A stretch of 64,000 bases of DNA from Dimorphilus gyrociliatus (taxonomy: Eukaryota; Animalia; Annelida), in NCBI GenBank assembly GCA_904063045.1, contig CAJFCJ010000001.1:3100001-3164000 (forward strand), given 5' to 3'. Made by a program: the position numbers and the translations under genes. Below are positions 1 through 64,000 of the stretch, one piece after another (positions within the stretch are counted from its first letter, which is position 1; every line of letters starts with the position of its first letter). A model generated the notes under the pieces. The model saw only the letters and a program-made list of their open reading frames with translations. It was not told the DNA's origin and did not search any database.

Positions 1-221
1 TAAACTATTCATATGCAGAGATATATGTATATACTGTATATAGTATGTATCATATCTATCTTCTTCGTATATTCATTTAACTCATTAAAAAATAGTTTGC
101 ACGCCAAAGAATACAGAAAAAGATATAAAAAATAGATTAGATTGTGTGTTTGCGAAATGTGTATAAGTTATATAATTTAAAAACGCTTGAGAAAGATTTG
201 TTTATTCTAGGAGGATATCCT

Positions 222-1215
222 TTATTGTAAAGATGAGTAGGAATTAGCTCTGAAAGTATCAAAATAACGATATATAATATGTAATCTAAATTATTATGTA
301 ACAAACTTACTCTCTTAATTTTTTTACCATCATCAAAATGACAATAACTAGTATAACTATAACTATTCCCATTGGAATTGCAATTGCAGCAGCAACAGTT
401 TTAACTGAGTGATGGAGATAAAAGATAAATCAATAAAAATTTCATCTTTTCTTGGTATTTTTAACAGTAGAATTTATTCTAAATACTTACCAGATACTCC
501 AGCTTTTGTTGGTTCTGGTTTTTTTGTTGATTTTCCTGTGTATGGATGTCCAGTGCTTGTTTTTGATCCACTAGTGGTTTTCGGGACCGTAGTTGTTTCT
601 GGTACTTTAGTCGTGGTTTTCGGTACTTTAGTTGTAGTTTTCGGTACTTTAGTCGTAGTTTTCGATCCCGTAGTTGTTTCTGGTGCTTTAGTCGTGGTTT
701 TCGGTACTTTAGTCGTAGTTTTCGATCCCGTAGTTGTTTCTGGTGCTTTAGTCGTGGTTTTCGGTACTTTAGTCGTAGTTTTCGATCCCGTAGTTGTTTC
801 TGGTGCTTTAGTCGTGGTTTTCGGTACTTTAGTCGTAGTTTTCGATCCTGTAGTTGTTTCTGGTGCTTCAGTCGTGGTTTTCGGTGTTGTGATCGACGAC
901 TTTGGTGCATTACTAGTGTTGCCTATTTGGAAAATTCCCGGTTCAAATTAAATGATCTTTAAATACATATATATATAAATTTATATATACTAATATATAT
1001 ATATTATTAGCTTACCAGTTGTAATGGTGACAAGCAAAAGTAGAGCTGAAATGGAAAAGACAACATTATAATTAGAAAAATTGTCCGTCTACTCTTTAAC
1101 AGCTTCATCTATTTTTTACAGATTTCAAGTAATATATATATATTTTAACAAATTTGAAGATATTTAATAATAATTGTAACTAATCCATACAACAAATTAT
1201 CACAAGAGATTTCAT
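222..1215 (-). CDS. Type I transmembrane sialomucin-like protein (signal peptide, Thr/Lys/Pro-rich repeats, TM helix, short YxxL tail)
   Basis: Hand-spliced exons 1215-1191, 1045-1016, 922-491, 404-311, 249-222, all GT-AG and phase-consistent. Product: MKSLVIICSLLLLVTITTG (signal), TTTKVPKTTTKAPETTTGSK repeats, AAAIAIPMGIVIVILVIVILMMV (TM), KKLREANSYSSLQ*. Confidence 0.8.
570..885 (-). repeat. 60-bp coding tandem repeat (three identical copies at 661-840 plus degenerate flanks)
   Basis: Lines 661, 721 and 781 are identical 60-mers; partial copies on both sides; encodes a 20-aa Thr-rich unit on the minus strand. Confidence 0.95.
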
Positions 1216-1678
1216 GGTTTTTCACGTAGTCTCTGTTAGCTATAATGTCTACAAAATGTCGGTAGGGAAATCACGTGATGTCATGTGACCGTAGACAGAC
1301 ACCCTATCTAGGTTATGATAGAATACAGATCAATACTTTATTTTACCTTAACATTGATAGCCTATTGTCAAATGACTTTGTTAATGATGATAAAAATTGA
1401 GAAAATATTTGCCTAATTGAATATGTAATGCATGTTTTAAAGATTCAAGTGGACTTTGATAAGCAATTGTAGCCTATTACGCAACACACCCCTCTTTTTA
1501 CGCAAAGATACGCCCCCTATCTATATATAGAATGATTAGAATTTATTGTACTCTTTATATAGGCTTTAAAAAATAGCCTAATATGCTTTTTCATGTAAGA
1601 CTTTGCCAATTAAAAAAAAGAAATTTAATATGTAAAAGCAGCTAGTAATGCAGGTTTTGAAAAGATATATATATACAT

Positions 1679-1718
<40 letters not shown>
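1679..1718. repeat. Compound (TA)n(GA)n microsatellite
   Basis: Direct reading of the sequence. Confidence 0.95.
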
Positions 1719-2698
1719 AAGAGAGTTTAGAAAAGGGATTTATAAGATTGCGCAAAGAATTGAACATATTTATTCGTTAACCTCTTCTTAGTTTGTTTTA
1801 TTTAATATATGAGTAAAAAAACAAAAATATGCTCTAATTCAAGTCCTAATTGATTCGTTTTTTCTATATATCATATTAAAAGAAAGCTGAAATCAATGAT
1901 TCTTTGCATGTCATCTTATTGAAATATGAAAGCCTCTTTTAAAGGGAATTAAAGTCAAATATATATATATATAAAATGAGAGAGAGACAGAGAGAAGTGC
2001 AAGTAAGAGAAATATAGATATGTATTATAATGAATAGGTATGTCTTTATCTGCAATAAATGAACAGCAATAATAAACAATGAAGTTGTTAGTTTGTAATT
2101 AAATTTGTCCGTTTTGATATAAAATTATAAACCTTTCCATTTAATAAGACAGTATTAGACCTATATTATTTTATTATAATAAGAGATGCAGTGAACAATA
2201 GATATTAATACATTTAACTAAATTATATATCTGATTAATATTCAAAATTGTTTCATTGTTAAATACAATATTTCATTTTAAAATGAAAGAGAGATTATAT
2301 AATAAAAAGCTATGATACTTGTAGAAAAAAATACTATATACTGTATTATTGTATCCTATTTTCATCCCTTCCTTTTCCCATTCACCCTACCCTTACCTAT
2401 TTTTTACTTTCTAAATTGCGTGACTTCTTTCTGACGACCGCCCTCTTTCGTTAATGTTTTTTTTAGCTCTTAAGTTCTCCTATCCTCTCTTTACAAAAAA
2501 AAGGGAACGAGAGAATTCTATCCCTATTTTTTTTTTACCATAGGATATGTAAACGCTCTTTGAATTTTGATTTTATCTTATTCATTTCCAAGAAAATCGC
2601 GCTTTCACGGAACAGATATAACAATAGTCTTATAATAAACAAACGGAGCGGTACACCGTCTTTGTAGACTTCGTTAATTCTTTTAGTGAATTAGTGGA

Positions 2699-5600
2699 TT
2701 ATAAAACTGTTCCGGGTCCCATCAATGCTCGCGTGTCAAAGCTAGATCTTCTGGAACCGTCTAAGGTGTTAGTTAAACTCTTCGCTCTATCTCTCCTTCT
2801 CTGATTCTCGGAAGGTTCTTGGACTACTAAGAATTGAGAACTCTCGCCGGAGGGTCCTGTCGCCATAATAACTGGATATGCAGAAGCTCTTCTAGCCTGT
2901 AATTCTCTGTGGCAAGGGGCGTCGCCCAGTCTGAGTGTTCCTCTTGTTAAAGGAAGGCTCCTTAAGGCGTCATGAAGTTGCGAATGACCAACTACACCCT
3001 CTGATGAAAGTATGCTTCCCTTCCTACTAGTATTTGCACTCGATCGGCGACTATCACACACCTTAAGGAATTTTTGAACTGTATTAGCTTGTAAGGGTTC
3101 GCTTCCAATTACAATATTTGCAACAATCTCCTTTTCGGATGCGGTCCATCCAGAGGGCGTTATCGTAAACTAGAGTGTGATAAAGTATTACTTTAATAGA
3201 ATGAAATAAGTAGCAGAAAACATTATAAACCACTTACAACTACTGAATACTGAATGTGAATGTTTTTACATTTCGTAGATACAGGTACTTTAGGAATAGG
3301 AAGAGCTTCATTTTCCCATACTTCCGTTTTCCTAGCTCCAGTTTCTCCCTTCGATAAGGATGATATAACCGTATTTATTCTTTTGATTCTATCGTCGGCA
3401 CGATACTTGACAGTCTAAAAACAAGATTAAGATAATCAATTAAATTAATAATGATAACAAGTATAAGTCTACAGAATATTTAAATATTTACTATTATATT
3501 GAGATGATACAGCATTAAATACAAGTATAAATATAGAACATCTATACAAAAAATAGGAATAAATTTTGAGTTTGGCAGCAAACAAACCTGGATTAGTGCT
3601 ACCCTCGACGATACCAACTTCCTACTTGATCCATTAATTATCTCTACATGAATTGGAATTATCTCGCCGCATACGAAACCCTTTCTGGCAACCCGAAATT
3701 CTATAGTTACAGCACCAACGTTACAACAGCATCTGCTCACTTCAAATTCAATTTTCGAGCCGACAGGTCTCTGTTTATTAATAGAGTGCAGTTGAATTAG
3801 GCCTATGAATAATAAGTTTATTATCATCTAGATAGGAGGTAGTAAGGCTGTAAGTGTTAAATGCATTTCTTTTACCTTTGGGAATTATACTATGACTTTA
3901 AGACTATAATGGATTATATTTGTTGCTCTTACCAATATTTCATTCTCGTCGTTAAGGTCGAAATATCCGTTGACTGTGAATTCTTTATCTTTAATTATAC
4001 TATTTTTCCACGCTTTTTCCACTGTAGCTGTCATAACATAATGGATATTTCCCCATTTTCCATTGAACGATGGTGGTAGGGATTTCGATAGATCAAATTT
4101 AAATGGAAATTTGTTCTTCCCTATCCTCAATATTCCATCTTGAGAATCTTTAACAAAACAGTCAGTTGAGTAAGATGTAATTAACGATAATGCTTTTAGT
4201 AAAGAGTAACTCTTTAAAGTTAATTAATCTGTTAATTATGCAAGAAAAATAGTAATTTAAATGAGTAGTTTTTCTTCTTCTGCTACACTATTCATCCCTT
4301 GACGAATGAAATAATTGAAGGAGAATGAAAACAACAAGATATGAAACTCTAGAAAATGGACTTTTTATTGACATCTTCACGGAAAATTAATACGAGAAAA
4401 ATAGAATAACCATGAAAGTTTGTTTTAAAAGGTTTAACGAATCTGAAAGTGTTTTGACATTTGATCCCAAGTATTGATACAGCTGCCTTGTTTTCCAATA
4501 AGGTTTTAAGATTGTTTCCTAAGTTTATAGCTATTTTTCTTACGTAATTTGATTATTATATTTTTTATCTTTACCGCTATTCCTTAAAACTAGTTCATGA
4601 TCAACTAGTACTTGATAATTCTTCACGGAAACCGAAGATGAAGTAGCTTTCGTATAAGATTTCTGAACACTCCAGGAAACTCGAGCCGTACCGTAAATCT
4701 TCAATTTGACAGCTGCAAATAAAAAGTAAAAAAAAAAAGAGAATGAGAGATAAACGATTTATTAGGTGCAGATAATCATTGAAAAAAAAGGTACTTAAAA
4801 AAAACCGTCTAATCAACGACTGAGATAAAAAGTTACTTAAAATAATCCATCAACAGCATTTGACCTTTAGCTATAGCAGTAGGTAATAAGTAAAAAGGAG
4901 AAGGAAAAAAGGCAAAAATTGCAGAAGTTTTGCAGCTGCTATTTACACATTCTAAAGCGAAGTCTAAAGTGATTTGTGCCGCTGTTGCAACTGATGACCT
5001 ATAATCATATAGAATTATTGATTTCGTTGGTTACGACTTTCACTGTCCAGTTTGTATGATTTGATTATGATAATCTTTTCCTAAAAATATTTGTCAAACT
5101 AGCATATATTCAGTTTGGCGAAGGAATCTATGATGAATCAAGGGTTATTGTAGATAACGAGCAGAATTCTAACAATCTTTCCACTTATTGCTGATTGAAT
5201 GTTGACCTTGTTATGTTTGACTTTTACTAGATATTTTTACTTTATTTCTATGAAATACTACTTTCTTGTACGAATTTAATTACAATAATTACATTTCTCT
5301 TCAACAAACCAACTTTTAAAATTTATTCAAATTTATTCAAATTGAATACATTATTCAAGTTTTATGATATTCTAATATTTATTAATTATTTATAAGTTAT
5401 AGTTGCGTTATTTTAGCCTTATTTTCCCAAAATCTAGTGTTTGACTTTACATTTAATTAACATTGATTTTTGAGGAAAAGACTTTCTTGGAAGAAGAGAA
5501 AAAAGAATTAGAAAATGAGAAGGAATGATATAGTTCAACTTGTCAAAGAAGTAGGAAATCCTTGTCGCATAGCGAAATATACGTGAGATTATAAATTTTT

Positions 5601-5750
5601 TGTAGTGTTTAAATGTAAAGTTTAAGAGATTTTACTACTTTGCCTTTTATAATGAGTCATTTTATTCGTTATTTTTTACAAAGGACGCTTAATTATGAAA
5701 AATTTCTTAGAATAACTGCGTCTCCCGCGAACCGGTTCCCTATCTCTCTG

Positions 5751-5798
<48 letters not shown>

Positions 5799-6231
5799 TC
5801 TTTCTTTACTCTCCTTGTCAGATCTATCTGTCCCCTTCTCGTTCACCTCACCTTTCTCTCTCTTTCCCTTCTTTCTCTCCCAAGATACATACTTTTTTGT
5901 CATTAAATATATCCTCTTCCTTATTCCCCTCATAAAAATTATTATCTCATTTCTCTATAATATTAGAATAGGGATTTATTATTACTTCCGTCTAGATAAA
6001 ACGGAATCTCGACTGTCATATTGAACTCAACATAAAGATAATATGAAAATAAAAAGGTTATTATCATATTTTTAGTATTATTTTATTATTGTTATTATTT
6101 ACTTACTAACCTTTGATTTTAACTTGAGTATTCGAATGCACAACAACATCTCCTACGATTTGTTCACCAGCTTTCCAACAAGCTTCCGGTTGATGGAAAT
6201 GGACATCGATATCAATCTGATCCTTAGACAT
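2699..6231 (-). CDS. Alpha-arrestin (arrestin domain-containing protein, ARRDC/TXNIP-like)
   Basis: Exons 6231-6111 (MSKDQIDIDVHF..WKAGEQIVGDVVV), 4712-4575 (AVKLKIYGTARVSWS), ~4148-3933 (FPFKFDLSKSLPPSFNGKWGNIHY), 3770-3588 (RKGFVCGEIIPIHVEIIN), 3414-3238 (LPIPKVPVS..IHIQYSV), 3168-2699 (IVIGSEPL + Ser/Arg tail). These are typical arrestin-N and arrestin-C motifs. Confidence 0.9.
5754..5796. repeat. (CT)n microsatellite in arrestin intron 1
   Basis: Direct reading; source of several spurious SL/ER-repeat ORFs. Confidence 0.95.
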
Positions 6232-6897
6232 GGAGAGAGGCGAATCTTTAAAGATAATTTCCAAACGACGGAAGAGAGCCCGCTAATGCGTCTATGGAAA
6301 AGTTTGCAACTGTCGATTTGGTTTTTTAGGATAGAGCAAAAATTTTCCTTAGCGCCATCTATAACTTATTTGTGTATCATTTTCAAATGCCGAACTACAA
6401 AGATCTCAAAGGACTTAAGAACTAATCGTTATAATATTCAGGATCATTAATCTTTTTCTCAGCCATTTTTCTTTTCGTGACATACATCGTTCAAAATTAG
6501 GCTATACACACATTTAGGGTTAGAAAAGGTAATTGTAATAATTTAGCACCATCTGTTAGCCAATATCTGCTTTCTCTTTGAAAAATGCCTTCTTTTAACC
6601 TTCACTTAATTTTTCCCTGTCAAAACTTGACAAATTTTCACACCGTTTATCTTCTATAATAATCTTTACCATACATTATACACTATTATAAGCCATTATA
6701 TCCACTATTGAATATGTAAAGTTTGGCCCATGTATTAATACTTTGTTCTATTTTATTCTATTTACGAAGTATATTACTCTTATCTTAATTAGTTATAGCT
6801 ATTGGTGTTTTTCAAGTGTTCCTTTTCCCTTAATTGTATTCAATCGCTCAATCATTCATTTAGTCATTCGTTCAGTTCGTTATAGTTTGAGTGAAAA

Positions 6898-8418
6898 ATG
6901 TTAAAAGTCTCTTTTGTAAAGACGGCATTTTATTTCTTTCTGCCTGGTTTCATAATATTCGGACTAACTTTTTTAATTAACTTGTCAAAGCCAGCTTACT
7001 TTCAGCATTTGGTTTCAGAAGGTGAAAGTGAACCTAACTTACGAATTGATGAAAATTTTGTTTCGTTTCGTATATGGATAACAGTGACAGTACTTGCCCT
7101 TTTCTTTGGAATTGTTTCCATCTACATCAAGTTTTTTAGATGTTTCTCATCAATGCTACTTCCCAGTCTGATATCCGCTAGAGGAAGGCTAATACTACTA
7201 ATTATCATACTTCAATTACTCTTTAACGGACCTCTAAATAATTTCCTTCGCAACTCGACAAAATTCGTTGAAATTATCGAATGTTTAATCAAATTTTCCT
7301 TATTTACTATTCAAAAAGAATTAATGAGGGGCGGAACAGATGTTCACAAGTATTCAAAAGTTTTTCAATCTTCTACTTGTAAAGGTAGCGAAGTTTTTCT
7401 CGATTTTATGAATGCTTTAAACAAGAGAATAAGTGACGACACGGGATATCAATTACCTCCGTTTGACGTTCATTTTCCATTAATTAATACAAGTTTTAGA
7501 TTAGCTCAAAAGAATCTAACAATTTACGAATTCTCCAAGAACGATACACTTTGCCCAGAGTTAACGTTTCGATATGATTTCATCAAGATATCGGCGTCAA
7601 AAGACCTCGAAGAAATAACAAGTAATTTCTCACGAGATATGATTAATGGGCTAGAGAAATTTTTATCCGTAATAAACTTTACATCTCAAATCTTTACGTT
7701 TTCAATACTCTTAATTATCGTCTTTGCAAGCTTTAGATTATATCGTTACTATACAGATTTAGAGTATAATAATGTCTATTTATCCAATGAATTCTTTAAT
7801 TTGGATAAGGAGAGAAAAAGTAAAAATCTACCATCTATCCTACCTCTTCAGCCCGAAGAGAAATCCATATATGCATCAAATCCTATTAAACCTACAGTAA
7901 AGAATATACCTTCCTTAATAATCGGTATTATTATTCTTCTAAGTATACTAATACTAGCTATCATCCTCTTTCTCTCCGATTTCTTTATGGCTAAAGTTAT
8001 AACGATAATCAATAAAGAAGCGGTAACCGATATTACAGTAACTGGTTCTATTTTAATACAAAAGGACGAAGAATTTGAGGTGATGCCAAAGAGTTTACAA
8101 GAACTATACAAGGAAATCTTTCCTATACCTTGTACGAACCCTTATAAGTATCATACAAATTTGAACTATAAAGGCGGAACTTGCCTTCCTCTACCGTCAG
8201 AGCCAGTTGTAAACAATTCAATACATTTGAGAACAATTATTATACTTTATTTGTTGCTCGTGTTAATAACGTTCTTTCATACATATGCTGAGAGAATAGA
8301 ACAGTTTACATTTGTTGCTTTCTATAAAGATAAACACAAACTAAGAGTTGAAGCTTTATACGATAACATGCTTGTAAATCGTTACTTAACACAAAAAATC
8401 GAACGAATAAAGAGATAA
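6898..8418 (+). CDS. DC-STAMP family multi-pass membrane protein (intronless, 506 aa)
   Basis: Single long ORF with several hydrophobic helices and family-type motifs ARGRLILL..GPLNNFLRN and YYTDLEYNNVYLSNEFFNLDKERK..ILPLQPEE. Confidence 0.85.
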   Translation: MLKVSFVKTAFYFFLPGFIIFGLTFLINLSKPAYFQHLVSEGESEPNLRIDENFVSFRIWITVTVLALFFGIVSIYIKFFRCFSSMLLPSLISARGRLILLIIILQLLFNGPLNNFLRNSTKFVEIIECLIKFSLFTIQKELMRGGTDVHKYSKVFQSSTCKGSEVFLDFMNALNKRISDDTGYQLPPFDVHFPLINTSFRLAQKNLTIYEFSKNDTLCPELTFRYDFIKISASKDLEEITSNFSRDMINGLEKFLSVINFTSQIFTFSILLIIVFASFRLYRYYTDLEYNNVYLSNEFFNLDKERKSKNLPSILPLQPEEKSIYASNPIKPTVKNIPSLIIGIIILLSILILAIILFLSDFFMAKVITIINKEAVTDITVTGSILIQKDEEFEVMPKSLQELYKEIFPIPCTNPYKYHTNLNYKGGTCLPLPSEPVVNNSIHLRTIIILYLLLVLITFFHTYAERIEQFTFVAFYKDKHKLRVEALYDNMLVNRYLTQKIERIKR

Positions 8419-8571
8419 TTATTTAATATATTTTTAATATTTGCATGGAAATATCAATCTGTAAATATTTTATTTATCTGTTTTCTAATAAAGTTTTAAA
8501 CCTTTTAGAATTCAATATTATTTCATTTTTCTTATCTGCTCTTTAACTTCAGGTACTCGATTATATATTAA

Positions 8572-9317
8572 TTACGCCAAAGCACAATCAATATTAATTA
8601 TTTGAAGGTAAGTAGAATGAGTTAAGAGTACGTATTTCTTATTTTCCATTTCAAATGTTGAGCCAATTCTTGATAATGCCTTCGTTACGATATAATTTTC
8701 CGACAAGTCCAACTTATTGTCAACAGTTACATATACGATGGCCTTTTTTGTGATAGAAGCTTTTACGTGATTCATTATAAAGAATCTAGGGAGTCCTACC
8801 ACAGGAATTGAATACCAATGCGAATTAAAACCTGCAGCATCGGTGTCCAGTTTATCAACTTCGTATTGTGTTGTACCATTCCAGAGGAAAAGGTGAATAT
8901 CTCCGTAATTTTGAGCACTTATAACTAATCGTTGATTATTCACTTCTGTAGAAATAGCTGATCTAAGATAGAAAACGGATGATCTGATTATCGTAAATGC
9001 TGTTGATGAAAGGGAAGAAAAAGGAAAAAGTTAACACTTCTTAATAGTTCTGATATGAAAGAGAATTACGTGTGAAACTCGGTCTCAGTATCTCTATGAC
9101 AGCTATACCATCTCCGCACATGAAACTACAGTGAAATTCCACATTGGCAAATACGATAAATCTACCATTTAATAATTGTAGATCAATAGTACGAATTCTT
9201 CTCGATTCAATGTCATTGTGGTTTAGTAAGTTAACCCAAGTTGTTGAATCGTTGGCCAATTTCCAGAAATTAATTGTTCCGTCTTTACAATAAGAATAAC
9301 ATAATAGATATTTATTG

Positions 9318-9349
<32 letters not shown>

Positions 9350-10360
9350 AGCTATTTACTCATAGTTTCTCGGACAATTAAAAGATATAAATTATTATAT
9401 TCACTAGTCATTGAAGTATGAAGGCTCCATTGTCCAGGAAGAGTTTGTACAACTGTACCAGCTTATTAATATTAAATTAAATAATTTTTTAACTAATTAA
9501 TTGAATTATTACATTAGTAATAAAAATTAAATGTTTAAACTTACAAGTTCCGTCAAATTTAACAATTTTTACACCAGTTATACTAGTAAAAACCAAAAAG
9601 AATTCGCCATTTTTCCAATAAGTAATGAGATTTTCTTCGACAGTTACCTTACAAACAGTTGGAATAACAAAGGCAAGCTGCCATAATTTAAATATTTTAT
9701 CGTATTTTAGTATGTGTGCACACCTGAAAAGGATATTTAATAATTAGTCAAATAGTTTTGATTTCAAGAAGGGAATATACAAGTTTTTCATGTGACAAGC
9801 AATAAAATGTTCAGAATTGTATGTGAAATAGTTGCAAGTTTTTGGATCATCCAGATCAATTTGCTCGCACGTTCCAGTTCTCTTTGCTAAAATAGCAGAT
9901 ATTCTTATTATAATTGCTGTAAATTGGCTAAATTACATTAGTTTCAACTTACTTGGACACATCATATGACAATCGGAAGGTTCATTGGGTTTCGGTGGCT
10001 TGTCTTTTTTCTGTAGAAAGGTTCAGTTATGGAATTTCATTGAAAGGTAGAAAGGAAAGAAAGAAAAGTTATTACCAATCCGAAATAGCCCAATCCGCTT
10101 TGAGTTGCTTCAAAACTTCCATCAAACGTTTTATATAGAAGACAAGATGATGTATTGTAAAAAAAAACATAACATAAATCGTCCAAGCTGCAAGATTCGG
10201 CACATTTTACTCTGCCATTTCCTTTAAGTGTTTTGTACAAATTGCCTTTTGGGGAATCAGTTTCCTTAGTAATGGCAAAAATATTATAATCTGTTGAGGT
10301 AGCTGCCTCTTTAGCTAACCAAAATATTAATACTTTCAGTAATACAAGACTCTTCCACAT
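8572..10360 (-). CDS. Secreted protein with N-terminal PAN/apple-like module and EPTP/EAR-like beta-propeller repeats
   Basis: Signal peptide MWKSLVLLKVLIFWLAKEA; PAN-like CAESCSLDDLCYVFFYNTSSCLLY; about six downstream GT-AG exons in frame with EPTP-like words (YFTYNSEHFIAC, VQTLP, LFLWNG). Some internal boundaries are uncertain. Confidence 0.6.
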
Positions 10361-11726
10361 GTTGGAAAGTCAGAGTGAAAAATGTTAATATAAGCCGTTA
10401 TATTTAAAGGTCAGTTACGGCTTGAGCAATTGACTTTCACTAGATTCTATGGAACTAATACCAAAACGAGATAATTTCTTTGTTCGAGCTATAATTATAA
10501 ATAATCAATCCATTTGATTTTGATTCAAAACATGGAAATAATCATACAGCCTTGTCGCATATCTATTCTCTAATAGACACTACCCTCATAATGACTCAAA
10601 GTAATTATAATAATGTTCATAGTGATTTATGTCTCTGTCTAACACAAGTATTATTTAAGAAGTTTTTGTTGACAAATTCCTTAACCAGTTAATGGTTTTG
10701 CAGGTTAAAAAATATCACTTTTTATTAAACTTTTCACCACTCGAAAAACAAAAACTAAAAATCGACGATATTCTCATAAATTTTTAATTAAAAAGTGAAA
10801 AATCATTTTCGTATTGAATAGATTTATTGATTTTCTGGAGAATGCATCAAAAAACTAGATTTCTAATATATCTGTAGAGAAATTTATTGTGATGAAAGCT
10901 ATCGAGTCTGTACTCTTTGTCACTCTCCCTCTCTCTCTCTCTCTCTCCTTTCTCTCTCTCATTGTGATAACTTTTCCCTTTGCTTTCATTAATTTTTGTT
11001 AAGATGACACATGAAAGAAATGAAAGATATTAATCTTGAATTGAAAAATAATAACTACTTAAATTAGACATCGACGAAATGTAGTTTTGTACTTCAACAC
11101 CATCTGAAGAGTTTTAATATCTGTTTACACAATGTAAACTATATTATATATGCATTATATGTATTTTATACTAAAATCTATATTTACACTTTTAAGAGTA
11201 AAAAATAACATTTAACAAGACTTTTATATTGATGAATTGTCATAGCATAAATCTCAATTTTCTTGGTAATTTTGTATTATATTCTTTCAGAAATCCCTTG
11301 GGTTCCTTTAGTAATATCGTATAAATGACAAGGGCAAAGATTTATCAAAATAATCTTCATTCTATATTTAGAATATATATATATATATTATATCATAACT
11401 TTAAAAAGTTGTTCATGAAACAGTATATATCTTTTTTACCACACACAGGAAACGATCTCTTTAAATTAGAGATCAATTTAGAGATTTTCACATTGGCTTG
11501 TAGGACAATAATAATTAATACCAATTCAAACCTTTTTTATCAATTTAATATACTATATAGTATATTTTACTCTGTCATCAATAGGACATAATAATAAGTT
11601 TGAGACGGAACGTGTGGGCCTTCTCTTTTATTCTTTTATACATTTTGCAATGTACCTCTTTCTTTCTTCTAGGCTTATTTATGAAAGAGTAATAATTTTA
11701 GATAATGGAAACTTGATATATTATAC

Positions 11727-11761
<35 letters not shown>

Positions 11762-12229
11762 TGTGTGTCTATTGCAATGTTGTATGGACATAGTCCTTGC
11801 ATGAGTAAAGTTTTAGAAATTTCAGATAGTGATTTTCAAATTCAATTGTTAACTTTTCAACATTTTAAGCATAAAACATACGATATTCTCTACATATAAA
11901 CAAACTTCAATAAAGAAACACTCCTCAGTCAAAATTTAAAAGTTGTTATTCCCCGCTAATTGATTTTGCTTTTCATTGTCAAAAATACACTTAAACACAA
12001 AACAGGAAGAAAATTTTGGGAGAGCAAAATATCCTTTCTTGTTTCAGTTTTTGAAGAATTCTTGTCAATGCTGTCATAATTTAAAAAATAGAAAGTTCCG
12101 TTTCAACTCAATTGGCAAATCAAGTAGCTTAAAGATTAGACTCTTTTACTTGATTCCTGTTTGTAAACAACATTAAAAAGTTGCTATAATACTAAGACAC
12201 ATTCTTTTTCAGCTGTATCAATAATTTCC

Positions 12230-12967
12230 AGTGTTTCACTCTTATCATTTAAGATATTTAAACTGTTTGATTCTTGTTGTAATGAAGTATGATCTATTTG
12301 ATACGCTGAAATTATATTAGACACGTTCTCTGGGATAAATTCCATCGTTAACCGAGTTCCTGCTATATTGTCGCAATATGTCAGTTCTGAAATATACGAT
12401 TACATAAGAGTAGCTATAAATGATTATATACGCGATGTTTAAGTAAGCTTACGATTTTTATATCTTTCATTGTGTACTATATTAATCTCTTGTGGAGTTA
12501 GGTGACAGCTAAAGAGATCAGACAAATTACAAGCTTTAGTTCTCGTAGGTAAGTTTAAATCTTTCCGAAGGAACTTCTTGAGTGAATAAATTATACAGCT
12601 ATAAATGACGAAGACTAATACCAATGTAACAGCTATATTTATGATGATGATCCCGATATAGAATCGATTCAGTGACAAATCATTCAATCTGGTTGGATTT
12701 ACTGTTGGTTGTGTATAATTAACACGTAAACATTTATGTGCTGAAAAATATCAACGAATGAACAATGAGATATAGATTAAACCAAAAATATCTTTTACCA
12801 TAGTCACTACAAAAATGGTGGCAATCTATATCCTGCTTCAGGTTTGGTTCGCATAAATCGGAACACGATATTCTTTGTAGTGTAGCAGGATCTTCGTAAG
12901 AACATTCTTGACAAAATTGTTTCAAATTTTCAGGTTTTTCAATGAAATTCATTGTCAATCTAACCAT
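12230..12967 (-). CDS. TNF-receptor-like type III membrane protein, paralog 1 (single TACI/BCMA/Grindelwald-type Cys-rich domain)
   Basis: Exon 12967-12799: FCQECSYEDPATLQRISCSDLCEP..DCHHFC; next exon encodes TM IGIIIINIAVTLVLVFVIYSCIIY followed by KKFLRK; no signal peptide. The 3' end is uncertain. Confidence 0.65.
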
Positions 12968-13518
12968 GGACACAAGAATAAAACTACAACTAGAGACACC
13001 TGTTGCAAAAAAATATTTAAATGATTCACAAAACGAAAGTAAAATAAGAAATTACATACGTTTACATAAACTATCAATTGTTTTATACTAATGTAATTAT
13101 TGCAGTTATAAAATATTCAGAATGTATCTTAGACATTTCCTGCCACGGTTAATTTAAACACGTAGTACTAATTGATTTTGTGATGACATCTGGCAATGCA
13201 TTTAAATATATCAATATAGCAAATGTCGTTTTATACCCTATAAAAGACTATTTCTTGAATATTTCATCAGTTATAAACATTTCTTGAAATAGTACATTCT
13301 ATTATTTCATTCAATTTTTTTCAAAGATTTTTCACTTTAAGGAGATATATCAACCTTTTCCCCCTCTCCCATCTCTATTGTTATAAGAGATCTTCAAAAA
13401 GACTGATTGTAATTCAACATCTCCTTGATAGATTGTTTTTTTTGTCTTTTTCTAGTTTTTCTATTATTCTTTTATTACGATAGAATAAACTATAATAGAG
13501 AGAAGATAAAAGAAAAAA

Positions 13519-14669
13519 ATGATTAAACTATTTCTCTATTTCGTTTTCTTCTCTCTGCTCAAGACAAGTTTTGCTCCTCCACCTGGAAAATTAGATAAAT
13601 ATGGTAGATATTATTTTAATATATGATATGGAAAGAGCCCTTACTCTTCCTGTAATTATACTAGGACCATGTATTGGAATGGATTGCTTGCATGGTGTTT
13701 TAATGCATAACGATGAAAAAGATGGTGATAATCACGCACTAGAGGATAAAGTCAAAAGAGAAGAAGATTCGGCAGCGGATACTGGTCAAAGTACGATTCT
13801 TTTCAATAATTTTACTTACTTTTAGAACATGGCTGTATTTTTTTTATAAATAATTAGAGGGACCCGGCAAAGGTGGAGACTCTGGTTTACATGGTGTCCT
13901 AATGCACGGGGATGAAACGCCTGATAAAGAGCATAGCCATAATAAATTTGGTCCAGTTGAAAAATCAAGAAAAGAAGGTCCAGGTTTAAATAAGGACGAA
14001 CAGATTGATGGCATAATCAATAATCAAGAAACCGAAGAAGATAACTCAAATCATAAAAAAGGACATCACGCTGAACCGTGTTTCGATCAAGATTGCGACA
14101 CTTTTAAGGATAAAAATGAAGATAATGATTCGGAAAGCGGTAATAAAGTTAGAAAGGTACAAAATGCAAAGAAGCATGTATCAAAAACTTTCGATCCAGA
14201 TTCATTACTCCATGGATCGGGTCATGATCACCATTCTGATGAGCATAATACAAAAATGAAAAAGAACACTGCCGTTAAATTTATATCTTCAGTTCAAGAT
14301 CCTCATCATATAATTCATAATGAAGAAGTAGGCAAAGTTCCTGAAATTGATAAAAAAGATTACGAAGAGTGGAAAACTAAGGAAAAGGCTAAAGAGAAGG
14401 AGGAAGAAAAGGGAATACTTCAAAGATTTAGTCTTGGTTTCATTAGTGATTCCTTCCTGTCCGATATAGAGGCTTTAAAGAGAAGATATTTACCTAAATA
14501 TTGGACTCAAGACACAGTAACAAAAGACAAAAGAGAAAACAAAGAGACAGGAAAGACGAATGACAAAGTAGACCACATGCAAGAGGATATGATGTTAGTC
14601 GGTGGAACTCATCAATTAAAAAAACAATCAACACACGAAATACCAAAAAAAGTTCATGATGAAGAATGA
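13519..14669 (+). CDS. Secreted His/Asp/Glu/Lys-rich low-complexity protein
   Basis: Exon 1 13519-13603 encodes signal peptide MIKLFLYFVFFSLLKTSFA; phase-1 introns join exon 2 (GPCIGMDCLHGVLMH..) and a long exon 3 ending at the stop at 14669. Confidence 0.75.
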
Positions 14670-15333
14670 TTGGTTAAACTTGCGAATTGATACGATTCTA
14701 TTTAAAGAAAAAGGAGTGACTATATCAACTTTGTAGGCATAATTTGAACACATTCGTTACCCAAAATAAAAAATGGTATTTATTACTAATAATCTGTCTA
14801 TTTATGCAATCTTTAATACTGAAATTTTGTTTCAAATAGGAAATTTTTTCAAAATTATGTCTTTGTCAGTTCAGTATAGGTAGCTATCAGTTTGTAGACC
14901 ATAAAATATAAAGACTCTCAGTTTCATGGCAGCCTTTTCCAAACAACGAGATGTTGATGTCTAAACGTATGTTATGATAAGGTATACGGTATACTCTACC
15001 AAAAATGTTTATAGTAGGACGGCAGCAAATGAAACTGGGAATGGTTATAGCTCAGCATTATTAATCTTTTTTGTTGTTTAACTAGCACAAGATTAATTTT
15101 ATTTATTAAGAGTATTTATCTATGACAATTTTATTATGGTACTACTGCGCATGCGTCAAAAAAACTTTTTTTTCTACTTTCGTTTGGGCTGGTTATGTTC
15201 ATTTATCTTGCAATCTTTTCTTATTTTTTATATTTAATACATGAATAAATACTAACATTCTTAATAGATAAACAATTGTTAAAAACAAAAAGTAAAACTG
15301 TTGATAAGGTAAATATTAAATGCTATGACCGTT

Positions 15334-16273
15334 TCATTCATTTGAAGGGTAAATATCTAAAACTTTAGTGTCTTCATAACTTTCCGCTGGCAAAGTGACT
15401 TCTCTTATGGGAAGAAAATCAGAAAAAAGTTCATTAGCTTCGGAATTATCTGATCTTGAATGACTTATTATACTTTCATCATATTCATCTTGTATCTTGA
15501 AATTATAAGTAATATTAGAAAAATGTATTTAAAACTTTAATTAAGAAAATATAGATTACATTTCTTTGTTGGAGAATAATGTCTTCAATATTTTTTTCTA
15601 TTATAGGCTCTAAATTATTTTGCGTTGCTGAAATATATTCTGTTTGTTGAACTGTTAGGCATGTCAATATATTTTAGTAGTTATATCAATAGAAAATTTG
15701 AAAATAGAGCATGATAAAAATTAGATAAAGGTCTGAATCTGAACTAACCTGGATCATACATGTATATCTTACAGGAAAAAAACAATTTTGTACAAGAAAC
15801 ACATGATTTCATATTGCTTATTGTATGCTCTTTCTCTTTAAATCTTTTAAATTGATAATACTTCATTACAGCACAATAGAGTGTACCAATGCTTAGGATA
15901 ATGGATACACTTGCAAATATAATAATTGCTTCTTGATTAGTTACTTTGCCCTAGTAAAATTATTATTAATCTAAAATCATTTAGAAATTTAAATGAAAAA
16001 CTTGGAAATTAGCGGAAGAAATTTTTGCAGATCCCGTCACGTTAGTGTTGTTATCATAAACATTGGAACATTTCCTCACTAGAAAAGAGTTAGAATGTTC
16101 ATTTGAAGTGAATATGATCTATAAAAATTATACTTACTAAAATTTGGACAGAATGTAGGGCAGTCATAATAACTATTTGCGTATGACGGATTGCATAAAG
16201 TAATGCATTTTTGCTTTTTTTCAGTTGCAGGATCCAAATATTCTCTATTTTTGCAAAAATTGTCATTTAGCAT
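15334..16273 (-). CDS. TNF-receptor-like type III membrane protein, paralog 2
   Basis: MLNDNFCKNREYLDPATEKKQKCITLCNPSYANSYYDCPTFCP; TM exon EAIIIFASVSIILSIGTLYCAVMKYY; terminal exon ..DFLPIREVTLPAESYEDTKVLDIYPSNE*. Middle cytoplasmic exons are uncertain. Confidence 0.7.
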
Positions 16274-17120
16274 TGCAAAATAAAGCAGAATTCTTGTTTA
16301 TGTTTATCATTGACTCATTTCCGTTTCCGATTTAACCGCCTATTTATTAATATTTTTTGTAAACAGTACAATACATTATTTAGCAAAATAAACAAAATGG
16401 ATTACGTAATCAATATATTAAAATCAAACAATTACATTCGTTATCTTCTGCCTTGATAGAACACATAGCTGTAAAATAGTAAATGAGCGAAAATAGAGTG
16501 ATTGTCCATGAACGTTGATTCGTTTAGAACGACATGTGGTTTTGGCGGAAAAATTCAAAAAGTGTATGTTCAAATTCTAGGATATTTCAAATGCAATAAC
16601 AATGGCCTAATACTTGTATTATTGGCATAACATTACCAAATGTAGATACATTGAATATAGCCTATTTCTATTGCTTATAGTATAGCAACAGGCAACGTAG
16701 TCCTACTTTTAGTTGCACTATTTACCGGTCTCTCCGTAAACAATACCAGCGGCATACTAAGGCAGAGAAAAGAAATTAAATTTTAATGAAAAGGAAGAAA
16801 GAATCGCAAATATTGTAATAGTCTTTAAAGGGAAAAAGTCAATTTCTCTCCGCCATAGAAGGCATGATCAAATAAAGAGTCTAATATGCTTTTCCTTTCC
16901 TTTTTTCATATTTTATTAATAGTTTGTTTATATTAAGCTAAGAATCAAGAATTCAGCGATTTGTGTAAACAATATTCAAGAAAATGGGATTATCGATTGA
17001 GAAAGTATTAATTCTACACAGGGAATAACTTTTCCGAAACATAGACTATGATTTATTGTAAACATGGAATGGTGTAATGAAATTTCTCTTTTGCCTAGTA
17101 TTCAAAACCAATGAGTTTAT

Positions 17121-18660
17121 TTATGATTTTGTAGATTCAAGCTTTAACATTTCTGTAATTCTTAAAGGTTTTACCTTATGTTTACGTTGTCGAACCCATA
17201 AAATTATTGTTTTCATGAATGCATCACTTAATTCAAAAATTGTTAAAATGGTTGCTCCAAGCATCAATCCAAAAGCTCCACCGATATCACAGAATAATGC
17301 TAATACATTATAAGCGGGATGTTCTTTCGAATCCATTGTTGTTAGTTTTGAGAAAAAAATGACCACAGTACAGTAATTGTCAAAAAGTTCTCTTTCAGAT
17401 ATTTTATGGTATTCGGCGATGGCTTGTGCGTAAAATGTACTTGCTCTTGCGTGCGTCGTGAACACTTCATATTGTACAGTTTTGCATTCCGATTTGCAAG
17501 CACAATCTTTATGCAGTTCAGTTTCCATAAATTTATCGACAGCACGTTCTGCGCATAAGATACCAATCGGGGAGCACACGCTGGCATTGGTTGTCATATA
17601 GATTTGACGACATTTACAGCTTTTGACGACAAACTGGCTAAGACAGTGTAATAAACAATATCTCCTTTTGTATGTGATGTCATCTTGGCAAGTTCCGTAC
17701 GGCGATGGTAGGGCACTTATAGACTTTTTTGTTGCCTCCATCGAGTATATTTGTCCAGGACCTATTGATAAAGATTGTTCTATCATAAGAGGGATTTCAT
17801 CTTTTTCGTGAACAAGAATCTGCAAAAAAATAACATCAAGAGATTTTCATAATGCTATTTAAACGAATAAATATGTAGAATGTACCCTATAACCAGCTCC
17901 AGGTGAATTGGGGGCTAAATATTCATCTTGATGAACAGCTAATCTCATATTTAATCCGTCATCAACTCCTACGTTTGATACTTTGGGTAAATTAGTGGCA
18001 TCGAACTGAATACACCAGCCCATGTTTGTAGCAACATATTTAAAGTATGATGAACAATTTTGTCCTTTATATAGGCACTTAAAAGATAGTTGACACTATA
18101 TGTTATATAACTGTATATTTACTATAAAATAAGAAAAGCTTACTTCTCCTACTATATCTTGCATATTAAATGATAATTCTTTGTAAATAACATTCCAATC
18201 TTCTTTAACATTCTTTATAAATGTAAGTTCTTCTTCTGTATAATTAAATACCGAAGTGTCGTCTACATAGTTCTTTATAGGGCTCCATAATTTATAAAAT
18301 ATTCCATGTAAATCTATATTTTAAGTAAGTTCTTCATTTTTTTTAAAAAAACAAACATACAAATAAAGAAAATAAAAAAATATTACTTTTTTTCACCGCT
18401 TTTGAAGAAGCAATGCGATTTTCGTTACAGATGGTAACTAATGGAAACGACAAAGAATCATGCTCTATCACTTGAATCTTTGTTACTGTATCATACTTCA
18501 TATAATATTTAATTCTATCAGTTATTTGATAGCAGAGAAACCCAGTTGAGAATAGAATTAAAGAAAACCACACTAGTCTTCTTATAGTTGACACATTCTT
18601 AGAAAGAACAATATTTAATCCAACAATAGATATGCTATCAAACAACTGAGAAATTAACAT
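17121..18660 (-). CDS. DEG/ENaC (ASIC/FaNaC-like) ion channel subunit
   Basis: Four phase-consistent exons; TM1 RRLVWFSLIL, FPLVTICNEN, Cys-rich thumb (CLLHC..CKC..C..C.C...C), TM2 DIGGAFGLMLGATILTIFEL. Confidence 0.92.
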
Positions 18661-19559
18661 GTTAAACTATTAGATTGAAATTATTAGTCGATTAATAACC
18701 TTCAGAGAGTTATTAAAGACTAAAGTGAAGAATATACATGTAGGAGGTATATACAAGAGCTTTAACAACTACAAATGGAATATTTTCAAATGGAGGATGA
18801 TAAATAATTTAAAGCTTGTCTAATGTTGATTATTAATTATTTATGTATCGTTTTCAATCATATTAGTCTCTTCGTTAATAGCAATAATAAAAAATATTTG
18901 CATAAAATGAACGAATTTCCTATTAAAGAAGCTTAAAAAACGTTAAAAAACACAAATAGCTATATATAAATTACTATAAATCATTAATATAAAAGTAATA
19001 TATCTTTATGTAGTATTACACAATTTTCTTCTTTCAATTCTTTAACGGATATTTATTCCTATGAATTATGGACGTGAAAGCTAAATTTATTCGAGTTTAA
19101 ATGACTTGAAAGCACTTTTAGCCTTCATAGATTTAGGATAATTATTAATAAATAAAATATATTTTATGACTCATATGCATAGTTTTATTCTTGTAATCAA
19201 ACAAACTCTTTCGTAGGAGATAGCGGGGTGATTTTTCGCATTGATGAAAGTTATGTGCAGTATTTCGATAGGTTTATTTAGGCTTAGAGGGTGGTTTTGT
19301 TTATATATGTATTAAAATGTAAGCAATAGGATAAATTATATGTACAAAAAAGAAACATAGACAAATAAAGTAATAGTAATATACTATAGACGTATTATTC
19401 ATATTGTAGATCTCATTTCCATATATTACAGTAAAACAGTATTAAAACTCTCTTTTTTTTCCGCCCCTCCAAAAACCCCTCAACGCAGTAAGTTAACATT
19501 GCTCAGTTGTCTTATAGCCAACTTACAAGTGAAAAAGTTTTTGATTAAAAGTGATACAA

Positions 19560-20480
19560 ATGGCAAGAAGTAATTTTGAACTGGTTGAAAGTGAAGTCAG
19601 AAAGCCGTCTTGCATATGTTTTAGACGGTGGAAAATTATTTTTCTTTGCTTAGGACTTTTAGTGGTTAGCTATTCATTAATAATAGGACTTAAGTTTGGT
19701 GTTTTTGACAAGTTTGTTGGGCCAAATTATCGTAATAATGGCAATAATAATTTTTCGAAAAGTGGTATTGATGACAAACTTAATAAAAATGATAGTAATG
19801 AAGAAATTACTACACTCTTAACAACGCCCCCTGGTACCGTTGGTATTGATGATATCAAAAATCCACCTACTGCAAATCCCTCTACGAATACGACGAAGGA
19901 GGATCTTGCTACAAAACTAACAGCTCAAACTTCACAAAATATCACAACAAATTTACCTAATAATACTTTGACGTCGGTAAACCCCACTCAAACTGTACTC
20001 GTTAACTCTTCTATTAATTCTAGTAATTCGACAATACCTGATAATGGCAAGAAAGCTACCAAACAGGAAAGTAAAGCTGCCGAAAGCACAACAGAAAGTA
20101 TCCTTACTACAAAGACTGAGAGATCTCTCAATAATTCAGACGATTCGTTTGGACAAGCTGGGTCGAAGAATACGTCTTCTACCAAACCTACTGAAATCTC
20201 GACAGCAGAATTATCTAATTCTTCACTAACGTCTTCTCAAGACAAAACTTCAACTACAAAGGTAAACGAAATAGAAACAACATCAACAAAAATAGGAGAA
20301 ACATCAAAAAAAGAATCAACAATAACGACACAGTCAAATAAGAATACTTTACCAACATTATCACCATCATCATCAGATGATACAACTATATCTTCGACTG
20401 CAACTACTCAAAACAATGAGGCAATAACCTCATCAAATTCTGGACAAATTAAAACAAGTTCAAAAAGTAATAACAACTAG
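19560..20480 (+). CDS. Type II single-pass membrane protein with Ser/Thr/Asn-rich mucin-like ectodomain
   Basis: Single ORF: short cytosolic N-terminus, hydrophobic IIFLCLGLLVVSYSLIIGL, then about 250 aa S/T/N-rich sequence with many NxS/T sequons. Confidence 0.7.
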   Translation: MARSNFELVESEVRKPSCICFRRWKIIFLCLGLLVVSYSLIIGLKFGVFDKFVGPNYRNNGNNNFSKSGIDDKLNKNDSNEEITTLLTTPPGTVGIDDIKNPPTANPSTNTTKEDLATKLTAQTSQNITTNLPNNTLTSVNPTQTVLVNSSINSSNSTIPDNGKKATKQESKAAESTTESILTTKTERSLNNSDDSFGQAGSKNTSSTKPTEISTAELSNSSLTSSQDKTSTTKVNEIETTSTKIGETSKKESTITTQSNKNTLPTLSPSSSDDTTISSTATTQNNEAITSSNSGQIKTSSKSNNN

Positions 20481-20549
20481 AAAAAAAAATGAGATGAAAT
20501 TAAAATATTTTACATAATTCTAGGCAAATTAAAAAAAAAGAGTATATTC

Positions 20550-20587
<38 letters not shown>

Positions 20588-20901
20588 GTTTATAAGAACA
20601 TCCTTGGTCGTTTCTATTTTAGTTTTCTTATTATAAAACAAAACAAAATACTTAAAAAAAACACTATTTTTTCTTTTTTGTGTTAGATATTTTAAGTGCC
20701 ATTTTCTCTGTCTTTTTATTCTTCATTTTTGTACTATTTCTCATTGTTCCTTTAGTGTTAATCATTGATGGTATCATGACGGAGTTTGACAAACAAAAAT
20801 ACAAACCTTTTAATGAAAATAATTAGTGTTCTTAGTCTATTTTTATCCAGTAGCAATTGTCTTTCTTCGCTAGATTTACTGCTCTTATTATTGTTTGTTT
20901 T

Positions 20902-20904
<3 letters not shown>

Positions 20905-20942
<38 letters not shown>
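20905..20942. repeat. (CT)n microsatellite
   Basis: Direct reading. Confidence 0.95.
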
Positions 20943-20946
<4 letters not shown>

Positions 20947-23537
20947 CTATCCCCTTTACCTCACCTCTTTCACCCCTTTTTGTCATTCATTACATACACA
21001 TTTGCTAAAGTGATGTAACATAAGCCTATAGCATTTTTTGAAAGAGACAGTATGCTCTAATTAACATAAATATTATTTACAAAAATATAATCTATTGTAA
21101 ACATTGAAAAATCAACTTTAACTAGATGATTTTTCTATATTTTGGATTAAACTATATAAAATATTTCACAATATAAGCGTAATTAAGAAGGTTAGCAGCT
21201 AATCAGCAATGCAGGTGAGTAAATATACTTCCTGCCAAAATTGAGGATAACACATGATGAAATTTTTATATTATATTCATGAAAATAGTCTATCGCCAAT
21301 GAATGAAAGCACTATTGGATGAAATATGATAATTTACCTGTTCTTTTGTACTTGATAAATGCATTTGTATATGAATTACTAATATCATATATATTTTATT
21401 CAATATTACTTGACTATCTTACTGATAATTGCCTCTAAAGTTAGAAATAAATATAAATAAATGTAGAATAAAAATCATATTCTCTGTAATATACAACATA
21501 CTTTTTATATTACTTAAAAAGGTATATATAATTATATTTTCTTTCTTTTTTTTACATACATTTAAAACCTCCTTTACACTTTTTTAGCTCAAACATAGAA
21601 CGAATACAAAAAAAGTCTTTTAAAAAAGTCATAGAAAAAAGGTCAATGATCTGTGAAATCGTATTTTTAATAGAAATTTGTTTACAGGTTGAACAAGTAC
21701 GAAAAATTTCTATAGATTTTGTATATAAAATATTACATTTATGCAGTATTTAGGCCTAAATATAAATATAGTATATAATTGAAGCTCTTTACCATCTTAC
21801 TGAAATTGCTTTTTAAATTTTAGCTTTATCTAACTATCTATCCATCCATCTGACTAGCTGTCTATCGATTAATCCTCTATCTATCTATCTATATCTTCTT
21901 CTACATCTTTCTTCATTTCTATTTTTCCTTTCCATTTACCTTTATTTCGATTATTGAAAGGAGAAAGAAGGAATATTTTTTAGGAATTTTATCCCCTTCC
22001 TCTTCTATTTGTAAATTGTTTATTTTTACATTCTACGGAATTATATCTTTAAAAACCATAATAGACTGGAGAATAGATCGATATATGAAGTAGATATATA
22101 CCAAAAAATATGGTTATATTTGTTATTTTCTAAGCTTATATTAATATCCTTCCGTGTCAACCTTTTAATTCGTTAACTATGTTTACGTTAATTTCCTTCA
22201 TAGTATTTCCTTTGTTATCTGATTAATTATTTAATGCTTATGACGTAAAACCAAGTAAAAATATACAGCTATGAAGAAAATGAAAATATGACGAAGTTGC
22301 AATATAAGGCAAAAAATTTATTCGTAGGTGTGGTCATTGTCCGAATTCTAGAGCTAGTAAATGGAGCTTTACCCTGCAAATTACTATCTACGAGAATAAG
22401 TTTAAAAATAGAAAAGAAACCAACAACACACAAACAGCATACAACCGGGAAAAAAATGATAGAATCTACATGGGAAGTTTGTAGAAATAGATTATAAGAG
22501 AGTATTCAATATAAGGCATAATAGTTAGTTGATATTTTATTTTAGAATGTTGAAGAATTTCAATTAAAGTACTGAATATAATTCTTAATATTGAATTGTC
22601 AATAACAAATATTAATAGCATGTGTAATTCTATCTAGTTTAGCTTTTTTGCATTCTCTCTTCTTATCAGTTGAAATATTTCCTATTCTCTATTAATTTAA
22701 AAGAGGAAGAGAAAATGAGAAAAGTTTATTTCGGTAAATATTCACTATTGAATATACAGTATACTGTTTATTTATAAATTATTCCAATGAGATCTAGATT
22801 TGATTTGATATTGCTTCTCATTCAATGTGACAAGAGAGATGCTGCAAATGGAAGAGAAGTTGGACAAATAGAAAAGAAAATTCTTTTAACTTTTCTTTTT
22901 TCGTTACCGTGTTACCATTTCTGTCTATCTATCTATTTGTCACTGCTTCTCTGTATCTCTGCATGACTTTTAACACAGTGAAAAGATATTATGAAAAGAA
23001 TTTGAATAGACGCTATTAAATTACAACATTTCATTATCCAGCTAATTTGTTCTGTGCTTGTGGGTGGATGTGTGTGTGTTTTTTTTTTTTGCTTCTTTAA
23101 AACAATGAGAAAAATAGGCTACATTAACAAATATGATATATAGATAGCATTTAAAAACATGAACCAAATACGAGAAAAAAAAAACAAAAATAATATACAC
23201 GAAGGCGAAAAATATAAATATACTTATATAGTAATTGTTTATAGAAATATTAAAAAGAGAGTGTTTATCATGTTAAAAAATTGCTTTTATTTAAAAGAAG
23301 AACAAGAAAAAGAGAACATAGAAACATTATTATAAAAAAAAACTAACAAAAATTAAAAATACAGAGATAAAACAACAACCAACAAAATAAACAATATTTT
23401 ATATAATTTATATAATTTACAGTGTTGACTAATTATTGAAATGCTTCTTCCTTTTTTATATATTTCGACTTAAATGTTAATGTTGACTTGAATATCCTAT
23501 TAAAAAATTCTATATTATATAATAAACGACTCTAATA

Positions 23538-25460
23538 CTATTTTTGAATAGCAAAATAGGGATTACATATTTTTTTATATTTTTCAATTATGCTAAACCA
23601 TTCATAATCATTCTCTTCGTATTTACAACCATATATATATAAATCATTGAGCAATGGTGTAGCTGAATTGTATCTTTCAATAAATTGATAAACTTTAGCC
23701 AATTCGTTAGCTGTTATAATGTTTGTATGGTATTTTTCTTGTATATGAATATTCAAGTGTTTTTTGCTAATGCCTGAGACTACGTTTTCAAAGAAATACC
23801 TTAAAAGTTCAATAGCAGCTTTGTATATTATTGTCGAATGAGTTGTAAGAACGAATAATTCTAGATGATCTAACTTGAATAGAACAAACAATAGAGAATT
23901 GAAAGTATTATAGAAATTATTACACATCGAAGTTAAATGAAATGTTGTGAGATTTGTTAAATTTTCAAAATTCTTATGATTGAATTGCTTAATTGGAATC
24001 ATGACAATATTTTTTAAATTATCCAAATTATGATTGACATTATCACTAAATGGAATTTCTATATTTGACCAACTGTTACTATTTAAAAATTGTAGATTTT
24101 GTAAGCTTCTATTTAGTTTCAATTTACCTAAAATTCTTTCATTTTGACTCTGTTGGCTTATATCACAGAAATATAGACTTTTTAAATTTCCCTTAGGTTC
24201 TTCCATATCATCCAAATCGATATTTGATATAAATGTAAAATTTAATAATCTTAATGATTCTAAGGTTTTTATATTTAATAGTTTAATAAATTGAGTTAAT
24301 GGAAATGAAAAGGAATAACCAATTTTCATAAGAGAAAGAGACTTAAATCTTGAATTCCATTTTGTATCTTTCAGTATTTTATCAATGATATTTTTGAAAA
24401 TGACTTCGTTACCGTTCGAATAGATAGCTAACTCTTTAAAGAACAAGTTGGGACTATTTAATGAATATTCGTAAGTGAGATCGTATTGCCATTTTTCAAA
24501 TGTCATTAAACTTATAGGTTTCTTAATTTTTCTAATAGTTTGAAGGATATTTAAGAAGATATCTTTGAAATTCTTTATCATATCATTTTCGTTCTTAGTA
24601 TCCAAATGTATATTTAAACCAAACCAGTTCAGTGTTCGCCTACGAGCCAAGAGAACTTGCAGTAAACTATTCGTAAATTGTTGAAATTCCACTTCGAAAT
24701 TACTCAAGTAATAATCTTCATCTTTGAATTTAGCATAGATATAGATATTTTCCAGATGATTCATATTTATCATTAACGTCGTTAGACGGTCATTTTTTAT
24801 AAAAAATTTCGTCTTGTTATTTAAATAGAATGATATATTTTTACAATGCGATAAAACCGATTGTAGGAATTGTTCTTTATTGAAATGATCGCTATAGTAA
24901 ATTGTATCTTTTTGAATAGTTTCCCTCTTTCTAACGGCGGAATAATCGCTTATAAAGTAGAATTTTTCAAAGTAATTCTCGTTAAATAGTTCATCGGAAA
25001 CGGCTAGGTAACGCTTTACTGTAAAGTCAAATATGATTTGTTTGTAGTCGGCATCTTTACATTCGTAGTTTAATTCTTTCAAATGTCTAGTATAAATACT
25101 AAATATATCTTGAGAAGATAGATCTGAAGAGAATACTGGAAAATGATCGCATAGCGGTAAAGAATTTTTTATCCTTAAAAAATGACTTTTCCAAAATTCT
25201 GTCAAGTCTGTTGACGTTTCTTCCAAATCCTTTAACTCTTGTATAACAAAGGCCAAAGGCATAAAAGGTAACAAGATTTCAATGACGGAGAATGGAAGAT
25301 TTTTCAAAATTTTCAAGTATATGTGAACATGTTTGGCCATACGAATTGAACATAAAGTCTTTAAACTATCGACTAATGAGGTAGCCAAATAGATATTATT
25401 TCTTGCTGATAGAAAAAGATTTTCTTGAGAAGAGTCATTCTTATCTAACCAATTTGACAT
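23538..25460 (-). CDS. BC-box/cullin-box leucine-rich-repeat protein (LRRC41/PRAME/ZYG11-type architecture), paralog 1; CDS intronless
   Basis: 640-aa ORF; SLKTLC (BC box) followed by LKNLPFSVIEILL; degenerate LxxLxL repeats in the C-terminal half. Confidence 0.7.
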   Translation of the reverse strand: MSNWLDKNDSSQENLFLSARNNIYLATSLVDSLKTLCSIRMAKHVHIYLKILKNLPFSVIEILLPFMPLAFVIQELKDLEETSTDLTEFWKSHFLRIKNSLPLCDHFPVFSSDLSSQDIFSIYTRHLKELNYECKDADYKQIIFDFTVKRYLAVSDELFNENYFEKFYFISDYSAVRKRETIQKDTIYYSDHFNKEQFLQSVLSHCKNISFYLNNKTKFFIKNDRLTTLMINMNHLENIYIYAKFKDEDYYLSNFEVEFQQFTNSLLQVLLARRRTLNWFGLNIHLDTKNENDMIKNFKDIFLNILQTIRKIKKPISLMTFEKWQYDLTYEYSLNSPNLFFKELAIYSNGNEVIFKNIIDKILKDTKWNSRFKSLSLMKIGYSFSFPLTQFIKLLNIKTLESLRLLNFTFISNIDLDDMEEPKGNLKSLYFCDISQQSQNERILGKLKLNRSLQNLQFLNSNSWSNIEIPFSDNVNHNLDNLKNIVMIPIKQFNHKNFENLTNLTTFHLTSMCNNFYNTFNSLLFVLFKLDHLELFVLTTHSTIIYKAAIELLRYFFENVVSGISKKHLNIHIQEKYHTNIITANELAKVYQFIERYNSATPLLNDLYIYGCKYEENDYEWFSIIEKYKKICNPYFAIQK

Positions 25461-26509
25461 TTTATTTTTCTTGTACTCTTTTAATGCGTTGTATCTTTTG
25501 TCAAAAGAAAAAGAAGATAAAAATTATCGATTTTTATTGACAAGGCGACATTTTAGAATGGACCTCTTTCAATACCCTCTAAACAACTTATCAGTGAAAT
25601 TAAAATTTGTTTTTTATATTTCAAATGATTGATTAGAGTTAAAGTGACATTGTATTACGAAATCTTACCTTCTCTTCACTCTTAAAAGCTAATCGTTTGT
25701 GATTTCCTGTAGATTTTTAAAGTGTCGACATTTCTTTTATTAGGCCTGACTTTGAAACCTTCATACTGATCCGGGAAGTATAAACTTTCAGCATACGCCT
25801 ACATTGAAAACGGATGGCAGTGGTTGTAATTTTCCTGCTGAAAAACGATTATAGTGTAATATTTTAGGGGAATTCCACAAACTTTGCAAGTGAATATCGA
25901 TAATTTAAATTTTCTTCCTGAAATTTTTACTTCCGGTTTTCTGAAGTATTGACTTCTAATAACTGATAATTATTTCACCAACCGTATTTATGGCATACCC
26001 AATGTAAATATATATATGTGTATATTTTTATATATAGATTCTAACATTTAGCTTTTACAAAGTCTAGATGGCACCTTTAGTCTTCTCTATTTGATATCTC
26101 AAATGACGTACACTATGGTCTATGAAAAGATCTGTCAACTAGACAGAGAGGAGCTTAGAGCAACAGAAAGAGAGAGAGTGTGTGTGTATGTGTGTGTGTG
26201 TAAGTGTGCGTGTGATAAGATAAAAACGATTGCTAAACAAGCAACTTTAATAAAATAAAAAATTACATAAGATAATGTACTGAATGTTCATAGTGTATTC
26301 AAATATTAAAGAAAAAAAAGACATTAAGGAGATAAGGGAGTATATGAAGAGGTGAAACAAGTAAAGAGAGGGAGAGAGAGAGAGAAAGAGAGATAAAGAG
26401 AGAGAAAGATTCATAAAAAGAAACAACAAAAAATTGAATTATTCAATAACTAATATATACGAAAAAGAAACATTCATTTTCAACATTTTTCTCATTGTTG
26501 TTTTCTTTT

Positions 26510-28526
26510 CTAAAAATATTCGGGTTGAACAAGATGAAGATAAGGACGGCATATTTTTGAATAGCTTTCAACCACTTCGTTCCACTCTGAATCGTTCTTT
26601 GTATATAAGCAACCGTATAAATACAATTCATTGAATAGACGACCTTCGAAATGATAACTTTTCAATTTTTTAAATAGATTCAAAAGGTTAGTTGCAACTG
26701 TTGGTTCGTTCGATAGCGAATCTTTTAAGTAAATATTTAATTTTGTTCTATCATCTTCGCTATTAGCCATTGCTGGTAGAAGATATTGTAAGAATTTTAA
26801 TATATAATTATCCAATTTTAATCTGATTGCGGTAAAGACGAAAAACTGCAAATTTTTCATATTTAGAATAGCGTAAACAATTTTACGTATTTGAGTATAA
26901 CGTGGATGGAAGCCGTTAAGATAAAAGTGAGTAACATTGGAAAAGTTTCTGCATCTACAACATGAATAAAGTAATGGAGTATTGATTGAAATCTTTCTAA
27001 CTTGTTCCGTTCTTTCCAGAACTTTATCGTTAAAAATAGATAATTCAGTATCGTAAGAAACCGTCTGAGTTGACGAATAAGATATCTCATTACAATTGAT
27101 AAGTTTCAATTGTACCATTAATTCCAAAGATGAAAAACTCGTTTTAACCTCAGTTAAATAAAGTTTTTTCACGTGTCCAACAAATTGCCGAAAGGTAAAA
27201 CAATCCTTAAATGAGCACATTATCTTAAAATTATTAAATCTTAAATAATGAAACGGTAACTCCAATAATCCAAGAAACTTTTTAACCCCAATTTCAGCTG
27301 TACAACCCTCTTTTATCAAAGATAGAGAATTAATCTTACTTTTAAGATTATACTTTTTAAACTTTTTAATAACATAGTTAAACGTCCTTTTACTTCCACT
27401 TAGATAAATTGCTAATTCATTAATAGAGATGTCATAATGTTTCATACATTTAATCATGTGTTTATATTGCCACTTTTCAAAAATCATTAAATTTACAGGT
27501 ATATTTCTTAGCTGAATTGATTTAAAAAATCTGGAGAATAGTATCTTTTGTCCAAGTAAATAATTCTTATTCAACTTTCCAAGATTGATTCCTAACCATT
27601 TTCCAGGCCTATTCTCACGATGGAATATATTAAATAGTATCTCAGATAATTTAAAAAATTGATAATATGCATTATCAAAATGATGTGAGTCTATGTCAAT
27701 TAAGTCGTGACATTCCCAGTTCATATTGAATAATAAATTTTCTACTTTTTTCATTTCTCTCAAATAATTCAGTATTCTCTCAAATCCATTGTTTTTAAAT
27801 AGGTCGTACTGGAAAAGAACGAATCATTTAATCAATATTATTTTATTTAATATTCAATTACTGTATATTTATACATACCATTGACAATGTTAAAATAGAC
27901 GTTTTACATCTTTCTAATACATTTTTAGTAAAAGATTCCATATTGAATAATTTTATAAATTTTAAATAATTGATCTCGTCGTCGCTTAACTTTTCATTTT
28001 CTTGACGTTCGCTAACAAAATAAATTCTACAAAAGTATTTCTCAGCTAAACAACTACTCAAATCTTGTATAATTGTCTTCAGGCTAAAATCAATTATCAT
28101 CTGTTTACGGTCAACTTGTTCAAAATCACCGCAAAAATCTTTTACATAGGTCTCTTCGCAAAAATCTTGTCTATTCTCACTTTTTATTAAATATACTGGA
28201 AAATCTCTTATTACTGTTAGAATATTCTTTATTCTTAAATAATGAAAATTCCAGAAATCTGTTAGATCTATATCTCTCGATTCAATTTCGTTTAGGCAAC
28301 CAATCACTAACCCCAACGGAAGAATTGATATAATTTTATTAATAGTACTAACAGGTAACTTGAAAATGATATTTGAATATCTAAAGACATTTTCGTTTAT
28401 CTTAGAGAAACATATCTCTTCCAGTGTACTAACAGATTTATTGTTAGTAGGATTGTTTATTAAATTGTGCCCTGAAATAAGGATATCTCTCGGCTGATTT
28501 ACGTAGTGAATAGGAAATTCTTTCAT
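26510..28526 (-). CDS. BC-box/cullin-box LRR protein, paralog 2 (two exons, about 648 aa)
   Basis: ORFs 27858-28526 and 26510-27763 join through a 70-nt phase-0 intron (27809-27878, GTATGT..TTCCAG). Aligns by eye to paralog 1 (DLTDFWNFHYLRIKN vs DLTEFWKSHFLRIKN; MIFEKWQY vs MTFEKWQY; LYLYGCLY vs LYIYGCKY). Confidence 0.75.
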
Positions 28527-29101
28527 AATTACAGACTTGACCTTTTTATCATTTAATAATTTTATACAGGGTATTATCCTATTGAAACAATAACATAATT
28601 TATAGAATTAATAAGTTAACAAACCTATCGACTATTTACCTCTTTTATTTTTCGATACTTCAATAGACTAAATCAATATTTCATATATCATTCGATGGTC
28701 TCCTTTGACGTATTGGAAATGTCAAAGTAAACAACTTTTTATACTTGGCCTTTTTTTTAATTTAAGTCCTGTTGTTTGAACTCAATCAAGACTTATTAGT
28801 TGTTTTTCTTAGCTGAATAAAAGATGAGTAGTTTATACTTAACTTTACTGTATACGCGTTAAATTCTGCTACAAGAGGCCTAAAACTATTGACGATTGTT
28901 AAAAATGATGAATTTTTGTCGAATTTCTCAAATAAGCCATACTAATTTATAACAATGGCCATAAAAATTTAATAAATTGAATTTTTATACGAAATTCTTT
29001 TTTTTCAAAAGCAGACAGAAGACAATAGGAATTATTTTAATATTTACAACATATTTTATTGAACATTTATAGACTATAAATTTTTGTTGTATTTTGCATT
29101 T

Positions 29102-30990
29102 CTATACATCTTTTTTATGTTCATTGTATGTTGTATCTAATAATAATGTTGAAATTTCACATATATGTATATCATCTGGCCAGGTTGATGATCTCTTATT
29201 GATTAATAGTTCATCGATACTTCCAATTTTACATATATATGTGCATACTTCATATCGCGTTGACAGTGAAACCATATGGTCAGTCATTTCGCATTCTGTA
29301 AATGCATTAGATCCGCATGTTTCTTGATCGTGTTTATGGACAATCAAGTCATTACAATCTATTTGTGATTGATATCTTTTCAACCATATTCGAACTCTCA
29401 TTGAAGTTCTTATTACTTCTTTCAAAGTTATTCTATCTATTTGATCTAAATTTGATGAACAACTGTTTAAATCTCCGTCAACTAAAACATCATTAGCCGA
29501 ATGTAAATAGTCAGTATATGAAAAACATTCCAGGTTATTAACAGCTATATTGACTAAAGGTAGGGCAGGATCTGTATGATTCTTTTGCGAACACACTTCT
29601 TCAATTGGGAAATTCTTAGTATAATGATTCAAAGTCCCCCGGAATGTATCATTAACTCTTCTGTTACAAGTGCAGTAGACTTGTTCAGAAAAACAAGGTA
29701 TATTTTCTTCAAAAAGTGTAACATTAGTATTCTGGTTAAAGTGTATCGATGCTTTGAAATTATCTGAGAAATGTTCACGACATTGTATACTAACACTCTG
29801 ATAACAGACAAATGCATTAAATTGTATAGTATTCTTGTAGCTGATGTAATAGTATCTGTATTATCGTAAAATGAAAAAAATAAAAATTATTATATTAAAA
29901 CATGTTCAAACCGTGGATTGAAGTATTTGAAACTTCTTGAACAGAAGGTTGTTGTTGTTGGTCGATATCCAATGAAACGATTTCCATACGGCATATAATC
30001 ATATGATCTAACATGTTTGGGGTGGTAAGAGCAATAAACGTATTTATACTTTGGTAAATAAGCGAAAGCGTTGATTTCATATATTCCTATAAACTTTCCC
30101 TCATCTTTATTAAAGATAAATTTTAACCATCCTGTTTCGATGTTAGTAGATATAATAGTATATTCTGATGTTTTATTTACTTTCACTTGTATTAAACTCT
30201 CATCATTTGTTATACGAATAGTATCAATCTCATTTTCCATCGGTTGCTTTATTCTTATTTCATTGATAGTATTAGATTGAAAAAATATAATTTTTATGAA
30301 AATTTCTTTGCTAGAAATAGTTGGTTGCCACATTTCGTCAACATAGAGTACTGTATCTTTAATAGCAGCTATACAACTACCTCCTGACGATGTACAAGTA
30401 GCTCCTAGTTCCGTTCTAGCAACATCTTCGTAATAGGAATCGAACATATCGTAAACGTAGATTCCTTGGTTTACGTGACCATTTGTATTTTTAGACCATT
30501 CGAAGCAGGATGAGAATACATTTATTCTAGTAAACATCTGAAATTCGCCAATTTCTAAATTATGATACGTAGTTGTATTTAATCTTATAGAAATATATCT
30601 TGTTGGTTGAGAATTATTAAGATAAAGTTCATTCCAACCCTGCTTATAAATATAATAAAATTCATAATCATAAATTTTATTAAAGTGATAGACGTTAAAT
30701 TTTAAAACTTCTGTTTCATTTCGAATTTTTAGAATACGAATTCGTTCAAATACTATATCGTGCATGATTCTTGCGTAAAAATGTACTACTATATCTGAAA
30801 TATTATAATGCTGATCACTAGTTTGATAAGTTCGAATTGTTTTATCATAGGTAAAGTGCCAAGGATGTGCAGATGAAATTGCAATTGGATATCTTCTCGA
30901 TGGAGTAGCTTCCAAGGTATTAATATTCAAATAGAATTCAGAATATCCATTACAAATAGAAAATAATGCACAAATCCAAAAGATATTCAT
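29102..30990 (-). CDS. Secreted ~610-aa protein with tandem galactose-binding-fold (F5/8C/fucolectin-like) modules and a Cys-rich C-terminus (copy A)
   Basis: Signal peptide MNIFWICALFSICNG; exons 30990-29912 and 29855-29102 joined by a 56-nt phase-2 intron; module-ending motifs LEIGEFQMF, GIYEINAF, ICEIST. The domain assignment is by resemblance only. Confidence 0.65.
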
Positions 30991-31475
30991 TATATCGGTA
31001 TTTCGTCGGAAAAGTCAGCCAGTGAACTTGCACATTTCAAACTTTGTTCACTTTTATAACACTAATTATCTTTATTGTCGATATGTCAAATGTTAGATAA
31101 TTCATAAACTAAGATAATAAATAATTATTTATTAAATAGATTAATCTTATTCCTTTAAGGGCATTCCAAGTACTATAGTAAACCTGAATCTATATAATTC
31201 TAATTCAATAGAAGTTCAATTTTATTTCTAATTAGCATAATTTATTCAAAGATGTTTTTCAATGTTCGTAATTTATTTTATTAATACAGTACATCCATCT
31301 AGGAGAACGTTATTAAAGTTTAGGGCGCCATCTCTCGAAGTGATCTCTTTAAAATTTTCATGCTGATTCATACGTTCTAGAAGGTAAACTTGTAGAAGCG
31401 CCCTCATAAACATTACAGATTTATACGAACAATATCAATCCTTATTCTTCTAGAGATATTGTCGTGCTTGCTAAA

Positions 31476-32031
31476 ATGACGACACCAGTTCAAATTTACG
31501 TAGAATTTTGGTAAGGTGTTAACTTCAATGTCTATTAATCCAAAATTATTATAAATTATTAAATATCATAATGTAGAATAATTAGAATCCGTAATCTCTG
31601 TTTATTTGCAGTGGTGCATGAGGTTATAGTTCGATCTTTCGAGATCTAAAGCAGAAAATAAAGAGAAAGGTTGAAAATGTTGAAATTGATGGAAGTGTTG
31701 GCCGTAGATGTATGAATTATATTTCTTATAATATATCTATTTTTGTTGTTGTTGCCCTATCCAATACAAGTTGTGTATAATTCTTTTTGAACACAGCTTC
31801 CTTTGAAGTAACTGTAAACAATACTTTAATATTCAGTAAGCTGAAATTAGGAGGTTTCCCTGAACATGAAAAAGTTTGTTTTATTTAATTGTCATAACGA
31901 AATACTATATATTATATATTTATTCAATATTTTCTATAAAGGTTGTCGAAGTTATTTCTAGGGTAAACCAAGGTTATCCACCGGAAGTTATTGAAGATTG
32001 CCAAAAAAGTTCATCATGCCTAATCTTATAA
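31476..32031 (+). CDS. MIEN1: Selenoprotein W2 / MIEN1-like Rdx-family protein (CxxU, C-terminal CAAX); not in the ORF track
   Basis: Exons 31476-31510, 31612-31709, 31797-31873, 31942-32031 with phases 2/1/0 matching. Product: MTTPVQIYVEFCGAUGYSSIFRDLKQKIKRKVENVEIDGSVGRRSSFEVTVNNTLIFSKLKLGGFPEHEKVVEVISRVNQGYPPEVIEDCQKSSSCLIL*. In-frame TGA at 31619-31621; SECIS downstream. Confidence 0.9.
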
Positions 32032-32121
32032 ACATTGAAAAAAGGAGCATCAACAACAACAACAACAATAACAACAACCTCTATAAACTATACAAGCCTA
32101 TTGATAGTAGAATAATATTAA

Positions 32122-32206
32122 ATCTATTGAAAAGCTATATATATGACGTAATATATTTAAACTAAGGAGGATATATTACCGATGGTTTCTTGTTTTGTCA
32201 ATAGAT
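32122..32206 (+). promoter_or_regulatory. SECIS element (selenocysteine insertion sequence) in the 3' UTR
   Basis: ATCTATTGA (32122-30) pairs with TCAATAGAT (32198-206); AUGAC (32143-47) and CGAU (32180-83) form the non-Watson-Crick quartet; GTAATATAT pairs with ATATATTAC; unpaired AAA at 32159-61. Confidence 0.88.
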
Positions 32207-33073
32207 TTATAATTATTCGAAATATAATAAACTACTGTATAATACATAAAGTAAAGGCTTATAAATAAATATATACAGTATATCTGTATTAAACCTATAT
32301 GTATTTCTAGTAGTTAAAACACTTTACTTGTTCTTTTAGAAGTATTTCTTTCATTGAATGATTTATATATAAAAGATATCGATGCTTAGATAAGCTTAAT
32401 ATAAATTTAAACCAATAGCTTTCTTCTTCTTCTCTTCCCCAACCATTTCACTTTTCTTAAGTTTTATGTATTGATATACGTTTCTATCAGAGTCTACTAT
32501 TGGCTTTTAGTATAAATAAAATGTCTAAATAAAGAATTTTTTATACTACTCAATCTATAATAGTTCCATTACCGTCCACTTTGATCGATTCTCTGCAATC
32601 TTCTACTAGTAGAGTGAGAGTATATTTTATTATTTAAAGCATCTTCTCTAATAGTATTAATATTAATGAAAGACGTAAGGAATTTAATATTTTCATATTA
32701 AAGGTTTATTTGACTCCGGAAAGGATAAAATCTATAATTACTAAGGTTTTAATCTATGTGCAAAAGGACTATTTACAAACATTATTATAGACAGATAAAA
32801 ACATTTATTATTAAATCCCATAATGCAACATATAATATAATTACACTATTATCTATAGGTATACAGAATAACATGTTAATATTTCATTGTGTATTTACAA
32901 GTTAATGTAAAAAGAGTTTAGTAGCGTTGATACTTCTCTAATAATTGTTGTCTTTGTTTTATCTTTATCTCACTTAAAGGAAAACGAAAGACTGTTACTG
33001 TTTTATTCGTTAAATATCTCTAAAAACATTATTAAAATGAAAGAATAAAAGAAATGATTTATAAGAAAGCAGA

Positions 33074-34831
33074 TTATCTCACGGAGAGTTTTACGTAAAA
33101 TTTTCCTGGATTAGTAACAAGTTCAGAGTTCCATTTTTCAGGTTCATAAGTTATTTTACTATTTTCTTCGTGATCAATAGCAACGATATTAAATTTTTGT
33201 AATAGATATACTATTATCAAAAACATACGATGATCGGCGAATTTCTTTCCAGGACAAACTCGACGTCCAGCGCCAAATGCAAAAATACTTCAATAATAAA
33301 GAAAGAATAAGATAAGATTGCAAGATAAAACTTGACTTTATATTTTAAATAACTTACTATTTTCTACATCCTTCTTGGTGTTCTAGGAGAGAGCCATCTT
33401 CTTTAAGGAATCTTTCTGGTCGAAAGTTTTGTGGATCTCCCCAAAATTTTTCATTTTTATGAACAGCGGCAACATTTACAAATATGCTAGTATCTCTCGG
33501 AATACGATAGCCCATAAGGTTCGTATCTACAACTGCTTTATGAGGTAAGAGAAGAGGAATATGACTTATCCATCTCAAAACCTCAAGAATTGTTGCTGAT
33601 GTAAAAGGCATTCTTGCCTTATCAGAATAAGTTGGAGATTTTGAAAATCCAATAACTGTCTTAATTTCTTCTAAAACCTTCTCCTTTACACCTGGATATT
33701 TGATAATTAATGCAAAAAACATTTGAAGAACTACTGTAGAAGTTTCGAAACCTTTTAAAAGAGAAAAGTAATAAGATTATGCTTAAATTTGTATTGGAAA
33801 TATTCAAGATTCGAATTAAATTACCTCCAGCTATTGTATCTAAGATAATTACAAATATTTCATCCTTATCAAGAATCTCTCCAGAGTCTCTTACAAGTGC
33901 GTTGTGGAATCCATTTTTATCCGTAGAATCTTTATTAACCTAATTAATAGTCTTTAATTTAGTATATATTCCCTGTAGATTGATATTGAACTATTTTACA
34001 TCGTATTCCTTCAATAGGTCTAACAAAATCTCATCGCGCTTATTGATTGCCTTCTTAAATTCCTTAAATTTTTTCGATTGATAAATCATTTTCATCCATG
34101 GGAGAACATTATAAATTTGTAATTCAGTATCGTATAAATATTTCACTATAATGTCGAAATAATTTCGCAATTCTTTCAATTTCTCATCTTTCAACGGTAC
34201 TCTTTGCCCAATTATCTGAAAGTCAATGAACAGGCTTTTTCATGGAATATACAGTTTACACTCTTACCATTGAAACAATTATATCAAATGTAACATTTGA
34301 AAAAAATTGTCTTAATTCAATTCTTTGACTGTTCAAGAGAATCTCATTTGAATAATCTTCAAGGATATCTAATACACTCCTTTCAACATTTAGTTCTGCT
34401 ATAGTTGTATGTTTAACATATTTCATAAACAGTTTCTTTTTGTATATTAATCTTTCGTTGAAATCTGCTAAAGCAATACCTTTTCCTCCATGAGATATCA
34501 TTGAAAGTAATTCAGTTTTTGGTCGTCCAGAAAATTCATAGCTTTTATTAATAAGAATATCGCGAATTCCATCATAATTACTTACAATCACTATCGATTC
34601 ACCAAGAAGATTTAGTTGATAGATTCCATCGTCGGAAGATTTACACCATTCCGTTAATTGTTGAATATATTTCTTAGATTCAATTGAAAATAAATGGCCA
34701 AATATTGGAATTTCGAAAGCTTTGCATTTAGGTATTTTGGTATTAGGTAAAAGATATAAAATGGCAAATATAAATATTGAGATAATTAGTATAAAACATA
34801 AAAATTCAACTAAGGATGTTAATAAATTCAT
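33074..34831 (-). CDS. Cytochrome P450, clan 2 (CYP17/21-like), copy 1, intact
   Basis: Five exons; I-helix AGGFETS, K-helix EVLR, NFRPERF, heme motif FGAGRRVCPG. Confidence 0.92.
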
Positions 34832-35094
34832 TTAGATTTATTTGCTGTATTGAAATTTCTTAAATCAATAAATGATATTTAAATTTATTTTAAATAATTT
34901 CGTTATCATTTATCTTCGTTATTAAAGTCGTTTTAAGTTCAATTTCAACGTTTATGCTTGTTTTAAATGATATATAATCCACCTGTACCTTATTACATAA
35001 AACAAATGTACATAGTGTAGTCTTTGAGTTATAAGAAGATACATTTAAAAAATGTATACATAAGTACTATCAACGTTGAATAGGTCTATCTTTT

Positions 35095-37052
35095 TTAATA
35101 ATAATATTGGTAAATAAAGGAATAGATTGCATATATAATTTGGTTCATTTTCTCGTAAGATGTATCCGACAAAGTTGTTGATACTTCGCATATCTCTTTT
35201 GTATCTGGCCAACTTTTCATTTGATCCATTATTAAAAGTTTGCTAATCTTCCCGTCTGAACAGTGAAAATCACATCTATTATGTCTGTTCACTAACGATT
35301 CATTGTTGAACTGCAATTTACATTTTATATATTTGTTTAATCCACATTTGTCATCATTCTGCTTGTATACATCCAAGTCGTTGCATAAAGACCTTGATCG
35401 ACGATTTCTAATCCAAACTCTAACTTTCATTAAACTATAAAAGATTTTCGTGATATTAATCATATTATAATTCGTTTCATAGGAACATGACTCCAAATTA
35501 TTATCAACAATTGCATCATTACTGGATAGCAAATAGTCAGGATACGATTCGCAAAGTAAATTATGAACTGACAGAGAAATAGAGTTAATCGACGAGGAAT
35601 TCCTTTATTTTGCGACGCATATTTTATGAAGAGTTAAATTATTTGTAATTTGATTAAAATAGCTTGAAAAAGTATCGTTTTCTCTACCAATACAAGAACA
35701 ATTCGTTTCGTCGTATCAGTATTTTGAATATCTAATGTAATACGATTTCTAAATGTTAGAGAAACATTCAGATTCCTTGAAAGTGTACTGGAGCATCTAA
35801 TATTAAATTTTTGATAGCAAAAAACAGCATTTAGTTTAATAGAGTTTTCTGTTGACAAATAGCCAGGTGAACTTTTTGTTTAAAAGTTGAAAATATGAAA
35901 AAAAGAAACAATGAATAAATTAATTCATTTAATAATAGAGTTAATTAATAGTAAATAAAGAAACTCATACTTTTCTCTATCCAATAACTTTGAGACTGTA
36001 CAGTGTTCTGTAGATTTTGGTTGGTATTCATTTAAACGACTATCTTTATCGGGAGCTAAATTCTCAGATATGATTCTAGCAAGTTTTTGACACTGTATCA
36101 TCTTTACTTTAGGAACGTAGGCGAAACATTTTATTTCATAAATTCCAACGAATCTCTTTTCCAGTTTATTTATTAAAAAGTTCAAATATTTGGTCTGCGT
36201 TTCAGTGGAAATAATTGTCAAATTACCATTCTTGTTCAATTGCATTTCTATGGGAGGACCTTCGTTTAGAATATTGATTGTATCTATTTCGTTTTCTTGA
36301 GGTTGATTTAAACTAATTTCTCTTATAATGTATCTTTTAAAAAATAGAACTTCAATAAATATGCCACGTTCATTTGTTGTTGATGGCTCCCACATATCGT
36401 CTTGTAAGAGTATTGAATCTTTAAAAGCAAATTTACAATTTCCACTTGACGATTTGCACGTTGAACCACTTTCTGTTCTTGCAACATCCACTAATGACGC
36501 TTCTTCAGTCCCATAGATATATACATTGCTCAATAAAGAATCGTTTGAATATTTACTCCATTCGTTGCAGGAGGAGTATACTTTGGGACTGGTGAAAATC
36601 TACCATTCTCCAATTTCCAGATTAGGATATGAAGTATTTTCGATTGTAATGTCAATACTATTTGAAAGAATAGGTTCTTTAATAGGAATATCATTCCAAC
36701 CATAAACATAATCATGAATGATTGAGAGGCTATTTTCGGATTTGATGGTAATATTCAATTTTTCTGGAAGAGATCGAAGTTTTAATATTCGAAGTCTTCT
36801 TATTTTGTTCTTATGATGATATGGAGAATTAAAATTTATATATACATTGTTGATAAGTATATCTTCTTTATTCTTATAAGATTGAATCAATCCATCATGA
36901 ACATTTCTACGTTGATGTCCCCCTACAAACTTTGAACTACTCAATAGTGGTGAAAATTCATCATCCATAAGATTTAAATAGACTTCTTCATATGCATGTA
37001 TGTATAGTGTAAAATTTAATAGATAAAAGATGACTATCGTATCAGGTAGCAT
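35095..37052 (-). pseudogene. Disabled paralog (copy B) of the secreted gene at 29102-30990
   Basis: Collinear with copy A (same phase-2 intron, DVARTESGSTC vs DVARTELGATC) but has an in-frame TAG at 36600-36602, a frameshift near 35715 and an in-frame TAA at 35605-35607. Confidence 0.8.
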
Positions 37053-37719
37053 TTTTTTATCTAAGAGAGTTCCGATCGAAGAGAAACTTGATAAAGTAAT
37101 AAGGTGTTTAGAAATGATATTTTAATATTTTACTCTTTATCATATTAATTATGTATATCTTTCTTTTGGCTATTCTTTTATTCAAGGTTAAAGTTATTTA
37201 TAAACATATGGGAAGAACATTGATACTATAAAAAGAAAAGAATGATATTGTATTTCTATTTTACTTGAAACATAACGATACAAAAATTGAATATAAAAGT
37301 GAAAGAAAAATTCAATTTAGAAGTTGAATATAAAGTAATTTAACTTAATAATTAATAATGGAGCAAGATTAATTATGAAACACTTTTTCGGTCCTTTTTA
37401 AACAATAAATTTAAAAAGTTATATCTATTCTGTAGCAATTGTTTCTAATATTGTAACAAATGCTGTATAGAGTCAATATTATGCATTCATTTGTTTTAAT
37501 TCTATGATTATCATTAATTATTATACATTGAACATCTCTAAGTGCGTTATAAATGATAGAAATGTTTTAAAAAATGATCTAATTTAACGTAATATTTGTT
37601 ATGATCTGAGGGGAATTTTGTATGAAAATTTCCAAGTATAACAACTAGATTAAAGTTTCATTTTCCTTCTTTGATGTTTTTTACTTAGGTTTACTATTAT
37701 CTTTATTATCAATAGCATT

Positions 37720-37920
37720 TAGTATATGTTAACTCCTTTCCCCGGATATACTCGACATCCAGTACCGAAGGTGAAAGAGATACTGGTTACTTTCTGTTCT
37801 CTTTTTTTCTTGCATATAACAACAGAAGACAGCCGTCAACTTCCCTGGTGGAAAATTTTGAGGATCACCCCAAATCTTTCCATATCTATGGACAGCTCCA
37901 TCATAAATACAAATATCTGA
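37720..37920 (-). pseudogene. Relic of P450 exons 4-5
   Basis: Minus strand reads AVHRYGKIWGDPQNF..(E)VDGCLL, then after a shift FTFGTGCRVYPGK; frames are broken and the intervening intron is nearly gone. Confidence 0.75.
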
Positions 37921-38043
37921 ACCTCGTTTTAGTAATAGCTAATACAACTACTATTGTAAACATTATCTACATTATCTTATTCTTTCAGATATAAAACTAA
38001 TATTCTCTTCTTTATCTATCATTTTAGATGATTATTATGACTT

Positions 38044-39767
38044 TTATAAAAAATTAACAAAGAATTTTCCTGGTTTTAACACCAGATCAAAGTCCCATTT
38101 GTCTGGTTCATATATTAATGTATCGTTCTCTTCGTGGTCTTTTGATACAATAGTAAATCTGTGCAGTAAGTATACCATTGCCAAAAGTATTTCTTGCTGA
38201 ATTTCAGGATAAGATCGATGTCCAGCGTCAAAAGGTAGAAAACTGTGTTTGATTGTTTATTAATAAAAGATAAAAGAAAGAAATAGAAATTAATTTACAA
38301 TTTTCGACATCCTTCTCCCAGGGAAAGGAGAGTTCCATCATCTCTAAGGAATCTTTCGGGTCGAAAACAATTCGGATCTCCCCAAAGTTCTTCATTTTTA
38401 TTTATAGCCCCAATGTTTACAATAACAATAGTATCCTTTTTAATAGGATATCCTCCTAGTGTAGTGTTAGTTGTTGTTTTATGAGGTAATGATACTGGTA
38501 CATGATTTATCCATCTTATAACTTCAAACACTACTGCATTAAAGTATGACATTCTATCTCTTTCATTATAATTTGGAATGTTATTAGTGCCAATAATCTC
38601 ACTAATTTCATCAGATACTTTTTTATAAACATCAGGATATTTTAACATTAATGCAAAGAACATTTGAAAAACAACCCAAGAAGTTAGATAACCTAAAACG
38701 TAATTTAACTTGTTATTAATAATTTCACTCTTCTATAATTCTATACCTTTAGATATTGCATCAAAAATCAGCATGAACCTTTCAGAGTTATCTTCGTATG
38801 ATCCTGTAAATATTTCATCGTGTTTCTTACCCTAGTTGAATAATATTTAAATATGATATAATTAGAATATAAATGAATTTTTTGGCTTTATCAACCGAAA
38901 TTGTAAAAACGTACTTTATATTTCTTAAGTAAACTAATTAGTGATTTATCTCTTTGGTGTGTAAACTTTATCATTTTCTTCATACTTTGCGTTGCATAAA
39001 TATTATATAACCATGGAAATTTATTATATGGTATAAGTGTAACATCCATGAATAAATGACCAAGTTCAGTTATAGATTCTTTTAACTGAATAGCTTCTTC
39101 GTCATTTATATCGATTCTCCTGCCAAACATCTTTTTTTTATCAAGTAAAAAAGGATAACTTATTAATAGAAAGCAATCAATTTATACATACACTAGCCAT
39201 TACGATATCAAAAGTAAGATTTTGAAATAGCATTGACGTTTCCACTGCTTTATTTTGACATAGAAATTCATTCGAATAATCGTCTAAAATATCTAAAGTT
39301 AAATTTCTTATTTCTGCAATAAATTCATTATTGTCGTTATATTTAAAATTTTTATTGATTAAATTCTTTGAATGTTGAAAATTTTCATCGATATTGATTT
39401 CTATCGATAATTTATTCATAAATTGTTGAGGACTTTCAACAAACAAGTCTCTTCTTGTTACGAGCACTTCTCTAGCATCTTCGTAACTACATATAATAGT
39501 ATACTCTTTGCCAAAGATGTTTATGATAAATTCATTTTTCGCTAATAATTTCCACCATGCTGTCAATTGCCTATGAAATTTTTCATAATCAATAGCAAAT
39601 ATATGTCCAAATATTGGATATTCAATTTCGGGACATCTAGGTAGTGCACTTTTTGATTTAAAGATGAAAAAATACACAGCGAATACCGATACTATAAGCA
39701 AAATAAAGTCAAAAATATCGACATTTAATACATCGTACTCCATTTCTAGTGTTAAATATGGCAACAT
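38044..39767 (-). pseudogene. Cytochrome P450 copy 2, probably disabled
   Basis: Same five-exon layout as its neighbours, but the heme motif reads FDAGHRSYPE (Cys to Tyr, codon at 38209-38211) with a frameshift just after (~38203); exon 3 is shortened; exon-2 acceptor is A-rich. Confidence 0.75.
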
Positions 39768-39991
39768 ATATTTTTCAATACTATATTGTAGTTCTATTTG
39801 TTATTCATTCTATTTAAAAATGAATGTTGAAAGAAAAAGAACAATTTTTATCTTTTACCATTTCTTTATGATCAACTAAAGAAATATCGAATCTTGATAA
39901 AAAGACAAGTGTCCTCAGAAACAGTCGTAACCTAGAGAACATCCTAGTTTGACTTTGACAGGATTTGATAAGGAGAACGTAGAAAAACATT

Positions 39992-41729
39992 TCATTTTAG
40001 GGAAAACTTTGCGTAAAACTTGCCAGGGCGTAAATCAAGGTCAAAGTTCCATTCCTTAGGTTCATATGTTACTTTACTGTTCTCCTTATGACAAACCGAA
40101 GTTATATTGAATCTCTGCAGGAAATAAACATACATTATAAACATAACATGATTGATGAATGCTTTTCCAGGACAAGATCGACGTCCAGCACCAAATGAGA
40201 GAAAGCTGTATTTGTTTGAAAATTTAAACTTATCAACCAAAAGCAGTAAATTAAGAATAATGACTTACTATTTTCTGCATTCTTCCTCTGGCTGTAGAAG
40301 TGAGCCATCTTCCTTGAGGAACCTTTCAGGTCTAAAATTTTCCGGATCGCCCCATATATCTTTATCTTCAGTCAAACTAAGATAGTTGACGTATATGGTT
40401 GTATCTTTTTTAATAAAGTATCCCATGAGATTTGTATCTGCTACTGTTTTATGAGGTAAAAGTAGAGGAACATGATTTATCCATCTCATAACCTCAAGAA
40501 TAGTTGCGGATAAATACGGCATATTCTGTTTATCGGTAAAAGTTGGAGGTCTTGAAAATCCGATGACTTTTTCAATTTCACTTAGAACGTTATTCTTAAC
40601 ATTTTCGTGTTTTAACATTAAAGCAAAGAACATCTGTATTACTATGGACGACGTTCCATAACCTGTTTAAAAAACAAGCTTGAATATTTACGATATAGGT
40701 ATGCGTATATTAATTATAATTTAGTAAATAACCAGCTATTACGGTATCCATAACAATCATGAAGATTTCAACGTTGTCCAGATATTTTTGCGGATCACGT
40801 AAAATAGATCCGTATAAACCATCTATCTGGAAGAAGAAGAAAAAGCCTCGTTTATATTTTTCATTTGAAAGTAACTATTTAGCTACCGTATAATCTTTCA
40901 AAATCTCTTTTAATAGTCTATCTCTACCTTCTATAGCTGCAATGAGTTCTTTATACTTTTTTGAATGGTAAACGTGTTTTAACCAAGGCAGAAATTCATA
41001 TATCTCTAAATCCACATCAAATAGTAAGCGGGAAAGAGAATCATAGTGTTTCCGAAGCTGTATAAGATTTTCATCATTTAGTGATATTCTCTTTCCGAGA
41101 ATCTGTAATTCATGAAGAAGAAGAGTTTGTCTTTTATTCCATAGAGCCTATTTACTTCATCCTACCTTTGCCATTATAACGTCAAATGTGAGCTTTACAA
41201 ATAAGTCTTGTAAATTAACCTCTCGATCACCTTTCATAAATTCATTGTAATAATCGTTTAAAACTTCAAGTGTAGTGTCTTCAACTATCTTTTGTGTCAT
41301 AGAATCACTTTTCATATGCTTAATTAGCATTTTTTTTCTATATATTAACCTTTCGTCAAAATCTGACAATGCTATATCTCTTCCACCGTCTGTTGCCAAT
41401 AATAAGAGTTGTTTAAGAGGTCTTCCGGCAAATTGATCATCTCTATTTATAAGAACGTCCCGTATGCCTTTGTAATTACTTACAACAACTATTTTCTCTC
41501 CAAGAATATTTAATTGAAAGATTCCATGTTTAGATAATTTTGACCATTCAATTAATTGCCTGTGAAGTTTGTTTGCTTTTATTGAAAATAGATGACCAAC
41601 TATTGGAAAATGAAAGGCATTGCACAGAGGTACTCCCCTATTTGGCCACAGATTAACAATGACAAAAATAGTTAAAACAATGAGTAAAAGATAGAATAAG
41701 ATTTCAGTTAATGTTGATGGATAAAGCAT
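39992..41729 (-). CDS. Cytochrome P450, clan 2, copy 3, intact
   Basis: Five phase-consistent exons; I-helix IAGYGTS, EVMR, NFRPERF, FGAGRRSCPG. Confidence 0.9.
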
Positions 41730-42168
41730 TCTGAATCTAGGTTAATAGCTTGATTAAATCTGAAGATGCTTGCCAGTAGCAAGTTCAATACCAATGTTTG
41801 ATTTAAGACTACAGGTAGTAATAACTTATTACTTAGTTAATATTTATCAATAACCTTGACCGCCGCCATTTTATATTTATTTTGTCGTAATTTTCAATAT
41901 TGTACAGGAAAAACAAGTGTTTGTAAAGTTTTTTTTACTTAAAACTTTCAAAATATTCTATTTACACTAATAGAACAAACTTATTTTCGTATATATTAGA
42001 AAAAGAATAGGCAATTTCAATGCATTTTAGACTTTAACCCTAACTTTAGAAATTTAATGTTAAAAAGAGAAAAGTTCGATTGTGTATTTATACTATCTAT
42101 TATATAATTTCTAAGATAGGTATGTAAGAAATTATCCTTCACTGAGGGTTTTTATTAATAGTTTTATT

Positions 42169-44031
42169 CTATCTTCGAGAAACTTTGACAAAAAATTGAT
42201 CTGGGTGAAGCACTATATCGAAATCCCATTCGTTTGAGTTGTATATGTAATTTTCATCGTTCAAATCTTTTACATATTCAAATTTATATCTTTGTAATAA
42301 ATAAATAATGGTAATAAACATTCTCTGCTGGGCTAGACCTTTTCCAGGGCATACTCTTCGTCCACCTCCAAAAACGAATAGGCTATTATAAATAATAAAG
42401 AGATAAGATGATTTAGTGATTTATTGAAGCGTTTAATTAAGTTATTTCGAAGGGATAATTACTATTTTCTGCATCCTTCATCTGGTGCCATTAAAGTGCC
42501 ATCTTCTCTGAAAAATCTCTCGGGTCGAAAGTTGGATGGATCACCCCAAAGTTCCTCATTATGATGAAGGTCTCGAGTATTAATTATAATTTGCGTGCCT
42601 TTCTTAATGAAATAACCCTGTATAGTGCTATCAATCATAGCTGAGTGAGGTATAGGATTAACGTGACGAATAAATCTTAGGCTTTCCCAAATTGTTGCTT
42701 CTAAATAGGGCATGTTATTCTTTTTTAAATAATTAATTGGTTCGTTAAAGCCCATAGTTGTTTCTATTTCGTTTATAAGCTTATTAAGAACCCTGGGATG
42801 TTTCATGAGGAGAGCGAAGATCATCATGATACTAACGGAGGACGTTGTATAACCTGTAGAAATAGAAATATCAATCAAATTGAAGGATTAATAAGAAAAC
42901 ACTTTAATGTAAAAGCGGTGTATAAAAAAGTTTGTTTATATTATTTACCGGCCAAGATAGTCTCCATGGCTAACATGAAACATTCATCATCGTCTAGCTT
43001 ATTGTCTCTCTCCTGCTTTCTTTGTTCTTGTAAGAACTTATCATATAAGCCCTGTTCTCCTAAGATATTACCCAATTGCTCTTCCTAAAAAATATAATTG
43101 AATAATAAATAATACAACAAGCTAGATATAGTATCATTTGAATACACTACGGAACTGGAAAACTTACTCTAACTTCCTTAAGAAAGGATGAGAGATTAGC
43201 ATCTCTATTTTTGATAGCCTGTTTCATCTCTTTGTATTCCTTACTTTGATAAAAGTAGGTTAACCATGGAAATAAATCATATATGGCTAATTTTTGATTA
43301 AGGAAGCATTTATTAATTGTTGCGTAAGATTCCTTAAGTTCTTGAAGTCTTTGATCATGAATATTTACTCGATGTCCAACCAACTAACATATTTTTCGTA
43401 TATGCAAATTAAGGTAATTAGCTTATATAGGAAAAGACTATTTTCATATTATTGAACTTACAATAGCCATTATTATATCAAACATAAGATTAATTGAAAA
43501 TTCATGGAAATCGATTATTTCATTTTTATCGAGCACTCTTCGACTATAATCTTCAAGGACATCTAGGGTGACCTGTTCAAGTTCAATATTCTTTTGATCG
43601 TGAACTTTAATCGATTTCATTAATAATTTCTTTTTCTGGATAAACCTATGGCCAAAATTATCAAAGGCTACATCTTTACCTCCTCTTGTTGTTAAACTGG
43701 TTCTTAATAGTTTAGCCCTTCCGCCAAGTTCGTCAGACTTTGTTATTAAAACCTCTTTGATTGCTTCATAACTGGATACAACTACACTTGTCTCGCCAAA
43801 GATGTTTATTTGATAAATTCCTGTTTTTTTGAAGTTATTCCCCCATTCCGTTAATTGGCGATGAAATCTTTTAAATTGGACGTATGGCGCATGACCAACA
43901 ATTGGAAACGCTAATTTTGGACATTTAGGAGCGTTTGTTCTTCTCGAAAAGTAAAATTCTTTCAATATAATAAGAAAAGTAATACTAATTGCCGTGTAAG
44001 GCGTTAGAAGAGCAGAGAGGAACGAATACAT
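42169..44031 (-). CDS. Cytochrome P450, clan 2, copy 4, intact
   Basis: Five exons; I-helix LAGYTTS, ESLR, NFRPERF, FGGGRRVCPG; stop at 42169-42171. Confidence 0.9.
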
Positions 44032-44879
44032 ATCTCAAGTGTAACTTCTCTTCAATCTTTATATATTCCCAAAATTTATATATAACTACTCTCTATAATG
44101 GACAATCTTTATAACAACAGATTCTAACAACAGATAGGCTAAATTTAACATAAAAGGAATTAAAGCGCCGCCTACATTAAAAATAAATTACTACTTGGGG
44201 TTAGCGAACCCTTCCCGTAGAGTTTCTGTATATTAAAAAATATGAAAGATGGATTAAATATAAATCTTTTTTACCATTACAATAAATTAGATTAATCTTC
44301 ATTGCGAAATAATCTGTAATTGATCAATAATAATAAATAATTAACTAATTAATTAATTAAGAAGATTTCATTCCTTTCTTTATACGTCGTTGTTTTTTTT
44401 TCTTTTTTATCTTCAAAGATCAAGTTTTGCAAATGAAACGAGAAAAGTAAAATTTCAGTAAAAAGGAATAAAAAAACAAGAATTGAACGAAATAAAAAAA
44501 TAAGTAAAAAAAGCTATTCAACTTTCTTGAATAAAATTCAAAATATTAATGCTATATATATACAGTATATATATACGGTATATGTTTTACCTAGGCCTAT
44601 ACATCGAACAAAAGAAAACAAACCTAGATAAAAATTGCTTACAACTGAGTCTTAGTAAACTATACACAGTATATAAATTATATATATATATCAGATATAT
44701 ACATATATATATGTAAATCAATAAAAATATCTTTTTTTTTTATTCATCGATTTTGCTTGAACAGCTGAAAAAGTTGTAGAGAAACAATTTCACATTATAG
44801 AAACGGCGTTTAGATAAGCAAGATATATATATATATATATATATTTATATGTTTATACCGTTGAATATTTGTGCCATCA

Positions 44880-45923
44880 ATGTCTAAGGTAAGGGAACTT
44901 ATTAATAGTTTTAAGAAGAAAGTTGGATTGGAGGAAGTGATTATTCTATCGGAATTTAGAAAAAAGAAACTCTTGGATGAATTTCATACATTTTATGGTA
45001 AATTTATTATTTTATTTATTATGTAATAATAGTTTTAAGAGTTAAAATTGTAACTCTTAATTTAGATTCTAATAAGAATGGCTGTATTGAATGGAAAGAC
45101 TTTGTTTTAGCTAGAGAAGTAATTGATATATTTTCTAATTATAATAGGTTTATTATTTAATCATCTATTTTTAGAATATATGTAAAATGAATGGATGGAA
45201 ATTAGGATCGGAAAAGTTCATGTATGTTCATCAAGTATTTACTAAATTATGGCAAGAATTGAATGTTAGTTAATAAATTAAAAGCATTTTGAAAATTGAT
45301 TTCTTTCTTTTTTTTGTTATTTTTAATTAATGAACACGTGCTCTATAACAACAACTATAAAAAATTAAGGAATGCGCTGATGAGAATACTGATGGTAAAG
45401 TCTCAACAGATGAATGGGTAACCTATATAGTAACATATTTAATTAATGGTTCTATTCATCATGTTGTTTTAGTTAAGCTTCTGGCTAAAAGATTATATTG
45501 AACTTAAAGAAAGACAGAATATTGAGGCCAAAAAACAAAAAAAGAAACCAAATGAAATTCATATGAACATTTATGAAAACGTTCCCGTTTGGTTAGAAGA
45601 CTATATTCAATACAAATTTAATCTACTCAATAGAACTGGTGATGGTATTGTTGACGGGGACGAATTCGAATATACTCTAGGCCTATTTGACATACCTGCA
45701 AAAGATTGTCGAACAGCATTCATTATGCTTACAGAGGTAAATAACTATTATAAAAGATTATACAAATAACACTATTCGTTATCTTTTATAGAACAATTCA
45801 AAGAAAATCAATTTTCCTTATTTTCGAAAATTAGCCTTACAATATTATAGATCAGACGACGAAACAGATGTTGGAAACTTTATTAATGGAAGATTAACAT
45901 TTTCAGATGAATTAGATAAATAA
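44880..45923 (+). CDS. Calexcitin / sarcoplasmic calcium-binding protein-like EF-hand protein
   Basis: Six exons: LSEFRKKKLL..FHTFYDSNKNGCIEWKDF, ADENTDGKVSTDEW, NRTGDGIVDGDEF, YYRSDD..GNFING. Confidence 0.88.
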
Positions 45924-46050
45924 ATTCTACAATAATAGAAGATAGATACTCTTTGATTCTTCATTTTTTACTTACTACGAACAAAGAAATAAAGGAAACT
46001 ATACGATAGAAACGAATAAGAAATGTAAGGGCATAGAGAACATGTATGTG

Positions 46051-46086
<36 letters not shown>

Positions 46087-46743
46087 ACATCTACAGTATT
46101 ATACTGTATGTCTATATATGAATATATAGAAACTATATGCGTAATTGATTATTGGATCATTTAAAAAGTAAATGTCTATGAATGTAGCATCTGTATTCTT
46201 TAATAATAATAAATAGTGTATATGTAACGACTATTAAAAAAGTAAAGAATGAACAGATGTATCTCCTTTATATATCTATTTTCTCCTCAATCTCTTTCAT
46301 TACTCTTCCTTCCTTCCTTCCTTCCTCCTTCTTCTCTTTCGTATAATACGAATATAGTAGTATTTTTAATCGTTACCAAGGATTTGTATGAAAATAAATT
46401 GTTTACTATAAAAACTTGTTACTTGTTTAATTATTAAAAGAGTTATTTATAGAATGAATTTATTATATTTAACACTTAATGGGAAAATTTGTTACCGGTT
46501 TGTTGAACGATGCAATCAACAATTGCGTATATAAATTTATCTCTAGTATTTTATTTACTGATAGTAGACCTAATATCACTTAAGTCGCTTAAAGTATTAC
46601 GAATACCGTGTATGTTTAAGAGGATGATTTAAGAGAAGTTTCCTATTTATCATAGCTTATTAAAATAGTTAAACTGTAAGAAAAGTAATTTTAATGCCAG
46701 AATAGATATATGTTTTATTTTTCTTTTCTTTTATGTTTAATAA

Positions 46744-49160
46744 TTATTCTTCTATTGGAACAACTTCCATTAGCAACTGCAAAGATGCTGTAAAAGAATC
46801 TATAGGAAAATAGAGTTGGAATTTCTTCCTTATGAGAGATAATTAAAGAAATAAACTTACTCATAAAAGGTAAAGATTTCTTGAAATAACAAAATGGAAT
46901 ATAGAAAAATAATCCACCGAGAATGATAATTGTTGCATACAGAAATTCAATTCTTGGTTTGTCAATTATTGGCGCGACAAGAAGGCATAATGAGACCATA
47001 ATTAAGATGATTGGTACGAAAATAGGAACTTTGTAGGGGCTATTTTTAGATGAAATATTATTATTGTTATAGCTCTTAATAACTTTCTATACAGTATACT
47101 TTCTAATTAAGAATTACTGACCGTGGCACATGTTTCCAGCGCCATCTTAAGATTAATACTGTAACCAATGTTAATATGGAAAATATTCTTGTACTGAAGC
47201 CGAAGAATCTAATTAGAGAGCCGACATTGCCAGGTATAAGGTAGATTAAACATAAAAGGGTTGAGAATATCAATGATGGAATGGGTGTCAGTCGCTTAGC
47301 GTGTATCATACTAAGTATACTTATGAAATGGCCATTTCTGGCTGCTCTATGCATAAGTCTATTGATAAAAGAGGGAGAAAATAGGGAATGAGTGTAGTTT
47401 AAAATTCTATATTTCATTTAAAAATAATAATATACACACCGACTAGTACCAAACATAATACCATTAGCAGATCCAAAAGTTGATAATGCAACAAAGATTG
47501 GTATTAACCATTTAACGGGTCTTATAACAGCTTCGGCCCATGTCTATATTTAACAGTTATTAGTATCTTCAATAGTTATATTTACATGGACAAATTTTCC
47601 TAGTATTTGCACTTAACATGTCTTACTTTAAGAACAAGTAGAATCTAAGAAACTGACTTTATCTCTTATCTAAATTATTATCAAGTAGTACGATATCAAA
47701 TGCTAAATATATATACTTACTACGGCTACCGCTGGAGAATTTAACAATTTAGATGGTGACATTACGGTAAAATAGCTAATATTCATCAGAACATAACATA
47801 CAATAACCAAAGGTATACCAAGCATAATGGATCTTGGAAGATTCCTTATTAAAATGAAAAAATTCAATTATGAATATTCATTCCCTTTAAATGATCTGTC
47901 TAAATTCATACTTGTGAGGTTCTTTGAGTTCTCCTGTTGCGTAATTTAGGTTATTCCTTTTTTATGAGAAAGAATAAATAATTTATAGATATATAATTAA
48001 TTATTAATTAATATTTACCATCCATCATAGGACCATAGACCGCTATATATACCGAGGGCAATTTTACCAACATTTGTAGTTGTTCCCTTAAAACCCGATT
48101 TAAGTGAATCTGTATAACCTTGACCGAGCCTAACAAATCCTCCAATAATTATCATAAATACGGCTAACAATTTTGCTACAGTGAATATAACTTGAATTCT
48201 TGTTGCCAATTTAACCGAATAGCAATTTATAGCGGCTAAAACAACTGAAATTAATGAATAACCATTTAAAACGATAAACTTGTACGAATAGCATACGAAT
48301 AGACTTTTTAGAAGTAGGTACGATAAAGATTCTCATGTGCATTATCATCATTACTAGATGATAACAACTATAGTTTTTCTGTTATTAAATAAATACTATA
48401 TACAGTATAAACAGATAAAGAAATACTTTTTTTAACTCTTTAAAATATCTTTAAGTACTACTGTACTTTCAAAATCTTTTGACTTTAACCAAGAGCGTCT
48501 AATTACACCTTACTCCTTACTAAAAATCTTTCAAGAACCGGAATTTACTTAAGATAACAGCGGCAAGAAGTTTTTTATTAAGTTCCGGTGGTTCTCCGCA
48601 CCCATCTTCGAATGGTAAAACCAATAAATATTCCGAGCATGTCAAAGCTATGATAGCTAAACCGGCTGGTTTAAGCAATAAATTTAAACTCCAAATTGAT
48701 AGAAATGCCGGAGCTTCTCCAATTCCAACTAAGATGTAGGTATATTCGGCTCCATTTTTGGGTATAATCGTTCCAAGTTCAGTCATGCATAAAGCACCTT
48801 GAAGGTAGGAATTAATTAAAGGAATCATTTAGTTAGTTTTCCTTTCATTTTAAATAAACCTCCTAAAGCTATCAGTCCACTGAGCAGCCAACAAATTAGT
48901 GTAAAACCAACCGATCCGGCTCCATTAAGTACGCCTTTTGGAGAGATAAAGATTCCAGAACCTTTAAGGGTAAGTAAGTGACAGATAAATGAATGAAACT
49001 AATTCTTCGCTTTGAAAAGTTATCAAAAAGAATTTTCACCTATCATTGCTCCAACAATAAGTGAAGTTCCAGACACAAAACCCACTTTTTTCTTAAGGGT
49101 AACTTTATCATCTTCCCTAGGGACGGGATTGTTCCTCGGGTTATGAATTTCGTCCGACAT
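46744..49160 (-). CDS. SLC7A9: SLC7 light-chain L-type amino acid transporter, b(0,+)AT-like
   Basis: Multi-exon: [52 protein letters not shown]-terminus [12 protein letters not shown]. Family is secure; exact orthologue is tentative. Confidence 0.85.
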
Positions 49161-50504
49161 AGCGGCTATAAATCTAAAATTTAACTAAAAGAAAGACCAC
49201 CAAAAGTTTCCAAGGACAATAAAGAATGATAATTTAAAAGTTAATTGAGCTAATGTTAAATCTATCATAATAATTTATAGTGTATTTTTAATATCAGGCG
49301 ACCAAGCCTTATCGAACTGTCGACTAAAGTCTCCACTCGGCCAAGAATAAAACTACAGATAAAATTCTCCTTGTTTTCATCTCATTTTTCAGTATATATA
49401 TAAAAAGATTGTATATTTTTTTTCCATATAATAAAACTTATAGATCATGTACTGCAATTAAAAACTGGAAAAGTAAAGAAAGATTCTAAAAAGGGATATA
49501 AAGGCAGCCGGGTACAGGGGAAAGGGAAATTTGCATTGAATATTTTTACAAAGTTTCGAAAAACTATACAATACGGATAATTGATTGAATGTTTAGTATA
49601 TAGAATTTAGTTTAATAGACTTTATTGTTTATCTTCCTCTATAATTTCCCAAACGAATATTTCTTTCAATATTAACTTTTTCTTTTTTTTCTTTCATTTC
49701 AAAATATCTCTCATTCCCTCCTACTCTTCCTTTCCCTCCCTTAGCAGACTTTAGGACAAGTTGTTTCATTAGAATGAACTACTATAGCTATGCTCCTCCC
49801 TTCACTGTCAAAAAGACTAACACTTTTGTTGGTGCATTACATCAGCTGAATTTTAATAATCCTTAGAGTTTTTCAATCATTTTCCCTTGATAAAATCAAT
49901 AAATTTATTTTTAATATCATAAATTTAAAGAAAAGATATCCCACATTAATCTAATTTCTCTTTGTAAGCTTCAAGTTAATTTTGGACATTCTAAAAGGTA
50001 TACTTTGACGATTGAAATATAGATTTGGTTTCCTAGAATCGAGCTCATTATTTTTGAAAAAATAGGGATCTACGTGCTTATCATAATAATGTTTTTCCTT
50101 TTAGCTTAGGTAGGTCGGATGACAAACAAATCTATATACAAAATCGTTAACGTATAATAAGATTTATTGAACACAAGGCCATAGAGACTATAAATTGCGT
50201 AATTTTCCATATAAGCTGACATTTCTAGGGGTTCATCAATCGTAGGTAACGATTTTAATATCAGATAGTTTACTAATGAAAGAAAAATGACTATATTTAC
50301 AGTATTAGCTAATATACTTTCTAAACACAAAAGTCTTCTTTTCAATGCTGTGTTCGTCTAATTTTGTAACATAGCCACTTGGCTCTTGTCCCAAGATTAC
50401 AATTCTATCGACTTTTAAATCCCTTGTGCCTAAATAGTCAAACTAGAGCATATTTACTTCAGCATATCCTAACCTATATTGATATATTTATCTCGACAGA
50501 TGTA

Positions 50505-50531
50505 TACAGTCCCCGGCAAAAAGGAAACTGG
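50505..50531 (+). mobile_element. Orphan Tc1/mariner-like terminal inverted repeat end
   Basis: TA|CAGTCCCCGGCAAAAAGGAAACTGG resembles Tc1-type termini (TA target, then CAGT..AAAAAG). No partner TIR or transposase found. Confidence 0.3.
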
Positions 50532-53500
50532 ATAAAAAGGATATAGAAATGATCTTTCTTATGCTTTTACATAATGTAAATGATATATAGGCAATTCCAT
50601 AGAAACTCAAGCTTTTATACGTATTTCCAGTACAAAGTCTGCAAATTGAGAAATTATTTCATCTCTTCGCTTAAAATATCTAGAAATAGGCAATATGAAT
50701 GATATCCTTCTCAGAAAAGAAGGCTCAGCCGTTAAAGCCTTCTAGAGAAGTAGAATCCCGAAATTCTTAGGAACAATATAGTAATTTGTTTAAATTATTT
50801 TTGTAAACACTATATGAATAACTATCTAAACCACTGTAAAATCTGTAATACTCCCTAGCATACTTTACATATATTGTATACTTTGCATTAGATACTAGCC
50901 ATCTACTTACGCTAACATAGTATCAAAGGTTTGATAATTTCTATTAATAAACTGTAGTTGTTTATGGAAAACAAGATATCTATAATGTCAAATTTAATAT
51001 ATTTCAAATATTTTTCAAATATGTCTACCTTTATCAGATAAACATTGACCAGAGTACGAGTTTTCGCTGTGATCAAGGATTTCTATTCACTTTTATATAA
51101 ACAATTAATTTCGTTAGTGACATTGATCCTATGTGGTTTAAAACTATAAAAGTCTTTATGTATTTTAGTCAGTTTTTATCCACTATTTTCAAAGTGTATT
51201 ATGTTTATCTTCATGAACTATTCATTCCTGCCCTTCTCTTTATTCTCTATACAAAATTGTCTTGTAGAAACGGATTTATATATTTGTTCTCTAGCATTGT
51301 AGCCTTGTTTTAAGTGGATCTTTATGAATAATTAATTAACACTTATTGAGCCCGAGGAACGTGTTGCCTAGTTCTTGTGCAGAAAGAGAAAGAAAGCGTT
51401 GACTGCAGAAAAGAGATATGTATTAAAAAAAGATTGAGAGATTTTTAAATAGAATGAATACTAAAGGAAAAACGCATTCAAGAGCGTCTTAATAGGTGTA
51501 AGACAAAAGTAAATAATACCAGTTTGCATTGCCATCTGTTAGAGATTTTTAAAGGATTTTTGTTTTTTCTATCCAAGTTTTATAAGAATATTTATCCTGA
51601 TTTTATTCAAAGATAATGTCATATTTATACAGACAGACTCACTTATTAGCCCATATAGAATCCTTAGCTTATTGATTATAAATTTATTTGGATTACCCGT
51701 AGAGTTTTTAAACTTGCTCCCCTGCTGTTGTAACTGTTCCTTCTTCCCCCATCTATTCTATCTGTTTGTATGTCAACTTTTGTCTTATGTTCCCTATTCT
51801 GCCTTTCACCTCCCTCCTGTCTCTCTCTCTCTCTCTGTCACTCTTTCTCTGTGACATTCTCTTTTTGTTAACTGAACAAGTTAAACAGCTAACGTAATGT
51901 GCTGTCATCTGGCGGTTTTTCTACATATCCACTGAACAGAATTTTGCATTCATTTCATCCTCTTGGGTATTAGGGCGTTGCAAAAGTGTTGGCAGAAGGA
52001 GAATCTATATAGGATTATTGTACAAGTATCAGATAATTCTTTTTCCATCAAGTAACACTAGTTAGATGGTAAAGCGAAAGTACTAATAAAAAATTCATTC
52101 AGCGTCTTTTTCAGTCATTCGTTTTCCGCCATCTTCAACTTTGCATCCCCTTGTCGCCCTAACATCTTGTCTCCTTTCCTCTTTCTACTACTTCGTTTAA
52201 GTAACACTCGTCGTGCCTAAAGCGAAATGCGTCGTATATTTATTACGAAGGGCCGTAAAAATAATCCCAGCCCGTCCACGCCTAAATCTCAATTTCGACG
52301 CTCAGTAACGCGCATTTGATTTACGACCAGACATTCATTAAGCTACAAACAGATGCACCCTAGATAGGCCTATTCGGTTTTGTGCCTAAAAAAATCAGGG
52401 TGATTTTGTAGCAAAAAAAAGTAAGACAGAAGAAAGAAATGGAAGAGGAGAAAGATTTCTACATATCGTTTGGCAGGGATAAATATTGAATATAAAGATT
52501 TCATTAGATAGATATAATATGGAACGGCTGTGAACTGGAATCTTTATTCAAGTTACTTAAAAGGTCAATGACCCTTTTTTTTCTTTTCATGATAGGAATT
52601 AATAAATGAACGAAGGAAATAAACATAATTGCATAATGTAGTTAAATCGTGCGGAAAGATATACTGTATATATGCGTGTATAGGCCTATTTATTTATATA
52701 TTCCATGTAAAAGTTTATATAAATAATCTTTTATAGAACTTGTTGCAGATCGCCATTTTTATTATGCATTTATAATTCTCATGACTGTTTTAGAATTCTC
52801 TGGATAGTTGGTCGATCTTGGTCAAGGTCTTTTTTTTAATTATCCATCAGTTGCAGAGAGAGAGAGAGAGGGAAAGAGAGAAAAAGAGACGAAGGGAGGG
52901 ATTGAAGAGTCAGTAATATTCTAATAATTTATTAACTCAATAAAACTCTGAGCTTTTCCAGGACGTGGTCAACCTTGAAACACATCTAATACCCAAATAA
53001 ATAAATAAAAAGTTAATTCTTTACCTTATAGTCTTTTTATTTTAATACTTTATTACAAAGACTATAAAACAATCATTCTTATATTACATCTATAAAGGCG
53101 TTTCAAGAAAAAATGCTAAATAATGGCGTATTTATTATTTCTTATATATTATACTACAGGGTGTCTCCATATTACTTACAAGTGCAATGTCTTAATATTA
53201 ATAATTTCACTAGATTAATCATAAATTTTCATGCTAATTAATAGGCTTAATTTAATTGGAAAGAAAAAAGATCTTTACTGAGAGGAATATGAAACTTGTA
53301 ATGAAAAAATTATTCTCTTCTTATCTTTTAGTTTTCCTTTTGTATCTAGGACTATCGAAAATGTGACAGACACTGATACCAGTTTTTCTTCAACTTATTT
53401 CTGTCTTCAGTGTTTGAATTCCCTCAGGAATTTCAAGGGATATTTTATAGGACGGAATGATTAGTGTTGCAGAGACGGTATTTTTACGTTAATTGCGCTT

Positions 53501-56169
53501 CGCTGCTGTGGGATAGGCGGTTTTTGATCCTGCTAGTTTTGATCTTGTCGTATTCATAACTGGGATTTTATTGATGATGTATCTCTTTACAATGTTTCAC
53601 CACACACACACACACACACAGACATATTTATATTATACATGCACAGTATATATCGTAATTAGAAGAAAATATAAGCTGGAAAAGACTGGACATTTTGTCT
53701 ATGACTACAAAATTAAAGTTAAAAAAAGAATGTGAAAAGAAGGAAAACAGCCAAAGTTTTGCTCTTTTCATGTTGATCACGCCAATAAAATTTTCCAGAA
53801 GCCTCTCTTCTGCCTCTTCTCTTTCTCTCTTTCTTTTCCTCTGGCTCTCTCTCTCTATCTATCTCCCCTCTTTTTTTATTTTATTATTAATTTTTTAAGG
53901 AACTGATCCGTATCCAACAGTATGATTTATTTAAAAAAAAGTTTTAATATTGAAAAAGATTTGTCTTGACTCACTTGAGCCTCTCTCCGCCGGGGATTTT
54001 TCACCAGATTGCTTAATTTGAACCGATCGATATGGGAGCATACCTAAATAGGAGAGAAAACTGTGTTAAAGCCAATAATTTTCATTATTTTTCTTTTACT
54101 TCTTATATTCTTATTTTAGTTGAAAAGATCTAAAGAATGAAAGTTACGTTCAATAGGTAAATTAGCCGCCTCTTATTTCATATCATTTCAAAGAAATTAA
54201 TAACCATCTTAATAAATTTCTATATAAAATATTACATGACTGCTATTAGCTGTATATATATATTTATAATTGACTTTAAATATCATTCTCTTCTTTCTTT
54301 TCTTTTCTTTTTAAAATCTTTAAACGTTCTAATTAAAGGATGAGACGAAAACAAAGCAAATACGTCTATACTTATTGGCATGTAAACGCACTCAAACAGA
54401 CAAAATACCTTTTGTACTTTTTTCTATGTTTATTTTTTAATTTAGAGAAAGAAACTTAAAAACAATGTCTAAAAACACTTTATATAAAACACGAAATTAA
54501 TAGATAAACTATCACTTTTAACTATTATTTTCTTTTTTAGTATGAAGATATAAAAAAGGGATAAAAGAACAATTTAAAACCTTGAAATAATAACAAACTT
54601 CGCTTTTTAGATGTTTTCTTTTTTCTCAATATTTTTGGTGTAGTGATTAATACTTAAAAATATCTTTGAGGTAAATGCGACATGATAGAGTATTATAGTA
54701 AATTTTAATTGTTTATAAATTACATTTCAATAGAAATTCGTATATTTTATTAATATATAACTTGATTAGCCTTTTTCTTTCTTAATTAACTTTTTTACTG
54801 TATAAATATACTAATATATATAATTATATGTTCTAAATATCCTTATATCGTACTTCACTAGTTAAAGGTATTAAGTTAATTGATCTTTTAAACTTTGTTA
54901 TAAGGGTACCAATATTTTCTTGCAAGATGCAATTTAAGTACTTTTTTGTCCCACTCCTGTTACTCACTCAGTCACACACACACACTAACACGCTCTCTTT
55001 CTTTCCACGCCCCCCCCCCTCCCTTCTCCCCTCTCTCTCTCTCTCTCTCTCTCACTGTCTGTCTATCCGTCTGGCTCTCTGTCTCTCCAACTACCCCCCA
55101 CCCCCATAGTTCTGTCTCTCTCTCATTTTGATGTTGTGCAATGTCTAGGTGCTTAGAAATTTTTTACGCTCTCTTTTTTGTTTTGATTACAAGACAAACA
55201 TAAAACTAAGTACTCAGCAAAATTACTTTAATGAGTTTGTAAAAACATATAGAACAATTGAAAAAGAATCGTTCACTCAATTGATATTTGTTTCTATCAT
55301 TATGAATAAAGTAAAAACTAGCTGAGCGACATATACTGACTAAATGTATATAAATTCATCCAGTTCTTCCCTTTTTTCTGTTTACTGACGGTGTCTTTTG
55401 AAAGTATATTTTATAAATAGACTTATAAGAGTGAAGTTTTGAAATAGCAAGTCAAGTTTGTCACTCAATTGTCGCCTAAGGAAACTGATGAAAACTAAAT
55501 AATTTAAAAGTTTGAAAGAATAGTGTCATACTTCTATTTCTCATTGCCAGTTTCTCTCATTCTCCCTCTCTCGGTTTGTCTGTATTGTCCCCACCTATTT
55601 ATATAATACAATGAAAGCATTTCTTTCCTATACTCATTCTTTCTCTAATCCTACTTTTGTATTTCACCTCTTACTTTTCACGCTCTAAGACAATAAATAT
55701 ATCCAATATATTACATTTCATATGAATAAATTGGGTACAAAACAAGTACGAGTTTGCAATTAACGCAGATAGTTTTAATTGCTTATGCAAAGGGTAAAGA
55801 AAAGGAAATAAATTTCGAAAGAAGCATGTCAAACTCTAAGAGATGTTCTTCTTCATTAATCTTTGACCTTTGCTTAAATAAGGCAGACGACACTTTTTCT
55901 CCTTTTCAATGGAATTTTCCACCTTTTTTATTTTGTTATTGCATTTTCACTATGTATGTAAACACTACTGCATTACTTCCAACGTCGCACTAAATCATTT
56001 TAAATCGATTAATAAGTGTGATAGGAATACCGAATTCTGAAATATATAGATATATATACTGTATATATATACAGTATATAGACTGTTCATATTGATATAT
56101 TTATTCTAATGGTACTCTATTCTCCTTTGCAGAAATTAGTCATTTATCGGTATTATTTTTGTCTTAATA

Positions 56170-56720
56170 TTAACATTTGCCCTTCTTATGCTTGACCTTT
56201 CGTTTTAGAAAATTAAGAACTATACATTTTCCGGTGTTGAGCAGGAAGAATATACATCTTGTTACAAACAATGCGACAACACTACTCATAGGCAAACAAT
56301 GAACAACATTATTGACTGTGTAAACATTTTGCCAAACACATATTATAACCGCATCAAATATCAAAGAAATTATCTTCAAACAACAAATAAACAATTGTTT
56401 GCCCATCAATAATCGCCTATTGCAATAAGGCAACCTCTACAATCCCATAAACGCCCATACGGATGTCAGAAAAAGCAATTTATCCCGACAAAAGGCGTCT
56501 GCTAGACGGCGTGCAATGAAAGGGAGACGCCCTGCATGGGCAAACAGGTCACGTGCTCCAGCTATAAAAGGCGCGAATGAGTCGAAGACTACTGTTTGCA
56601 ACTGCCATAAATTCATTAGTTCCGCCAAAGAGAAATAAAAGAATGGAAACTGATGTTTGGCTGTTTGAAACAAGACAAAAATATCATAAGGGAACGTGCT
56701 TAGTTCCACAGATTGTCATT
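56170..56720. promoter_or_regulatory. Candidate enhancer/promoter module
   Basis: Locally GC-richer non-coding block with AACAAT (Sox-like), TGTAAACA (Fox-like), ATCAAAG (TCF-like), GCGTCT/AGACGC, CACGTG and TATAAAAG at 56563-56570. Confidence 0.45.
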
Positions 56721-58796
56721 CATGAATAGGCAATGAATATATATACCTTCTCATCTAATCTTTCGTTTATGCGTATTACGTAAATTATGCATTGTTCCAA
56801 ATAAAAAGAATTGCCTTTTTCGGCATGTGCTGCCCCCTTTTAGTCTTGTCTCTTGCCCAATTTTATTTATTTTTTCCCCTACCTACTTTAGTCAGCCATT
56901 GCGGGAAAATTTCCTTAAATCCGGTCTTTCTTAATAATAGAAGAGGGCTAAATAAATTAATTGCAGCTGTCAATCGGAAGTTTTGTTCCCTTTGTAATTA
57001 ATGACGATTAATAATAGAAACAAAAAAAAAGAGAAGAAAAGATGAAATTGCAGGAATCAGATGACAAAGGAGATGGGGAAGAAGAGGAGTGGTAGGAAGG
57101 AGGAGACGGGAGAAAAATAGGAAATAGATAATAGCAATAAAAGAGGTGAGAAGGGAATCTGAAAAGGAGCAAAGTTTACTCTTTTAATAAAAATTCTATA
57201 TCCTCAATGACATTTTAGTTTAATCAAACCAAGCAAAAAAATAGATGGTAAAAAGGGATGAAAAAGATATATAAGAGTAGTTTTTAACCAAATAAAACTA
57301 TAACGGTCCCACTGGGGGTTTTCTCTGTCACTTCTTTCTCTCCCCGCCTGCTCCCTCCCTTCCTCTTTCTATTCCTAAAAATATGTATTGACACATTCAT
57401 ATTACTCTTGTTTATCAGGTCTAGTTTGTAAATTTTTCCTTTGTCCCCAAACTAAAATTGACTAGACCAAATCTAGTTTATTTAATTTAATAAAACATTA
57501 AGCTGCTACTTCTCAACGCAAATAACATTAAATATTGACGACAGCCTTCGCGTGCGAGCTCTAGACGCGGACTTTTATTAGACGCCCCTTCTCTCTTCCT
57601 CCTTGCCCCTTTTCCTAGTATCTGATATGTAAATTTATGGAAATTAGCAGTCTTTCCCGCCATATGTAAATGACGCCATCAGGTCATCAACTCAATAAAA
57701 TACTTCTAATTGCGACGTGATGTTTGTAATATCGCCAATAGTTGGCGCTAGTTGTTCTATATAAGATACTTCGGATAGCTCAAATTAAAACACTTATACA
57801 TGAAGTTGGAATCAAATTTTACGTTACGGCTCCTACGAGTAATTCAATGATTCAGAAGCGCCGGATTATATTTTGATGAATAATGTTAGATGGGAACTAA
57901 AACAATTATATAAGCCTACATTCAAGGCGGGGAGTCGAAAAACGAGGCAGAATTAGCGATGATTAATGCGTTCGGCGCTCTAGGACAAAAAACGTTCGGC
58001 CATCTAGCGATTGTCTCGCGGGCAGCGGCGCCAAGGCGTCTAGTGTACGTTACATCAATCATGTCTGTCTTATTTCCGGGATTTACCATGATGCTTTACC
58101 ACGAAACAAAGCGTTTAAATGTTGAAAAATATGAATATAAATCCATACATAAAGTAGATTAATATATATTGTATATATATTGAATTATAGCAAATACAGT
58201 AACTATATATATATATATATAGTATATACTGTACTGTATATACAACTGTACATATATTATATATATATACAGTATATATGTATAGATAGTCTCTCTATAA
58301 CAGAATAAAGCATACATTATATGTGTTTTAAATTGCAAATATTCCATTCTTCATTAAGAATAAATTCAATTACGCAAAAAATTAGCTAATTATCGTTATT
58401 TTGCATCCTTTTAAATAAATTTATAACTGTAAATTATCATTTTTATCATGTTTAGGGTCAATTCTAAGTAATTACAATGACAATGATAGTTTTACAAGAA
58501 AGAACACAGATGCAGTATGCACAGCAAAATTAGACGGCAAGAGCTAAACAGTAATCAATTTTAAGCGAGGCTCTAGTTTGACAAGTACCGTATAACCATT
58601 TTATTGGAGAATTATATGGGCTATGATTATATAAAGCCAAATTCAAGTTGAGTTAATAATTTCACCTTGACATTTTTCATCTCCAGCACTCGTTATAAAT
58701 TTTAATATATTACTCTTAAACGCTATATTTATAACGATTTCTGTCATTTATCTTTTTATTTCCACTTCCGTCTATCCACCTATCATTCATTTTCCT

Positions 58797-58865
58797 CCTC
58801 TCTGTCTGTCTGTCTGTCTGTCTCTGTCTGTCTGTCTCTGTCTGTCTCTGTTTCTGTCTCTCTTT
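58797..58865. repeat. (TCTG)n/(TC)n microsatellite
   Basis: Direct reading. Confidence 0.9.
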
Positions 58866-59914
58866 CTACCCTCCCATTCCCCGCTATCGAATATTTTTAC
58901 GTAGTAGATTCTTTACAGCAAATTTTTTCAACTTGACTGTTTGCTCATCCTTAATCAAAGCCTTAGAAGCGTCTAGTACAAAGTTTGTCTTCGTTCTTAA
59001 CCATTAAATGCGCACCTTATAAACTCTCTGGCTTACACATATTCACAGTAAATACTATGTATATATATATATATATCCAATCACATTCTCTCTTTCTCTT
59101 TTCCATCAAAAAACTACTTCATAAATACTGTAAATCAACTTTAAACATTATGTACAAAACGCTTTTGTTGTTTGCAGTTTTCAGTATTCTTGAAGCCATT
59201 CTATGAACTACCTAAATGATTACTTCGATTATAAGACAAAGAATGAAAATTTTCTCTCAAATTGAAATGATAAGATATTTTTCTTCTTTTTACTAAATAA
59301 ATGCAATTGTTTATTCTGAATATATTTTTTAATATTAGAATAGTTTTAAAAAACTTTGAAGGAAAATATCACAATATGCAAATGATCCATTAGTCCAATA
59401 GATACCGTAAATATCTTGCAAAAGGAAAATGTCTGTAGTAATTGATATAGGACGCAATTAATGTTGTAAATGTCACGCTATGTAAATGAGTCATTAGTTG
59501 CCCAAAATGCAGCATTGGCCCAGTAATCTGCTTTCCTTATGAAAGTTTTGTTAGAATAAATGAATAGGCCTATAATTCCCGTGTTTTTAAGGACGCCCCC
59601 TTTTGGATTTTCCATCTTTCGCCGTCAACACTTCTCTTCAAGTTCCGTTAAATACCGTATCCTATCTATCCCAAAAAAGCATAAACTTTAAGTCCTGATC
59701 GGATATATTCAAACTAGTCTCTACAAATGATCATTTTACGATCTTTATCATACGTTCTCTGAAACAAACAAATGTAACAACTATGAAAAGATAGTGTTCT
59801 TTTAGTATTGAAATTTTTACCAGACTTTTAAACGATTATATGAAAAAAGAAAGTCAGATTGTAATATAATTATCCATTGCGAATCCAGAGCAAAAAACAT
59901 TGGAAACTATAAGG

Positions 59915-59919
<5 letters not shown>

Positions 59920-59946
<27 letters not shown>
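59920..59946. repeat. (GA)n microsatellite
   Basis: Direct reading. Confidence 0.95.
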
Positions 59947-59951
<5 letters not shown>

Positions 59952-62900
59952 AGGAAAAAGAAGGATAGGTATGAAACAGAAAGAATAGAAGGTGACGGAG
60001 GAAAAGACAAAATAAATACATCTACATCATATGCATATACGTATAAATATTAAATATACTTTGGCATAAAATGAAGCAATAAAACAGATAGGAATCAATT
60101 AATCAGAGAGGAAGAAAGGTTATATAATTGTTTTAATAGAAGAGAATATAATATTGGGTTAGTGATTGCGGAATTGTGCGAAAAGACAAATTACACTGTA
60201 TCCGTATACAAGATGCAGTATATATTCTATTTCAGTATATACTGTTTATGCTTTCTACAGAAAAACGAATTACCTAAATTCTATGCAACTTTTGTACTAT
60301 TATATCAAACGCTATTCGATATAACATACATTTAGCATCCAATGCTTTATGACCTTCTTTCGACCTTTTGTTGACCTTCTAAAGATGCTAGATAGTGAGT
60401 GTCGTTTGTAAAATAGCCCTGATATGCAAATGAATCATAATCTTAGGCGTCACACTGTCTCTTTGGGCGATTGCTTTATATTGAACGTTTTTGCTTTTTT
60501 AACGCTAATGGCAGAGTAGATAATTTATAGAGAAGATGAAGAGAGCTGGAGTGAGAGGAGGGGGAGGGGTTAGAGGGGCAGTTTGCATTATTTTTAGGCG
60601 TCTATGACGTAAGATAAGGTAATTTTTCAAATGATAAAAAAGCATACCGTAAAGAATAGATTATTACAAAAATTGGGTATAAATGTGAAAACGTTGCCCT
60701 AGATTGCTTTCGTGACCAAGGGAATAAACTATGTTAGAGGATGCTTCCTATTCATTTTATATGCATTTAGTGTTTGTCTTCGCGTTCGATATTCAATTAT
60801 CATACGGTCAATGTTCAAGATTAGTTTTTTTTATGTTCAAAAAGTAACAGATGCTAAATTTTCTAAAAATATAAATATAGAAATTGAACGGTAGAATTAG
60901 CAGATGATTTCTCGTTAAAAGCATCCGCTATATGTTACTATGTATACATTTTTGTCTATGTGCAAGGGATTCCCCACATCCCGATTCGACTCTGTCGGTC
61001 AGTGACGCCAGCTCGCTCTCCTTTCTAAAAATAGCATCAGTTTTTGCGAATAGGAAATTTAGACGGCCTTTTTTCCAATTTTGAAGGTTATTTCTCCAAA
61101 AAAAAGTTAACAAGTTTCTATATAAAAGGAAAGAGAAAGGAAGAGACAGAGACAGAGAGAGAGAGAGAGAAAGAAGAGATGAATCAATAAATTAAATTTG
61201 TTATTACAGTATTTTTTCTATTTATTAATTAAATATAAAACCATATTTATTTAAAGTTTTATTCAAGCTGTACTTTCTTCTTTTAGATTCTTTTATTCAT
61301 CAATTTCTTTATTATTGAATAAGAGTAGAAAAAAAACATAAAATATGGCGTCTAAATACATTAAAAACACTTAGAGACTAACGTGCAAACATACCTACAT
61401 ATATATACACAGTATATATCTATGTACAAACAATACTATGAATAAAAAGTATGGATATAATAAAATATATAAAAAAAAGACTGTATCTGTTTCAGAGATC
61501 TTAGGATCACTCAATCACGATTATGGCCTGAAAGACGATGCGTCTAGAGTCTAGACGCTATGATATTATCACGATTTCCCAAGACCGATACTGTGGTTAC
61601 AGGGTCCTATTGCCGATTTGCATGAATTAGGTGAATAAAACATTTACGGCAGGTGTTTTCTATAAAAAAAAGAGAGAAAAATCAATTTTTTTCTTTTATC
61701 TTTATAAGAATCCTTATAAATTATTAATGTACGTTTCAAAAAAATATTCCAGATTTTTGCTGAAAAAATAGGCCTACTACTCGGCTATAGTTTTAATGCT
61801 AAAAGTTTGTAGCAATCGAGAAATCGAAGTCAATAAGAGTATATGCTTAATTATAGTGGACTAATTTCTCAATTTTCAATTTATCTATGATCTCTTGGTA
61901 TTTGTCCCATAACACTCTTTTTGGTATTTGCATGACAAACATTCTAAATAAGAAAACACCTGACAAACATATCAAGCTACGAACTTAATGCATCCAATAT
62001 CCTCAAACGTATAAACAAGCCGCTAATCCGGCTTAGGCTAATCTCAAGTCGAAACAGCCAATAAAAAATCAGCGAGCAGTTCGTCAAGTATTGAAAAGTA
62101 GAAAGAAGTGAATCGTTGGATAGAAGAAATTTTTCGAGAGGTAATTTAAAAGAGATAATAAACAAGTAATAGCAAAATAAGTGGTAACATTCTTTTGGTT
62201 TTACTATAAATGTGTACTCGTGGCATTTTCAGCATGTTACAGCTAATAACATGTACAGTATAAACAGCCTACAGTTTTCTTTATATACTTTACTAATATA
62301 ATAGATCTTTATATATTCACTATATGCCTTACTTTCTTTCCTTTCCTTTTTTTTAAGAATTGATTCATTCATTATTTATCTCATTGCATCACGTAAAAAC
62401 GTCATCGATAAAGTTTTAAGCCAACCTTAATAGGTTTTAAGCAATAGACAAATCATGAAATATTCAAATTGTGAACTGATACAAGTAATTTTTATTCCAT
62501 TTGTTCATGTATTTGATAAGGCAAACATACCCTCATCCCTATTCAACTCCTTACTACTACTCATTTCTATGACTGTTCTTTCCAAGCCTCTCCTCCGCCT
62601 TAGGCCATATATGCTCGAAATGAATAGGATTCATAAAAGCAATATACCAAGAGAAAGAGATTCTTGGTATGTGGAAAAAAAAGCTGAGGAATGCAAAATT
62701 TTTTAGGTAAAAAAAAGAGGTGGAATGCGATCTCTCAAACAACTCCTTCTCCAGGCGGTATGTTTGCAATTTTTCACTTTTACCTTTCTAATTCATAAAT
62801 GAACGTCAGAGGGCGTTAGATGGAGGTTTTGACGTTCAGTTTGAACAGGTGAATTGATTTTTTTTTATTATGTCAATAAAGCGCTTGAACAAATTTGAAT

Positions 62901-64000
62901 GAAATACTTTAAGTAAATAGAGGCGGTACAAAGCACTTGATATTAATATCGTTTAATTACATGAATTAGAGTAATATTTTATGTTGAATGAATGAATGTT
63001 TAGGATAAATTAATAGGAAATTGTTTACTGTGCATGAATAAATCTCTTCAATTTTCTATTTTAAACTGGTTTAAGGAACAAATGACAACAACCCCGTTAA
63101 ATTGATGTAATGAAGGTCATGCGTAAAAACGCATATACTGACGAGATAAGAGAAAAAAGAGAATTGAATTAATTTATCTAAGTAGGCGTTCCTCGAATCG
63201 TAAACCGATTAGAGTGCCACTTCTATCTAACAAAGGCTTTTACAGTGAAATTGTACAGATAAGACGCAAAAAGACCGTCGTAGAAAGTGTTAGAAAGAAG
63301 AGAGAGAGAGGGAAACAGAGTCAACTTGTTAGAATGATGAAGAAGAACGGGTGACAAGGGCAGTACTACGTATAGATGTTTATTGAACAAAATGAAATAA
63401 ATGGAGATTTATAAATATATATATATAACACTGATAGACATTTCATTTAATGAACATGTTGAAGAAAAATAAAATGAGATGGAAGGCAAAGAGAGGAAAA
63501 GGAAGAAGACGGGCAAAGTCTAAGTGTAAGTTAAAAATAGGTGTATTTACACTGTATATCTTCTGCATATGTGCATCATAATATATCAATATGTATACTG
63601 TACTTACATCAACTCATTTACAGCAGTTTCTATTGTTGTTGTCCTATATTTTCTTAACTGAGTCTTTGTTAAACTAAGAAGATATTAGCAATATACAGTA
63701 TACAGTACACACCTTATGTATATAGTTAACTCTAAAATGCATGTATATATATATATATATATATATATATGTCATTTTTAAGTTGAGTTATTCGTATTAT
63801 TGATAAATACTAGTACATAATAACAATAGTAATAAGTAGAGAATATAAGAAAAAGGTTATTAATTATTCCTTTCTAAGTCATAATTAATTCTATTCATAG
63901 AGTTTTTTCTTTAATTATTGATTAAGAAATTCTTTTAGAGTTTGGAAAAACTAAAAATAAAATACTTAAAATATATAAAAGAAAGAAACGTGTAGGGAGA

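Follow-up and report, generated by a model that had tools for sequence, protein, structure and literature searches.

Downstream of a small four-exon gene on the plus strand of the Dimorphilus gyrociliatus genome (31476-32031, read from the DNA) we found a hairpin at 32119-32209 which is very probably the type I SECIS element of that gene, a SELENOW2/MIEN1-like selenoprotein gene of the Rdx family. All positions are those of the window, by which we mean the whole 64-kb stretch of DNA that was analysed. A first-pass annotation had already called the hairpin a SECIS element and had taken it as support for the recoding of UGA to selenocysteine (Sec). The identity of the element is upheld by its AUGA/GA core, the length of helix II, the spacing of the AAA, the presence of helix I, and a SECIS family that outscores all other Rfam families there. 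The argument for recoding is supported as well, with the hairpin on the right strand after an Rdx-family gene that has an in-frame TGA.

Structure of the hairpin

The 91-nt element folded with a minimum free energy (MFE) of -21.2 kcal/mol, and the fold was identical when the element was placed within the 299-nt region 3' of the stop codon. When 32110-32215 was folded by minimum free energy, both helices were recovered with z = -3.1, and 1 of 200 shuffled sequences was equally stable. The parts of the element, together with those of the gene and its 3' region, are collected in Table 1.

Helix I had been described as a 9-bp stem, and its two arms are indeed found as ATCTATTGA at 32122-32130 and TCAATAGAT at 32198-32206, inside a longer helix of 17 bp with one bulge. 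This consists of 12 contiguous pairs (32119-32130 with 32198-32209) followed by 5 inner pairs (32131-32135 with 32192-32196). Because helix I is longer than the first-pass annotation gave, the span of the element was set at 32119-32209. The distance of 90 nt from the stop codon that had been noted is correct for the shorter version, since position 32122 follows the TAA at 32029-32031 after exactly that number of nucleotides. Helix I lies below an internal loop of 7 and 8 nt, as in known SECIS elements.

Above the internal loop, the core letters ATGAC and CGAT were read at the places where they had been reported. The AUGA at 32143-32146 faces the GA at 32181-32182 across helix II, which is the arrangement for tandem G.A/A.G pairs. 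Helix II had been given as a perfect 9-bp stem extendable by U-G pairs; the arms GTAATATAT (32148-32156) and ATATATTAC (32171-32179) confirm the stem, and the extension amounts to two pairs, between 32157-58 and 32169-70. Helix II is therefore made of 11 contiguous pairs with no bulges, a length in keeping with the constrained helix II of SECIS elements. The apical AAA was also located as described. It begins 12 nt after the AUGA, stays single-stranded in the MFE fold, falls on the AAA of the Rfam model and supplies the AAR motif. Among the 28 bp of the whole hairpin, none is disrupted.

One detail of the first-pass description did not hold. The CT/AG mini-stem proposed for the apical loop comprises only 2 bp and lies 1.6 kcal/mol above the open 10-nt loop in energy. 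A type II reading, in which a C-G and a U-A pair would form this additional stem, was accordingly rejected (-4.5 versus -6.1 kcal/mol for the open loop); the pairs are absent from the MFE fold. The element was filed as type I because a mini-stem of 2 bp is energetically disfavoured. The remark that the hairpin is unusually AU-rich holds against the Rfam consensus and fails against the window (26% versus 29.5% GC), and the low GC content of the element follows that of the local genome.

Table 1. Coordinates of the selenoprotein gene, the SECIS element and the candidate poly(A) signal in the window
Feature	Positions	Strand	Basis or remark
Exon 1	31476-31510	+	Encodes MTTPVQIYVEF; its last two bases open a Cys codon
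Exon 2	31612-31709	+	Finishes Cys, then G, A, TGA (Sec) at 31619-31621, GYSSIF...
Exon 3, Rdx-family core	31797-31873	+	Pfam and PDB matches
Exon 4, coding part	31942-32031	+	Ends ...SSSCLIL, TAA at 32029-32031
Spacer between stop codon and SECIS	32032-32118	+	X2 contig covers up to 32101
Whole SECIS element, 91 nt	32119-32209	+	MFE fold, pattern scan, Rfam SECIS_1
Helix I, 5' arm	32119-32135	+	Pairs with 32192-32209, G32197 bulged; pair probabilities 0.64-1.0
Internal loop, 5' side, 7 nt	32136-32142	+	Unpaired in MFE and centroid folds
Core, 5' half, AUGA plus C	32143-32147	+	Read directly; aligns to invariant AUGA of Rfam SECIS_1
Helix II, 5' arm	32148-32158	+	9 Watson-Crick and 2 U-G pairs with 32169-32179; pair probabilities 0.77-0.99
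Apical loop, 10 nt	32159-32168	+	Opens with AAA at 32159-32161
Helix II, 3' arm	32169-32179	+	MFE fold
Core, 3' half, C-GA-U	32180-32183	+	GA aligns to invariant GA of Rfam SECIS_1
Internal loop, 3' side, 8 nt	32184-32191	+	MFE fold
Helix I, 3' arm	32192-32209	+	MFE fold
First AATAAA 3' of the hairpin, candidate poly(A) signal	32226-32231	+	Hexamer scan; weak

The selenoprotein gene

The Cys codon is split TG/T across exons 1 and 2, and the TGA in exon 2 falls in a C-G-A-U motif that follows a short hydrophobic strand. This places a CxxU redox motif after the first beta-strand, as found both in the translation and in a splice joint carried by a transcript contig. Beyond the TGA, the frame remains open and Rdx-homologous for 84 codons, across confirmed splice joints.

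The homology searches were run exon by exon and not with a joined protein. Exon 3 alone matched the Pfam Rdx family (PF10262) with 27.1 bits, above the cut-off of 22.6, and its best PDB match was human MIEN1/C17orf37 (2ljk, E = 0.0024). Exons 2 and 4, which are short and divergent, gave no significant match when searched alone. No candidate orthologue came from a word search with the frames of exon 2 (52 aa) and exon 4 (43 aa), nor did a metagenome locus search with the exon-2 frame find anything.

The protein would end in CLIL (32017-32028), which resembles a CaaX box. Human MIEN1 ends in the similar CVIL, and this C-terminus is reportedly geranylgeranylated. The likeness suggests that the worm selenoprotein may also be lipid-anchored. 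Between the stop codon and the hairpin, most of the spacer is taken up by a (CAA)n tract that a CAAT interrupts once (32051-32078), and 32037-32084 is classed as repeat; the tract may simply be an unstructured spacer.

The gene resembles the SELENOW2 / Sec-containing MIEN1 genes of fishes and invertebrates (PMC13134290) in being the same kind of host gene, with a small Rdx fold and a CxxU near the N-terminus, a comparison that covers the host gene. Invertebrate members of the SELENOW2/MIEN1 group are known selenoproteins, and every invertebrate gene in the group is assigned to the SELENOW2 branch (PMC13134290). From this statement on invertebrate genes, the worm gene would be placed in the SELENOW2 branch too. 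Annelids are known for their numerous selenoproteins; in Capitella teleta 34 have been described, of which the SelW family accounts for two (PMC3473315). The introns of the worm gene, at 68-101 nt, fit the median intron of 66 bp reported for Dimorphilus gyrociliatus (PMC7854359).

Transcription and the 3' end

Transcription of the gene was seen in two RNA runs. A 390-nt contig from run X2, with a depth of about 650, joins 31510 to 31612, 31709 to 31797 and 31873 to 31942, in each case at GT..AG, and the last of these joints was also seen in run X1, which belongs to a second study. The selenoprotein gene is real, spliced and expressed.

The X2 contig reaches 32101, falls 18 nt short of helix I and ends with neither loose letters nor an A-run. 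Further downstream, 32102-32268 carried no transcript contig and the depth was zero over 32112-32218, in a kind of data that cannot show RNA ends. A gap or a drop in depth in a contig mapping proves nothing on this point, and 3' tips of low coverage may be trimmed by de Bruijn assemblers wherever the graph branches. We consequently read the contig end as silence, neither showing nor refuting the presence of the hairpin in the mRNA, and it is by inference that we extend the mRNA through 32209. A TATAAA hexamer at 32082-32087, about 14 nt upstream of the contig end, is a possible proximal poly(A) signal, and the contig end could be either a proximal poly(A) site or a break in the assembly. On the other side of the hairpin, the AATAAA at 32226 is weak as evidence because this hexamer is common in the window (2.3 per kb).

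Perhaps, then, the SECIS is optional. Polyadenylation near 32101 would produce abundant mRNAs lacking the element, whose translation would end after 13 codons, at the UGA, and the selenoprotein would be made from a minority of long transcripts. The exact end of a high-depth contig at 32101, the empty stretch after it and the hexamer just before it all agree with this. However, the contig end carries no A-run and may be no more than a clipped tip, contigs being silent on RNA ends, and at 29.5% GC poly(A)-like hexamers such as AATAAA turn up frequently in any case. We regard an optional SECIS as unlikely. Similarly little weight is given to the proposal that the choice of 3' end gates selenoprotein output, with most polyadenylation taking place at about 32101, a position 18 nt short of the hairpin, and the SelW2-like protein made only from transcripts that use a distal site. 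If true, this would be a compact-genome case of SECIS inclusion under alternative polyadenylation.

Somewhat further downstream, a 36-nt stretch at 32269-32304 matches the middle of an otherwise unrelated X2 contig, in which the match is flanked on both sides by about 255 loose letters. The stretch probably represents a short AT-rich repeat with dispersed copies.

Statistical support and comparison with Rfam

The first-pass annotation had put forward a covariance-model search as a check of the SECIS, and the outcome was divided: SECIS_1 came out as the top Rfam family, with a score of 24.8 bits that remains under the curated gathering cut-off of 35. This match was obtained in a scan of 1.3 kb against 4227 families, covers 32134-32193 and has E = 0.039. 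Because the hypothesis had been fixed beforehand, the relevant value is that for SECIS_1 alone, about 9e-6 (0.039/4227). In the alignment, AUGA, AAA and GA all occupy invariant columns, and the bits are lost at helix I, where two pairs are non-canonical in the register of the model, at the absent helix 3, and at the C before GA.

At gathering level, an Rfam scan of the window gave no matches. When the whole window was run at E <= 10, the SECIS match was dropped by the speed filters and what was left was low-complexity, miRNA-like noise. The whole-window Rfam run was unfit as a background, and therefore our own pattern scan, with shuffles, was used instead. To be counted in this SECISearch-style scan, a site had to have ATGA, AA 10-13 nt further on and GA, with no fewer than 8 bp in helix II and no fewer than 6 bp in helix I. 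Over both strands of the 64 kb (128 kb) it returned a single match, the hairpin described here, with a helix II of 11 bp and a helix I of 12 bp. In 150 dinucleotide-preserving shuffles, loose matches occurred at 0.127 per shuffled window (128 kb), and none had the quality observed. From this shuffle rate, a loose match by chance on the right strand and within 500 nt of the stop codon is expected at about 5e-4. No other SECIS candidate came up in the 2 kb downstream when the pattern was relaxed to NTGA, with AA or CC and a tolerance of one mismatch.

These numbers bear on whether the hairpin might be an AT-rich structure that has ATGA, AAA and GA by chance, the real SECIS being elsewhere or the TGA being a true stop. 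AT-rich DNA does make many hairpins, the Rfam score is below threshold, and the orthologue searches came back empty. Against this, the shuffles never reached the quality of the observed match, the 2 kb downstream offer no competing element, and a TGA that was a true stop would leave 84 Rdx-homologous open codons behind it, across three confirmed splice joints. A chance hairpin is very improbable on this evidence. Selenoprotein genes have reportedly been lost or turned to Cys genes across many lineages. Such loss or conversion (PMC13134290) is what would lend some credit to a relic SECIS, left in a decaying gene or in one whose product ends at the UGA, but we find this scarcely tenable for a gene that is spliced and highly represented in RNA, whose exons are in frame with the CxxU motif, the Rdx core and the CaaX-like end intact, and whose hairpin has kept all of its pairs.

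Relation to known elements

The SECIS assignment, which we prefer to all of these alternatives, also agrees with the general plan of known elements. The eukaryotic type I SECIS (Rfam RF00031, SECIS_1; PMC3753652) has the same parts in the same order, from helix I up to the A's that open the apical loop, and the worm element is placed, as known SECIS elements are, 3' of the stop in a selenoprotein gene. The differences from the Rfam model are that helix II has 11 pairs in the worm and 10 in the model, that helix I begins further out, that the model's 3-bp helix 3 is missing, that the GC content of the worm element is 26-28%, and that its score does not reach the gathering cut-off.

The published consensus for the core is UGAN / KGAW, where K is G or U (PMC3753652). 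In the worm the core is UGAC / CGAU; the U fits the W position, whereas the K position is occupied by a C, which gives a C.C opposition above the A.G pair. The SECIS core is described as forming kink-turn-like tandem sheared G.A/A.G pairs (PMC3753652). With the kink-turn RNA motif the worm element would share these tandem pairs, set between a regular helix and an internal loop, its core geometry being a prediction. A plain kink-turn, in contrast, has neither a helix II of fixed length nor an apical AAR motif, and both of these are defining for a SECIS.

Proposed function

The mechanism that we propose for the element is that of the established eukaryotic Sec pathway. The hairpin would be transcribed within the 3'UTR of the selenoprotein mRNA, where its AUGA/GA core would form the kink-turn-like tandem G.A/A.G pairs and be bound by a SECIS-binding protein. 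This protein would bring the Sec-specific elongation factor with Sec-tRNA(Sec) to the ribosome, and the UGA at 31619-31621, which in the mature mRNA precedes the hairpin by about 345 nt, would then be decoded as selenocysteine. The predicted product is a 97-residue protein with a C-G-A-U redox centre. The element itself adds nothing new on Sec insertion.

Two further possibilities were considered and rejected. A Sec redefinition element in exon 2, downstream of the UGA, was looked for and the region showed no unusual fold (z = -0.95). The hairpin could also have served the convergent gene on the minus strand, a cytochrome P450 gene; the motif is present on the plus strand only.

Selenoprotein genes are routinely missed by gene predictors. 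The hairpin gives structural support for reading the TGA as Sec that is separate from the protein homology, and finding it helps to complete the selenoprotein set of this miniature annelid genome. A hairpin with all of the defining SECIS parts is evidently possible at 26% GC and yet is missed by the Rfam cut-off, which is a warning for the automated annotation of AT-rich genomes.

Neighbouring features

The convergent cytochrome P450 gene lies at 32328-34831 on the minus strand and was recognised from two open reading frames that match PF00067, one at 33357-33722 (128 bits) and the other at 34256-34831 (46.5 bits). Its introns at 32504-32572 and 33288-33357 were found in transcript contigs, and its transcript reaches at least 32328, which is 118 nt from the SECIS. 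Further open reading frames on the minus strand run to about 44031, among them one at 36600-37052 without a Pfam match.

Rfam matches to mir-297, mir-568 and mir-4536 were obtained at 46057-46122, 58194-58296, 63739-63772 and 20539-20609, all of them sub-threshold (24-37 bits, with cut-offs of 75-90). These are probably simple-sequence hairpins and not miRNA genes. Elsewhere in the window, a DC-STAMP-like open reading frame was identified on the plus strand at 6898-8418 (88.8 bits). On the minus strand, an amiloride-sensitive sodium channel (ASC family) is represented by one exon at 17121-17825 (129.8 bits).
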